Source: a virus (Duplodnaviria; Heunggongvirae; Uroviricota; Caudoviricetes). Taken from it: 64,000 bases of DNA. A program made the position numbers and the translations under genes. The notes beneath the pieces were generated by a model that saw nothing but the letters and a program-made list of their open reading frames with translations, did not search any database and was not told the DNA's origin. Location of the stretch: the IMG/VR virus record IMGVR_UViG_3300029288_000059, positions 161,237 to 225,236 of that record; one strand, 5' to 3'. Position 1 is the stretch's first letter; every line of letters begins with the position of its first letter. Below are positions 1-64,000 of the stretch, piece by piece.

Positions 1-15
1 CCTATAAACCTTCGT

Positions 16-228
16 ATGTTAGATGATATTGTAATAGAATTAAATGATACTATTGTACGTCATTCTAAGAAATCGTTTTACGATAGAAGCACCGTAAATT
101 CAATAATATCAGTTCATGCCTTGTTAAAGAACATAAACGATGTAGCCATTGTAAAACGCTATGTCGAAGTATACAAGACAACTCCTCATCAAGTAGCGAT
201 ATCATATGCTAAAAAAGGATTGTTGTAA
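16..228 (+). CDS. hypothetical protein (may extend 5' of the window)
   Basis: ORF with phage-like codon usage; no motif recognised. Confidence 0.5.
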   Translation: MLDDIVIELNDTIVRHSKKSFYDRSTVNSIISVHALLKNINDVAIVKRYVEVYKTTPHQVAISYAKKGLL

Positions 229-273
229 TGAATATGGGTTCATGTTAATTTAGGTTTAACAATAGGAGTTACC

Positions 274-963
274 ATGGAATTTATATTACAACATAGTTTT
301 CCCGAGTTTGATTTTGAATATCTCATATTTGAATCACAACGTTACATGAAATGGTACGATGGGACTGACATAACTATAATATATGATAATCCTACTAGTA
401 AATCATGTCCTATTGGCTCGGTAGAATATGTTGTTAATTTTTATAAACAACATTACGGCGTTAGTATAAAACCTAAGAATATCCCAAAGACGTTTTTAAC
501 TGAACCACTATTTCTTAATAGACAAGTATCATTCATTGCAGACTTTGATGTAAATCAGTCTGAGATTTGCCATGTGAAGAATAATGAAACGATTAAAGGG
601 GAACTTGATTTAGATAATCCAATTGGTATTGAAGTCCAAGTATCCGAATATATTAGTGACATTGAATCCGAATGGAGGGCTTTTGTTTTTAATAACAAAA
701 TGGTTGGTTTACATAATTACTCGGGTGATTTCACATTAATGCCCAATGTTAAAGTGATAGAAGACATGATTGAGTCTTATAAGAATGAAGCACCAATCTC
801 TTATACGTTAGATGTGATGGTTCATAATAGTAAAACATCATTAGTTGAAATCCATGACTTCTTTTCATGTGGACTATATGGGTTTAGTGATACTAGGATT
901 TATCCAATAATGCTCTATCGTTGGTTTCATAATTTCACTAAGAACTTGACATTCCATCAATGA
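274..963 (+). CDS. ATP-grasp domain protein (DUF4343-like)
   Basis: SEWRAFVFNNK..G...Y.GD, YTLDV, LVEIHDFFSCGLYG motifs; GGAG SD upstream. Confidence 0.75.
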   Translation: MEFILQHSFPEFDFEYLIFESQRYMKWYDGTDITIIYDNPTSKSCPIGSVEYVVNFYKQHYGVSIKPKNIPKTFLTEPLFLNRQVSFIADFDVNQSEICHVKNNETIKGELDLDNPIGIEVQVSEYISDIESEWRAFVFNNKMVGLHNYSGDFTLMPNVKVIEDMIESYKNEAPISYTLDVMVHNSKTSLVEIHDFFSCGLYGFSDTRIYPIMLYRWFHNFTKNLTFHQ

Positions 964-974
964 ACTGTTAATGT
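946..974 (+). promoter_or_regulatory. sigma70-like promoter
   Basis: TTGACA-N17-TAATGT directly upstream of the 995 ORF. Confidence 0.6.
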
Positions 975-994
975 TGGTTTCCAATTAGGAACGA

Positions 995-1810
995 GTGAAC
1001 ATGACATTTAAGAATTTTCGTATACTAGATAATCCAACGTGTTATAAGGCATATACAATTCTCCCTATGGATGAGTTATTTGGTACCCATACTACTGATA
1101 CATTAACAACAGAACAATTACCTGCTTTCGGTATATTGAATTATAATCGTATATCGTTAACCGTGAATGGTGATATTAAAACTAGAGCAATCATTAATAC
1201 AAAAGAGTTGAATATCATAGTAAGGTGTGATGTTACGATACATATTAATAAGTTGGTGTGTGAAAAGTTAGTCATTACATCGTCTAGTAGAAATCATGCA
1301 GTTAATCTAATACTTGATGAGACGGACATTAAGAACATTAATATATCATGTGACTGTATCATTAACAGCACCATTAAATGCACTAAGGTACATATTACTA
1401 GTGCCACTAAACGATTTAAAGGGCTTGAATATTTAACTTGTAATAGTATGGAAATTGTTGATTCCAAGTTAGATAACGTATGTTTAAATGTTAATCAAAA
1501 GATAACAATATCACATTCAGATATTAAACAATTAACTGTTACTTCTATCTCGTTCACATCACATCATTCTTATTTAGGTAACTTTAAGAGTGACTGCACT
1601 AAGTGTACAATTAAGTATGGCTCATGTGACGTAATTGATTTAACTTGTAGTAATTCGTTCTATGCACAAAAGTTCACAATGAAAGAAATTATAAAGTTGG
1701 ATGTAGTAAAGACTATTGAATTCGTAGGTATGGAATTAACCGATGAACAAACTCAACAATTAAGAGATAATAAAGTTGAATCATTCTTTTGGGATATATG
1801 CGGAGTATGA
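995..1810 (+). CDS. beta-solenoid-like paralog family protein
   Basis: Ile/Asn/Thr/Cys-rich short beta-strand periodicity; C-terminal FFWDI motif. Confidence 0.55.
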   Translation: MNMTFKNFRILDNPTCYKAYTILPMDELFGTHTTDTLTTEQLPAFGILNYNRISLTVNGDIKTRAIINTKELNIIVRCDVTIHINKLVCEKLVITSSSRNHAVNLILDETDIKNINISCDCIINSTIKCTKVHITSATKRFKGLEYLTCNSMEIVDSKLDNVCLNVNQKITISHSDIKQLTVTSISFTSHHSYLGNFKSDCTKCTIKYGSCDVIDLTCSNSFYAQKFTMKEIIKLDVVKTIEFVGMELTDEQTQQLRDNKVESFFWDICGV

Positions 1811-2559
1811 CAATGGAACCTATAAAGACGGTCAATTCGAAATATACACTAAACAATGATGTATTAACCAAGGAAGAATATAGTTATACTCCTATGTGTA
1901 TGACGTTTGATGATATTGATGAAGATGTTTGTATTGAGGATGAATTTTCATCACCACTAAACATAATTGCTAAGAACATAAGATATGACATAAAGTCACT
2001 ATATAGTTGTGCAAATTTAACAGCAACGGATAAGATTATAATCAAAGACAAGTATAAATATCATTTGTCGGGTAAGATTGTGTGTGATGAGTTATACATC
2101 ACAATTAATCATCGAGTCACCGTTATGGGACAAGTAATCGTTAATAAGTTAATACTCAATAAAGATGGACATTACGAAGTTAGTGATGACAATAGTTCAA
2201 TCTTTAATAACATTGGTGATATGTATGCTAAATCTGTTATTGTTCGTTCGGTTGATTTAATCCCGTCAATATCAGAAATTAAGACGGTTGAAATGTTAGT
2301 AATCGAGAATTGTACTGTATCCGGGCATACACTTAATACAACAATACCAACGATAATGTTTAAAGATTGTGAACTGATTGGAACAATCTCTTTTATATAT
2401 CCCTGTAATGTGTTAATATCTCATTGTTCATTTAGAGGAATGGAGTTAATGTTTCCAATGGGTAATTCAACAGTAAGTATGGATAAATGTGATACATCTA
2501 AGATTAAAATTATTAACGGAACATTATGTGAGGATTATAATGAAAAAGTTACCATTTAA
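1807..2559 (+). CDS. beta-solenoid-like paralog family protein
   Basis: Same composition and periodicity as the upstream ORF; start placed at MTMEP. Confidence 0.5.
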   Translation: MTMEPIKTVNSKYTLNNDVLTKEEYSYTPMCMTFDDIDEDVCIEDEFSSPLNIIAKNIRYDIKSLYSCANLTATDKIIIKDKYKYHLSGKIVCDELYITINHRVTVMGQVIVNKLILNKDGHYEVSDDNSSIFNNIGDMYAKSVIVRSVDLIPSISEIKTVEMLVIENCTVSGHTLNTTIPTIMFKDCELIGTISFIYPCNVLISHCSFRGMELMFPMGNSTVSMDKCDTSKIKIINGTLCEDYNEKVTI

Positions 2560-3103
2560 GTATACATTGGCAGGACTATTATTAAAAGACCGTTCATATA
2601 AAGAAGCTGAAATCATCTATAACTATAAAGGCTATGAACGTGATATAAAATTATGGGAACTATGTGAATTACCCCCTAATGACAAAGAGATTAAACGTTT
2701 AGATATAGAATTGTTGTATAATAAGATTACACACGATGAACACAGTAAGGCAGTCTATTCACATAATGATAAGTTTTGGGCTAAAGTCATTATGGTAGTA
2801 GAGGGTGACGATGTTAAACAAACGTTTGATGTTAATGAAAAGTTTCTTAATAAGTTAGAATCAACGTATGGTGTTAATCTCACTTCCGAACAATTAGTTG
2901 CTAAATGGTTAAGTGATGCAACTCGTTATAATGATAAGGATTGGATTAATGAGATGGAACATGATGAACCCCATTATAATGAATTAACAAATATGAGTAG
3001 TAATCCACAAGTGAAAACTATTAAGTTAAGTGAATATGTCGATATGGATTCTAAAATTAATGAAGATAAGGCTAATAAACATTTAAAAGCTAGGGGTAAA
3101 TAA
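2540..3103 (+). CDS. conserved jumbo-phage hypothetical protein upstream of RNase H
   Basis: GAGG SD before ATG 2540; stop overlaps rnh start (TAATG). Confidence 0.55.
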   Translation: MKKLPFKYTLAGLLLKDRSYKEAEIIYNYKGYERDIKLWELCELPPNDKEIKRLDIELLYNKITHDEHSKAVYSHNDKFWAKVIMVVEGDDVKQTFDVNEKFLNKLESTYGVNLTSEQLVAKWLSDATRYNDKDWINEMEHDEPHYNELTNMSSNPQVKTIKLSEYVDMDSKINEDKANKHLKARGK

Positions 3104-4125
3104 TGAGTACATTTTTAATTGTTGATGTAATGAATGTATTGTTTCGAGCCAAATTCGCTACGAATGAAAAAGACCCACAAATGGTAGCAGGGTTAACATT
3201 ACATATAATGTTTAAAATATTAATGAGGTCATCTAACTTACTAGGTGTTGACCATATCGTATTTTGCTTTGAAGGTAAATCTTGGCGTCATAAAGTATAT
3301 CCTCAATATAAAGCACATCGAAAAATCGAACGTTTAAAGCTGACGGATGAAGAGATAGAAGCAGAAGAGAATATGTTTAAGATGTTTGAGGAGTTTCAAA
3401 CATTTTTAACTACTACTAATGTAACAGTACTACAACACCCTGAAGCAGAAGCCGATGATTTAATATGTAGATTTATTGCAACCCATCCTAATGATAACCA
3501 CGTTATTTGTTCTAGTGATGCGGACTTTGTCCAGTTAATTAGTGATAATGTTAAGATATTCGATGGCGTTAGAGATGTTATAATATCTAAGGACGGAGTT
3601 AAGGATTCATCAGGTAAGTTTATTGAGTTTTCTCTTAACAACGATGGTAGAATTAAAGTAGGTAAAAAAGTAATAACAGGGAAAACACTTCCTAGGGAAG
3701 ATTGGATCGAGTATGGGTTATTTGCTAAATGTGTGCGTGGGGATAAAGGTGACAATATATTCCCTGCTTATCCAGGTGTTAGACAAACATCTAAGAAAGC
3801 TATTGGTATTAATGAAGCATGGGACGATAGGGACAATCAAGGGTTTAGTTGGAATAACTTTATGAAATCTAAATGGGTCGACCATTTAGAACAAGAACAT
3901 CAAGTTGGGACTGACTTCCAACGAAATAAGTTATTAATAGACATGAATATGATTCCTGATGAATATAAAGCCAAATTTGATAGTTACATTACATCCTCCC
4001 CACATAAAAGTAATGGACGTATTGGTATATTACTGATGCAATTTTGTGGTAAGTATGAGTTAAAAGATATTATTGACAGCAGTCATATATACAGTTTACT
4101 ATTGTCGAAATCATTACCAGTATAG
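3103..4125 (+). CDS. rnh: T4-like RNase H / 5'-3' exonuclease
   Basis: LIVDVMN, FCFEGKSWR, YKAHR, EADD, SSDADF, GDKGDNI motifs of the FEN/PIN family. Confidence 0.92.
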   Translation: MSTFLIVDVMNVLFRAKFATNEKDPQMVAGLTLHIMFKILMRSSNLLGVDHIVFCFEGKSWRHKVYPQYKAHRKIERLKLTDEEIEAEENMFKMFEEFQTFLTTTNVTVLQHPEAEADDLICRFIATHPNDNHVICSSDADFVQLISDNVKIFDGVRDVIISKDGVKDSSGKFIEFSLNNDGRIKVGKKVITGKTLPREDWIEYGLFAKCVRGDKGDNIFPAYPGVRQTSKKAIGINEAWDDRDNQGFSWNNFMKSKWVDHLEQEHQVGTDFQRNKLLIDMNMIPDEYKAKFDSYITSSPHKSNGRIGILLMQFCGKYELKDIIDSSHIYSLLLSKSLPV

Positions 4126-4134
4126 GTTAGTTAT

Positions 4135-4692
4135 ATGCAAGCGAGACAATTAGTATTAAAGACTTTTATATTGTCATCCAATACCAATCAAGATATGGGA
4201 ATCCTTATATTAGGTGATGATGTGAAGTTGTTATGTAAGGATTCACTTACTACGTATTCAACATTAGAAGAGTTAGAATCTACATTAGGTAAAGTTGAAT
4301 TCAAATATAATGAGGATAGTAAAGAAGTCACTAAACTTTATATTGAAGGGTATCCGATAAAACACCTATCTTACTATAACGTGGAACATACAGATAGTTA
4401 TATAACTTATACAGTCACAGAACATTCAAATATTAAGTATGTGGCTGGTTATGTAGGTGTAAGTTTATCCGATTCATATATGCATATGATATTGTTAAGC
4501 ATTAAGGAAAGTACGTTTCTTAATGTAACCAATAATTGTATTGGTCCCTTTAAGACCTCAGAAGAAGGTCAATCACTAGCTAAATCAAAATGGATGACAC
4601 GCAATGGTAATGAATCAGTTTCGGAAGTTATTAGCCAAAGTAAATCTGGCAAAGGAAAGCGGCTCAAAGGAAATAAGACTGACATTGAGTGA
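4135..4692 (+). CDS. conserved phage hypothetical protein
   Basis: YVAGY...IGPFKT..E pattern; lies in the operon between rnh and dNMP kinase. Confidence 0.55.
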   Translation: MQARQLVLKTFILSSNTNQDMGILILGDDVKLLCKDSLTTYSTLEELESTLGKVEFKYNEDSKEVTKLYIEGYPIKHLSYYNVEHTDSYITYTVTEHSNIKYVAGYVGVSLSDSYMHMILLSIKESTFLNVTNNCIGPFKTSEEGQSLAKSKWMTRNGNESVSEVISQSKSGKGKRLKGNKTDIE

Positions 4693-4828
4693 GTTGGATT
4701 TATTAGTATCTGAAATCACAGAAGAACTAATTAACTCACATGAAAGACAGAATGAATTAATCTTATTACTAAAGAGTAAAGTTAATGCTAATGTTTCAAA
4801 CACAAAAATAAGTGGGGGTACATTCTAA
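4604..4828 (+). CDS. small hypothetical protein
   Basis: ORF translationally coupled to dNMP kinase; ends ISGGTF. Confidence 0.55.
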   Translation: MVMNQFRKLLAKVNLAKESGSKEIRLTLSELDLLVSEITEELINSHERQNELILLLKSKVNANVSNTKISGGTF

Positions 4829-5451
4829 TGATAATTGGTGTTACGGGTCTTATAGGAAGTGGCAAGAATACTATTTCAAAATACCTAGTAGGAAAGTATG
4901 GATTCATTAACTTTTCATTCGCAGGAGTATTAAAAGATGTATGTTCTGTATTATTTGGGTGGCAACGATATCTATTAGAGGGTGATACAGAAGAGTCACG
5001 TATGTTTAGAGAAACGGTTGATGATTATTGGTCAAAGAAATTACATATACCTAACTTCACACCAAGATTAGCATTACAATTAGTTGGTACTAATTGTTTA
5101 AGAAAAGGTTTAAGTGAAGATATTTGGGTGTCTGCATTAGAACGTAGAATTAATAATTTACCTAAAGATAAAAATGTTGTGATTAGTGATGTTAGATTTC
5201 CCAATGAATTAAAGATGATTCATTCGAATGGTTTCATTATACGATGTATTCGTGAATTACCCGAATGGTGGGATGATGCCGAACATCTTAACGTATGTGG
5301 ATTAAAAAGTATTCCTCCCGTATTAGAAACGATACATGAAAGTGAATGGAAATGGATAGGTATAGACTACCCCCGAAATATTATTTCTAATACTGGAACA
5401 CTAGAAGATTTATATAATAACGTTGATACTATTATAGGGAATACATTATGA
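4828..5451 (+). CDS. deoxynucleoside monophosphate kinase (T4 gp1-like)
   Basis: IIGVTGLIGSGK P-loop, FAGVLKD, RLALQLVGT, ISDVRFPNE. Confidence 0.9.
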   Translation: MIIGVTGLIGSGKNTISKYLVGKYGFINFSFAGVLKDVCSVLFGWQRYLLEGDTEESRMFRETVDDYWSKKLHIPNFTPRLALQLVGTNCLRKGLSEDIWVSALERRINNLPKDKNVVISDVRFPNELKMIHSNGFIIRCIRELPEWWDDAEHLNVCGLKSIPPVLETIHESEWKWIGIDYPRNIISNTGTLEDLYNNVDTIIGNTL

Positions 5452-6311
5452 TGCAAGGTTCTGTTACGTGCCACAAAGACGGTAGAATCCATCGTGTGAT
5501 TGATTATGACTTTAATGAACTAGTATCATTACAATTACCCGAATCCGATATTATATTACATGGACCTATTAGTGAATCCATTTATAATCAAGATATCCAA
5601 GGTAAGAAGATTGATATTAGCATCCCCGTATATTCTGCAGGTAACATAAGCGGTAATACTATACGTCTAAACAATAGAAATTACTGTACTGGTATTACAA
5701 GACAAGGTATTATAAATGCCGAATATATTGAGATTGATATAGCGTACACATCAGTTAATACTTTTAAATGTAAAGAACTACAATGTGCAACACTACAAAC
5801 CAATAGTACAATATCAGTATCTAATGTTACTCATATAAATCATTTAATTATGAATGAATGTAATAATCAAACGTGTTTAGAACTAATTGATATGTTCACT
5901 CCCGACCGTGTTAGTATTCATGCTACTGATACATTCGATATTAATATTGATGATAAAACATTAAATTTAGAACTGTCAGGGCACCCCGATGTATATTGTG
6001 GTATTACAGGGAAGATTGACACAACAACGGCTAACTGTAAATTAGTCGACATTCGTAGTTTAAATAATGTTAATATTACCTCATTAAGAAATACTACTAT
6101 TGATAATTGTAGTTTTGATACAGATGATGGAACTCCTTACTCCCTAGATATAGTGACAGATACATTATTCTTACGAAATACAACCATTAGCAGACTAAAT
6201 AGCTTAGTCGCTAAACACGTCTTTATAGATAAACGTTGTCACTTATCGGATTCTGTTATTGATGTATTGAGGGCGTGTACGAATACTGATGTTGAATGGG
6301 AATTATCATAA
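5448..6311 (+). CDS. beta-solenoid-like paralog family protein
   Basis: Family composition; C-terminal DVEWELS. Confidence 0.55.
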   Translation: MMQGSVTCHKDGRIHRVIDYDFNELVSLQLPESDIILHGPISESIYNQDIQGKKIDISIPVYSAGNISGNTIRLNNRNYCTGITRQGIINAEYIEIDIAYTSVNTFKCKELQCATLQTNSTISVSNVTHINHLIMNECNNQTCLELIDMFTPDRVSIHATDTFDINIDDKTLNLELSGHPDVYCGITGKIDTTTANCKLVDIRSLNNVNITSLRNTTIDNCSFDTDDGTPYSLDIVTDTLFLRNTTISRLNSLVAKHVFIDKRCHLSDSVIDVLRACTNTDVEWELS

Positions 6312-7901
6312 ATGCCATCATGTGATTTAAATATACTCGATGAGATAAATGTTCGATTTGATGGTTTGGATACTGATACAAGACGATTATGTAAACAAGC
6401 ATTAGAAGTATTCAACCCTGCCGCCCGTTTCTCAAAAGCCTATAAATTAGGACAATGGAATGGTAAAGTCGGATATTTTGATTTAGGTGGACATACTTAT
6501 ATAAATGTATTAGACCGTGTCATTCCTATTCTTGAAAAGAAAAACTATGATATTAATATTATCGATAGTAGAAAGAATTGGAATTTTAAATTTGATGATA
6601 TTGATGAGAACTTTCTAGCGGATAAGTGTTGGCCTAAGGGACATCGATTTGAAGGCCAACCTATTATCTTGAATGAACATCAAGTCTGTGCTGTTAATAA
6701 TATGTTAGGTAATACACAATGCCTTATTGAAGCAGCTACGTCTGCTGGTAAGACGGCTATTTGTGCTGCATTAGCCAGAAAAGTATCACAATACGGTAGA
6801 ATAATAATGGTTGTGCCTAACGTAGACCTAATAACACAAACGTATGCATTATTTAATGATGTATTAGGTATCGATACTGGTGTATTTCACGGGACAAAAA
6901 AGGAATTACATCATCACGCTACGATATGTACTTGGCAATCAATTAATTGTTTAGATAAACGTACTAAACAACCTAAAGCTAAAAAGGTTGTGACTGCCAA
7001 TCTTAAAAAGTCTAAGAAACCACCTAGTGCCAAAGCATTAGCTAAGATGGAATTGAGTGAATTAGAAGTAGATACGTTTCTAAAGGACGTTGTTGCAGTT
7101 ATTTGTGATGAGGCACATACTTTATCGGGGGCAGTATTACAATATCTTATGTCTAATCCATTTAAGAATGTACCCATACGTTGGGGTATGTCGGGTACAA
7201 TACCCAAGAATAAAGACGAGTTCATACCCTTATTAATCTCAACGGGTCACGTCAAGTATCGTATTACGGCTAATGAATTACAGAAGAAAGAAATCTTATC
7301 TAATTGTCATATTAAAGTATTATCACTAAAGGATGATACCGTATTTCAAAAGACCGACGATGATGAATTCGGGTATCATACGGAAATGCAATATTTAGAA
7401 GGACATCGTCTACGTAATCGCTATATAGCCCTGCTTGTAAGGGCAATTGCATCTACGGGTAATACATTACTACTATTAAATAGAATCGCTATGGGTAAGG
7501 AAATAACAAACTATTTGACGGACTTAGATGCAGTTTTTATACACGGGGCAGTAGATACATCAGTACGTAAAGATGAATATGATGATGTTAATGTTTCGGA
7601 AAATAAAGTTTTAATTGCAACTTATGGTGTAGCCGCTGTTGGGTTAGATATACCACGTATCAAGAACTTAATATTAGTCGATGCCGGGACTTCGTTTAGA
7701 CGTGTAATTCAGAGTATTGGGCGAGGATTAAGAAAGAGTTATGATAAGGACTTTGTTGATATATGTGATATCCATTCAACAACCCGTCACTCATTAAAAC
7801 AAATGAAAACACGTATTAAGTTTTATAAAGAAGCCAAGTACCCCTACGAAATTATAACAATTCCTGATTGGGAAGAATCTGTCATAGACCTTAAAAAATA
7901 A
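6312..7901 (+). CDS. uvsW: UvsW-like SF2 DNA helicase
   Basis: ATSAGKT Walker A, DEAH, SGT, QSIGRGLR motifs. Confidence 0.92.
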   Translation: MPSCDLNILDEINVRFDGLDTDTRRLCKQALEVFNPAARFSKAYKLGQWNGKVGYFDLGGHTYINVLDRVIPILEKKNYDINIIDSRKNWNFKFDDIDENFLADKCWPKGHRFEGQPIILNEHQVCAVNNMLGNTQCLIEAATSAGKTAICAALARKVSQYGRIIMVVPNVDLITQTYALFNDVLGIDTGVFHGTKKELHHHATICTWQSINCLDKRTKQPKAKKVVTANLKKSKKPPSAKALAKMELSELEVDTFLKDVVAVICDEAHTLSGAVLQYLMSNPFKNVPIRWGMSGTIPKNKDEFIPLLISTGHVKYRITANELQKKEILSNCHIKVLSLKDDTVFQKTDDDEFGYHTEMQYLEGHRLRNRYIALLVRAIASTGNTLLLLNRIAMGKEITNYLTDLDAVFIHGAVDTSVRKDEYDDVNVSENKVLIATYGVAAVGLDIPRIKNLILVDAGTSFRRVIQSIGRGLRKSYDKDFVDICDIHSTTRHSLKQMKTRIKFYKEAKYPYEIITIPDWEESVIDLKK

Positions 7902-7968
7902 TAATGACAAACATATAATTTCAACTATACTACATGAAGTATTTAATATTAATTAAGGAACGATTATT

Positions 7969-8649
7969 ATGTCAATGTCGGAAACAATACGTAATAGAAT
8001 AATTCAATCTAATGGTAAATACTTTGCTAATGATAATATTAGTGAATATATACATGATGGTGAGTTAGAACTATTACAGATGGAACTTGCAGGTAAATAC
8101 AAAGAACTTATGGAAACTATGTTAATTGACGTAGAACATGACCATAATTCTAATGGTACCCCCGAACGTGTTGCTAAGATGATTATTAATGAAATTTACT
8201 TCGGACGTTACAAGAAAGAACCGAAAGTAACTGAGTTTCCGAATGTTTCAAGTTTAGACCAATTATATATGTCAACAGGTACAGTTAAATCTGCGTGTAG
8301 TCATCATCATGTTCCTATTATTGGTAAATTTTGGGTTGGTATCTTGCCGGGTGAGAATGTGGTTGGTTTATCTAAAATTAATCGATTAGCTGAATGGATT
8401 ATGAGACGTCCTCAAATCCAAGAAGAATCTACTGTACAATTAGCCGATAAACTGGAAGAGTTATTAAAACCAAAAGCATTAGGTGTAGTAGTTAGAGCCA
8501 AGCATTTGTGTGTTAGTATGCGTGGTGTTCAAGATTCAAATACTATTATGACTACATCAGTACAACGTGGATTGATGAAAACTGATAATGACTTAGCAAG
8601 AGAATTCTATTCATTCGTACAAATGAATAATAATACTGATGAAATCTAA
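7969..8649 (+). CDS. folE: GTP cyclohydrolase I
   Basis: TPERVAKM, SACSHHHVP, GLSKINR, RPQIQE, HLCVSMRGV. Confidence 0.95.
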   Translation: MSMSETIRNRIIQSNGKYFANDNISEYIHDGELELLQMELAGKYKELMETMLIDVEHDHNSNGTPERVAKMIINEIYFGRYKKEPKVTEFPNVSSLDQLYMSTGTVKSACSHHHVPIIGKFWVGILPGENVVGLSKINRLAEWIMRRPQIQEESTVQLADKLEELLKPKALGVVVRAKHLCVSMRGVQDSNTIMTTSVQRGLMKTDNDLAREFYSFVQMNNNTDEI

Positions 8650-8663
8650 TAGGAGTTAATATA

Positions 8664-9128
8664 ATGGTTAATAAGTTGTATTATACCGACAAGGAAATGA
8701 AGAGTGATTTACAAACTATCTGTCGGGATATGTTAGTTAATAACTATAATCCTGATTATATTATTGGTGTTACTCGTGGTGGGTTAGTACCATCTGTGCT
8801 AATTAGTGAGTTCTTAGATAAACCATTATTAACCATTTCCTGCTCTACTCGTTCATTTCAACACGAAGTTGATATTAGTAATGTTATTAACAATTATGAA
8901 CAGGATAAGAAATACTTAATTGTTGATGATATCGTTGATTCGGGTGATACAATGAGTATTATCTTTAATAAATTGGAAGAACAGTTTGGGACAAGTTCAC
9001 AATTCAAGACGGCTTGTTTATTTTATAATACTGCACAACCCAATCACACTCCTACTTTTTATGCAAGAGAGTTGAATCGATTTGAGTTTAGTGATTGGAT
9101 TGTATTCCCGTTTGAAAAGTGGTGGTAA
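8664..9128 (+). CDS. type I phosphoribosyltransferase (Gpt-like)
   Basis: GVTRGGLVP, PRPP-binding LIVDDIVDSGDT, WIVFPFE. Confidence 0.88.
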   Translation: MVNKLYYTDKEMKSDLQTICRDMLVNNYNPDYIIGVTRGGLVPSVLISEFLDKPLLTISCSTRSFQHEVDISNVINNYEQDKKYLIVDDIVDSGDTMSIIFNKLEEQFGTSSQFKTACLFYNTAQPNHTPTFYARELNRFEFSDWIVFPFEKWW

Positions 9129-9132
9129 TAAG

Positions 9133-9987
9133 ATGGAACATAATATGTATACAGTAACTGAGTTATTTGGGCCTTGTGCTCAAGGTGAAGGTAGATATGT
9201 TGGTGCACCAAGTATCTTTTTAAGATTGTTTGGTTGTAACTTACAATGTCAAGGTTTTGGTATGCCTAAGGGTGAACTATCACACGAGCGTGATTTAGTG
9301 GCTAATAACGGACTCACTTATGACACGGTTGATTCATTACCATTAGTTCGTACTGGGTGTGATAGTTATGCAGCATGGGATACAAGATTCAAATACCTAT
9401 CTAAACAATATACTATACAAGAATTGGTAGATAAGATTAAGAGTATGCTCCCTAACGGTTCATTCCAACAAACAACTAATAACAATATTCATTTAGTTAT
9501 AACAGGGGGTGAATCACTACTCCCACATTGGCAAAAGAATCATTGTGAGTTCATACATGAATTAAGACGTCAATTAAACTTAAAATATCTTACATTTGAA
9601 ACTAACGGAACTCAAGTTCTAAGTGAAGAATTAACAGATGTATTAAATTTAGTTAGTGATGTTACATTCTCAGTATCACCCAAACTATCAGCTAGTGGTG
9701 AACCACGTAACAAAACCATCAAAAAAGAAGCCATTAACTCTTATTTTAAATGTATCGGCACAACGTATCTTAAGTTTGTTGTTGGTGATGAAAGTAACTT
9801 TGATGAAGTTGAAGACGTACTTAATGAATTAGAATACTTAGGTGATGTATTCATTATGCCAGTTGGTGGTTGTTATGATGAATATAAGAAGATTGCGCCT
9901 ATTATTTGTGACTTATGTATGAAAAAAGGGTATAGATATACTCCACGATTACATATTGATTTATTTGGTAATTGTTGGGGTAAATAA
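9133..9987 (+). CDS. queE: 7-carboxy-7-deazaguanine synthase (radical SAM)
   Basis: ELF...QGEGRYVGAPSIFLRLFGCNLQC...GCDS, VITGGE, FETNGT, SVSPKL, PRLHIDLFG. Confidence 0.92.
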   Translation: MEHNMYTVTELFGPCAQGEGRYVGAPSIFLRLFGCNLQCQGFGMPKGELSHERDLVANNGLTYDTVDSLPLVRTGCDSYAAWDTRFKYLSKQYTIQELVDKIKSMLPNGSFQQTTNNNIHLVITGGESLLPHWQKNHCEFIHELRRQLNLKYLTFETNGTQVLSEELTDVLNLVSDVTFSVSPKLSASGEPRNKTIKKEAINSYFKCIGTTYLKFVVGDESNFDEVEDVLNELEYLGDVFIMPVGGCYDEYKKIAPIICDLCMKKGYRYTPRLHIDLFGNCWGK

Positions 9988-10008
9988 CAGATTACAACGG
10001 GGATTAAA

Positions 10009-10215
10009 TTGAACGGAATAAGTAGATGAATACGTCAGTTGATATGCAATTTTAGATAATTGTTAAAGCCATCCTTCCCGTTGTGCTTCGCTTATCGGGA
10101 GCTAATATCAACAATTCTACAATTTACCTATTGACAGTCACCTAAACCAATACATTATTAACCTTGTATTGTTTTAAGTTTATTTGGAGATGGGGACTGT
10201 AAACTCCCATCACTT
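10009..10215 (-). ncRNA. candidate omega (re)RNA / right end of the TnpB element
   Basis: Hairpin GATGGGAGTTTACAGTCCCCATC in the tnpB 3' end; AATTGTT..TCCCG..CGGGA..AACAATT stem downstream; TTCAA end motif at 10009-10013; boundary uncertain. Confidence 0.4.
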
Positions 10216-19945: not shown

Positions 19946-20632
19946 ATGGAAATTGAATATAAGTTCTTATTAACCAAGCCATATAATGTATGTTTTGATT
20001 CTTTAACTAAGATTAAAGAATCTACAATTGTTCAGTCATATCTTAACTATGAGCCACAAGTTCGTATCCGAAAATCTAATGATACATACGAATTAACTAT
20101 TAAGAATGGTACTGGATTGATAAGACATGAGGTTAACATTCCTATTACGGTTAATACATATGAAGAATTATTAACCATTAGTAAATCAACTATCAATAAG
20201 ATTCGTACCGTTTATACTGATGGTAAACATAACTATGAACATGATGCCTTAACGTTATGTGGTGAAACATTAGAATTTATCGAAGTTGAATTTGAAACAG
20301 AACAAGATGCGTTCAACTTTGAGATACCATCTTGGTTTACAAACGATACGATTAATGTTACTAATATAGAGGCATACTCAATGGCATCATTGGCACAACA
20401 ATCGTCCACTGGTGAATTGGTATGTCTACAGACTATTAATAATATTAAGAAAATACTAAAGGATAATAATTCGTTCTCACCTTCAATATATAACGATACG
20501 TTAGAACTAATTAATCAGTTAAAGGGTGTTGGTATTCTTAAAGAGCCAACATATGATGTTGATACGTGTTCTAAATGCAAGAAACCGAACGGCAACTGTG
20601 ATGGTTGTCCAACGTATAAAGGAAAAATATAA
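19946..20632 (+). CDS. CYTH-domain triphosphatase with C-terminal Zn ribbon
   Basis: EIEYKF, RIR, K.G.G..R.E, K.R, EVEF motifs; C-terminal CSKC...CDGC. Confidence 0.82.
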   Translation: MEIEYKFLLTKPYNVCFDSLTKIKESTIVQSYLNYEPQVRIRKSNDTYELTIKNGTGLIRHEVNIPITVNTYEELLTISKSTINKIRTVYTDGKHNYEHDALTLCGETLEFIEVEFETEQDAFNFEIPSWFTNDTINVTNIEAYSMASLAQQSSTGELVCLQTINNIKKILKDNNSFSPSIYNDTLELINQLKGVGILKEPTYDVDTCSKCKKPNGNCDGCPTYKGKI

Positions 20633-21177
20633 TGACATTCGTGTTATATGTTATCGCTAGAAATGATTTACCGTCATGTAATACAGGTAAAATGATGGCA
20701 CAAGTTGCCCATGCAGCAACCAATGTCGAATCATATTTTAATAAACAACCCTTTTACCCATATACAGAAGACCGAACCGATTATCATGAAGTAATGGAAC
20801 ACGATGACACTATGGATGAACAAATATACCAAGAAATGGTAGATTTGAAATTTGAATACGACGTATGGTCAAAAGAAAGTAACCAAGATTTTGGTACAAC
20901 AATCGTATTAGAAGCGAATATTGATAAGATTAATGAATTAAATCAACAGTTATTCCGTAATAATAGGGTTTATAACCGAGTTATTATTGACCCAACATAT
21001 CCATATCAATGTAGTACAGAAATAGCTCAATTAATCGATTTAAAGTACCATACCGTGGCACCTAGAGTAGAGGGTGATGTTACATACTGTTGCCGTTCAG
21101 AAGCTACTTGTATGGTGGTATTTGGTGATAAAGTGGAGTTATATCCATACTTAAGTGAGTTACCATTAGTCCGCTAG
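20632..21177 (+). CDS. peptidyl-tRNA hydrolase PTH2-like protein
   Basis: YVIARNDL...GKMMAQVAHAA, IVL, DPT, T(C)..VFG. Confidence 0.75.
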   Translation: MTFVLYVIARNDLPSCNTGKMMAQVAHAATNVESYFNKQPFYPYTEDRTDYHEVMEHDDTMDEQIYQEMVDLKFEYDVWSKESNQDFGTTIVLEANIDKINELNQQLFRNNRVYNRVIIDPTYPYQCSTEIAQLIDLKYHTVAPRVEGDVTYCCRSEATCMVVFGDKVELYPYLSELPLVR

Positions 21178-21189
21178 AGTTAAATTAAT

Positions 21190-21324
21190 ATGTATCGAAA
21201 TTTACAGCCTACCGACAGGACAGAAGACAATATACCGGTGCATGACATCATAGACCCGACAGACCAAAGAATGTTTATATCGGCCGAGGGTTTAGAAATG
21301 AAAATGGTAATATTAGATGACTAG
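21190..21324 (+). CDS. short ORF MYRNLQP... (not in the supplied track)
   Basis: 44 codons; N-terminus resembles the 53644-54060 protein (MYRNEQP). Confidence 0.35.
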   Translation: MYRNLQPTDRTEDNIPVHDIIDPTDQRMFISAEGLEMKMVILDD

Positions 21325-21610
21325 AAGGCTAGAACCATATAATGAGGTAGTTGACGTGGTTGATGTCATATCACGTCACTCAAACCTTATTGCACGTTAT
21401 AGTCCTAACTTCTGTTCAAGAAATCTAACTACATTACCATCATTTAAATATATTAATGGTGATTTTTGGTGCATCGACAATAAATTAACAACGCTAGATA
21501 GGAATAATTATTGTTATGTTAGTGGTTACTTTTATTGTGGTATGAATTCAAACAGGTTAAGGCCACCCCATACTCTAATCATTGGGAAACAATTTGATAA
21601 TATCGTTTAA
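21317..21610 (+). CDS. LRR-like repeat protein, short
   Basis: NLTTLPSFKYINGDFWCIDNKLTTL repeat unit. Confidence 0.6.
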   Translation: MTRRLEPYNEVVDVVDVISRHSNLIARYSPNFCSRNLTTLPSFKYINGDFWCIDNKLTTLDRNNYCYVSGYFYCGMNSNRLRPPHTLIIGKQFDNIV

Positions 21611-21840
21611 CGAATATAAATGGTGGTCCATGGATAGTCATTAACGGTAGGTTCAACCCCACAAACGTATTTAAATTGTTGGTCATATAACCATTCTTGA
21701 TTCTTAATAATACAATTACTAAATATTGTCTTTTTTGGATACTCACGATAGTATCGTCTATTAAACAATAGTTCACCTGTAAATTTAGTCACTATCACCG
21801 TTGAATACGGTTCAATCCCTCGTATCATCATTAAATCCAT
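21607..21840 (-). CDS. hypothetical protein
   Basis: ORF at the strand-switch point. Confidence 0.45.
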   Translation of the reverse strand: MDLMMIRGIEPYSTVIVTKFTGELLFNRRYYREYPKKTIFSNCIIKNQEWLYDQQFKYVCGVEPTVNDYPWTTIYIR

Positions 21841-22213
21841 TCACTATCATTGTTTGAATATTTAAAGGAACTCGTTTGAACTCAAATTCATTCACTTCTA
21901 ATAATGTTTGACAGATACGATAGAACTCACGTGATGTAATGAACTCATTAATCCATACTTCCGCTTCTTTAGAATCGTCAATATTATTCATTTGAGTACA
22001 AAGTAAATTGTTATTATTAAATTCGTACTTATTGGTTTTATCTTCCGGTATAGCAAAATATTCACAAATAGAACTATGTGAATCAGGAAGATAAGGATTA
22101 CCCGAACGGTCAACTAAGATGGTTCTTCGTTGTTCATTAGAAAAATAATAATACTTATTGTTATAAGTACAAAAACTGAAGAACCATGCCATCAAGTACC
22201 ATCCTAATGCCAA
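21812..22213 (-). CDS. hypothetical protein
   Basis: ORF in the - strand operon. Confidence 0.55.
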   Translation of the reverse strand: MALGWYLMAWFFSFCTYNNKYYYFSNEQRRTILVDRSGNPYLPDSHSSICEYFAIPEDKTNKYEFNNNNLLCTQMNNIDDSKEAEVWINEFITSREFYRICQTLLEVNEFEFKRVPLNIQTMIVNGFNDDTRD

Positions 22214-22681
22214 TTAATACTTAGTCCTAGATTGATTTTCAAACCAATTTTCGAATACAATATATGCAGAAGTGGCTTCTTCACTCATAAATTCTGCAGG
22301 AATATCTCTTGCTTTAATAGGACGAGCTACTTGTTGAAAGAAATAACTATCATCGAACCCAATAGTTGCTGCATCATTTTTGTCATTAGCATAATATATC
22401 TTATCTAATCTTGCCCACATAATGGCGCAACTACACATCGGACATGGTTCACAACTAGTATAAATTTCACAACCACTTAAATCAAACGTATTAAGATTTT
22501 TACACGCATCTTGAATTGCTACCATTTCAGCATGGCTAGTTGGGTTATTATCCAACGTTACGCGATTATGTCCTTCCCCAACAATCTTACCATCCTTAAC
22601 AATAACTGCCCCAAATGGACCACCACCAATATCAACAGAATGTTGAGACAATTCTATTGCACGTTGCATATATTGATTCAT
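22214..22681 (-). CDS. guaD: guanine/nucleoside deaminase (GuaD-like)
   Basis: GGPFGAVIV, HAE, SCEPCPMC, WARL. Confidence 0.85.
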   Translation of the reverse strand: MNQYMQRAIELSQHSVDIGGGPFGAVIVKDGKIVGEGHNRVTLDNNPTSHAEMVAIQDACKNLNTFDLSGCEIYTSCEPCPMCSCAIMWARLDKIYYANDKNDAATIGFDDSYFFQQVARPIKARDIPAEFMSEEATSAYIVFENWFENQSRTKY

Positions 22682-22762
22682 AGTCAGTTCCTTATGTTCC
22701 TATTAAATACAAAGTTAAAACGATAATACTGATTAAAATAATAAACTTCTTTTCATGGATTG

Positions 22763-22966
22763 TCATTTCTTTTTTCGTCTGTACCAGTAAACTTTATTAT
22801 AATCTTCCATCAGTTGTTGTCTATCCTTATTGAGATTTCTATAATCTTCCTCAATAGACCCCAATGTATCTTCTTTACAATGTTTGAAATATTCAGCAAT
22901 GTAATCAAACATTAAGATTGGTGATGCCAACCCTCTTAAGAATCCATCCAAAAAGGCTTTCTTCAT
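22763..22966 (-). CDS. hypothetical protein
   Basis: ORF with SD. Confidence 0.5.
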   Translation of the reverse strand: MKKAFLDGFLRGLASPILMFDYIAEYFKHCKEDTLGSIEEDYRNLNKDRQQLMEDYNKVYWYRRKKK

Positions 22967-22968
22967 AT

Positions 22969-23202
22969 TTAATCCTCATTTAGTTTAGTTACAATCACAT
23001 CTAGTCGACCCAACGTTAACAAATACAATAATGTGAATGCACAATAGGAAATGCCTGTATAATCAGGAATAAAGTTTAAAGTTCGCAATGCCCAAAAACA
23101 AATATATGGCATTAAGAAAATATTAACCCCTATCTTTAATAGTATAGTAATTGCGGCGGCTAAGTATTTCCCTTCTTTGATTAATACTGAAGTGGTTGAC
23201 AT
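22969..23202 (-). CDS. small membrane protein
   Basis: Two hydrophobic helices. Confidence 0.5.
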   Translation of the reverse strand: MSTTSVLIKEGKYLAAAITILLKIGVNIFLMPYICFWALRTLNFIPDYTGISYCAFTLLYLLTLGRLDVIVTKLNED

Positions 23203-23206
23203 TGGT

Positions 23207-23647
23207 TTAAATCCTTTTCAATTGCTTAATGATGAACTTAAGGCTTCTTTTGAATAATCTTACAACTTTCTGATTTAAGGAATGTTCTTGGATTGAGCCA
23301 GTATAGTGATATTCAGTTCCATGTCTATCGATATTATAGAAGATAGTAAACCCTTTATCGTTATAGTATTTTCCTAAACGTTCAAATCCAAATTTAACTA
23401 TGCCGATTTCTGTAGGTTGATTTAACGCATCATGTTCACAAAATGAAACTATTTTATCAACTTCATTGTAAGTAAAGGAAAAGGTTCCACTGTCTGATAT
23501 TAGAATTCGTTGTTTAAAAATAACCGCCATACGTTTAACAGCCATTCTATGATGTAAGTTCGATATGTCCCAGTTACGTCGACAATTATTATGAAATTCA
23601 TCTATTCGTGATTTAGTTATATCTTTAAACGTATAACTCATTATCAT
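23207..23647 (-). CDS. hypothetical protein, paralog of 23648-24112
   Basis: Shared KD..., (I/V)KR.A.I.K..I, F(T/S)F pattern. Confidence 0.55.
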   Translation of the reverse strand: MIMSYTFKDITKSRIDEFHNNCRRNWDISNLHHRMAVKRMAVIFKQRILISDSGTFSFTYNEVDKIVSFCEHDALNQPTEIGIVKFGFERLGKYYNDKGFTIFYNIDRHGTEYHYTGSIQEHSLNQKVVRLFKRSLKFIIKQLKRI

Positions 23648-24112
23648 TTACCCCCTATTAAAGAACTTATATACTTTATAATTAATTGTATCTTTTACGT
23701 TTGTTACAAAGCCGTGAACGGAGTAACAACCATTATTACCGTGATTATATCCATCATACAATGGTTCAAACGTTAATTTAATTCCTCTTTTGTAATACTG
23801 AGCCTTTAATAAATCCATAGCATGAATAACATCTTGAATTTCATAATGAAATGAGTGCCTAATATCAACAAACATTAGTTCCTTGAACCCATACGTTAAT
23901 GCACAAGTAGAGATCCCAAATGTGAATTTACTATTATTATCGACATGAATGATATCATTCTTTAAGATTATCGCTAATCTTTTAATTGGATACACTCGAG
24001 CTTGTTGTAAATCAATCGTTTCCTGTATCAAACGTTTACGGTAGTCCTCAAATATCTTGAATGTATTAAAATTTACATCTTTTAACTTAATGAACATTAC
24101 TATGCCTTTCAT
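23648..24112 (-). CDS. hypothetical protein, paralog of 23207-23647
   Basis: Shared pattern with the neighbouring ORF. Confidence 0.55.
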   Translation of the reverse strand: MKGIVMFIKLKDVNFNTFKIFEDYRKRLIQETIDLQQARVYPIKRLAIILKNDIIHVDNNSKFTFGISTCALTYGFKELMFVDIRHSFHYEIQDVIHAMDLLKAQYYKRGIKLTFEPLYDGYNHGNNGCYSVHGFVTNVKDTINYKVYKFFNRG

Positions 24113-24148
24113 GATATCTTTAAATTTAATAAAATTTTAATTTAGTTA

Positions 24149-24361
24149 TTATGTAATGTCAATAAGTTCATGTTCACGAGTTAAGATACCATACTGTTTA
24201 GCCTCAATAATTAACTCATTAATGGACTGTTGTCCCGCCACGTTCCATTCTTTACGTTCCTCCGGTGATAGCATATCTAACAAGGAAGTATCACTATTAG
24301 CATCTTCTTTTTTCGTTTTATAATAAGACTCAATGTCTTCTAATAGTCGTTCTTTCGTCAT
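24149..24361 (-). CDS. small acidic protein, paralog of 24370-24579
   Basis: I..I....D..(S/E)T..LD..S.E..K.WN shared. Confidence 0.55.
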   Translation of the reverse strand: MTKERLLEDIESYYKTKKEDANSDTSLLDMLSPEERKEWNVAGQQSINELIIEAKQYGILTREHELIDIT

Positions 24362-24369
24362 ACTAAGAC

Positions 24370-24579
24370 CTAAACTGTATCATAATCAATGTTATGTACA
24401 TTGGCAGTCTCACGCAGTAATGTTTCAAACTCACTATTATTATCATTCCATTTTTTCATATCTTCATCTGATATAACTTCATCAAGTATGTCAGTTTCAT
24501 CTCGTACCATCATACCGTTGTCTTTAAAGGATTTAATGTTTTTAATTATTTCATTTCTCTTTGACATAATAACCTCCAT
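24370..24579 (-). CDS. small acidic protein, paralog of 24149-24361
   Basis: Shared pattern; GGAGG SD. Confidence 0.55.
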   Translation of the reverse strand: MEVIMSKRNEIIKNIKSFKDNGMMVRDETDILDEVISDEDMKKWNDNNSEFETLLRETANVHNIDYDTV

Positions 24580-24633
24580 TAATCGGTTTATAAGTTAAGT
24601 ATAACACTAATTAGTAATTAGTCAATGATTTAT

Positions 24634-25059
24634 TTAATACTTGTGATATAATTCTTTTAATTTTGCTATTAAGTTAACATTTAGCATTAATAGTTTGCGT
24701 GATATTGCCGATGCCGAGTCATTTAATAATGCATAATACTCCATACTCAATTTCAAAATCTTTATAACTTCTAATGTAGTTTTAGAATATCTATCTTCTT
24801 TTAATTTGGTAAGACTTGAACTCAATATATTATCATCTATAATTAATTCGTCAATGAGGGCATTCAATCGTCTATTATCTGTTTCGGCCGAAACTAAGTT
24901 GTTATCTATTAGATACTGGTTATATAACTTCATTAAAGTTAATGTTTGATGTACTTCATCCCTATATTGGGATAAGAACAACTTTTTATCCGTTGGTATG
25001 TTATCTAATTTTAAATACTTACCCGGAGTATACTCTTCGATTTGAGTTAAGATATTCAT
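24634..25059 (-). CDS. hypothetical helical protein
   Basis: ORF with SD. Confidence 0.5.
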   Translation of the reverse strand: MNILTQIEEYTPGKYLKLDNIPTDKKLFLSQYRDEVHQTLTLMKLYNQYLIDNNLVSAETDNRRLNALIDELIIDDNILSSSLTKLKEDRYSKTTLEVIKILKLSMEYYALLNDSASAISRKLLMLNVNLIAKLKELYHKY

Positions 25060-25091
25060 TGTTTCCTACTTTGCTTGTTATATTGTACAGT

Positions 25092-26981
25092 TCACTTGTT
25101 CCAAACATACAGATATTCGTTAATTTTATGTCTACCACTAGTGAAGTGGTCTTCACGTTGATTAACAACTTCCTTTATTAAATAGGGACCGAGTATGTTA
25201 GTCAATAGTTCTTCGAATGTCTCTTTTATGATAATACCACAATACCTAGTGTCTTTATCAATGTAGTTATTTGTTAATACATTAAACATCAACGTCTTAA
25301 AGTCAACTATCTTAGTATTATTATATACTTCTATGTTATCATACGGTGGGCACATGAAGATTGAATCAAAATCATCAGTTGGAATAAAGTCATTCGCGTC
25401 ATTATTATAAACGGTTGTATTGATAATATTATGGTATGATATCATCCGTTTAACGCCCGTACAGGTACGTTCATCCAAATCATTGTATATATACGAGTCT
25501 AAGTCAGAACCCCCTAGTAACCGATGTCCCCACCCCCCAAATGGGTCATATACTTTTTTACATCTATACTTAGTTATAAAGTATCTAAACCAAACAGGTG
25601 AGAAAAAACTAAAGCCACGATATATTGCGGATATCTTAAATCCAGTAAGTAAATCCCTATCCGTTAACTTATCTTCAGTCTTAAATAAGTACTTAATACG
25701 ATTTTCAATTAATTGTCGCCTAATAACAGGGTCGTTAATATAGAGTGAATTCTCTTTTTCGTATATATGTGGTTGAAATTCCTTTATGTTCTTATTATAC
25801 GATGGAGACGAGTTAAGAGTTAGTTTTGCACCTCTTATTAATTCACACTCATGTAATAATTCCTCACTAGTAGATGGAACTTTTAAACCATCAATTCTCT
25901 TTATTTGTAATAGTAAATCTTGTTCACTAGTGAACGAAAATACTTCAAGATACTTTAACTTATTATCTCTTGCTGTTTTACGTTTTAAGGGGTCTTTAAT
26001 AGACCAAACAGTAATCGCGTTTTTATAGAAGTCCGATTCAATAGACTTCTCTACCCATACATCTAATATCTCTTTATCAGTTTTTTCATTATAAGATTTT
26101 CCTCCATGAGTGAAGAACCCATTATATTCGATATACATATCAATACTAGGAATATAAAAATCACAATGAAATGGATATAGTTCACTTTTATAATTACGTA
26201 TAACTTCGTTATAATGTTTGACTAAAATAGAGTATATTTTATCTTCAATAGCAGAAGTATTAGTAGTGCCGTTCTGTTTCTTCGTTTCAAATATCTTATC
26301 TGTTATATCATGTTGACGTTCTTTATATTCATCACTCTTAACATAATGTTCGACTCCGTATTTATCCATACAAGTAGTTTTACGTTTTTCTAAATTATTA
26401 TCCTGTCCCATGTATGGAATCCAATCCGTTCCATACTTCTCCAAACAAGTTGTCCTAACTTTATTAACCTTATATTGTCCATTTTTAGCAAAATTATTAT
26501 CTTTGAATACGTTATCAACGCCATAGCGTCCCATGTTAGTTTGCTTAATTCGTTCAATTACTTCGGGACATTTTAGTATATTATCGACCCCGTATTTGTC
26601 GATACTGGTTTGTTGATATTTTAATAACATATCCTTACGCTGTTCACTTGTATAGTTTTGTTGAACTTTTGATATGGTGATGGATTGTTTAAGTTTCTTA
26701 TCATCAGTCCACCCGTTACTAATTTGTTCTTGTCTTATTGCTTTTTGTTCTTCTGTCTCATGTCTATATTGATATTCCAACTGACAGTGGTTATTACAAA
26801 ATTTATTGTGCTTATATAATGTTACGGTTGTTGGTTTGCTACAATTTAAACATTTACCAACCTCACATCCAAAATGAATGGTTCGTAAGTATACATCGAA
26901 ATCCATTGAGTGAATAGTCTCAATGTGATATTTAAACAATTTATTGGAAACAATTATATGACAAATAGGGCATTCCCTCAT
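25092..26981 (-). CDS. Zn-finger / KYGVxN repeat / DUF559-like endonuclease / DNA amino-methyltransferase fusion
   Basis: CPIC..H..H; KYGVDN-type repeats; CDFYIP..DMYIEYNG..TH; motif I DPFGGWG; motif IV-like FMCPPY. Confidence 0.75.
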   Translation of the reverse strand: MRECPICHIIVSNKLFKYHIETIHSMDFDVYLRTIHFGCEVGKCLNCSKPTTVTLYKHNKFCNNHCQLEYQYRHETEEQKAIRQEQISNGWTDDKKLKQSITISKVQQNYTSEQRKDMLLKYQQTSIDKYGVDNILKCPEVIERIKQTNMGRYGVDNVFKDNNFAKNGQYKVNKVRTTCLEKYGTDWIPYMGQDNNLEKRKTTCMDKYGVEHYVKSDEYKERQHDITDKIFETKKQNGTTNTSAIEDKIYSILVKHYNEVIRNYKSELYPFHCDFYIPSIDMYIEYNGFFTHGGKSYNEKTDKEILDVWVEKSIESDFYKNAITVWSIKDPLKRKTARDNKLKYLEVFSFTSEQDLLLQIKRIDGLKVPSTSEELLHECELIRGAKLTLNSSPSYNKNIKEFQPHIYEKENSLYINDPVIRRQLIENRIKYLFKTEDKLTDRDLLTGFKISAIYRGFSFFSPVWFRYFITKYRCKKVYDPFGGWGHRLLGGSDLDSYIYNDLDERTCTGVKRMISYHNIINTTVYNNDANDFIPTDDFDSIFMCPPYDNIEVYNNTKIVDFKTLMFNVLTNNYIDKDTRYCGIIIKETFEELLTNILGPYLIKEVVNQREDHFTSGRHKINEYLYVWNK

Positions 26982-27113
26982 TAAGTAATCCTTAAATTGT
27001 TTATAATTTAACTATAACGTAACTATATTGGTGAGTCAACTACTAATATTTGAAATATATTCTTCAATTCAAGTTATGATATTCATCTCGATTCCTAAGT
27101 TATAAGTAATAAA

Positions 27114-27141
27114 GGGTGGGTAAAATTTAAACTACCCACCC
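27114..27141 (-). terminator. hairpin terminator after nrdD
   Basis: GGGTGGGTA/TACCCACCC stem with adjacent T run on -. Confidence 0.7.
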
Positions 27142-27151
27142 AAATCACTAA

Positions 27152-28990
27152 TTATACTTTATGGTACATACGTTTAGAGGCTTCCTTACCACGTGCTTTA
27201 CCGAATGCACTAACACGTTTTAAATAACCAATAATACGGGTAGCATAATCTATATTACTACTATGGCACTTTGGACATCCCTTCAATGTGTGTTTGTCAA
27301 TATTACCACAGTCATTACATATTGTAATCTTAACATTGGTACATAAGTAATTACAACCAGTTTGTGCCATCATTTTAAGAATCTTACGATATCCTTCCTT
27401 GGTTGGATATTCTTCTAAGTTTAAATGAAGGGCAGAACCACCATCTAAATTCTTAATCATATCCCTACCATGTAAAATGAACTTATCCGCAATGTTCAAT
27501 TCATCGTCTTCAACTGGGAAGAAATATGAATTATAACAATCACGTTCAACTTTATACCCTGCCTTTTTATCCCATTTTGAATTCTTAACACCTAAGTTTT
27601 CAGCAGGGACAAATTCTGAATTAAACATTATTTTCAATGAGTTCTTAGCTTCTTTATTAGCATTATAAAGAATTGTTAATTGTTCATCTACAAACTTCAT
27701 ATAAGCAGGATTAATCATTGGATTACCATTTTCATCTTTAATCTTACATGGCAACCCTAATGATTCAGCACCTTCTAACATACCGTTAATACCAATGGTC
27801 ATAAATTGTTTATCTAAAGATATAAACCCAGCATCATAGACGGATAACATTCCTGCATCTTTATATTTTTGCATAATTTGTCTATAAGCGTGATGATATT
27901 TGTGAACCTTTTGTACTTCAGTTTTGAGGTCTCTTTTATCCTGTATTAAGCGGTTCATATTAATCGTAATAACATTAATGCTACCAGTAGAAACACCACC
28001 CGCACCAAGTGTATATGAGAAGGTATTGTCTACTAATTCGTTGCGAAGGCGACAGCAGCTGGCCAAAGAATCTACGGAATCTGATTGATATATAAAGAAT
28101 GAATTACCTTGTGCCAATTCAGTACAACATACATCAGCGAAGACTTCATCTGCCACATCTTTATCTTTAGTCAACATTGCAGCTGTTACAACTGGGAATG
28201 TTAAGATTGAATTAGGTTTAGCACGTTCTACATTAAACCATTTCATAAAGTGGGTTTGTAATTTATTAACTGTTTCGAAATTAGGTGGAGTTAAATCAGG
28301 ATAAACGAATGATTCAAACAACGAGTTAAAGAAGAACTTATCGAATACGCTAATATTCCAAAATACGGATTGATACCCACGTGCTGCAGCAGGTTGATTA
28401 AGAGCATATACAACGTGTTGTAATTCATTATCAATAATCTCACGTTGTGTACTGAGATAATCGTCACCAAAATCTAATCTTGCAAAATAATCAAACATCA
28501 TTAAGAATTCAACAGTTGCTACTGCCCCCGCAAATTGTGAAGATATAGCAAATACTAGGTTTACGAAGTTACCACAAAAACTAGCTAAATGTTTTGGTGC
28601 TTTAGATTCACCGCCCAACTTAGTTAATCCATCTAGTAAGAATGGATACATTGATATACTAACACAATAGGGTAATAACGAACTTTCATCATGTACATAT
28701 ATTTCATGATTTTCAATTTGTCTTACATATTCATCGGCAAGTTCTTGTCCATACAATTTTTCAATCTCGTTACATACCATTTGTCTATTAATTTGAATAT
28801 TAATATCCTTATGTAATTCGGCTGATAATGTTGCTAAATTCTTTGAAGTAACATTAGCATTAGGGTCTACTTGTGAACCATCGGCAGCAGTCTTTGCATT
28901 TACATAATCATCAATAAATCTTATTTTATTATCAATTTGGTCACGTCTTAATCTAACCATTGGTGACTTTTTTGGTAGTGTATTTTCCAT
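27152..28990 (-). CDS. nrdD: anaerobic ribonucleoside-triphosphate reductase
   Basis: SCCRL, PAENL, C-terminal CxxC..CxxC, TRIIGYL glycyl-radical loop; no ATP cone. Confidence 0.95.
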   Translation of the reverse strand: MENTLPKKSPMVRLRRDQIDNKIRFIDDYVNAKTAADGSQVDPNANVTSKNLATLSAELHKDINIQINRQMVCNEIEKLYGQELADEYVRQIENHEIYVHDESSLLPYCVSISMYPFLLDGLTKLGGESKAPKHLASFCGNFVNLVFAISSQFAGAVATVEFLMMFDYFARLDFGDDYLSTQREIIDNELQHVVYALNQPAAARGYQSVFWNISVFDKFFFNSLFESFVYPDLTPPNFETVNKLQTHFMKWFNVERAKPNSILTFPVVTAAMLTKDKDVADEVFADVCCTELAQGNSFFIYQSDSVDSLASCCRLRNELVDNTFSYTLGAGGVSTGSINVITINMNRLIQDKRDLKTEVQKVHKYHHAYRQIMQKYKDAGMLSVYDAGFISLDKQFMTIGINGMLEGAESLGLPCKIKDENGNPMINPAYMKFVDEQLTILYNANKEAKNSLKIMFNSEFVPAENLGVKNSKWDKKAGYKVERDCYNSYFFPVEDDELNIADKFILHGRDMIKNLDGGSALHLNLEEYPTKEGYRKILKMMAQTGCNYLCTNVKITICNDCGNIDKHTLKGCPKCHSSNIDYATRIIGYLKRVSAFGKARGKEASKRMYHKV

Positions 28991-29032
28991 CTGTTAAATA
29001 CCTTTGTTAGTGTTGAAACTTATTTGGGTGAG

Positions 29033-29482
29033 TTATTTATTATTTCTGAACCAGTGATTCATGTCCTCATTCGTATGTAAATTTAAAAATCTTTGATTAG
29101 TAATTGGACTATCTAATCCTCCTAATTCCTTAATATAAGGTCCTAGCTTCACGTAATCCAATAACGATAGCATATCATCACTAATAGTTTCCTTTCCAGT
29201 ATATAAACAAGTTAATAACTTTTCTTTTTTACATAGAGTTAATAATGTTAATAAGTGTTCATCCCACTCCCCACCTAAGAACAATACACAGGATATCAAT
29301 CCCTTATATCTTGCAAGGTTAAGTAATAAGACATCAGTTGTTAAGTTAAAACCTTGATTTTGTGGTATGTTACTCCAAGAACAACCTGGACAATTATGTG
29401 GACATCCTGATATACCAAAGGATAGTGATATTTCATTCGGTACTTCTTGTAGTAATACATCAATACTAAAACAACGTAACAT
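29033..29482 (-). CDS. nrdG: anaerobic RNR activating enzyme
   Basis: QEVP.EISL, GCPHNCPGC, LGGEW, LYTG, GGLDSP.TNQR. Confidence 0.92.
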   Translation of the reverse strand: MLRCFSIDVLLQEVPNEISLSFGISGCPHNCPGCSWSNIPQNQGFNLTTDVLLLNLARYKGLISCVLFLGGEWDEHLLTLLTLCKKEKLLTCLYTGKETISDDMLSLLDYVKLGPYIKELGGLDSPITNQRFLNLHTNEDMNHWFRNNK

Positions 29483-29645
29483 TTGGTTTACTTTTCATTA
29501 TTAACTAATGAAACGATTTTAACTAGTTAGTGAATACAAATCAAAATGATTATTTGGAATTAGTGATTTATTTTTAAAATATGTATTGACATTATATATT
29601 AATATGTTATACTTAAATTATAAACACAACGGAAAGGATAAACAA

Positions 29646-30047
29646 ATGGAAAATTTATTATTTTTAATTGATACCTTAACTCAAGGTATTCACGATAAAA
29701 AAGTTCCGTTTTCTTTTCTTAAAGATAAGAAAATAACAAAAATATATAATGGCGATGCTCTTGTTATGGCATTGGAAAACGGGACTATTTTAGTATTAGG
29801 AAAATGTGACGGTCACTCAAGGTATCAAACCATCGCAATTGATGGAGATATAAACGATATTATAAACGTGCAGATATTAGAAATTAAAGAAAAAGAAACA
29901 AGAGAAAAAGAAACAGGAAAATATCGTTATAATGTGGCTCAATTTGTGGATATTACAACAAATAAAGGGTGTATAACCTTGCATTTTCATAGTGACGACG
30001 GAACATACATCGGAAAACCAGAGTTATTTATTTATCACAAAGATTAG
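29646..30047 (+). CDS. hypothetical phage protein
   Basis: SD GGA before ATG 29646; V.ITT.KG..TL.F...DG.Y.G pattern. Confidence 0.6.
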   Translation: MENLLFLIDTLTQGIHDKKVPFSFLKDKKITKIYNGDALVMALENGTILVLGKCDGHSRYQTIAIDGDINDIINVQILEIKEKETREKETGKYRYNVAQFVDITTNKGCITLHFHSDDGTYIGKPELFIYHKD

Positions 30048-30065
30048 CACTAAAGGATTAAAAAG

Positions 30066-30755
30066 ATGCCAGCACAAAGAAAAAAAACCGCCCGAGACCG
30101 CGCCTATGAAAGTGGTAACAAGGCTTCCATAGCATTCTATGAAGAGTGCGCCCGCCGTCAACGGGAGTACGATATTGCTTGCGAGTTGATAAAAGAAACT
30201 CAAAATGAGGAAATCTTATGGAACGCTACATTCAATCCACGCGAGTCTGTTAGAGAGGTGTTGGCAAGACAAAAACTCCTATCTCCTCGGATAGTAGAAA
30301 AACTACTATCAGACACCCGTAAAATTAAAATAGAGCTAGCAAACAACAAAGAAATATCGGCATTTCATATTTCTAAATTGTTAGAAGATGAAAATATTGA
30401 AGTAAGAATGTACGCGCATAATCGCGTACATGGAAAAATAAGCCTGCTGTATCCAGAGATAAGCTGGACAGCTATAGAATTTACACCGGACAGAGACTAT
30501 ACTGGTGAATGTATGGAGCAAGCACACCGAGGCTTACTACATATAAAAAAACATAGTTGGGACGGTGATTGTGGAGAAAAATCACGCTATTATTTTTATA
30601 TGGCAACTAAATATGTTGCCAATGTTTCAATTGATTTCGATAGCCAAGATTTATTATATCTTGGATCAGCATCTGATGCTAGTGAGGTCGAAGCATTCGC
30701 TATCTTCGAAAAAATAAAAGTTGACTACCCAGATATGATTCATGATTTTACATAA
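30066..30755 (+). CDS. hypothetical protein with helical (HEAT-like) repeats
   Basis: VREVLAR..L....L..D....V...A patterns. Confidence 0.5.
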   Translation: MPAQRKKTARDRAYESGNKASIAFYEECARRQREYDIACELIKETQNEEILWNATFNPRESVREVLARQKLLSPRIVEKLLSDTRKIKIELANNKEISAFHISKLLEDENIEVRMYAHNRVHGKISLLYPEISWTAIEFTPDRDYTGECMEQAHRGLLHIKKHSWDGDCGEKSRYYFYMATKYVANVSIDFDSQDLLYLGSASDASEVEAFAIFEKIKVDYPDMIHDFT

Positions 30756-31191
30756 TAAAAGGATTAACCATGCGCCTATTACTGACGATAATATTCGGCA
30801 TGATTATAACAAACTCAATCTATGTATGGACAGGGGAATTTCAATGACAATAAAATTAAACTTTCAATGCAACATAAATGGTGAATTAGAGGTATCTTTA
30901 GGATATGGAGATGCTTCAATAGGAGAAATACAAATAGAAGAAATCGAGGAATGTCGGAGACATACTGATTTTAGCGTTTTGCCGCCCAACCATTTTGAAC
31001 ACCTTCGCGAACTTGATTTTATAGACGTGGTTGTAATATGCCATTCTCTTAAAATGATTGGATATTTTTATCCAAGCAAAAAACTTGAAGAATTAACGGG
31101 GATAAACGAAGAATTCTTATTATTTATGGACGATTTTGAAATGGTAATTGTATCTAAAAATAAAGCATTTGAATTTTCTATTGAAGATTAG
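30742..31191 (+). CDS. hypothetical protein
   Basis: ORF; true start probably downstream. Confidence 0.5.
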   Translation: MILHNKRINHAPITDDNIRHDYNKLNLCMDRGISMTIKLNFQCNINGELEVSLGYGDASIGEIQIEEIEECRRHTDFSVLPPNHFEHLRELDFIDVVVICHSLKMIGYFYPSKKLEELTGINEEFLLFMDDFEMVIVSKNKAFEFSIED

Positions 31192-31200
31192 GAGGTTGCA

Positions 31201-31356
31201 ATGATTGATAGAAAAAATTATCAATCAACAATCCTTTTTTTGATGTTGCCATCGATGGACGATAAGTATAAATTTATCGCCAAAGATAAAGACGGCTCTG
31301 TTGCTGTTTTTACGGACAAACCCCATATTGAAGAAAACAAATTTTCAACACATTAA
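31201..31356 (+). pseudogene. truncated phage ORF (YKFIAKDKDG family)
   Basis: GGAGG SD; YKFIAKDKDGS...FTDKP then early stop at the island edge. Confidence 0.45.
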
Positions 31357-31453
31357 TCCATTCTTAATTCAAAATGAAGATGGCAGAATAACAAACGTTA
31401 CGTTTGCTAAACTACTCGGTAGCTTATAGTATCAACATTAAAGGAGAACTACA

Positions 31454-31924
31454 ATGGATAAAGCATTAGCTAAGAAAGTTCTTAATGAACTTAAAGAAGC
31501 AATGGACCTAATTGCAAAACGAAACAATATTAAGCCAACAAAACTCAATGGCAGTTTAACTGTTGACGAGCTTCGTTTCACGTTAAAATTTCAAGACTTT
31601 GTTGTTAATAATAATATCCAAGATCAAGATAAAGAAAAACTTAAACAATACGCACAAGATTTAAAATCTTTTGTTGCCGGTACCACTGCTTTAGGGAAAG
31701 CATATCGTATTAATCCGGATACAAAAGTTTCGTATAAGGCGTTTGTTGATTATGTGAATGAACATGACATTAATAATATCAAATTACAAATGCGTAATAA
31801 TAGAAACAATAAACTACTTGGCATTAAAGATAATAACATAACTCATTCTTTTATGGTACGATTTTCGGACGGAACAATTGAGTCACTTACGTGGAACGAA
31901 CTGAGAGCAATGATTCAATGGTAA
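31454..31924 (+). CDS. hypothetical protein
   Basis: ORF with AGGAG SD. Confidence 0.6.
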   Translation: MDKALAKKVLNELKEAMDLIAKRNNIKPTKLNGSLTVDELRFTLKFQDFVVNNNIQDQDKEKLKQYAQDLKSFVAGTTALGKAYRINPDTKVSYKAFVDYVNEHDINNIKLQMRNNRNNKLLGIKDNNITHSFMVRFSDGTIESLTWNELRAMIQW

Positions 31925-31932
31925 TATAAACT

Positions 31933-31970
31933 AAAATAGACAGTATAAACAAATTATACTGTCTATTTTT
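31933..31970 (+). terminator. bidirectional intrinsic terminator
   Basis: AAAATAGACAGTATAA...TTATACTGTCTATTTTT between convergent genes. Confidence 0.8.
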
Positions 31971-32055
31971 ATGACTAACGTTAATCTATATGCAAACTTT
32001 AACAATCATTAACGCAACAAATACCGTTACAACTATGATAAATGGTACCATATTA

Positions 32056-32448
32056 TTACTCCTTATTTATATTGTTAAAAAATTCTACCATTTCTCGGTT
32101 CTTCCCTTTAATATCCGAGTTATCCCATAGTACGTCTTCTCTATTAACATATGATTGAATTTCTTTATTATTAAACCATGTTTGTTCAATATCAAACTTA
32201 TCCCAACGTCTTTTACTTGATTGCTTCATTAAATCATGTATTAAATCATTTGCGATTTGAATTATATTGCACATCTCATCATACGTATGATAATATTTAC
32301 TATGTAATGCACAAAGACAATCATTACATAATTCACCATGTGCTGTTATTGTTTTAATATTACTGATGGAATCATACATCGTAACTGGAAAAATTAATGC
32401 ATGTGTTGTTTTTTCTACTAATTCACCACATTTAGAGCATTTACTCAT
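32056..32448 (-). CDS. hypothetical protein with Zn-binding Cys pairs
   Basis: CSKC and CNDC. Confidence 0.55.
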   Translation of the reverse strand: MSKCSKCGELVEKTTHALIFPVTMYDSISNIKTITAHGELCNDCLCALHSKYYHTYDEMCNIIQIANDLIHDLMKQSSKRRWDKFDIEQTWFNNKEIQSYVNREDVLWDNSDIKGKNREMVEFFNNINKE

Positions 32449-32463
32449 TATGATATCCTTATA

Positions 32464-32847
32464 TTAATAATTCTTAAACTCAATTACCGTATTACTAGTA
32501 TAGTTATAAATGTAAGAATAATTGACTTCTTTACTGGTATGTTTCATAATGTAACGGTCTAATGAACTATGCCAAATATCAACATCTATACCATTACAAG
32601 TATAACGAATCCCACCAAACTTATTAACGATATATTGATATTTAGTAATGAATTTTTTAGTTACTATTGAGTGAGACTCTTCATTAGTAAATAGTATATC
32701 AATATCGTTATAATTCATTCCTGTAATTAAATAATTTGCACTTGAACTAACAAGATAGCCACCATATTTCAATGAGTATTCCACTATTGGATACGTCATT
32801 ATTAGTTCAAGTGCATCATTATTAATCTTTAGTTTCGTCATATTCAA
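32464..32847 (-). CDS. nucleotidyltransferase-like hypothetical protein
   Basis: GGYL...DIDILF...DVDIW resembles the Pol-beta GG/DxD signature. Confidence 0.5.
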   Translation of the reverse strand: MNMTKLKINNDALELIMTYPIVEYSLKYGGYLVSSSANYLITGMNYNDIDILFTNEESHSIVTKKFITKYQYIVNKFGGIRYTCNGIDVDIWHSSLDRYIMKHTSKEVNYSYIYNYTSNTVIEFKNY

Positions 32848-34111
32848 CTACTCGTCCGAATGGGGCTTTAAACTTTTCGAAGTTGCCACTATTAATTACC
32901 CAAATCGTATTACAATAATCAGGGATGCAACGTTCAAACCCACATTCACCATCTGTAAACATAATGAACAGTTTCGGACTGATGTGATGTTGTTTCATAT
33001 AGTCCCAATTAGAACCGAAATCAGTTCCACCACAGGCATGGCGTTCAAAATGCTCAAGTTTTTCATCCCGATTGTGTTCCGTAACTTCCAATATAGATTC
33101 TTCGGCTACGTTAGTATCGAATTGCCAAAGTGTTAATTTGAATGTTCTATATTGTGAACACATACCGGCAATTTCACTAATAAAATCAGTAGCTTGTTTA
33201 TCAGAAATACTACCCGACATATCCATTGCAATAGTAACATCAACAGTCGTTTCTGGTCTTGGTCCAGGTAAAATTATTCCCATGCTACTTGAACGACGAT
33301 GTGGGGTATAAAAACTACTATCTGATTTAACTTGTGATTGTATATTATCACGTATAATATCACGCCAATTCAATCTTGGTTCAACAAGTTCATTTATCCA
33401 CTTACTAATTCTTTGTGGCGTTGAGCCCGGAGGAGCAGCTTGGGCAGCTCGAATCATCATGTCTTTAATTTTTTTAGGGATGTCTTTTAATTCTTCTTTA
33501 GTTGTACCATCATTGACTTCATCGAGTAAATCTTGTAATTTTACTTTTCGACGTGTGATACCGTCTTTACCCTTACCTTCATCCCCTTCGGTACTTTCAC
33601 TACCACCATTACCTTCCCCATCATCGTCCCCATCTTCACTGTCAAGATGAGTATCAAGTGTAATCATAATTGGTGGATGTTCTTTTATGAGTGAATCATA
33701 TATTTCATATTCATTCATATCTTTATATTTGTCGTCGAGCAAACAACCTTTAGGCATCTTACCGATACCTTTTTGATAATACTTACCAAACTGATTATTA
33801 ACTAATTCATAGTTAATAAAATAGTCAATTGCCATATTCCAATAATCATGTATACGACCCCTACCTCTTGGGGAATGGTCATATATACAATGTAGTAATT
33901 CATGTGCAATAGTGAATTCAACTTCGTCGTCCGTTAATTTCCCACACCACTCGGGATTATAGAATAAATGTTTGCCATTTGTTGCGGCAGTATCAATTTT
34001 TTGAGTTTCAACTAGTACAAGACTAGATGCCATAATCCCAAAGAATGGATTCTTTATCATAATCTTGATATGTGACTTCATTATTTTATCGTAGGCAATA
34101 CTATTAGTCAT
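32822..34111 (-). CDS. DUF2201-type metallopeptidase-like plus vWA domain protein
   Basis: TAATNG, AHELLH, WN.A.D; MIDAS DMSGS, FDT, GGTDF, FTDG. Confidence 0.88.
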   Translation of the reverse strand: MTNSIAYDKIMKSHIKIMIKNPFFGIMASSLVLVETQKIDTAATNGKHLFYNPEWCGKLTDDEVEFTIAHELLHCIYDHSPRGRGRIHDYWNMAIDYFINYELVNNQFGKYYQKGIGKMPKGCLLDDKYKDMNEYEIYDSLIKEHPPIMITLDTHLDSEDGDDDGEGNGGSESTEGDEGKGKDGITRRKVKLQDLLDEVNDGTTKEELKDIPKKIKDMMIRAAQAAPPGSTPQRISKWINELVEPRLNWRDIIRDNIQSQVKSDSSFYTPHRRSSSMGIILPGPRPETTVDVTIAMDMSGSISDKQATDFISEIAGMCSQYRTFKLTLWQFDTNVAEESILEVTEHNRDEKLEHFERHACGGTDFGSNWDYMKQHHISPKLFIMFTDGECGFERCIPDYCNTIWVINSGNFEKFKAPFGRVVEYDETKD

Positions 34112-34186
34112 ATTATATCCTCCGTTGACTTGTTGTATAACTTTATTTTAATATAAAGCTAACAACAAGTCAATGATTATATGTAA

Positions 34187-35440
34187 TTAGGCAGCTTTCT
34201 GTTGACTAAGTTCTTTACTTACTTCAGCAATAATGGAACCATATTTCTTTTGGTATTCATATAATGAAGACACTTTCGTCCAATTAAATTTAAGACCGAA
34301 ATCAACGTATGACTTACGTACAATCATCGTTTTAATGCCATCACTTTGTTTCATGCCATTCAATACAAACTTAAAGAATGTTTCAGCACGAGTATCAAAT
34401 TCGGCTTGTGTCATTTTCTTCTTTTGACGTTTTTCATCATCTTCTTTAATTTTATAAAGTAATGTCATCGAAAGTGAATAGTTCAAATCAGGACGAGTTT
34501 CTTTAAATTCCGTAATTTTTCCTGACAGAACGTCTTCGGGATTTGGCAATTTAGTTACTTCTTCCAAGTAACACATAAATTCATTTGCCATTGCTACACC
34601 AATATTACCAATAGCTAAACGACTAATCAATGTTAAATCGTTAGTTGCTTCCATTAATGTTGATAGACGAGCCCATGAACGACCCGTAGCAAATGCCATA
34701 TTTTTACCAACTTCAGATTGGGAAAATAAGTTATGTGGTTTTGCTTCGATATACCCAATAATCGATGGATTTACACGGGCAGTAATTGCCCAACTTTGCC
34801 ATTCTTTATATTCTGGTTTAACTGTTACGTGTGTAAACCGATTAGCAAGTGGCGCAGGTAACTCAAATACGTTGCCATGGTCATTTTTACGATTACCGGC
34901 AGCAACGATTGATACGCCTTTTGGTAACGTATAATTACCAAGTTTTCTATCTTGCATTAATTGATAGGATGCTTTTAAATTTGCATCATTAGCATGATTC
35001 ATTTCATCAAAAAACATAATGCCTTTAAAATCCGGGTCAGTCGGCATAAAATCTGGTACAGTCCACGTCAATACCGATTTATCATTACTGTCTTTTGCAA
35101 TGGTCGGCATTCCACGTAAATCCAATTCAGATAATTGTGATAAACGAATATCAATGAAATGATATTCAGTTGGCATTTCATTTAAAAGACTATTTAATTC
35201 AAGTGATTCCATACTGGAAATATTAGTTGTCTTTTTAAGTTTAGCTAATTTCATTTCTCGGTCAATTTCATTTGCAATATTTTGAACTGACCAACTTTTA
35301 CCACAACCAGGAGGACCCCAAATGAATACTGACGTATTCGTTCGAATACAAACACGTAATAGGTCTTTCCCTTCATTTACAGTAAATTCATCAATCGTAT
35401 ATGAATCTTGTAATTCTCTTGTTTTGTCTGTTTTAGCCAT
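34187..35440 (-). CDS. MoxR-like AAA+ ATPase
   Basis: WGPPGCGKS, FFDEMN, AAGNR, LANRF, RSW. Confidence 0.88.
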   Translation of the reverse strand: MAKTDKTRELQDSYTIDEFTVNEGKDLLRVCIRTNTSVFIWGPPGCGKSWSVQNIANEIDREMKLAKLKKTTNISSMESLELNSLLNEMPTEYHFIDIRLSQLSELDLRGMPTIAKDSNDKSVLTWTVPDFMPTDPDFKGIMFFDEMNHANDANLKASYQLMQDRKLGNYTLPKGVSIVAAGNRKNDHGNVFELPAPLANRFTHVTVKPEYKEWQSWAITARVNPSIIGYIEAKPHNLFSQSEVGKNMAFATGRSWARLSTLMEATNDLTLISRLAIGNIGVAMANEFMCYLEEVTKLPNPEDVLSGKITEFKETRPDLNYSLSMTLLYKIKEDDEKRQKKKMTQAEFDTRAETFFKFVLNGMKQSDGIKTMIVRKSYVDFGLKFNWTKVSSLYEYQKKYGSIIAEVSKELSQQKAA

Positions 35441-35514
35441 ATTTTAAGTCCTTTCCGTTTATAAAACATAATTAATGTCAACATACTATGTGAAGTTAAT
35501 TACAAAGTCAATAG

Positions 35515-35712
35515 TCAACTATGTAGATTCTTCACATACGTATTCGGGTAACATTTATAATGTTGATAGAACAAATTACTCAGTTCATGTTCATCCACAT
35601 TATGTTTAATCGCAAATTGTGATACATAGTCATAAACTTGTTGTGCTTTAACAAGTTTATCCTCAAATTCATGTTGTAATGAACTTTGTAGCTTTTCAGA
35701 ATAATCTACCAT
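35515..35712 (-). CDS. small hypothetical protein, paralog of 35718-35945
   Basis: V..(F/Y)V....I..N..E..L...F...Y shared. Confidence 0.5.
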   Translation of the reverse strand: MVDYSEKLQSSLQHEFEDKLVKAQQVYDYVSQFAIKHNVDEHELSNLFYQHYKCYPNTYVKNLHS

Positions 35713-35717
35713 TTATT

Positions 35718-35945
35718 TCACCATAAAGATTTCTTAGCGTTAGTTAAAGCTAGTTTATCAGAAGTCGTGTTATAAATTTTACGGAATTCACTTAATAAAA
35801 CATCTTCATTGATATTATATTGTATGCATACCAATGTAACAAACGCAAACACTTTCTCCCTATTATAGAAGTCGTTTTTGAAGTATGCTAATATCGTCTT
35901 ATTTAAGTATTCCGCTGCTTCAGTTAACATAATACCTAACTCCAA
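35718..35945 (-). CDS. small hypothetical protein
   Basis: Paralog of the neighbouring ORF. Confidence 0.5.
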   Translation of the reverse strand: MELGIMLTEAAEYLNKTILAYFKNDFYNREKVFAFVTLVCIQYNINEDVLLSEFRKIYNTTSDKLALTNAKKSLW

Positions 35946-36059
35946 TTAAACTGTTTATAATTTTAGTATAACATAATAAGTATTAATGTCAATAACTTTT
36001 TTTAAAAATAATGGTTGTAAATTAGAACATATATGTTATACTAAAATTATAAACAATTA

Positions 36060-36386
36060 ATGGAGGTTAAAACAATGATTAAATATAAAATTACCAACGC
36101 TACTCCCAATGAAATAAAAGGTACGAGTTTAAAGGGATATATTGAAGCCACCAAACAACAACTCGTTGATGTACTAGGTGAACCCACCAATACATATGAA
36201 AGTGACAAAACAAGTATGGAATGGCATTTTGTAATGATTGATAAAGGTAAACGAATCCCCATTACGATTTATGACTATAAGGACAAATATGTTGGTGGGG
36301 TTTATACTTGGCATATTGGTGGTAAAGAAGCTATTGTGCTTTTTCACATAAGTAAATTATTCCCAAATAATGAAATTACAAGATAA
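36060..36386 (+). CDS. conserved phage hypothetical protein
   Basis: GTSLKGYI...L...LGEP...DK...EW....TIYDYK....WHIGG. Confidence 0.7.
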   Translation: MEVKTMIKYKITNATPNEIKGTSLKGYIEATKQQLVDVLGEPTNTYESDKTSMEWHFVMIDKGKRIPITIYDYKDKYVGGVYTWHIGGKEAIVLFHISKLFPNNEITR

Positions 36387-36393
36387 AAGTTAA

Positions 36394-36428
36394 GGGTAGA
36401 AAAGGGTGATTATATCCCCTTTCTACCC
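36394..36428. terminator. bidirectional terminator
   Basis: GGGTAGAAAAGGG...CCCTTTCTACCC between convergent genes. Confidence 0.75.
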
Positions 36429-36435
36429 GTATAAC

Positions 36436-36930
36436 TTAATCATTATCGTTATCAGTAACAATCTTTGATGATGAACTAAACAAAAATGTTGCTAATGTAT
36501 CTTCACTATCAAATATTTCTGTATTAGCAGGTTCAGTCGCATTAGACTGGTGGTCAATGTAACCATATTTTAAATCAAAATGTCCATCTTCATCAACTTG
36601 TAAGTTGTTCTCAATTACTATGTCGCCGAGATTATCATTAATAACCTTATATAGCATATCGAGATACTTTTGACCCAGTACTGGTTCACGATTACAATTA
36701 ATCTCATCTTGCATTTCATAATAACATTGAAACAATGCAAAATTGACTTTTGAACAGCTATCATTATATTTCTGTTTCTCCCAACCGAATTCAGTCTCAC
36801 CATTCATATTGGGTAAATTGACAATACCACAATCGGTTAGTTTAGCACATTCATCTTCTTCTACATAACCATCAATTATTACAAATGAACTACTGGAGCT
36901 ATTGGATACGAATCCTGTTCTAATTTTCAT
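36436..36930 (-). CDS. MKIRTGFVSNSSSSSF-family acidic protein, copy 1
   Basis: Ser-rich N-terminal motif; FGWE, GYIDHQS. Confidence 0.8.
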   Translation of the reverse strand: MKIRTGFVSNSSSSSFVIIDGYVEEDECAKLTDCGIVNLPNMNGETEFGWEKQKYNDSCSKVNFALFQCYYEMQDEINCNREPVLGQKYLDMLYKVINDNLGDIVIENNLQVDEDGHFDLKYGYIDHQSNATEPANTEIFDSEDTLATFLFSSSSKIVTDNDND

Positions 36931-37160
36931 CTTTTCATTTCCTTCTCAATACCAAAACGAGTAGTTAAATTAAAATAATCAACTAATTTGTTGGATTCTT
37001 CATAACTAACATCTTTAGCTAATTGGGCGAGAGTTACTCCAATCGCATTATGTACATGACTATGATTCAACTTCAATTCATGTTGAATGCGTCTTTTGGC
37101 AATTTCAATTAGTAACTTATTTTTATATTCATCCGTAATTCTAGTTATAGTTTCTTCCAT
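36927..37160 (-). CDS. hypothetical protein in the radical SAM operon
   Basis: Overlaps the downstream start (ATGA). Confidence 0.55.
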   Translation of the reverse strand: MEETITRITDEYKNKLLIEIAKRRIQHELKLNHSHVHNAIGVTLAQLAKDVSYEESNKLVDYFNLTTRFGIEKEMKR

Positions 37161-37171
37161 TTTATACTCTC

Positions 37172-38239
37172 CTAAATCTTAAAGTATATACAAGAACGAT
37201 TACATTTATGTAAGGATTCTCTAACTTTTTGCACTGATGAATTATTCCAAACATCAGTTAAAAAGTTATTTGAATTAACAACATTGATACCAGTAAATGA
37301 TTCTTCTGCAAAAGAGCAAGGGAAATATTTACCTTCCACATTAACATAAGAACTAAATGAACTTTGTTCACATGGTTCAACCATTTTTTCCATCTCAATA
37401 CGTTTAGGGTGGTCTTTTATAGATTCCAAAAACTTATGAGAACTACAACTATCCATCCCAAAGTTAATACCTAATTGTAGTGCAAGTTTAATAACAAAGT
37501 TGAATTGTTCTTGTGATACCGTATTAAAATGTTTGCCACGTCCTTTTTGTTTAAGACTTAATATAACAATGGCATTCATTTTAGATAAACGTTCATCTGT
37601 CTTCATATCATACATAGTTTCAATAAGATTATCGTATGTCTCTTTTGAAAGTAAGGCATGAATATTCACCTGTTTCATACCTCTATCTGTTAAACGTTTA
37701 ACCGAATCATAACACCAATCTTTATTTTCATAGCGAGATACCGCACAAGCACCACATAGTGACGCAATTTTATCAGCTACGTCTTCACTAATATTAGCAA
37801 CTGTTATATTTGGGATAATCCCTTTACTTCTTGTATATTCCATCATTTTAAAAATATCAGGATTAGCAATACAACTTGCATCGGCACCAAATGCAACTTG
37901 TGTTAATACAACAGGCATCTTATCCAATATATTCTTATACGTATCTAACGTCATGTTTTGACCCGTAATAGTATTAGACTTATAGCAAAATGGGCATGGT
38001 TTATTAACACTATTATCATTTGTGGATGGACCACCGCATTTAGTAGTGACTTCAATATCTAATATTTCAGGACCAAATGGAGATACTTGTGGGTCATCTT
38101 CTTGTGTTTTACCCCAACGAGCAAATACACCATTCTTCTTATTGAACACATAGTTATAAGTATCACTTGAGACAGTGGTGATATCACCCATACTATGAAT
38201 GTGTCCTAATTCACCGTTAATACCGATTATGGTTTGCAT
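37172..38239 (-). CDS. radical SAM enzyme with SPASM/twitch-like C-terminus
   Basis: Extended CX13CX2C motif (KCGGPSTNDNSVNKPCPFC), PNITV; C-terminal CEQ..S.YVNVEG..FPCSF..C..C. Confidence 0.88.
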   Translation of the reverse strand: MQTIIGINGELGHIHSMGDITTVSSDTYNYVFNKKNGVFARWGKTQEDDPQVSPFGPEILDIEVTTKCGGPSTNDNSVNKPCPFCYKSNTITGQNMTLDTYKNILDKMPVVLTQVAFGADASCIANPDIFKMMEYTRSKGIIPNITVANISEDVADKIASLCGACAVSRYENKDWCYDSVKRLTDRGMKQVNIHALLSKETYDNLIETMYDMKTDERLSKMNAIVILSLKQKGRGKHFNTVSQEQFNFVIKLALQLGINFGMDSCSSHKFLESIKDHPKRIEMEKMVEPCEQSSFSSYVNVEGKYFPCSFAEESFTGINVVNSNNFLTDVWNNSSVQKVRESLHKCNRSCIYFKI

Positions 38240-38301
38240 ATATTCTACTCCGAATGTAAATTATAATACTATTATAACATATACTTGTTTGGAAGTCAAC
38301 A

Positions 38302-39354
38302 TTATATAATAGTTCTTGTGAGGTAGGGAATATTTAATTTTGAAATTCTCTCAAATGTATCTTCATCGATGTCACCGTCAATAATTAATCTTTGGCATTT
38401 AAGAGATAATTTACCAGTTACTTTAACGTTATTCCAGTTAAGTTCTTCACATTCAATAGTTAAATTTTCAACAACACAATCTTTCAACGTAACTATATTG
38501 CTATGAATCTTAATAGACGGCGATGTAATATTCGTGAACCGAGTCTCAACATTGGTGATCTCATATTGTATATCATCTAATAGTTCATACTTGTAACCGA
38601 CTTTGTTAGTTATATTTAATATAGGAATATTATCAACCTTTAATACGGGGTTAATTATTTTATTAGTATAAGTATTAACTCTCTTAGTGGGGCGTTCATA
38701 TATACTGGATGCATAACAATTAACTTGTTCTGCTACTATATTGTTTGAAAGATGATATAACGTATTTATGTCAATACTCAATATCTGTTTTGCGTTTAAA
38801 GACTTAAACTCTAAGAAAGAAGGATGTTTACCATAGTATGGCGTAATTGACGCAGTGGTACATTTAATATTATCAACGTTGAGTGAACCATAACAGTTAA
38901 GTTTGTCACATACAATTTCACGACTATAAAGAGTATGCCCTGAATTTACGTATATGTCATTAGCGGTGACATGGTGACAATATAACGCCCCATTAATAGC
39001 AAGATTGCCACCACAAGTGATATTACCATCTCTAGTATGAACTTTATTGGTTGATTTTTCATTATATTCAGTTGTTAGGACATTATTAATGTCGGGGTCA
39101 AACCAACCACGTGAAGAACTATTTAGAGAGCAACTAGCCTTAGTTGCTATATTCCCCTTACTATAATTCTTCGATAGTAATAAGTCACTAATACTGTAAA
39201 CGTTAATATTACAATTTACTAATTGTGGTTCATTATATCGTATGTGAACAATCGCATTAGTATCATTTAATATATCACTAGTGACTTCATTCTTATTCGC
39301 AGTAGTTGTCATAACTACTTCATCTTTACTGGGCATATCAATATATGTTCTCAT
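38302..39354 (-). CDS. beta-solenoid / bactofilin-like paralog family protein
   Basis: GNITCGGNLAINGALYC, IVCDKLNCYG repeats. Confidence 0.55.
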   Translation of the reverse strand: MRTYIDMPSKDEVVMTTTANKNEVTSDILNDTNAIVHIRYNEPQLVNCNINVYSISDLLLSKNYSKGNIATKASCSLNSSSRGWFDPDINNVLTTEYNEKSTNKVHTRDGNITCGGNLAINGALYCHHVTANDIYVNSGHTLYSREIVCDKLNCYGSLNVDNIKCTTASITPYYGKHPSFLEFKSLNAKQILSIDINTLYHLSNNIVAEQVNCYASSIYERPTKRVNTYTNKIINPVLKVDNIPILNITNKVGYKYELLDDIQYEITNVETRFTNITSPSIKIHSNIVTLKDCVVENLTIECEELNWNNVKVTGKLSLKCQRLIIDGDIDEDTFERISKLNIPYLTRTII

Positions 39355-39602
39355 TAGACTGCCTCCATAACCATGTTATAGATATATGATTCCATCGTTT
39401 GTTCAAACTCAATGTTTTGATATACATAAGTAGGTAGGGTGGATATCCAATTTTGTATTTGGCAGTATACATCTTTTTCAATGATGTTGAATTCACCTTT
39501 TTGAATCTGTAATACTAATACATCATCATACCATACATCTGCCGTCATTATGAGTGGGATATTACTATGTATTGTTACATTTGTTATGTTGAATTTTGAC
39601 AT
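39354..39602 (-). CDS. hypothetical protein
   Basis: ORF coupled to the downstream gene. Confidence 0.5.
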   Translation of the reverse strand: MSKFNITNVTIHSNIPLIMTADVWYDDVLVLQIQKGEFNIIEKDVYCQIQNWISTLPTYVYQNIEFEQTMESYIYNMVMEAV

Positions 39603-39660
39603 GATTAACCCATCCTTTATGTTGTTTATAATATAATACTAACATACAGGAAATATAATG

Positions 39661-40344
39661 TCAAATAATTTCCATAGTGAAATCATCACAAGTATGCGAT
39701 ATCTTATTCAAATCTAAATTAGACTTAACATCAATAGTAGGTGAAGTTATATTTAAACGCTCTAACCCATCTATATCGATAGATGTATTTTGAAACGTAT
39801 TTAATTGTAACTTTATATCTGCTTGAAAGTTACAGATGCCGGCTATTACATTTGCGTTAATAGTATAGTCACTTCCTTGTACTAGTGAATTTTTAATAAT
39901 GTCACAATTTAGTTCGGTTTTGAGGCTCTGTACTAAACTTTTATATAATGTGAAACGTATTGGATTTATTGGTTCTATGCATAAGTTAGAAATAACAGTA
40001 TCAAATACATTAATATCTAAAGTACGTTCATCGCTATAAATTATCTTATCTATATTACAGTTTTGTAATCTTAGACCATATTTTGAATATGGAATATACA
40101 AACCACATCCAATATTTAATCTCAATTCTCTAATGTCGCAGTTAGTGAATTCAATTACCTGTACCACTCCAAATGTACTACCATATCTAAGGTTATTAAC
40201 AACTTGTACAACATCGAAACATTCATCATTAACGACTAGTTCAATACTCCGCGTCAGAAACTTACCCTTATCTTCTGAGAATCCAACATAACTGACATTA
40301 TTAATAGGATATTCAAGCATGGAATTATTCCTAAAGAACGCCAA
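39661..40344 (-). CDS. beta-solenoid-like paralog family protein
   Basis: FTNCDI, LQNCNI periodicity. Confidence 0.5.
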   Translation of the reverse strand: MAFFRNNSMLEYPINNVSYVGFSEDKGKFLTRSIELVVNDECFDVVQVVNNLRYGSTFGVVQVIEFTNCDIRELRLNIGCGLYIPYSKYGLRLQNCNIDKIIYSDERTLDINVFDTVISNLCIEPINPIRFTLYKSLVQSLKTELNCDIIKNSLVQGSDYTINANVIAGICNFQADIKLQLNTFQNTSIDIDGLERLNITSPTIDVKSNLDLNKISHTCDDFTMEII

Positions 40345-40699
40345 TTTGAATTAAGAATACTTGTCGTTTGTACCAATCAGGGCGTGAATCAACGAACGAT
40401 AGTTCAACTACCAACTTAACCCATTTACAATTCTGTAATCTATCATCGTCGAAGAACGATTCCACATTATGAATTATTACGTTATCTTTATAGTATTGTC
40501 TAAATCTTGTCAATATGTAAGTTTCAACTATTTGTTTAGTAGATGTACTTATTGGTTTATACGATATAATATCAAGTAAGTTATCAAAAAAGACCGTAGG
40601 AAAGTATGAATGTTCTTGTCTCACAAGAATATTACCCCTTGTAGTTTGCATAACTTCCAATGGATAACCTTGTTGTTTCCAATACATTTCCACCATCAA
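40331..40699 (-). CDS. hypothetical protein
   Basis: ORF in operon. Confidence 0.5.
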   Translation of the reverse strand: MMVEMYWKQQGYPLEVMQTTRGNILVRQEHSYFPTVFFDNLLDIISYKPISTSTKQIVETYILTRFRQYYKDNVIIHNVESFFDDDRLQNCKWVKLVVELSFVDSRPDWYKRQVFLIQIGVL

Positions 40700-40701
40700 G
40701 T

Positions 40702-41208
40702 TTAACTCAAGTTAAAGTAAATATGTTTATTATGAACCACGTTCTTCTTAGCAGTTTTCATCCATCTTTGTTTTTTATAAACTCGTTTATGAACGTAATA
40801 AAGACTACCATTTGTATTGTCGGGTAACATACCTTTATACATACTAGTGGCTAATGTATATATCTTAGACCACGAATCTTTATCATCTATTTTATAATTA
40901 TTAGAAGTCCAACTAAATTGTTTAGGTTTAAATATAACGGTGCATGGAGTCGTGGCAGTATGTTTAGCTCTGTTTAGTACAACATTACTAACCGCCATCA
41001 TATCGTCCTGTGTTGAACCTCTAGCTTCGTGATACATATTAAGTGCGAGACATTGTATCTGTTTAGACTGTTCTATCTTTGATTGTTTTTCTTTTGTACT
41101 GTTTGGGGTAATTACTAATAATGATAGCAAGATGGAGAAAGTTAATTTCTTCACTGTTTCATTCCCTTTGATGTTTATAAAGTAATGGGAGATATTTAAA
41201 TCTCCCAT
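40702..41208 (-). CDS. SleB-like cell wall hydrolase
   Basis: CLALNMYHEARG, V.NVVLNR, KQFSW, T.GS.YY; hydrophobic N-terminal anchor. Confidence 0.88.
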   Translation of the reverse strand: MGDLNISHYFINIKGNETVKKLTFSILLSLLVITPNSTKEKQSKIEQSKQIQCLALNMYHEARGSTQDDMMAVSNVVLNRAKHTATTPCTVIFKPKQFSWTSNNYKIDDKDSWSKIYTLATSMYKGMLPDNTNGSLYYVHKRVYKKQRWMKTAKKNVVHNKHIYFNLS

Positions 41209-41219
41209 TATATTTAGTC

Positions 41220-41516
41220 TTATAGTCCTAAAATAGTTAATCCGTCTTCAATTTCATCGACTTTGTTTTTTTCTTTAGCCAAGTCATCTTTAAGTTTTGT
41301 ATTAATCAACTTATTAATAAGTGATGGTTTAATGTGTAGTTCTTTATCTTCAATTTTTTCATTGAGTTGTTCCGCTACACTTTTAACTAAGTCTTTTAGG
41401 GCTTCATTTTCCGTATTAATTGCCATACGATACTTAACACCTTCTGTTATTGTAGTAGTCAACTTAGTCTTTTCATCCGTTGACAATGTTCTACGGTCGA
41501 ATACTGTATCTTTCAT
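41220..41516 (-). CDS. T4 DsbA-like DNA-binding protein
   Basis: Size and pattern (I.E.V......E..E..K......E...I....INKLI) resemble DsbA. Confidence 0.55.
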   Translation of the reverse strand: MKDTVFDRRTLSTDEKTKLTTTITEGVKYRMAINTENEALKDLVKSVAEQLNEKIEDKELHIKPSLINKLINTKLKDDLAKEKNKVDEIEDGLTILGL

Positions 41517-41593
41517 AATCTAATTCCTTATCATGGTTAAAAACGTTTCAACCGTAATAATAGAGTAAGATTAAGGTTTGTCAAATATAATTT

Positions 41594-42607
41594 TTAATGC
41601 CATAATCCAGGTAAGTATAGTTCCTCCGATGCTTCGTATGTATGAGTTGAATCCTCTACGTATGATGTATCAATTAAGTCTAAACAACGTGCTACCATTT
41701 TAATTGGATATGAGTTGAATTGATTATATAAGTCATTAACTTTAAACTTAATTGTATCGGCAACGATTGTACAATTATCTTGGTTTATGATACTAGTACT
41801 CAAATCTATACTCTTAACAGTTATATCATTATGTAGTTTTATAGTTCTACCTATCAACGTTAATTCTAATAGTGAGTCATTAACATTGATAACATTACAT
41901 ATTTTCTCGTCAGACGGGTATAATTGTTGTATGGTTAGTTTTTTAACAGTATAGTTTCCTGCTATAAGTAATGTTGATGTAGTAGTTAACCATATTATTT
42001 CATCAATGCGTGATTTAGTTATAATTGGTGCAAATGTAAGATGATGTCGATGATTATCTATATTAAAAAAGATAGACTCGTCGATTATATTATTTATTTT
42101 TAAAATATCAACATCAATACTAGTATTGGCATCAACCATTAGATATCTAATGGAATCAAAATAAAGTTCGCCTGCTTTAATAGTACAACATTTAAAAGTT
42201 ACATCTGAAGTTGGTTGTAATATTTCACCTGTGAAGTTACATCTAGTATACTTTTGTAGTTGTGAACAAACAATACAAGGGAAACAATTAAACACACAAT
42301 TATGTGCAACTAGGGAACACCCACCAATACCATTCATCCTCTTAATTGTAGTATTATCCATTGTAATTTTGATCTTACTATCATTACTATAATTTAATGT
42401 TAATGTTAATTGATGGTTGAAATGACATCGAGATATGGTAATATCCATAAATGGTTTATTACTTATAAATTGAACTGGTTCATTAAACGTGAGACCTGCT
42501 ATATTAACACCACCTATGTCCCATCCATCAAGGTCAACAATACATTCGTCATCAATGACGTTGGAAGGGTTTAGTTTATATAATGTTAATAAGTTAAACT
42601 TCTTCAT
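41594..42607 (-). CDS. beta-solenoid-like paralog family protein
   Basis: CHFN, NCVF, CNF, CTIK periodicity; own promoter. Confidence 0.5.
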   Translation of the reverse strand: MKKFNLLTLYKLNPSNVIDDECIVDLDGWDIGGVNIAGLTFNEPVQFISNKPFMDITISRCHFNHQLTLTLNYSNDSKIKITMDNTTIKRMNGIGGCSLVAHNCVFNCFPCIVCSQLQKYTRCNFTGEILQPTSDVTFKCCTIKAGELYFDSIRYLMVDANTSIDVDILKINNIIDESIFFNIDNHRHHLTFAPIITKSRIDEIIWLTTTSTLLIAGNYTVKKLTIQQLYPSDEKICNVINVNDSLLELTLIGRTIKLHNDITVKSIDLSTSIINQDNCTIVADTIKFKVNDLYNQFNSYPIKMVARCLDLIDTSYVEDSTHTYEASEELYLPGLWH

Positions 42608-42673
42608 ATATTAACTCCTCATTTTAATCTATTATAATAAAATTATAACAAGGAGTCAATATATTAATTGTCA

Positions 42674-42997
42674 TTAACAACTTTCAGTTCCCAAAAAGAC
42701 GCCCAGTTTAATCTCGTCTTCATTGTATCCGTTTTCAATAGCTAAGGTTTTGAGTTTAGTAGTTACGTTAATGATATCGTCTATTATATATTCTTCACTA
42801 CTGACTTCAGCGGAAGTATGTTCACCTATTAGTACAGAATTGGGTTCTGTCCCCCAATCATCAACATACCCAACATGATACTCAGAGAACTGTCTTTCTA
42901 CTGTTTCATAATCCAAGTCGTTCCTACTTATTTTAATACCAACAACTACAAAACTCGAAGAACTACTATTTGATACAAATCCGGTTCTTATTTTCAT
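42674..42997 (-). CDS. MKIRTGFVSNSSSSSF-family acidic protein, copy 2
   Basis: First 17 aa identical to 36436-36930; GGAGG SD. Confidence 0.8.
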   Translation of the reverse strand: MKIRTGFVSNSSSSSFVVVGIKISRNDLDYETVERQFSEYHVGYVDDWGTEPNSVLIGEHTSAEVSSEEYIIDDIINVTTKLKTLAIENGYNEDEIKLGVFLGTESC

Positions 42998-43051
42998 GTT
43001 AAATCCTCCTTTGTTATTACTACGGTCAATATAATATAATTTAAGTCAAAA

Positions 43052-43086
43052 ATAAAGGGTCATATTCGACGTATGACCCTTTATCT
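43052..43086 (-). terminator. terminator after dut
   Basis: ATAAAGGGTCATA/TATGACCCTTTAT stem. Confidence 0.78.
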
Positions 43087-43101
43087 TTAATTAGTAGTAG
43101 T

Positions 43102-43557
43102 TTATACTCCAGTAGAGCCAAATCCGCCTGTACCACGTGTAGAATCGCTTAATTCACTAACGAAAGTAAAGTTAGCTTTTCGAATTGGACATAATACGGC
43201 TTGTGCAATTCTATCCCCTGGATTAATAGTAAATGACTTATCACTACTATTATATAGTATAGTAGCAAGTTCACCCCTATAACCACTATCAACAGTACCA
43301 GGGCTATTCTTAACAACAATCCCATGTTTAAGTGATAGTCCACTACGTGACCTAACTTGTACTTCCGTATTATTAGGTATTGATAGTTTAAAACCATTTG
43401 GAATTAATTTAGTTTCATTTGGTTCTAATGTAATTGGTTCGTCAATACCGGCAGTTAAATCAAAACCACTATCACCTTCATTTTGGTATTTCAACTCCCC
43501 CTTAAAATTAGGGAGGAGTTGAATACTGACATCTGTTAATAAAGAATAGTTAATCAT
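43102..43557 (-). CDS. dut: trimeric dUTPase
   Basis: SGFDL, RSGL, GTVDSGYRGE, DRIAQ, RGTGGFGSTG. Confidence 0.96.
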   Translation of the reverse strand: MINYSLLTDVSIQLLPNFKGELKYQNEGDSGFDLTAGIDEPITLEPNETKLIPNGFKLSIPNNTEVQVRSRSGLSLKHGIVVKNSPGTVDSGYRGELATILYNSSDKSFTINPGDRIAQAVLCPIRKANFTFVSELSDSTRGTGGFGSTGV

Positions 43558-44641
43558 CAGTATTTTCCAATTCTACTTCCGGTTCATCAACATCTTCAGG
43601 AATATGTGTAATCTTTTCTTCTTTGAATTCCAACATAATCCTATCAAAGTCTTCGTGTGTAAAGTCTTTACGGAACTTGAATATTTCAGTACCGTCTTGT
43701 GGCGATACCCATTTATATCGGTTACCAATTTTCTCAAGTACATTTTTCTTAGCGAATAATGTAAATAACCCCGAATATGGGTCCATTCCACTATCCCAAG
43801 GAATACGAATTTCTAAATCTTCAAACGGCTTAGAATATCGTGTCTTAATAACTTTAACACTTGAACGAATACCCATTACTTCTTTCAACTTATTACCATC
43901 TTCATCTTCTTTAAGTTTAAGTTGATTCATTGTAATAATAATAGAAGAAGCAAATACTGCACCCTTACCACCACTTAATTTAGGGTCAGGATTGTATTGG
44001 TCTTGTGAGTCATATATATGATTTGTACATACAACCCCAATGTTTTCACTTGCAATTTGTGATAATACATTACGCATAAGTGCATATAACATCTTAGCCT
44101 TGCGTCCCATATCACCTTTCATATCACCAGTTTCAAATTGTGCTTTATCAGTAGGCGTTAGTAACATACCGAGTGAGTCAATTATAAACAATACATATGG
44201 TTTTTCATTTTTTGGTAAATCACCATACTTTGCCTTATAATCCTTGATAAATGTTGATAGTGTTAATCCTACTTCATCTATATCCGACATTGACAGTTTT
44301 AACATCTTATCATCACTAGTATCAACCCCTAATGATACAAGCCAGTCAGTATCCAATGCATTTTCAGTATCGATAATAATTGGGAATATATCATTGTGTT
44401 GACAATACTTAGTTAAATTACCACTTACGATGTAGGACTTACCACTACCAGGAGCACCTGCAAACATGGTAACTTTACCCTCTAATGGAATACCACCACC
44501 AATAAACTTACCACATACAAGATAGTCTAATACATAACTACCAGTGTGCATCCATTTAATTGGGTCATTAAATCCTGCCGAAATACCAGGAATTGCCTTA
44601 GTAAGACTTTTACGATAGGCAGAAATATCAATTGGTTTCAT
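43550..44641 (-). CDS. uvsX: UvsX/RecA-like recombinase
   Basis: GAPGSGKS, DTENA, IDSLGML, NH.Y, SGG. Confidence 0.93.
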   Translation of the reverse strand: MKPIDISAYRKSLTKAIPGISAGFNDPIKWMHTGSYVLDYLVCGKFIGGGIPLEGKVTMFAGAPGSGKSYIVSGNLTKYCQHNDIFPIIIDTENALDTDWLVSLGVDTSDDKMLKLSMSDIDEVGLTLSTFIKDYKAKYGDLPKNEKPYVLFIIDSLGMLLTPTDKAQFETGDMKGDMGRKAKMLYALMRNVLSQIASENIGVVCTNHIYDSQDQYNPDPKLSGGKGAVFASSIIITMNQLKLKEDEDGNKLKEVMGIRSSVKVIKTRYSKPFEDLEIRIPWDSGMDPYSGLFTLFAKKNVLEKIGNRYKWVSPQDGTEIFKFRKDFTHEDFDRIMLEFKEEKITHIPEDVDEPEVELENTDD

Positions 44642-44660
44642 TCAAACCTCCACAGAATAA

Positions 44661-44685
44661 GAGGAGGGAGTATTAGTCCCTCCTC
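44661..44685 (-). terminator. hairpin between ssb and uvsX
   Basis: GAGGAGGGA/TCCCTCCTC stem; also overlaps the uvsX SD region. Confidence 0.55.
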
Positions 44686-44691
44686 ACATTA

Positions 44692-45783
44692 TTAACCCTG
44701 ACTTTGTTTTTTTTGCTTAAGAATAGCCAAAATATCTTGGGCATTCTGTGTAGATTTTGCAACTACTGGTGCAGGGGCTTCATCTACAACGGGTGTAGTA
44801 ACAGGTGCTACCGTTTCAGTAGTACCATGTTCACCCTTTAATTTAGCCAACAAATCACTAGTTGCCAAACTAGGGGCAGCTTTAATTTGTTCAGCTTCGG
44901 CTTGTGGGGTGACTACTTGTGAAGTAATAGTGGCATCGAATTCTACTCCCCAAGGTTTGAAATGAGCACCCCAACGTCTTACTTCGAATGGACGGTCTGC
45001 CAAACTAGCTTCAAACATTTCAGAAATCATTTCCAATTCTTCACTTGTAGGTTTCTTTGGAATATAATCTGACAATGTATATAAGCCATGTGTATTAATG
45101 GCATTTAGTTCAACTTCCGAAAGTGCATCTTCATCGAATGAGAATGATGAAGAACCAAAATCAGAATAGCTACCATTCATAGTTCTTACAATTTCAAAAT
45201 CCCTACCATTTTCCATATCAGTTGGAATATGTTTAGCTTTGGGATTCATCAACATATCTACTACTTTTTGATGTAATTCCTTATTCAATGTAAATCTACG
45301 AATTGGATTTTCAGGAGTAACATCATCAGTAATTGGATTAACACGAACAAACCCTTGATATACATGATTTACTTTTCTCTTGTATATACGATATTGTTCT
45401 TGTTTCCCATCATTCCACCAACTAGAAGTTAGTTGTTGAATAGGGTCTTCTTTATTAGTAAATATATGACTTTCAGGTACAGAAAGTGGTTCTTTCTGTG
45501 TGAAGTTAAATGCAGGAACCGTTACTGAGAAAGCACCATCTTTACTCTTAATTGTTCCACCCAAAATCTTCGTAAATGGAAGTTTACGAGTTGAAATTGA
45601 ACGCCAAAAGTATTGATTGGTTTCATCATTATCCAACAAGAATCTAACAATCGCACGACTATCAACAGGAATGTCCCAATGTGGATAAGTTACACTTGGT
45701 CCTTTAACGTAAGTCGATGTATTGGAATCATCTTTTGCATTGGCTTTTTCAAGTAATGCTCTCATATTAGCTAAGTCTACCAT
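44692..45783 (-). CDS. gp32-like single-stranded DNA-binding protein
   Basis: IVRFL.D.D..N..FW, YRIYKR, D..NGRDF.I; next to uvsX. Confidence 0.8.
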   Translation of the reverse strand: MVDLANMRALLEKANAKDDSNTSTYVKGPSVTYPHWDIPVDSRAIVRFLLDNDETNQYFWRSISTRKLPFTKILGGTIKSKDGAFSVTVPAFNFTQKEPLSVPESHIFTNKEDPIQQLTSSWWNDGKQEQYRIYKRKVNHVYQGFVRVNPITDDVTPENPIRRFTLNKELHQKVVDMLMNPKAKHIPTDMENGRDFEIVRTMNGSYSDFGSSSFSFDEDALSEVELNAINTHGLYTLSDYIPKKPTSEELEMISEMFEASLADRPFEVRRWGAHFKPWGVEFDATITSQVVTPQAEAEQIKAAPSLATSDLLAKLKGEHGTTETVAPVTTPVVDEAPAPVVAKSTQNAQDILAILKQKKQSQG

Positions 45784-46048
45784 ATTATCTCTCTTTTCTA
45801 TCGCTATTTGTTTTTACATTTGATATCGCATTTGCTTTATCTCTCTTTATCAATTAAGTAGTTAATAGTAAAAACTTAATTGATATACTATTTATAATTT
45901 TAAGAGAAACGTAATTCAGTTAAAGTTTAAATAGTAATCGAATAAACTAATGATAATTACTTACCTTTACTTCGTCCGATGTACAAATATAACTAGATAT
46001 AACCTTATAATCAAAATGATTATTTTTAATTTTTAATAAAAATCATTT

Positions 46049-46070
46049 TGACATTATAAATAATATAGGA
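46049..46070 (+). promoter_or_regulatory. T4 late-type promoter TATAAATA plus SD
   Basis: TATAAATA at about 46056, followed by AGGAG, upstream of a morphogenesis gene. Confidence 0.55.
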
Positions 46071-46079
46071 GTTATAAAC

Positions 46080-46520
46080 ATGGCAAAATGGATACAATCA
46101 CAGTTTCACCCTAAGAATCCTAATAAATGTATTAACAGTCGAATGGGTAAAGTTATACAATCCCGTTCTTCATGGGAAGCATACTTTATGAGATGGTTGG
46201 ATACGAATCCTGGTGTACTTGAATGGGGTAGTGAAATATTTACTATACCATATGTTAATCCATTAACTGGTCGTAATGCCAATTACTATCCCGACTTCAT
46301 TATTAAGTATATTGATAAAACAGGACAACAATTTATAAAAGTTATTGAAATTAAACCAGCCTCACAACACGCAGCGAAGTTAATGGAAAAAGGTAATAAA
46401 CACGATAAAGCGGCAAGATTACAGAATGCTGCTAAATGGACTGCCGCTACTAAGTATTGTCAAAAAGCAGGTATAGCATTTGAAGTTATAACCGAAAATG
46501 AATTATTTAAAAAACATTGA
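46080..46520 (+). CDS. head completion nuclease (T4 gp4-like)
   Basis: F.PKNP.K, RSSWE, WGSE...IPY, YYPDF, IEIKP, KW.AA. Confidence 0.88.
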   Translation: MAKWIQSQFHPKNPNKCINSRMGKVIQSRSSWEAYFMRWLDTNPGVLEWGSEIFTIPYVNPLTGRNANYYPDFIIKYIDKTGQQFIKVIEIKPASQHAAKLMEKGNKHDKAARLQNAAKWTAATKYCQKAGIAFEVITENELFKKH

Positions 46521-46609
46521 GTAATGAAATGTTCGATGTTATGGAAACTTCATTCATCCGTTGTGATGATTGTGGTTCATTGGTATCCGCACAATAAACA
46601 TTAGTAATA

Positions 46610-46642
46610 AAAATAGAGGGATAGTTATTATCCCTCTATTTT
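46610..46642. terminator. bidirectional terminator
   Basis: AAAATAGAGGGATA/TATCCCTCTATTTT. Confidence 0.8.
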
Positions 46643-46658
46643 GTTGAACATTAGTAAT

Positions 46659-47042
46659 TTATACAAAGTCTGCAGTTGGAACGGTATATGTACTACCTGT
46701 ATATAATGCCGTGTCTGATACTACCCTAAAATTAGATACAGTAAAGGTATCAACCCCACCACACAGTTGGCCCCAATGTTCATATGGGGTTGATACCCAA
46801 TCATTACTCACTTCTTCACTTAAGATTAAATTACCATCACGATACGACCGTATAGTAAGGTTATCACGACAGTAAGCATAATGATGCCAAACATCATTCG
46901 TTGGTGTTTCCACATTAAGAAGATTTCCTTTTTGTGATGCATTTAATGAAATTAATGGGTTAGATTGTATTCCAAAGGAGGCATCACCAATCCCAAAAAT
47001 ACCACCATATCCGGTTGTGGTTGAATGGGGGACGATTGCGTT
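46659..47042 (-). pseudogene. 5'-truncated LamG/ConA-like tail-fibre tip domain
   Basis: WHHYAYCRD..IRSYRDG and SNFRVVSDTALYTG..YTVPTADF; frame open to a TAA at 47043-47045 with no good start. Confidence 0.6.
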
Positions 47043-47103
47043 TTAGTATTTAAGATTAACGATGAAGAACCCGTATTGTTTCCTGCGATGGTAGAATATA
47101 AAG

Positions 47104-47613
47104 ATGCTCGTAAAGTTAATATATACCATAATGCAGGGGCAAAAGCGATTAAAGATATGGAGTAAATTAATGAATATTAAACCCGGATATGAAGTTCAAA
47201 TAGTATCAAAATTACCAATTACCTCGCTGGATGATTATGATAAAGTTTATAAAACAGTCAGGGTTGATGGCTTGTCAAAAGATGATGTAAGTTTCTATAT
47301 GAAATTTACTAAACTTTTTGAATATAAGACAAGTGGTTATATGACAGAAGAAGAAGTAAGACAATACTTATTAACAAATATAAAAGATATAATTCATGAA
47401 TACCCTGATACCGCAAAAAACGTATTGGAGTTTATAGCTGACAAGTGCGATTCGGATTACGCCAATGATAATATGCTACTTTATCGTATATATGAATTAA
47501 CCCACAATATATTCTGCATGGATAGTAACTATTATGATTTAAATGTCCTAATAGGATGTACTGTATTTTATCACGAAAAAGAGGTGGTTGATATTACTAA
47601 TGAGTTTGTTTAA
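47104..47613 (+). CDS. hypothetical protein
   Basis: Probable start at MNIKPG after the GGAG SD. Confidence 0.5.
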   Translation: MLVKLIYTIMQGQKRLKIWSKLMNIKPGYEVQIVSKLPITSLDDYDKVYKTVRVDGLSKDDVSFYMKFTKLFEYKTSGYMTEEEVRQYLLTNIKDIIHEYPDTAKNVLEFIADKCDSDYANDNMLLYRIYELTHNIFCMDSNYYDLNVLIGCTVFYHEKEVVDITNEFV

Positions 47614-47616
47614 CAA

Positions 47617-47871
47617 TCAACTATGAAACTGACCACCAGTCTTTAATGCATCATAATATTTGCACATTGTATTATGTAATACTGGAGTTTCAACAATTAA
47701 CCAATGGGATTGGTTATCACTGATTGCCTTCTCTGTTACTTCAAATCCTTCTGCATTACTAGTGAATATAAAATACTCATTACCAATTTTAAATAATCCA
47801 TCACCAGTAATGTCATGTTTTAAATTATAATGTTTATTGAGTGCCGTTGTTAATTCATCTAATGTATGCAT
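47617..47871 (-). CDS. hypothetical protein
   Basis: ORF with SD. Confidence 0.5.
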   Translation of the reverse strand: MHTLDELTTALNKHYNLKHDITGDGLFKIGNEYFIFTSNAEGFEVTEKAISDNQSHWLIVETPVLHNTMCKYYDALKTGGQFHS

Positions 47872-47907
47872 TAAATCTTCCTTTAAATTGTTATATTGAA
47901 ACGCAAT

Positions 47908-48132
47908 TTAGTTCCATAGTTTTTCAAGATTAGCTTTAAACTTTAAGATTGATATTAACTGTATGGCTTCTTTTACAGTGATACCAAACTGAGTTATGAT
48001 TTCATCAACCATTTCATTTACTAATCTTGTTGTATGTTCGATGTCCCTATCACAACTAGACGACGAAAGAACATCGTCATAATAACCATTTCTTATATTG
48101 GTAAAAAATACTGTATTATGATATTTTAACAT
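47908..48132 (-). CDS. hypothetical protein
   Basis: ORF downstream of a TTGACT..TATACT promoter. Confidence 0.5.
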   Translation of the reverse strand: MLKYHNTVFFTNIRNGYYDDVLSSSSCDRDIEHTTRLVNEMVDEIITQFGITVKEAIQLISILKFKANLEKLWN

Positions 48133-48229
48133 TTTGTATCCAACCTATCATGTTTATAATTTTAGTATAACACAATAGTTAATATAGTCAACGTAATTTA
48201 TTAAAATTTATATGAAGTTTCAAATTCTT

Positions 48230-48463
48230 CTACAACTTTACATATTGTTCAATAAACTTAGTAGATACCTTATTAATATCGGTCACTACCCTAGATTCAT
48301 TAAAGTCTTTTAATATTCTTTGTTCACATTCGGAACAGATATCGACATATACCGTTTCGTCTTCGTACTGTGGTTCGTCGTATTCATGGCAACGATGTTG
48401 ATAACGTTGTACTGTTAATTCAAGACGCTTAGACATATTAATAGATTTACAAACATCGCACAT
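48230..48463 (-). CDS. small Zn-ribbon protein
   Basis: CDVC ... CSEC. Confidence 0.55.
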   Translation of the reverse strand: MCDVCKSINMSKRLELTVQRYQHRCHEYDEPQYEDETVYVDICSECEQRILKDFNESRVVTDINKVSTKFIEQYVKL

Positions 48464-48473
48464 TAATTATCTC

Positions 48474-49280
48474 CTAAGTATTAACAACTGGTTCCGCACC
48501 ATCAAATATAACCTGTTCTCGATTAGTCACCGTTGAGAATTTTGGCATATCCAAACACACTAATGATGAACGAATTACTGCCCCCGTAGGATGATATTTC
48601 ACTGGAATCTTTTCCAATTCATAATCCATAAGGTTACGGAGCGTTGTTTCACGTCTAATGAAAGTACCCCGTTTAAAAAACGAAGGATAATCATTGAAGT
48701 TAATTCCTTTAGCAAACAACAACTCTTGCATTTCATTACTATTTTTATTCTGTAATTCTTTATGAGAATAATAATGATGTGCCGCCATACTAATAGCATT
48801 CTTACAGGCATCTTGTTCGCGCCATAGAAATGTATTGGTTGCTTCTATCTTATTAGGAAGATTAAATACTCGACAATCGAAACTCGGCATCCTATCGACA
48901 TACTTACGGAACTCGGCATCTTCATGTTTAATTAATAGATGCATAATCTTTGAAGTTGCCATACTTGATAATATACTAGTCATCTTTTGAGTTTTACCAT
49001 CAAAGATAATACCACTATCATAATGATTACTGTGCCATAATAGAGATATTTCATCCGATTGAGTATATCCCATAATAGCATGAGTCTGCTGTACGAGATA
49101 CTTAGTAACTTCAATCATTAGATTTGACATTCTTGTATCGTATGGTCGTTTCATACCTTTTGTAAATTTACTAAAACCACGTCCATCAATACGGGCATAA
49201 ACTGGTAGTAATGGTAGAAATCTACGATTGGTTTCTACCATCTCATACGTTTTCATCCTATTACCAAAATCATCACTCAT
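48474..49280 (-). CDS. thg1: tRNA(His) guanylyltransferase Thg1-like protein
   Basis: RMK.YE, RIDGRGFSKF, GYTQSDEIS, FDGK.QK, FDCR, WRE.DA.KN.I. Confidence 0.9.
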   Translation of the reverse strand: MSDDFGNRMKTYEMVETNRRFLPLLPVYARIDGRGFSKFTKGMKRPYDTRMSNLMIEVTKYLVQQTHAIMGYTQSDEISLLWHSNHYDSGIIFDGKTQKMTSILSSMATSKIMHLLIKHEDAEFRKYVDRMPSFDCRVFNLPNKIEATNTFLWREQDACKNAISMAAHHYYSHKELQNKNSNEMQELLFAKGINFNDYPSFFKRGTFIRRETTLRNLMDYELEKIPVKYHPTGAVIRSSLVCLDMPKFSTVTNREQVIFDGAEPVVNT

Positions 49281-49292
49281 AATAATACTCCG

Positions 49293-49616
49293 TTATAAGT
49301 TAGAGGATTGGTTCAATAATTCTTTAATGTAATCTTCACGTTTAATAATTGTACAAATAATCCTACGAATAGTAGTACATGGTGCACGACCGTCAGGATA
49401 TAAGGATGAAAAATCACGAAGTATATTCTGTACTGCTATAACTTTAAACATATATCCATTATAACCACTCATAAATTTATAATTGATGCTTGTTGTACTA
49501 CAATCAAAATCAAACTCTATTACTTCACCGATAGCAGGGACTCTATCAATATGGATTGGCGTATCTATAATCTCACCATCTTTAACGATATACAATGGAT
49601 TATTAAAGGGAATCAT
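49293..49616 (-). CDS. hypothetical protein
   Basis: RVPAIGE.I pattern. Confidence 0.5.
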   Translation of the reverse strand: MIPFNNPLYIVKDGEIIDTPIHIDRVPAIGEVIEFDFDCSTTSINYKFMSGYNGYMFKVIAVQNILRDFSSLYPDGRAPCTTIRRIICTIIKREDYIKELLNQSSNL

Positions 49617-49810
49617 GACGATACCTCGGTTATTTTACGTTGTTCATGTATAATAGCATTATTATGTTTGACATAAAACAGTTCACCATCATCACAGAAA
49701 TTTAATTCTTCCCTCAATGAGTCCATAACATCGTCTAATGTTTTGAAGTAGCCTCTATATTTTGTCGTACCATTAATTATTGAACTTAACGAAAATACGT
49801 CTTTTGACAT
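49613..49810 (-). CDS. hypothetical protein
   Basis: ORF coupled to the downstream gene. Confidence 0.45.
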   Translation of the reverse strand: MSKDVFSLSSIINGTTKYRGYFKTLDDVMDSLREELNFCDDGELFYVKHNNAIIHEQRKITEVSS

Positions 49811-49976
49811 TAAACTTTCCTATTTTGAGTTATACTATTTCTTACTATTAACAGATTCAACGGCATCTGTCAATAGTTCTTCAAATGTTTTACTAGAATT
49901 ACGTTTATACGGTCCGTTCACTTTTTCCCATTCTTTTATATCACGAACAAACATATCAATATAGTCTTGAACAACA

Positions 49977-50471
49977 TTATCCATCTATGACTACCTTAGC
50001 ACGATTGATACCATCTTCTACTAATTTAGGCCTACCACGTTTATTCAATCTAATCTGTTCACCAACCCCAACCACCGTAATCAAACGTTGATTGAATTCT
50101 AAATTAACTTCATTCTTTAACCATAATTTCATATCATTTTCTAATATTAAATCACCAATACGTGCATACTTCTTACCAATAATGTCTCTAACACAGTCAG
50201 TATATGCATCAATTTCAATTACAGAATAATCACCATTGGCTTCTAAATTATAGGCTTGGCAAAATTTACCCATTTCCATACCATCGATTAATGTAATGTC
50301 GGCTAAGGTATATACTTTCATCTTCCCAGTTAATACGAACTTAACCGTATTGTCTTTCTTTACAGCTTTTACCATTGTACCACTATGTCCATCACTAACA
50401 GTAAATTCTGTAAAGTTTGTAATGTATTTCTTAACGAATAACGTACTAAATGTACTTTCACACATAATCAT
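49977..50471 (-). CDS. conserved jumbo-phage hypothetical protein
   Basis: IDGM......AYN....G; C-terminal KRGRPK (AT-hook-like). Confidence 0.6.
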   Translation of the reverse strand: MIMCESTFSTLFVKKYITNFTEFTVSDGHSGTMVKAVKKDNTVKFVLTGKMKVYTLADITLIDGMEMGKFCQAYNLEANGDYSVIEIDAYTDCVRDIIGKKYARIGDLILENDMKLWLKNEVNLEFNQRLITVVGVGEQIRLNKRGRPKLVEDGINRAKVVIDG

Positions 50472-50475
50472 AAAA

Positions 50476-52779
50476 TTATACCCCTACGACAATATCATTA
50501 TTAACAACACTGACATTGAATATTTTATTATTAGTATTCAACATCAACTTACTCAACGGAACTTTAATCTTAGAATGAATAACTCTAGTTACGGGTCTTG
50601 CACCTAAATTCTCCTTTAATGCCATATCACCGATATAGTCAATAACATCATCACTAACATTTAAGGTTAACTGTTTACCTTCCAATGTAACTCTTAAAAT
50701 GTTAATAAACTTCTTAACAACATCAATCATTAAACCTTTATCGATATTATTAAATCTTACCGTCGCATCTAAACGATTTCGAAATTCGGGTGTAAAGAAG
50801 TTATTAGTTTCATCTTCACCCCTATCTGTATTATTTGAACTACCCATACCAAATCCGATTGAATGTTTAGTTTCCTCTACTGCCCCAATATTAGAAGTCA
50901 TAATCAATATGACATTTTTAAAGGATACTTTCTTGCCACTGGAGGATGATAATTCTCCATTATCCATAACTTGTAGGAATATATTTAAAACATTCCTATG
51001 TGCCTTCTCAACTTCGTCTAATAACAGTATACATGATGGATTCTCTTCGATGGCATTAACTAACAATCCACTACCACTATCACCATCTCTATATCCCACA
51101 TATCCTGCTGGTGCACCAATCAACTTCGATATCGAATGTTCTTCATGATATTCAGACATATCAAATCTAATTAATGGGATTCCTAGTAATTTAGATAATT
51201 CAATACAAGTGGCGGATTTACCAACCCCACTTGGTCCTCTAAACAATAATGATACTTGTGTTTTATTTTCATCCCGTAATCCCAATCTACTAACAATCAA
51301 AGCATCTGTTATGGTATCTAATGCTTTATCCTGACCATATATAGATTGTTTAAGTTTATCATTTAATTGGGATAAGTCTTCTATATCACCCTGTAATGAT
51401 TCATTAGTTAATTTAGTTAATCGACTAACTTGTGTGATAACATCTTCTTTATTAACAATTCTTAATTTTCTAGGACTAACATTAACATACGCACCGGACA
51501 TATCTAACAAGTCAATGGATTTATCAGGATTAACTTTATTTTTCATATACTTATTACTAAGTGTTAATATAGAAGCTATTGCATCTTCCGAGTATTGAAC
51601 ATTATAAAATTCTTCAAATCGTGGGACTAAGTTTGTAATGATAACCTTGGTTTCATCTAACGTTGGTTCATCCATATTTAACTTAAAGAATCTACGAGTA
51701 AATGCTTTATCCTTTTCGAAGAATTTTCTAAATTCCTCATCCGTTGTACTACCAATAACTTTAATTTCACCCCGAGATAATGCTGGTTTTAATATATTGG
51801 CTACATCGAGTGGTGAATCCGCCGATGTACCACCACCAATCAATTGATGAATTTCATCTATGAATAAAATTGCATTGGGTTGTTTCTTTAGTTCCGATAC
51901 TAGATTAGTAATACGTTCTTCCATCTCACCACGATAACGAGTTCCCGCAATAATATTGGAAACTTCTAATGAGTATACCGTATTAAGTTTAAACTCGGGA
52001 TGTGCGTCATCGTGTAATAATGAATATGCTAATCCTTCTACTACCGCAGTTTTACCAATACCTGGTTTGCCAACCAATAGTATATTGGGTTTACATTTAC
52101 GACCCATTGTTTCTTTTATAATTTGTATTTCATAATCACGCCCAATAGCCGGCATAATCTTACCCGTAGCCGCCATCTCCGTGAAGTTAGTACAAAGTGT
52201 ACTAATGACGGAAGCCTTCTGTTGTGTAGCCTTCTGTTGTGTAGCGTTCTGTGAGGGTATTACACGTATATTAGTAGGATTTAACATACTACTAAATATT
52301 GCACCCGCCATCGTTGATGATATAGTATTAAACATATCACTAGTTGATGTTATTTTAGGGTCATTATTATATTCTACATTATAGCCATACTTATTAAGTA
52401 CATATTGAACGTAAGAACCATCCTCGAGTGATGAATGTATTAATAACTGCTGTAATGTGTAATTATATGATTCAATGTTATCATTGAATTTTTTAGTAGT
52501 TAAATCGTCATTTACTTTATTAATAACTCGTTCAACCATTTGAGTAAGTACCATCTCACCCATACCACTATTACCAGTACAACTATTAATGAGGAACTTT
52601 CTTACATCGGACTTCATCTTCTCGACAGATGATACCTTATCAAATAAGTATTGTATAATACAATCTTCCGATATTACTACTTCGAATATATGTTCTAATA
52701 GTACATATTCTGAATAGTCTTCTAATGCTTGTTGTCTTGCCTTATTTAGAATCGTCGTAATGTGGGGATTGAATACCAT
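50476..52779 (-). CDS. clpA: ClpA-like ATP-dependent Clp protease ATPase subunit
   Basis: Two AAA modules (GKPGIGKT/FIDEIH; GPSGVGKS/LLDEVEKAH), GTRYRGE pore loop, IGF loop (SIGFG), FTPEFRNRLD. Confidence 0.92.
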   Translation of the reverse strand: MVFNPHITTILNKARQQALEDYSEYVLLEHIFEVVISEDCIIQYLFDKVSSVEKMKSDVRKFLINSCTGNSGMGEMVLTQMVERVINKVNDDLTTKKFNDNIESYNYTLQQLLIHSSLEDGSYVQYVLNKYGYNVEYNNDPKITSTSDMFNTISSTMAGAIFSSMLNPTNIRVIPSQNATQQKATQQKASVISTLCTNFTEMAATGKIMPAIGRDYEIQIIKETMGRKCKPNILLVGKPGIGKTAVVEGLAYSLLHDDAHPEFKLNTVYSLEVSNIIAGTRYRGEMEERITNLVSELKKQPNAILFIDEIHQLIGGGTSADSPLDVANILKPALSRGEIKVIGSTTDEEFRKFFEKDKAFTRRFFKLNMDEPTLDETKVIITNLVPRFEEFYNVQYSEDAIASILTLSNKYMKNKVNPDKSIDLLDMSGAYVNVSPRKLRIVNKEDVITQVSRLTKLTNESLQGDIEDLSQLNDKLKQSIYGQDKALDTITDALIVSRLGLRDENKTQVSLLFRGPSGVGKSATCIELSKLLGIPLIRFDMSEYHEEHSISKLIGAPAGYVGYRDGDSGSGLLVNAIEENPSCILLLDEVEKAHRNVLNIFLQVMDNGELSSSSGKKVSFKNVILIMTSNIGAVEETKHSIGFGMGSSNNTDRGEDETNNFFTPEFRNRLDATVRFNNIDKGLMIDVVKKFINILRVTLEGKQLTLNVSDDVIDYIGDMALKENLGARPVTRVIHSKIKVPLSKLMLNTNNKIFNVSVVNNDIVVGV
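52207..52245 (-). repeat. 15-bp tandem repeat in the clpA linker
   Basis: GCCTTCTGTTGTGTA repeated about 2.5 times, encoding ATQQK repeats. Confidence 0.8.
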
Positions 52780-53374
52780 TAACTTTATTCCTAGCAGCTT
52801 TTAATGTTTCTATAATTAATAGTTCATCGTTAGTTAAATCGTTTTTATACTCAAATTTTATAATGAGATTACCCAATATGTTTCCATCTGACCAACCTTG
52901 TTTAGCAATACTAATAACCTTTTTTGGACTTGTCAATGATGGAATAACAAAAGTTATTTTTTTTCTTAATAATAATAACTCCTGTTTAGTTTGTAGTATT
53001 GAATCCAATATACTACACTTATGTGTATAATATATATCGTTATTACTTACTTCTATACTTGGCTCTACTTCCCAATATACTAAATCCTCACCTAATTGAA
53101 CTGGATAATCAGGATGTGTGTACGGTTCAAGTTGATATGTAACATTGTTATAATTTAAGGTACAACCATAATATAAGTTTTCAAACTTAATCTTTAAAGT
53201 TTTATAATTTGGATTAGGTTTGAATTCATTAAAAATCTTAATTAAGATTTGCATATCTTCATTCGTACCACCCACGTCAGGATGATATAAACGGCTATAC
53301 TGATGATATAACCGTTTAGCTTCCTTTATAGTATTACATTGTTGGAAATCATTACGTATTGACTCTATATCCAT
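52742..53374 (-). CDS. J-domain / DnaJ-like co-chaperone
   Basis: YHPDVGG J-domain; C-terminal DnaJ_C-like I.KQG....GNL.I. Confidence 0.8.
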   Translation of the reverse strand: MDIESIRNDFQQCNTIKEAKRLYHQYSRLYHPDVGGTNEDMQILIKIFNEFKPNPNYKTLKIKFENLYYGCTLNYNNVTYQLEPYTHPDYPVQLGEDLVYWEVEPSIEVSNNDIYYTHKCSILDSILQTKQELLLLRKKITFVIPSLTSPKKVISIAKQGWSDGNILGNLIIKFEYKNDLTNDELLIIETLKAARNKVNGIQSPHYDDSK

Positions 53375-53404
53375 CTAACCTAATCCGATGTTTTAAAAAT
53401 ATAT

Positions 53405-53640
53405 TTATTTATTGGGAATAGCTTGATTTAAATCACCACCCAATATCATCCTGTCAGGACGTTTTAGGATTCCATTATTATTCATACAATAGAATGATTT
53501 ACCTACATATTCAGGGTGGAAATGTAAATTGGTTAATTTATTATTACAACCCCAAAAGTCAATACCAACATATAATGGACATCCCAATAATTGAAACAAA
53601 TTATACTATTATTTATAATAGGTTAAATTCTTATTTTAAG
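53405..53640 (-). pseudogene. decayed LRR-like repeat gene
   Basis: GCPLYVG.DFWGCNNKLTNL units; upstream frame interrupted by TAA/TAG. Confidence 0.5.
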
Positions 53641-53643
53641 ATG

Positions 53644-54060
53644 TTACCATTCATTTCTAAATTCACCACCAACCTTAACTCCTTCAGGAAAAGATAATTT
53701 AACGTAGTTACCACGACAATTTAAAATATCACCTATACGGGTAGCACAACCTTCTAAACTTGTTAATTGATTATAGTCACAATCTAACTTACCACCTATA
53801 TAAGTAGCACATCCTTCTAAACTTGTTAGCTGGTTACAATAACAATTTAAATTACTACCGACATAAGTAGCACATCCTTTTAAACTTGTTAGTTGGTTAT
53901 GATAACAATTTAACTCACCACTTACGTACTTGAAATGTGGCAACTTAGTTAACTCATGACGGGATAAATTAACATCACCCTTCGTAATAATATTAGTATC
54001 TGTTGACCTAATATTATTAGTTGGTTGTTCTGTTATATGTGGTTGTTCATTTCTATACAA
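53644..54060 (-). CDS. LRR-like 21-aa repeat protein
   Basis: NQLTSL(K/E)GCAT..G..L.C x3; 63-bp DNA repeats at 53741, 53804 and 53867. Confidence 0.8.
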   Translation of the reverse strand: MYRNEQPHITEQPTNNIRSTDTNIITKGDVNLSRHELTKLPHFKYVSGELNCYHNQLTSLKGCATYVGSNLNCYCNQLTSLEGCATYIGGKLDCDYNQLTSLEGCATRIGDILNCRGNYVKLSFPEGVKVGGEFRNEW

Positions 54061-54064
54061 CGTC

Positions 54065-54379
54065 TTAATCCTTGAATGTATTGATGATATTATGAGTTCG
54101 TATGTTACTTATCAACTCACCCATCAATTCATAATCATCATTCAATGCACGACAAGAACTATTTGGTATAAATTCATATTCTTCCTTATCATACCCGTAT
54201 TCTTTAAGTTTGATTATATCAGTGGTACGATTATATGAAATTATAATGCTAGTTTCATTACCAATACCACCAATATAATCAATCGAGTTAGAACTATTAT
54301 CCGGACGAATTACCCATGTTAAATTCCCAGTATTAGTAAGTTCTGTCACGTTAGTTACAAAATCATCAATTGTTTGCAT
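54065..54379 (-). CDS. hypothetical protein
   Basis: ORF with SD. Confidence 0.5.
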   Translation of the reverse strand: MQTIDDFVTNVTELTNTGNLTWVIRPDNSSNSIDYIGGIGNETSIIISYNRTTDIIKLKEYGYDKEEYEFIPNSSCRALNDDYELMGELISNIRTHNIINTFKD

Positions 54380-54569
54380 ATTATTGTTCCTATTCTTGTA
54401 CTAAAATTATACAGTTTTAAGTCCGGCTAATAATGTAATTAAGTACATCGGTAGTTGGTACTTTAACTCGTAACCCTTTAATATCTCCAAATGAATAATG
54501 ATATACTGACAATTGAACATTTCCGGAGACGATGCAGATTTCGGATTAACTATTAGTTATTATTTTCTA

Positions 54570-55001
54570 TTAATTGAAGTTTTGACTAACAGTAACCGTA
54601 CCATCTTCAATATCGGTCAACTTAACTGATACATTCATTAATTGTTCTGGCCATTTATCTTTAGTAGAAGTCACTAAATCCAGTACAGGGTATAATATCG
54701 TTTTTGCAATTACTTCGATATGAGGTACTGACCCATCACAATGAATTGATTTACCGCACCCAGGTGCTTCATAATCAATATGGGGTCCAAGAAATACAGA
54801 ATGATGAAACATCGGTCTCCATACGTCTTTAGAAAACCTATTGATTTGTCCCAAATCTATATCCGAATAACCATTAATACAGAATGTTATTTCTACCTTA
54901 TACTGTCTCCCCCGTAAGCCAATCTTTAATGTTTCATATGTAATACAGTCGAAAGAAAACCCAGTACTAAACGTTTCTTTAATTTGACCACTAGATTTCA
55001 T
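54570..55001 (-). CDS. QueD/PTPS-like T-fold protein lacking the canonical metal ligands
   Basis: FSFDC..LRGRQYKVEI..IDLG...FHHSVFL..PHIEVIA..V.LTD aligns by eye with F.AAH..HGH.Y.V.V..DF..LDH..PT.E.LA..E. Confidence 0.5.
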   Translation of the reverse strand: MKSSGQIKETFSTGFSFDCITYETLKIGLRGRQYKVEITFCINGYSDIDLGQINRFSKDVWRPMFHHSVFLGPHIDYEAPGCGKSIHCDGSVPHIEVIAKTILYPVLDLVTSTKDKWPEQLMNVSVKLTDIEDGTVTVSQNFN

Positions 55002-55013
55002 TATTTTACCCTC

Positions 55014-55451
55014 TTATTGTGCTATTTGTTGTGCAGTATATACCACGTATCCATTTGTACTTGAATGTTTATTTAATTCTTCCAATACTGTACTATTTGA
55101 GTTTGTTGTGTTTACTAAATCCAAATAATCGATGACTAATACATCAATATATTGTGATTTAGCGCGATACATTTCAATGCGTTGTATTATCGCATCAATT
55201 GTTGAATGTGCAGGTAATACCAGAACTTCAAGTATTGATGTATCACGTTTAACCATCTTACTGGCATTAGCTAATCTGTTTGTTATTGCAGCATGATTTA
55301 ATTCAAGGGATACATACAAAACTTGATTCCCTTCGTTGTATTCCTTTACTGCACGTTCAATTAACTGGGTTGTTTTACCCATACCTGTTTTTAATAATAG
55401 TACATTAACCGCGTTTTTAATCATCGTATTGGTCATTCTTGTATCTTTCAT
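55014..55451 (-). CDS. minimal DnaB/RecA-fold ATPase
   Basis: TGMGKT, YVSLEL, VIDYLDLV, TAQQ in 145 aa. Confidence 0.65.
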   Translation of the reverse strand: MKDTRMTNTMIKNAVNVLLLKTGMGKTTQLIERAVKEYNEGNQVLYVSLELNHAAITNRLANASKMVKRDTSILEVLVLPAHSTIDAIIQRIEMYRAKSQYIDVLVIDYLDLVNTTNSNSTVLEELNKHSSTNGYVVYTAQQIAQ

Positions 55452-55470
55452 ACAATACTAGATTTAATAA

Positions 55471-56022
55471 CTATCTTAACTTAACTGGACCAGATTCAGT
55501 ACCACGTTCGAATACTGTTTTTGTTTCAACCGTGGTAATGACTTTAAACTTATTCATATCCACTTTTGGATATCCAGCTAATCTTAACATAGTACCAGTC
55601 CAAAAACTACCCAAATCAGTATCATAGATGCGTTTAACATCAATCATTTCTGTTTGGGCATTTCTGAAATCATTACGTCCTGATTCAATAACTTGTTGAA
55701 TCTTAACATATAGCTTACTATCAACCGTACCAGGATATGTTTCTTTAATAGCTAAAAATACTGCTTTGGCTCCATCTTTACCATATCGTCCTTGTAAAGA
55801 ACTATTAATAACATCCTTTAAGTCATCTTTCATCATACCAGGAACTTGAGCTACTTCCTGTACTTTTTGATAATAAGTGGATAGTACGTTTTGATTGTTG
55901 GCATATAACGCTTCTAACCGTTTTTCGTACTCGTTCCCCTTATTATAGGCAATAATATAGGACGAACCTACTATTACAATTCCAAATATAATAAAACATA
56001 CCAAACTAGCTAATACTTTCAT
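55471..56022 (-). CDS. LemA-like membrane-anchored protein
   Basis: N-terminal TM helix, YN....YE..L.A, E.YP, IESGRN.F, FW.G..L..AGYP. Confidence 0.65.
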   Translation of the reverse strand: MKVLASLVCFIIFGIVIVGSSYIIAYNKGNEYEKRLEALYANNQNVLSTYYQKVQEVAQVPGMMKDDLKDVINSSLQGRYGKDGAKAVFLAIKETYPGTVDSKLYVKIQQVIESGRNDFRNAQTEMIDVKRIYDTDLGSFWTGTMLRLAGYPKVDMNKFKVITTVETKTVFERGTESGPVKLR

Positions 56023-56027
56023 AATAA

Positions 56028-56360
56028 TTACTCCTTTGTGATTAGGCATGATGCGTTAACGGTGGCAATAACTTTATTATCCTTTAAAATACGCGTATAT
56101 GGGTTGATTAGTTCAATCCCAACATGAGAATTTTTATAAATTAACTTATTACCACTATAACAAACAATGTTATGATTCTCTTCAAGATATAACTCATCAT
56201 AATTGGTGGCGGTGGTTGATAATGAATTGAAACTTATTAGAAACCAAACAATATAAACTACTGAAACACCTAATAGTGATGGTATAGCTACGATTAGAAA
56301 CTTACATATTATCGGTTCTATGTTGGATGTAAAATACGTCTTTATATTACTTATATTCAT
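56028..56360 (-). CDS. membrane protein
   Basis: One TM helix. Confidence 0.5.
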   Translation of the reverse strand: MNISNIKTYFTSNIEPIICKFLIVAIPSLLGVSVVYIVWFLISFNSLSTTATNYDELYLEENHNIVCYSGNKLIYKNSHVGIELINPYTRILKDNKVIATVNASCLITKE

Positions 56361-56535
56361 TAACTTGCTCCATTGTATTATATTGAACTCTGTTATGAGG
56401 GTCGTTAGGATTAAAGAAGAAACTTAATATTAACATAATGCCAACTAAAAATAATAATATACTGACAATTCCATTAAAGATAATAACGGGATTCTTACTT
56501 GAGAATATCACTTTATAATTATCAATTATCTTCAT
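56347..56535 (-). CDS. small membrane protein
   Basis: One TM helix. Confidence 0.5.
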   Translation of the reverse strand: MKIIDNYKVIFSSKNPVIIFNGIVSILLFLVGIMLILSFFFNPNDPHNRVQYNTMEQVNEYK

Positions 56536-57529
56536 TAAGTTTCCTCCAAACTAATGTTACACCCAATGTAAACATTATTGTTAGTAACAACATAATGAAT
56601 ATATTGGTAGTTGTCAACTCAATATCACTCTTTAGATAACTAAATTTTTCCATTGGTTTTCGAACATAATCACGTACTATTATAGGTTCAATATCGTTCA
56701 CAAAATTGTCGATGTTAGAATCCATTAACTTATCACGCAATTCAACGTTTACTAAATCACTCGCACTCCATGAATGTACATTAACCCAGTTAAAATGTAA
56801 ATCCGCATTCGTACCCACTATGATGATAATGTCATTCTTCTCGCCACCTTGCCAATAATTAATTAGATTGGCAGCATATGAATCATCTTTATCCGTGAAT
56901 ATAACAAGTACGTTAACTTGTTTATCACCACCAATACGTCCTAGCATATCACCAATCTGTTTATTTAAGTTTTTAGTATCTATTGGAAACGTTGATATAA
57001 CATGATTATAACGATAGTAATCATAAACAGCAGGATATTTCAAATCAACCTTATTTGTACTACTTTGTTTAAACAATGTATGTGATGATTTAATGTAATT
57101 AACATATTGATGTTTTCGTGCTACTGGTTCACCAATTTTAACTTTGGTCCAACGTGGTGGTTCTCTTAATCCTTGACTGTCAATAGTATCAATGTCAATA
57201 TCACCAACGGTTGTATTGACTACCCAGTCAATATCGTATGAATGTTCATAACAGGTTTGGCAAACCGTGGTTGCATTCTTACCACTACCAATAGTTTGGC
57301 ACATACATTGATACGAGTGACGGCACCCAACTTTATCTTTCTCTTTAGAGACAACTATACCATTTAGTATTTCAGTATAATGGTTGGGTGATATCATAAA
57401 CAAGTATACGACTGTTAATATTGTTGTACTTATTAATATAGGAATAATTATTTGTGATTGTTCCCACCAATCATTCCTTCGCAATACATGATATAGTATT
57501 ACGCAACAAATACAAAATATTAACAGCAT
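56522..57529 (-). CDS. membrane protein with Cys-rich and TPM-like periplasmic domains
   Basis: TM helices at both ends; CRHSYQC.C..C..CYEH; W.GGEKNDIII. Confidence 0.6.
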   Translation of the reverse strand: MLLIFCICCVILYHVLRRNDWWEQSQIIIPILISTTILTVVYLFMISPNHYTEILNGIVVSKEKDKVGCRHSYQCMCQTIGSGKNATTVCQTCYEHSYDIDWVVNTTVGDIDIDTIDSQGLREPPRWTKVKIGEPVARKHQYVNYIKSSHTLFKQSSTNKVDLKYPAVYDYYRYNHVISTFPIDTKNLNKQIGDMLGRIGGDKQVNVLVIFTDKDDSYAANLINYWQGGEKNDIIIIVGTNADLHFNWVNVHSWSASDLVNVELRDKLMDSNIDNFVNDIEPIIVRDYVRKPMEKFSYLKSDIELTTTNIFIMLLLTIMFTLGVTLVWRKLNEDN

Positions 57530-57540
57530 TAGTTCATCCC

Positions 57541-57921
57541 TTATTTTAATAGATATGTAAACTGTTCACAAATATACTCGTATATTTTAGGAGCTCTTGT
57601 TGGTAATTGTGCTAATCCAGTCCCAACTCCATCTGTTGGGACATATACAGTACCACCATTATCAAGATGCCGTTTAAGTCTATCAAATTCTTTATCCAAT
57701 ATAGGTTTAACAGTATCCAAACAACTATCGGTAAAGAATGATGATTCTTCCATACTAGGATACCATTTTGTTGGTATCCCAATAGCATTCGGTTCACCAC
57801 GACATTCTTTCGCCTGACCACCCATCCCTATTCGCTTCACATTGTCACCGAATACGAATAAACAAGTGGGATTAGCTTTAACAAAAGAACGTTTGATACG
57901 GTCAATACTCAATATTGGCAT
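57541..57921 (-). CDS. conserved phage protein (FVFGDN..R.G.GGQA family)
   Basis: FVFGDNVKRIGMGGQAKECRGEPNAIGIPTK, P.DG.GTGLA.L. Confidence 0.7.
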   Translation of the reverse strand: MPILSIDRIKRSFVKANPTCLFVFGDNVKRIGMGGQAKECRGEPNAIGIPTKWYPSMEESSFFTDSCLDTVKPILDKEFDRLKRHLDNGGTVYVPTDGVGTGLAQLPTRAPKIYEYICEQFTYLLK

Positions 57922-57932
57922 TATAATCCCTT

Positions 57933-58256
57933 TTATAATACAGTTTCCCAAGTGTAGCTCCAACGACGGGGTTCACCCCAATAAATAATCCAGTTACCCA
58001 TACCCTGATATTCATCACGTCTGAAAACAACCACATACCCTAATGCTTTCAGACGTGGTGCGACTAGTTCCATTGTTTCATATGTAGTATAACGGGTCGG
58101 GAATTCGTATTCATACTTCCCTTTACTAATTTGAGCGTTTACCTCACAAATGATCCTGTCGTACAACACATCTGCCGCGTCATTGACTATATTAATATGA
58201 TTGGCACTAGCCATCACTCGTGAAGTAGTTGCTTCTGGTAATTTATCATCACTCAT
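57933..58256 (-). CDS. hypothetical protein
   Basis: L.A.GY.V...IYW pattern. Confidence 0.5.
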   Translation of the reverse strand: MSDDKLPEATTSRVMASANHINIVNDAADVLYDRIICEVNAQISKGKYEYEFPTRYTTYETMELVAPRLKALGYVVVFRRDEYQGMGNWIIYWGEPRRWSYTWETVL

Positions 58257-58273
58257 ATCTTAATCCCCCCATA

Positions 58274-58759
58274 CTAAAGATTATATTGTTTCTTAACTTG
58301 TTTAATATCCGTAACAGTACTTCCTGTACAGATCGTAATTGTTTCCATATCACGTCCCAACAATAACAATTTTACAATCGCTGTTTCCGTTGGTGTCTTT
58401 GTTTTATATAACAAATGATCATATTTACCCGTCGCAATCTTAGTAATGACTGATGGTGCCATATGAACAATTTTACTAATATAACGTTGTGTATGTTTTT
58501 TACTAAGTTTTTTAATTTTTTGAATTGTTGCAACGGTAATATTAGTACGTGCCAAACCGCCCAAACTAAATCTATTAACTTTTTGTTTTGTAGGTGTTGT
58601 ATTTTTATTTTTTGTTATAACAATATCTGTTTTTTTAAGTTGCCGATGAACTGTTGACTGGGATACACCTAATTCATCACTAATACGAACATTAGAATAT
58701 CCTTGTTGCTTCAATACAACGATTTGTTGTTTGATTGTGGGATCAATGTATTTTTTCAT
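58274..58759 (-). CDS. multi-HTH DNA-binding protein
   Basis: Three HTH-like units (GYSNVRISDELGVSQSTVHR etc.). Confidence 0.7.
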   Translation of the reverse strand: MKKYIDPTIKQQIVVLKQQGYSNVRISDELGVSQSTVHRQLKKTDIVITKNKNTTPTKQKVNRFSLGGLARTNITVATIQKIKKLSKKHTQRYISKIVHMAPSVITKIATGKYDHLLYKTKTPTETAIVKLLLLGRDMETITICTGSTVTDIKQVKKQYNL

Positions 58760-58785
58760 GTTATTAACTTTCCTTTGTTTAAAGT

Positions 58786-58815
58786 AATTAAGGGGTAACC
58801 CAATACCCCTTAATT
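58786..58815 (-). terminator. hairpin between the HTH genes
   Basis: AATTAAGGGGTA/TACCCCTTAATT. Confidence 0.65.
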
Positions 58816-58824
58816 AAAGTTTCA

Positions 58825-59265
58825 TTAAGCCATTTTAGCAAACATACGGCGAACAGTAGATACGGAAACACCGACGTGTTCCGCAATTACTTTATAACTA
58901 TTGCCTTGTTTTTTAAGTTTCTTAAGTTTTGTCATGGGAACAGAAGCGGCAACCTTCTGTGGTGAAGTAATAGGTTCGACTTGCAAGTTACGTTGTACAT
59001 TGCGTACATATTTTGGGCTTCGTCCAACCATTTCTGCAATGGTCTTTTGTGCCATGCCCCGTACTGTAAGTCTTGCAATTGTTCGTTCTTTTGGTGTAGT
59101 ATCTTCAACTTTCAACAAGTAATTGAATTCACCCCTTGTAATTCGACAATAGGATGCTTTCGAAATACATAATGAACTTTGAATTTCTTGTTTTGTCTTA
59201 CCCATCGCCTTCAATTGAGCAACACCGGATACTACCTCACGTGTAATCTTAGTTCTAGCCATCAT
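58825..59265 (-). CDS. multi-HTH DNA-binding protein
   Basis: Three HTH-like units, ending GNSYKVIAEHVGVSVSTVRR. Confidence 0.72.
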   Translation of the reverse strand: MMARTKITREVVSGVAQLKAMGKTKQEIQSSLCISKASYCRITRGEFNYLLKVEDTTPKERTIARLTVRGMAQKTIAEMVGRSPKYVRNVQRNLQVEPITSPQKVAASVPMTKLKKLKKQGNSYKVIAEHVGVSVSTVRRMFAKMA

Positions 59266-59380
59266 AAACCCTTTCAGTTATAAGCCAAACAACAAACGTA
59301 TAATGCGTTTGTTAATGTTTATCTACGTTACATATTAAGTAATAACGTAAATTATAACACTTGTCAATAGGGGGTGATGA

Positions 59381-60772
59381 TTATTTTTTAGCTTTATTGA
59401 GAATCTTAGATAACATATCATTACGTTCTTTAACTTCATCCTCAATCTCAGAATTGGAAATACTAGGTGGTTCTATTATGTTTTTGGGTTTTGCCTGTGT
59501 TGTTCTTTTATTTTTAAGCCTATCTTCCCAATCAACCAAATCAGTTATACGCAATGTTTGTGGATTATAACACATTGTAATTTTAACATTTCTACTTCCA
59601 CTATTACGAGTCTTAAGAATAGTTAATTCTAATTCACCTCTATCGTCCATAGATAACGAATGATATAATGATATTAGATTATCACAAGTATGTGTTTTGG
59701 TTGCACCACCTGCTACTTTTGATAATGAAAATGATGATTCATCAACCCCATCCTTAGTAATTTGAGAGGCTGTAAAAATAGATGTTCGTTTTCCCGCTTC
59801 TGTCCTTGTAGCGGCAATACTTCTTAATTCTTCGGCAACGAGTTTATCTCTAATAGAAACATTTTCTAAACTAATATTTTTATCATTAGGTCTCATTAAA
59901 TCAGCATAGTCAACAATTATAATTTCAGGATGAGTATTGAATTGTATTTCATATTCTTGCAAGTAAGATTCAATTGTATTAGATGTCGTTTGTCCAGGCA
60001 AGTATTTAATTTGTATATGTTTAGTTTTACCTGTCTTACTAATCATTGCTAATTTAGTAGCAATTTGTTCCATAGATTTTTTATGGTCTGCTAATGTGAC
60101 ATCAGTCCATAGTGCATCAAAACGTTTAGCAACTAAATCTTGCGATAATTCATGTGTGATATATAATACGTCTAATCCTTCGTTAGCCCAATTAACGGCT
60201 AAGTTTTGTAATCCAACGGATTTACCACCACCCGTTGGTGCAACGAAGTAGTTCAATTCACCCCACATAAATCCACCACCTAAAATCTTATCTAATGTTT
60301 TCCAACCACTAGGCAATGATGCTAACGAGTTATTTGTACGTTCTAACCGTGTTAAGGGGTCTTCAAAGTAATTTAATCCTAAATCCCGTTGTAAAGAAGT
60401 TAATACAGCTTCTTTCATTAACTTTTCAATACCATCAGTTTGATTATTATTAATCCGTTTAGCACATTCTAATACGGCAGATGTACACGCTTTATGACGA
60501 CAAAATGATTCAATATAATCTAATGCAGCTACACGATGTCCACTATTGAACTCACCCAATCTTTCTATCTTAATACCCGTTTCTGCATATATTTGTTCAA
60601 CTGTTGGTAATACCGAATATTTTTCGGCATGAGCTAACATTAAGTTAATGCTTGTTTGTAACATTGGTTCGAAGTATGAAGATTTTAATATAGGTCGTGT
60701 ACGAGTGAATAATGATGCATCAGTTAACATCATTTGAATAATTAATAATTGCTCGTCCTTATTATAACTCAT
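59381..60772 (-). CDS. dnaB: replicative DNA helicase (gp41/DnaB-like)
   Basis: APTGGGKS, YITHEL, IVDYADLM, TASQ, KTRNS. Confidence 0.92.
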   Translation of the reverse strand: MSYNKDEQLLIIQMMLTDASLFTRTRPILKSSYFEPMLQTSINLMLAHAEKYSVLPTVEQIYAETGIKIERLGEFNSGHRVAALDYIESFCRHKACTSAVLECAKRINNNQTDGIEKLMKEAVLTSLQRDLGLNYFEDPLTRLERTNNSLASLPSGWKTLDKILGGGFMWGELNYFVAPTGGGKSVGLQNLAVNWANEGLDVLYITHELSQDLVAKRFDALWTDVTLADHKKSMEQIATKLAMISKTGKTKHIQIKYLPGQTTSNTIESYLQEYEIQFNTHPEIIIVDYADLMRPNDKNISLENVSIRDKLVAEELRSIAATRTEAGKRTSIFTASQITKDGVDESSFSLSKVAGGATKTHTCDNLISLYHSLSMDDRGELELTILKTRNSGSRNVKITMCYNPQTLRITDLVDWEDRLKNKRTTQAKPKNIIEPPSISNSEIEDEVKERNDMLSKILNKAKK

Positions 60773-60774
60773 TA

Positions 60775-61794
60775 TTAAACCCCAAACCAATCCATTGCAC
60801 GAATCTTAATTTCAATATCAGTATCTACTGTTGAATTTAAAATGTTAGACACGGTAAATAATCTTCCATATTTATGGGTAGCATCTTCAGCATCTTTTAT
60901 CTTTCTATCCCATGTTGGAAACGATACACTCCAACCATTTTGTATTGCTTGTTGTAATATGAACTTTCCATCTTTATCCCTATCAGGTAAAACAATAATC
61001 TTTTTACTTTTGGCAACTTCCTTAACCCATAATAGTTGCCGTTCATTTAATATACTCGTCATAATCCCACAACCGTCGATGGCTATGGCATCTAATGTAC
61101 CTTCAACTAAAATAACATACTTCCTATGTGGATTATCTAAATTATCAGCATTAAAAATAAACCCTTGTGGCGTGTTATTAATGTACCGAGGAGTGCTGTT
61201 ATTTGGTGGAGTACCAATATACCGAGCCGAGTAACCATACGTCCACTGCCTGTATTTTGCGGGCATTAAGATGTAATTCTCCATCTCATGTGTCCAATAG
61301 AATTCATAACTATCTAATAAGAATTTACTTCTTACATTATATAGGTACATCGCCGCATCTATTGCCCTACTAGGGGGGTTCTCTGATAGTAGTACTTGTT
61401 TTAATGGTAATGCAGTTGAAGGGAACGTCTTACCCTTCAAATCGTCTTTAAAGGTAGATAACGTAATCCCTTCCTTCTTTAATGTTTCAATAGAAGTTAA
61501 TGCATATAAATAACACTCTTTTAATTGTTCAGTAGTGACATTCATATACTTTAAGAATTGTTCAAGTTTCTTAGTTATACTTCTGCCGGGTGACCAACTA
61601 ACTTTATGCTTACAATTAAAACAATGATATGCAAATCCACCTTCAGTGGTAAACATTAACGCACCACGTCTTCTTACATCAGGACGTGATTGGCCATTAA
61701 AATGACAACAAGGACAATTAAACAAATACCAGTTGTTTTGGTAGTGATATCCACAAGGTATATTATCAAATAATACTTGTTGTATTACATTCAT
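60775..61794 (-). CDS. dnaG: DNA primase (gp61-like)
   Basis: CPCC..D.R.RG..YHCFNC Zn domain; TOPRIM LVEG.LDA; PD.DKDG; KD. Confidence 0.9.
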   Translation of the reverse strand: MNVIQQVLFDNIPCGYHYQNNWYLFNCPCCHFNGQSRPDVRRRGALMFTTEGGFAYHCFNCKHKVSWSPGRSITKKLEQFLKYMNVTTEQLKECYLYALTSIETLKKEGITLSTFKDDLKGKTFPSTALPLKQVLLSENPPSRAIDAAMYLYNVRSKFLLDSYEFYWTHEMENYILMPAKYRQWTYGYSARYIGTPPNNSTPRYINNTPQGFIFNADNLDNPHRKYVILVEGTLDAIAIDGCGIMTSILNERQLLWVKEVAKSKKIIVLPDRDKDGKFILQQAIQNGWSVSFPTWDRKIKDAEDATHKYGRLFTVSNILNSTVDTDIEIKIRAMDWFGV

Positions 61795-61800
61795 TCTATG

Positions 61801-62076
61801 TTACTCAACCACAATGCTTTCTTGCTCTTTTATCTGTTCGCGTGTGAGCCACATATATTCAATCGGTTTATTAATAATGAATGAACCATCCGTTTCATTG
61901 TAAAATTCTAACTTTAGATTATAGTGGTCGAAGTTGAAATCAACATAAAAACTATTTGTAGGGTGTTGAATTAAATCAATAAATTCATTAACTCGTTCAC
62001 CGATTACATATTCTAAATTACGAATTGCTTCTTGATGTTCGAACCGTTCATCCATTAATGCCTTATAATCAACCAT
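61801..62076 (-). CDS. hypothetical protein
   Basis: ORF with AGGA SD and upstream promoter. Confidence 0.5.
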   Translation of the reverse strand: MVDYKALMDERFEHQEAIRNLEYVIGERVNEFIDLIQHPTNSFYVDFNFDHYNLKLEFYNETDGSFIINKPIEYMWLTREQIKEQESIVVE

Positions 62077-62166
62077 CGTATATGTCCTTATTAATGTTTA
62101 AGTCAAAAACAATACTACATGATGAAATAGTAATTATCAAAATGATTATTTGTATTAAGGCAATAA

Positions 62167-62200
62167 AAAACAGGTTGACTGTTTGGAATCAACCTGTTTT
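62167..62200 (-). terminator. terminator ending the RNA cluster
   Basis: AAAACAGGTTGA/TCAACCTGTTTT. Confidence 0.78.
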
Positions 62201-62319
62201 AAATTATTAATACCCAAGTATTGTATTAGGAAAACATGAACGAAAACCGTTATACAATTTTGGTAGTTGGAAAGGTTAAGAACTACCATCCTCGAAGGAC
62301 TACGAACTCGGGCTAACTT

Positions 62320-62406
62320 TGGTGTACTCGGCAGGGCTCGAACCTACATCCTGCTGTCCAATAAAGGATACTTCTGACATAATTAAGACTATACGTGTTC
62401 ACACCA
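62320..62406 (-). ncRNA. degenerate tRNA-like element
   Basis: T-arm GTAGG-TTCGAGC-CCTGC and 3' ACCA, but no canonical D or anticodon arms. Confidence 0.4.
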
Positions 62407-62431
62407 CGCCGTTATACAAAAGGTTTAATAA

Positions 62432-62519
62432 TGGCGGAGAAAGTAGGATTTGAACCCACGGAAGATTTCCCTTCGCCAGTTTTCAAAACTGGTGTCATAA
62501 ACCACTCGACCATTTCTCC
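62432..62519 (-). tRNA. tRNA-Ser(TGA)
   Basis: GGAGAAA/TTTCTCC acceptor, CCAGT-TTTGAAA-ACTGG anticodon arm, long variable arm, GTGGG-TTCAAAT-CCTAC, encoded CCA. Confidence 0.95.
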
Positions 62520-62599
62520 GTATTCTTCTTAATTAAGGAATTAATATCAATGCACCGTACGTTACAATGAAATATAATAATATGCCTACTATTATATTT

Positions 62600-62671
62600 T
62601 ATGAACATTGGGTCTCGAACCCAACCCGCCTCCTCGAAGGGAAGCCTTCTTGCCCACTAAAATATATTCAT
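62600..62671 (-). ncRNA. 72-nt tRNA-like element with aberrant anticodon arm, inside a 24-bp inverted repeat
   Basis: Acceptor ATGAATA/TGTTCAT, D stem TTTT/AAGA, T arm TTGGG-TTCGAGA-CCCAA; anticodon arm has a 6-nt CTTCGA loop. Confidence 0.55.
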
Positions 62672-62694
62672 AAATTAATTCCTTAATTAAGAAG

Positions 62695-62929
62695 AATTGT
62701 AAGTCTATGTTTGAGGATTCAAGACCTCTCGAAGTTTCCACACATTAAAATTAATTCATTGGATTTTAATGTGCCTGTGTCCAACCACCACAGCGGACGT
62801 ATATTGAATATTTCCTATACGTTGGGGATTCGAACCCCTTGGGATATAGAGTTCATTATAAACTCAACCTTCATATACCTTTCGAGTATACCCTTGTTCA
62901 CCACCAAAGTTGAACATAAACTTACAATT
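62695..62929 (-). ncRNA. hairpin-enclosed structured RNA with a T-arm-like element
   Basis: About 17-bp flanking stem with a G-U pair on -; GGGG-TTCGAAT-CCCC; TATAC/GTATA and GAGTT/AACTC hairpins. Confidence 0.45.
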
Positions 62930-63005
62930 ATTGAATGTTCGACTTATCGTTTCATCAACGTGCGAACACAATTTTCGTTACATATTTACAGTTTCAAACA
63001 ACGTA

Positions 63006-63092
63006 TTTTATTAAACTATGTTCGCTTGACGTCCAGTTAATCATAGGAACCTCCTACTATACAAAGTCCGGAACGAACATAGTTTAATAAAA
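63006..63092. repeat. 19-bp perfect inverted repeat
   Basis: TTTTATTAAACTATGTTCG / CGAACATAGTTTAATAAAA. Confidence 0.85.
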
Positions 63093-63211
63093 CTTTACTT
63101 TTAAAACAACTTACAAACTTGTTTAACCTTGTTTGTATTTATAACATTAATACAATTTAAAACGTTTGTCAATAGGTTATTTACAAATATTTTAAATTAT
63201 TTTAAAAAGTT

Positions 63212-63268
63212 GTGAGTGACTATGTTTGTAGAATTTTAAGACTAATATAAAATTACATAGTCACTCAC
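63212..63268. repeat. 14-bp perfect inverted repeat
   Basis: GTGAGTGACTATGT / ACATAGTCACTCAC. Confidence 0.85.
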
Positions 63269-63402
63269 TTCTTTTAGCTTACATTTATATAATTTATTAG
63301 GAGATTATGAATTTAGATGACAAGTCTAAACCCATAAATAAACAAGTTTCCTTGTCTATAAATTAACATTAGTACAAATTAAGACATCTGTCAATAGGAT
63401 TT

Positions 63403-63840
63403 TTAAATTATTTTAACATTTTCAAATTCAAACGTTAATGTGTGTTCTACTAAATCCATCTTTGTATAATCATAATTACAAGTATGTCCTATTAATTCAC
63501 TATCACCGAATAACACGGATTTCAAGATTTTACCTTTTGAATTTAAACAATTCAATTTTACGTCCAACAACTTAGTGAATGCACTAATACACCCAACTAC
63601 TTCGAAATTACAAGTTTCACGTAAAACAATAGTAATCGTTTTGTTAAACATATCATATGAGAAACATCTCATATTACTCACTATTGCGCCATTTGGGTCG
63701 ATATCAGTACCACCTTCATATGTGGATACATGAGTAAATCTTTGTAATGATGTTTGTCCCGTAAACAATTCAATATCAAAATGGTGAGTTAATTGAGTAG
63801 CAACGAATTTTGTTTTAGCTTCTTCTTTTGTCATTGTCAT
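63403..63840 (-). CDS. tail-tube (gp19)-like fold protein, divergent
   Basis: TITIVLRE ... KVKLN.LN..G ... YDYT....VEHTLTFEFE resembles the gp19 pattern; TAAATA late-like motif upstream. Confidence 0.45.
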   Translation of the reverse strand: MTMTKEEAKTKFVATQLTHHFDIELFTGQTSLQRFTHVSTYEGGTDIDPNGAIVSNMRCFSYDMFNKTITIVLRETCNFEVVGCISAFTKLLDVKLNCLNSKGKILKSVLFGDSELIGHTCNYDYTKMDLVEHTLTFEFENVKII

Positions 63841-64000
63841 ATCATCACCTTAGTTAATTTGTTAATAACTAGTTTATTTATTAAAGTGATAATTCACTAA
63901 ATTTACCATATATAATATGTTTTACAGGGTCATTTGAATGTTTAGATATATGACATAGATGTTGTAACCCAGTAATATTTAACAATATTAACTCATATCC

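Follow-up and report, generated by a model that had tools for sequence, protein, structure and literature searches.

The usual view of phage tRNA genes is that they serve codon supply or make up for tRNAs that host defences have cut. The tRNA cluster of phage T4 yields dimeric tRNA precursors as well as the stable RNAs C and D, whose function is unknown; its tandem units lie a few nucleotides apart and are processed by RNase P, some of them depending on CCA addition. In rRNA operons and at the RNase III sites of T7 early RNA, flanking duplexes enclose the RNA that is released, and such units follow one another in series. Among RNAs that imitate tRNA, YrlA arranges its elements as V, T, acceptor hairpin, D, and Yrn1 of D. 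radiodurans has a 6-nt 'anticodon loop' (PMC4201824).

The locus compared here with these systems belongs to an uncultured Rak2/GAP32-type jumbo phage. We propose, with moderate confidence, that it is an early-expressed RNA operon containing one decoding tRNA and paralogous tRNA-derived non-decoding RNAs, designated A and B. All positions are those of the window, the whole 64,000-nt stretch that was analysed; G000 is this phage's own 290-kb record, which is 79% complete, and G001-G005 are complete relatives.

Organization of the locus

The predicted signals and hairpins outside the tRNA-like modules are as follows.

63366-63397, minus strand: promoter P1, a CTATTGACA site with the -35 box TTGACA (63394-63389), a 17-nt spacer and TAATGT
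63200-63359, minus strand: small RNA unit of ~155 nt, two 5' hairpins and then the terminator hairpin M0 (MFE fold)
63144-63175, minus strand: promoter P2 of the array, TTGACA (63172-63167), a 17-nt spacer and TAATGT (63149-63144)
63006-63092, minus strand: hairpin M1, a perfect 19-bp stem (63006-63024 / 63074-63092, 19/19 Watson-Crick) with a 49-nt loop
62162-62205, minus strand: intrinsic terminator of the array (inverted repeat I10), a G+C-containing hairpin followed by six U (MFE fold)

The array unit spans ~960 nt of the minus strand, from the sigma-70-type promoter P2 to the strong terminator at 62205-62162, and none of the six ORFs in the array stretch has a Pfam or PHROGs match; its sequence supports a reading as one protein-free, promoter-to-terminator non-coding unit. 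The first-pass annotation of this DNA had proposed a 1.1-kb array with promoters upstream (63170 and 63390, minus strand) and a terminator downstream. The non-coding, minus-strand character of the array stands, the terminator is plain in sequence, and the promoters correspond to two sites that have a 57-nt block in common (75% identity) and belong to an enriched CTATTGACA family, with 17 copies genome-wide against ~3.6 expected. A TATAAATA box (63143-63136) overlaps P2. P1 is the predicted promoter of the separate small RNA, not of the array.

Two hairpins have to be removed from the array as first drawn. M0 (63275-63205) folds with a z score of -8.4, all z scores of folding being folding energies relative to dinucleotide shuffles of the minus strand, and its core (63212-63225 / 63255-63268) consists of 14/14 Watson-Crick pairs, extendable to 21 nt at 90%. 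Because a U run follows this hairpin and its position is upstream of P2, M0 is best placed at the end of the separate small RNA of ~155 nt and outside the array, of which 63212-63268 had been called a module; the same small RNA has a single-stranded UCUCCU at 63304-63299. The other, M2 (62936-62968), is at chance level (z -0.6). M1 (63097-63001, z -6.8) carries AGGAGG (63055-63050) in its loop, together with an AUG at 63044 that opens a 16-codon frame. An attenuator reading of M1 and M2 was rejected, since no U run follows M2 and M2 does not exceed chance.

Four of the inverted repeats reported earlier were recovered, with 24/24, 19/19 and 14/14 Watson-Crick pairs and, at 62695-62711 / 62913-62929, with 17 bp. 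A motif said to be common to these stems, ACUAUGU / ACAUAGU, occurs in two of them (63268/63212 and 63092/63006), and in a third (62929/62695) it takes a variant form. The perfect 24-bp and 19-bp Watson-Crick stems are ambiguous in that they are also compatible with a recent inverted duplication at the DNA level. A MITE-like element at 62522-62697 was considered and rejected, as the 290 kb hold no second copy of it and no direct repeat flanks the 24-bp repeats.

Both tRNA-Ser(UGA) and the tRNA-like A are encoded on the minus strand, and the G.U pairs present in A and in stem X, D1 and AC2 of module B are possible only in minus-strand RNA. The minus-strand folds of M1, B and A+ are 8-13 kcal/mol better than those of the plus strand, and the minus strand is the more stable one in every module except the 63275-63205 hairpin. 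The folding z score of the whole unit is -7.8; a fold of the whole transcript was set aside for its implausible long-range pairs. This preference for one RNA strand, seen in the G.U pairs and in the folding energy, counts against the alternative that the locus is a DNA-level element (a replication origin, a cruciform or a protein-binding site) by the primase-helicase genes, with an incidental likeness to tRNA. Such an element would suit the position of the array, ~360 nt ahead of the primase gene and separated from it by a single 91-aa gene, as well as 24-, 19- and 14-bp repeats that are perfect as DNA, and a region that is A+T-rich and contains promoters, as T4 R-loop origins are and do. It is nevertheless very improbable: tRNA-type junction geometry and T and D loops are meaningless in DNA, a true tRNA is embedded in the unit, and the cumulative GC skew has no inflection at the array.

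The tRNA-Ser and modules A+ and C

Downstream of module B, the proposed RNA operon contains the following elements.

62522-62697, minus strand: module A+, with a perfect 24-bp stem (62522-62545 / 62674-62697, 24/24 Watson-Crick), folding z -8.6
62600-62671, minus strand: tRNA-like A, Rfam tRNA score 38.9 bits (gathering score 29)
62432-62519, minus strand: tRNA-Ser(UGA) with an encoded CCA, called by ARAGORN and scored at 57.7 bits by the Rfam tRNA model (RF00005)
62320-62347, minus strand: core of module C, in which 7 nt, A and CCA follow a canonical T arm (62347-62331)
62262-62300, minus strand: small hairpins of C, at 62300-62288 (4-bp stem, loop UUCGA) and at 62287-62262 (7-bp stem, 12-nt loop)

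The annotation had named one true tRNA-Ser, in agreement with both programs; it begins 2 nt past the 24-bp stem and has a normal 7-nt anticodon loop with U33. Three canonical T arms that lack a normal anticodon arm, also claimed there, are found at 62839-62823, 62624-62608 and 62347-62331. RF00005 has no match for B or C, and a match at 62961-63025 reaches only 20.3 bits.

The stem of A+ encloses A and an AU-rich hairpin. A retains 21/21 pairs in its stems (acceptor 7 bp, D 4 bp, anticodon 5 bp and T 5 bp) and possesses the T loop UUCGAGA, U8, GG in the D loop and the discriminator A. Its anticodon loop has only 6 nt (CUUCGA), which parallels the 6-nt 'anticodon loop' of D. radiodurans Yrn1, and CCA is not encoded; ARAGORN calls a 2-base 'anticodon', and the canonical 7-nt loop with U33 and a readable anticodon is missing. 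A score above the Rfam tRNA gathering threshold, otherwise intact tRNA features and the CCA-adding enzyme of the phage could be taken to mean that A works as a tRNA despite an unusual loop, either a 4-bp stem with the 7-nt loop CCUUCGA reading GAA/GAG or a frameshift-promoting 6-nt loop. We consider this highly unlikely. The 7-nt reading needs a G.G mismatch, leaves no residue 26 and has C for the near-universal U33, and the discriminator base and the base following it are paired in the precursor. The word UUCGAG also recurs outside any tRNA context in both B and C, which argues for a shared motif and not an anticodon. The recurrence of CTTCGAG pointed out in the annotation is real, 3 of the 9 copies in the genome being within the array; GGTTCGA has 13 minus-strand occurrences in the 290-kb genome, 3 of them in the array. 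Both words are strongly enriched in the array.

Module C is probably a vestigial 3' end of a tRNA or tmRNA. Neither ARAGORN nor Rfam matches it to a tRNA or a tmRNA, a contiguous 5' acceptor partner was not found, and the 217 nt around it have no excess structure (z +0.16). GUGUUCG at 62969-62963 was examined as a partner of its acceptor strand (G3.U70, A73, CCA) and judged to be a chance match, because ~0.36 such words are expected per kb. Relatives G001-G004 encode a two-piece (permuted) tmRNA according to ARAGORN. C resembles it in having the 3' geometry of a tmRNA or tRNA (T arm, 7 nt, A, CCA) and differs in lacking both a tag reading frame and a contiguous 5' acceptor partner. In G000 the tmRNA option of ARAGORN found no tmRNA, and Rfam gave only a 15-nt T-loop match.

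Module B and its paralogous units

Module B is predicted to be assembled from the following helices, which were checked by coordinates.

62695-62929, minus strand: module B, a tandem pair of paralogous tRNA-like units that exchange acceptor strands
62929-62913 / 62711-62695, minus strand: closing stem X, 17 bp with one G.U (minus-strand RNA only)
62909-62892, minus strand: D1
62890-62874, minus strand: AC1
62865-62849, minus strand: V1
62839-62823, minus strand: T1
62822-62797, minus strand: closed acceptor hairpin Y (7 bp)
62793-62775, minus strand: D2
62774-62740, minus strand: AC2
62729-62712, minus strand: degenerate T2, whose 8-nt loop does not follow the T-loop consensus

The annotation had seen tRNA-like modules enclosed by the long stems. 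B is indeed tRNA-like, and its swapped-acceptor (permuted) architecture had escaped that first reading. The module (62932-62692) folds with a z score of -5.0. Its acceptor strands pair in trans, with 7/7 pairs in Y and 17/17 in X, as opposed to only 2/7 in cis. The connectors are near tRNA-like in length: the T stem abuts the acceptor (0 nt), the acceptor and the D stem are 2-3 nt apart, according to the drawing of D2, and 1 nt separates the D stem from the stem after it. The AC1 loop has 7 nt with C at position 33; that of AC2 has 11 nt. The inner head runs from a T arm through a closed 7-bp acceptor hairpin and a D arm to a long hairpin, and the predicted fold corresponds to a cloverleaf circularly permuted in the YrlA manner. 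A loop-loop pairing of 62886-62881 with 62733-62728 is also predicted in B.

The order V1, T1, Y, D2 of B matches that of YrlA (RF02553; Chen et al. 2014, PMC4201824), especially the one from M. smegmatis. As in B, the tRNA-derived domain of YrlA sits on a long closing stem, and YrlA occurs among phage tRNA genes, as the array RNAs do. B differs from YrlA in keeping a closed hairpin at the anticodon position, being opened at the variable region instead, and in deriving from two tandem units with swapped acceptor strands. RF02553 has no match at E <= 1 in G000 (threshold 69 bits). The motif GNCGAAN0-1G, the probable Ro60 contact of YrlA, is absent near the 5' end of B; the nearest words, CUCGAAAG in the AC1 loop and GUCGAACA at 62944, do not fit it. 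A Ro60/TROVE gene within ~4 kb on the same strand, by which YrlA is recognised, is likewise missing, the neighbouring genes being without such a domain. The array as proposed resembles the T4 tRNA cluster, in which genuine tRNAs and other stable RNAs are combined in one phage operon; in the T4 dimers, unlike in B, each tRNA pairs its own acceptor strands, and there is neither a swap nor a 19-24-bp stalk.

The two units of B agree at 21/31 positions in their 5' halves (z 4.4; 0/500 shuffles reach it) and at 18/26 positions in the T arm and acceptor strand (z 4.7). The tRNA-like A resembles unit 1 of B (z 2.5), and tRNA-Ser resembles neither unit. Between paralogues, pair 3 of the D stem changes from U-A to G-C and pair 2 of the T stem from G-C to A-U, and 5/7 acceptor pairs are changed on both sides when X is compared with Y. 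Conservation within the paralogous units is lowest in the anticodon arms, which have loops of 6, 7 and 11 nt and stems of 5-12 bp and none of which copies a natural anticodon loop. That compensatory change has maintained the D, T and acceptor helices while the anticodon arms have diverged argues for selected mimicry of the tRNA elbow and against simple decay; the part that is mimicked would be the tRNA elbow and the acceptor end, as in YrlA. The same divergence of the anticodon arms weakens the earlier suggestion that the RNAs are decoys for anticodon nucleases. As to the origin of A and the B units, a derivation from tRNAs of the relatives was tried by blastn against 205 tRNAs and set aside, since T arms only were matched.

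Proposed maturation and role

In the proposed RNA operon, host RNA polymerase would make a precursor of ~960 nt from P2, and RNase III would cut its 17-24-bp duplexes, as it does in rRNA operons and T7 early RNA. RNase P would cut at tRNA-Ser and A and may also open the loop of Y, the 7-bp acceptor hairpin in B, a cleavage known from M. smegmatis YrlA, and the phage CCA-adding enzyme would complete the 3' ends. The mature mimics would then occupy or recruit a factor that reads the tRNA elbow and acceptor end, not the anticodon. The stems of 24, 19 and 17 bp offer the uninterrupted dsRNA of about two helical turns that characterises RNase III sites. The array differs from the stalks of rRNA operons and T7 in that the enclosed RNAs are tRNA look-alikes and in that cleavage is here predicted from the sequence. 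The CCA-adding enzyme (PF01743, E 1.8e-34) is encoded in G000, at 156668-157819 of that record, behind a promoter of the same CCTATTGACA class. If RNase P cuts the acceptor loop of B, this module would become a two-piece RNA held together by base pairs, comparable to the two-piece tmRNA of the relatives.

A more specific role for B is unlikely in our estimate. It would represent an undescribed class of mimic, an acceptor-swapped two-headed RNA matured by RNase P and CCA addition to a two-piece form with a free CCA, which together with A, and free of Ro60, would block or divert an elbow-reading host factor such as a tRNA-targeting defence nuclease.

The locus would mean that a phage with almost no decoding tRNAs maintains several non-decoding tRNA shapes on long stalks, together with a CCA-adding enzyme. 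If the RNAs are stable, YrlA-type mimicry could evolve by tandem duplication and strand swapping, and it could work without a Ro60-like partner encoded nearby. A (70 nt) and B (235 nt) would be compact test objects for a factor that reads the tRNA elbow during infection.

Homologue searches and relatives

Searches with the array by megablast and blastn (62100-63450 against 50,697 phage records) matched the tRNA-Ser and not the array, and the phage's own 290-kb genome holds no copy elsewhere. The pattern CCTTCGAGG-N8-12-GGTTCGAG gave 22 chance matches in G+C-rich coding DNA of IMG/VR and no array, and a metagenome scan with the 3' end of tRNA-Ser returned 69 ordinary tRNA-Ser loci, with the array in none. 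The flanking genes were also followed. In IMG/VR, neither the primase nor the upstream 145-aa protein had an exact-peptide match; the latter is an ORFan without a homologue among 5.8 billion proteins, and DUF7873 (Pfam) has no match in the upstream gene (63403-63840) or in eleven further neighbours. The primase has two close relatives, at 99% and 87% identity, the second of them encoded on a 1-kb contig of a JGI metagenome, and an alignment-based search with it retrieved 80 loci at 30-36% identity, none with a tRNA upstream of the primase gene. Since no homologue of the array was found, there is no cross-species covariation and the comparative evidence is confined to paralogues inside one genome; for the same reason, RNase III processing and a decoy function are only inferred.

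The complete relatives have 23-53 tRNAs, compared with one in the G000 record. This difference raises the alternative that the locus is the decaying remnant of a tRNA cluster, left in a lineage that lost the clade's dozens of tRNAs, with A, B and C as pseudogenes, and the loop of A does resemble the product of a 1-nt deletion. Part of the locus may in fact be decaying, given that C shows no excess structure, T2 is degenerate and M2 is at chance level. As an account of the whole, decay is unlikely. The tRNA block of the relatives is located elsewhere, between the capsid gene and homologues of the genes at 258-261 kb of G000. In G001 the primase gene is preceded at the array position by only 84 nt, in which no tRNA lies, so that the intact tRNAs of relatives by which the annotation would have recognised simple decay were not encountered at this site. 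Decay would not create a trans pairing of 7/7 and 17/17 while ruining the cis pairing, nor would it yield compensatory changes in the D, T and acceptor stems of duplicates or perfect stalks of 24 and 19 bp whose z scores are in the range of -7 to -9; and A has lost none of its 21 stem pairs.

A Ro60-like DUF2828/DUF7788 protein is encoded in 5/5 complete relatives. RNAs with a YrlA core occur in the four of them that were searched (G001-G004), where they sit among the tRNAs as sub-threshold RF02553 matches of 28-42 bits; these modules imply that tRNA mimicry is usual in the clade, in keeping with the operon reading. Together with the Ro60-like gene and the YrlA order of the B head on its long closing stem (PMC4201824), they also speak for a Y-RNA-type RNP scaffold, in which the long stem of B, perhaps also that of A+, would be the binding site of a Ro60/Rsr-like ring or some other protein, and the tRNA head would recruit an exonuclease or repair enzyme, as YrlA does with Rsr. 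We regard this scaffold as decidedly unlikely for G000, where RF02553 is without a match at E <= 1, the 5' end of B lacks GNCGAAN0-1G, and B is permuted at the variable region and not at the anticodon stem. A protein partner for the array RNAs is not evident: no TROVE (PF05731), DUF7788 or RtcB gene was found in the G000 record (79% complete), nor was the handle (stem and CAGCAA box) that the RNAs of the relatives carry.

These handle-type Y-like RNAs in the tRNA regions of the relatives belong to the same clade as the array, are interleaved with tRNAs and have the same permuted head of T arm, acceptor hairpin and D arm. They were defined by a closing stem followed by a CAGCAA box, by a 3' strand that continues into an A-rich run and UG, and by a DUF2828/DUF7788 gene; they differ from the array RNAs in this handle (short stem, CAGCAA box, A-rich 3' side) and in that gene, both of which were searched for in G000 and not found. 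Two distant matches of the handle scan in G000 look like chance. We know of no publication on handle-type Y-like RNAs with a Ro60-like protein. The scan, a crude regular expression, counted 4-6 handles in the tRNA regions of G001 and G002 and 0-1 in G003-G005; in G003, handle modules are visible by eye despite the low count.

Organization of the locus

The source phage record is a linear sequence of 289,811 bp with about 31% G+C, 79% complete by CheckV, whose major capsid protein shows 64-68% identity to its counterparts in Vibrio phage 2.275.O, Cronobacter phage GAP32, Pectobacterium phage CBB and other giant phages of this T4-related kind. Our analysis indicates that a genuine non-coding operon, structured and tRNA-derived, occupies the stretch upstream of its primase gene. 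The genes flanking this array all lie on the minus strand; the 145-aa ORF has no family match and no homologue in a search among 5.8 billion proteins, and none of the six ORFs within the array stretch matches Pfam or PHROGs.

Features of the locus (window positions unless stated; strand; description)
59381-60790, minus: DnaB-type helicase gene
60775-61794, minus: primase gene
61801-62076, minus: 91-aa ORF
62205-62162, minus: strong terminator, end of the array
62347-62331, minus: canonical T arm, core of module C, followed by 7 nt, A, CCA and two small hairpins
62519-62432, minus: tRNA-Ser(UGA) with encoded CCA
62671-62600, minus: tRNA-like A (Rfam tRNA model, 38.9 bits; gathering score 29)
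62697-62522, minus: module A+, a perfect 24-bp stem around A and an AU-rich hairpin
62929-62695, minus: module B, closed by the 17-bp stem X
63172-63167, minus: TTGACA of promoter-like site P2, start of the array proper
63200-63359, minus: separate small RNA of about 155 nt, from P1 to hairpin M0
63394-63389, minus: TTGACA of promoter-like site P1, downstream of which come two hairpins, single-stranded RNA and then M0, a 14-bp hairpin with a U run
63403-63840, minus: 145-aa ORF on the other side of the array
156668-157819 of the whole record (L313:1432-2583), plus: CCA-adding enzyme gene (PF01743, E 1.8e-34), 4.4 kb before the window

The first-pass annotation had predicted promoters upstream and a terminator downstream, and both are present: P1 and P2 have a 57-nt block in common and belong to a CTATTGACA -35 family with 17 genome copies against about 3.6 expected, and the terminator lies at 62205-62162. 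It had also counted the hairpin at 63212-63268 as the last module of the array; since M0 with its U run ends the P1 small RNA, this "module" is actually the terminator of that RNA. The CCA-adding enzyme gene is preceded by the CCTATTGACA promoter type seen at P1 and P2 and by an A+T-rich upstream element; the enzyme is encoded although the record has a single canonical tRNA.

Structure of the modules

Inverted repeats occur where they had been reported (24/24 bp, 19/19 bp, 14/14 in the core, and 17 bp including one G.U), and minus-strand folding exceeds dinucleotide shuffles for M0 (63275-63205, z -8.4), M1 (63097-63001, z -6.8), B (62932-62692, z -5.0), A+ (62697-62522, z -8.6) and the whole unit (z -7.8). 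The minus strand is the more stable in all modules but the M0 hairpin, by 8-13 kcal/mol for M1, B and A+. The recurrence of CTTCGAG is likewise real, with three of the nine minus-strand copies of the 290-kb genome falling in the array, as do 3 of 13 copies of GGTTCGA. The hairpin at 62936-62968, also listed as a module, does not differ significantly from shuffles (z -0.6). The original observation is thus mostly borne out.

M1 is a perfect 19-bp stem with a 49-nt loop. At 62994-63055 (minus), AGGAGG, a strong ribosome-binding word, lies 5 nt upstream of an AUG with a 16-codon frame that begins in the loop and continues through the 3' arm of the hairpin; it may encode a leader peptide, mimic a ribosome-binding site or simply be due to chance. 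The single-stranded middle of the P1 small RNA carries UCUCCU (63304-63299), an anti-Shine-Dalgarno word, which with its flanks forms an 8-base complement to the AGGAGG region of the M1 loop (about 63056-63049).

The interior of module B, whose helices were checked one by one, consists of two tandem tRNA-like units. Unit 1 runs from the X 5' strand through 3 nt, D1 (5-bp stem, 8-nt loop with GG), 1 nt, AC1 (5 bp, 7-nt loop), the variable hairpin V1 and T1 (A.A plus four G-C pairs, loop UUCGAAU) directly into the 7-nt Y3'; unit 2 runs from Y5' through 2-3 nt, D2 (5 bp, 9-nt loop with GG), 1 nt, AC2 (12 bp, 11-nt loop) and a degenerate T2 (A.A plus four pairs, 8-nt loop) directly into the X 3' strand. 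Acceptor pairing takes place between the units, Y at 7/7 Watson-Crick positions and X at 17/17 including one G.U, while within-unit acceptor pairing is possible at only two of seven positions. The inner head of B reads V, T arm, sealed acceptor hairpin, D arm and long hairpin, with tRNA-like connector lengths.

A+ adjoins B with a 3-nt overlap. In its tRNA-like A the acceptor stem has 7 bp, the D stem 4 bp and the anticodon stem 5 bp; U8, the GG of the D loop and discriminator A are present, the T arm is canonical, the variable loop has 4 nt and the anticodon loop six bases (CUUCGA), and CCA is not encoded. The tRNA-Ser begins two bases past the 24-bp stalk. A 25-nt pattern of its 3' end (62432-62460; 24 specified positions and one N) retrieves tRNA-Ser genes on 69 metagenome contigs (L212-L280), many of them sampled from guts or fermenters, with G+C down to 26-29% in the lowest, a weak hint on the host.

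Module C, a 217-nt stretch, folds no more stably than shuffled sequence (z +0.16); it receives no tRNA or tmRNA call from ARAGORN or Rfam, and a search for a contiguous 5' acceptor partner found none. A pairing of the 7 nt that follow its T arm (within 62320-62330) with GUGUUCG (62963-62969, minus), across 640 nt, would give G3.U70, A73 and CCA, the alanine/tmRNA identity set; by word frequency this partner is likely a chance match. An exact 11-nt direct repeat (62247-62257 and 62409-62419, spacing 162 nt), of borderline significance, flanks C.

Paralogy and compensatory change

Units 1 and 2 are identical at 21 of 31 positions in their 5' halves (z 4.4; none of 500 shuffles as high) and at 18 of 26 in the T arm and acceptor strands (z 4.7), and A is similar to unit 1 (z 2.5); no such similarity links tRNA-Ser to either unit. 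These pairwise similarities indicate that A and both B units arose by duplication of a single tRNA-like ancestor. The copies preserve their helices through changes on both strands: the third D-stem pair is either U-A or G-C depending on the unit, the second T-stem pair either G-C or A-U, and stems X and Y have both bases changed at five of seven pairs. The anticodon arms have fully diverged (5 bp/6 nt, 5 bp/7 nt and 12 bp/11 nt). In this comparison of duplicates inside one genome, the pattern is as expected if the acceptor/T/D "top half" were selected and decoding were not. Simple decay of tRNA genes is an improbable origin of the A and B structures, because decay would not yield perfect pairing in trans while removing pairing in cis.

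UCGA is present in all the "anticodon" loops, and UUCGAG, which occurs in B (62733-62728), A (62638-62633) and C (62296-62291), is exactly complementary to the word CUCGAA of the AC1 loop (62886-62881), a match that would permit loop-loop contacts.

Comparison with related phages

No homologue of the array was found in 50,697 phage records, by IMG/VR patterns or in a metagenome scan. The primase itself has two close relatives, at 99% and 87% identity. Five complete related phages from IMG/VR (G001-G005) have capsid proteins about 60-65% identical to that of the source phage. Intact tRNAs at these positions in relatives had been named as a sign of simple decay; G001 has just 84 nt upstream of its primase and no tRNA there, which speaks against that case, so the array is lineage-specific at this site. 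ARAGORN finds 23-53 tRNAs in each relative (fetched stretches of 26-65 kb). Synteny with G001 places the relatives' tRNA block between homologues of the source phage's 258-261-kb genes and the capsid gene; the source phage has 21 kb without tRNAs at the corresponding place, and tRNAs could still lie in the 21% of the genome that the record lacks.

Four of the five relatives (G001-G004; tRNA-region loci L281-L293) have a circularly permuted, two-piece tmRNA (e.g. G002 30533-30892), with tags such as ANADTFALVA; G001 and G003 have tRNAs with anticodon CUA, labelled "Pyl" by ARAGORN. Many T-arm elements lie outside tRNAs in the relatives, including YrlA-core modules, in which a sealed acceptor hairpin sits between T arm and D arm. 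These modules are carried by a conserved handle, a stem plus a CAGCAA box, and score a sub-threshold 28-42 bits with the Y-RNA model RF02553:

L197:46-1600, minus: YrlA-core modules with handle (G004)
L195:1420-1640, minus: the same (G003)
L196:1470-1720, minus: the same (G001)

A Ro60-like DUF2828/DUF7788 gene is present in all five, none of which has a Pfam TROVE match. In G004 a YrlA-core module lies directly upstream of this gene, whose 481-aa DUF2828/DUF7788 product has a weak VWA match and a Ro60-like architecture. In the 79% of the source genome covered, no permuted tmRNA, YrlA-core/handle RNA or Ro60-like gene was found.

Proposed mechanism and relation to Y RNAs

Building on the unit, strand, helices, paralogy and compensatory changes, which are established, we propose that host polymerase would transcribe the unit early, that RNase III would cleave the duplexes of 17-24 bp, as it does in rRNA operons, and that RNase P would process tRNA-Ser and A and perhaps also cut the Y loop. 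The 3' ends would be completed by the phage CCA-adding enzyme, and the resulting stable tRNA-shaped RNAs may occupy a factor that reads the tRNA elbow and acceptor end. Such mimicry for an elbow-binding factor is favoured over the decoy for anticodon nucleases suggested in the first-pass annotation, which is less likely since it is the anticodon arms that vary.

Among known kinds, the YrlA class of Y RNAs comes closest and has a design principle in common with the locus. The locus departs from that class in its model score, its 5' motif and its point of permutation, and no Ro60 gene neighbours it in the record. Jumbo-phage tRNA repair, including Ro/TROVE proteins with a tRNA-like partner RNA, has been reviewed (Iyer et al. 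2021, PMC7824862). The Yrn1 RNA of D. radiodurans has a 6-nt "anticodon loop" (PMC4201824). In M. smegmatis YrlA, a 7-bp acceptor hairpin permits an RNase P cut and then CCA addition (Chen et al. 2014, PMC4201824), and the acceptor hairpin of module B is exactly this length.
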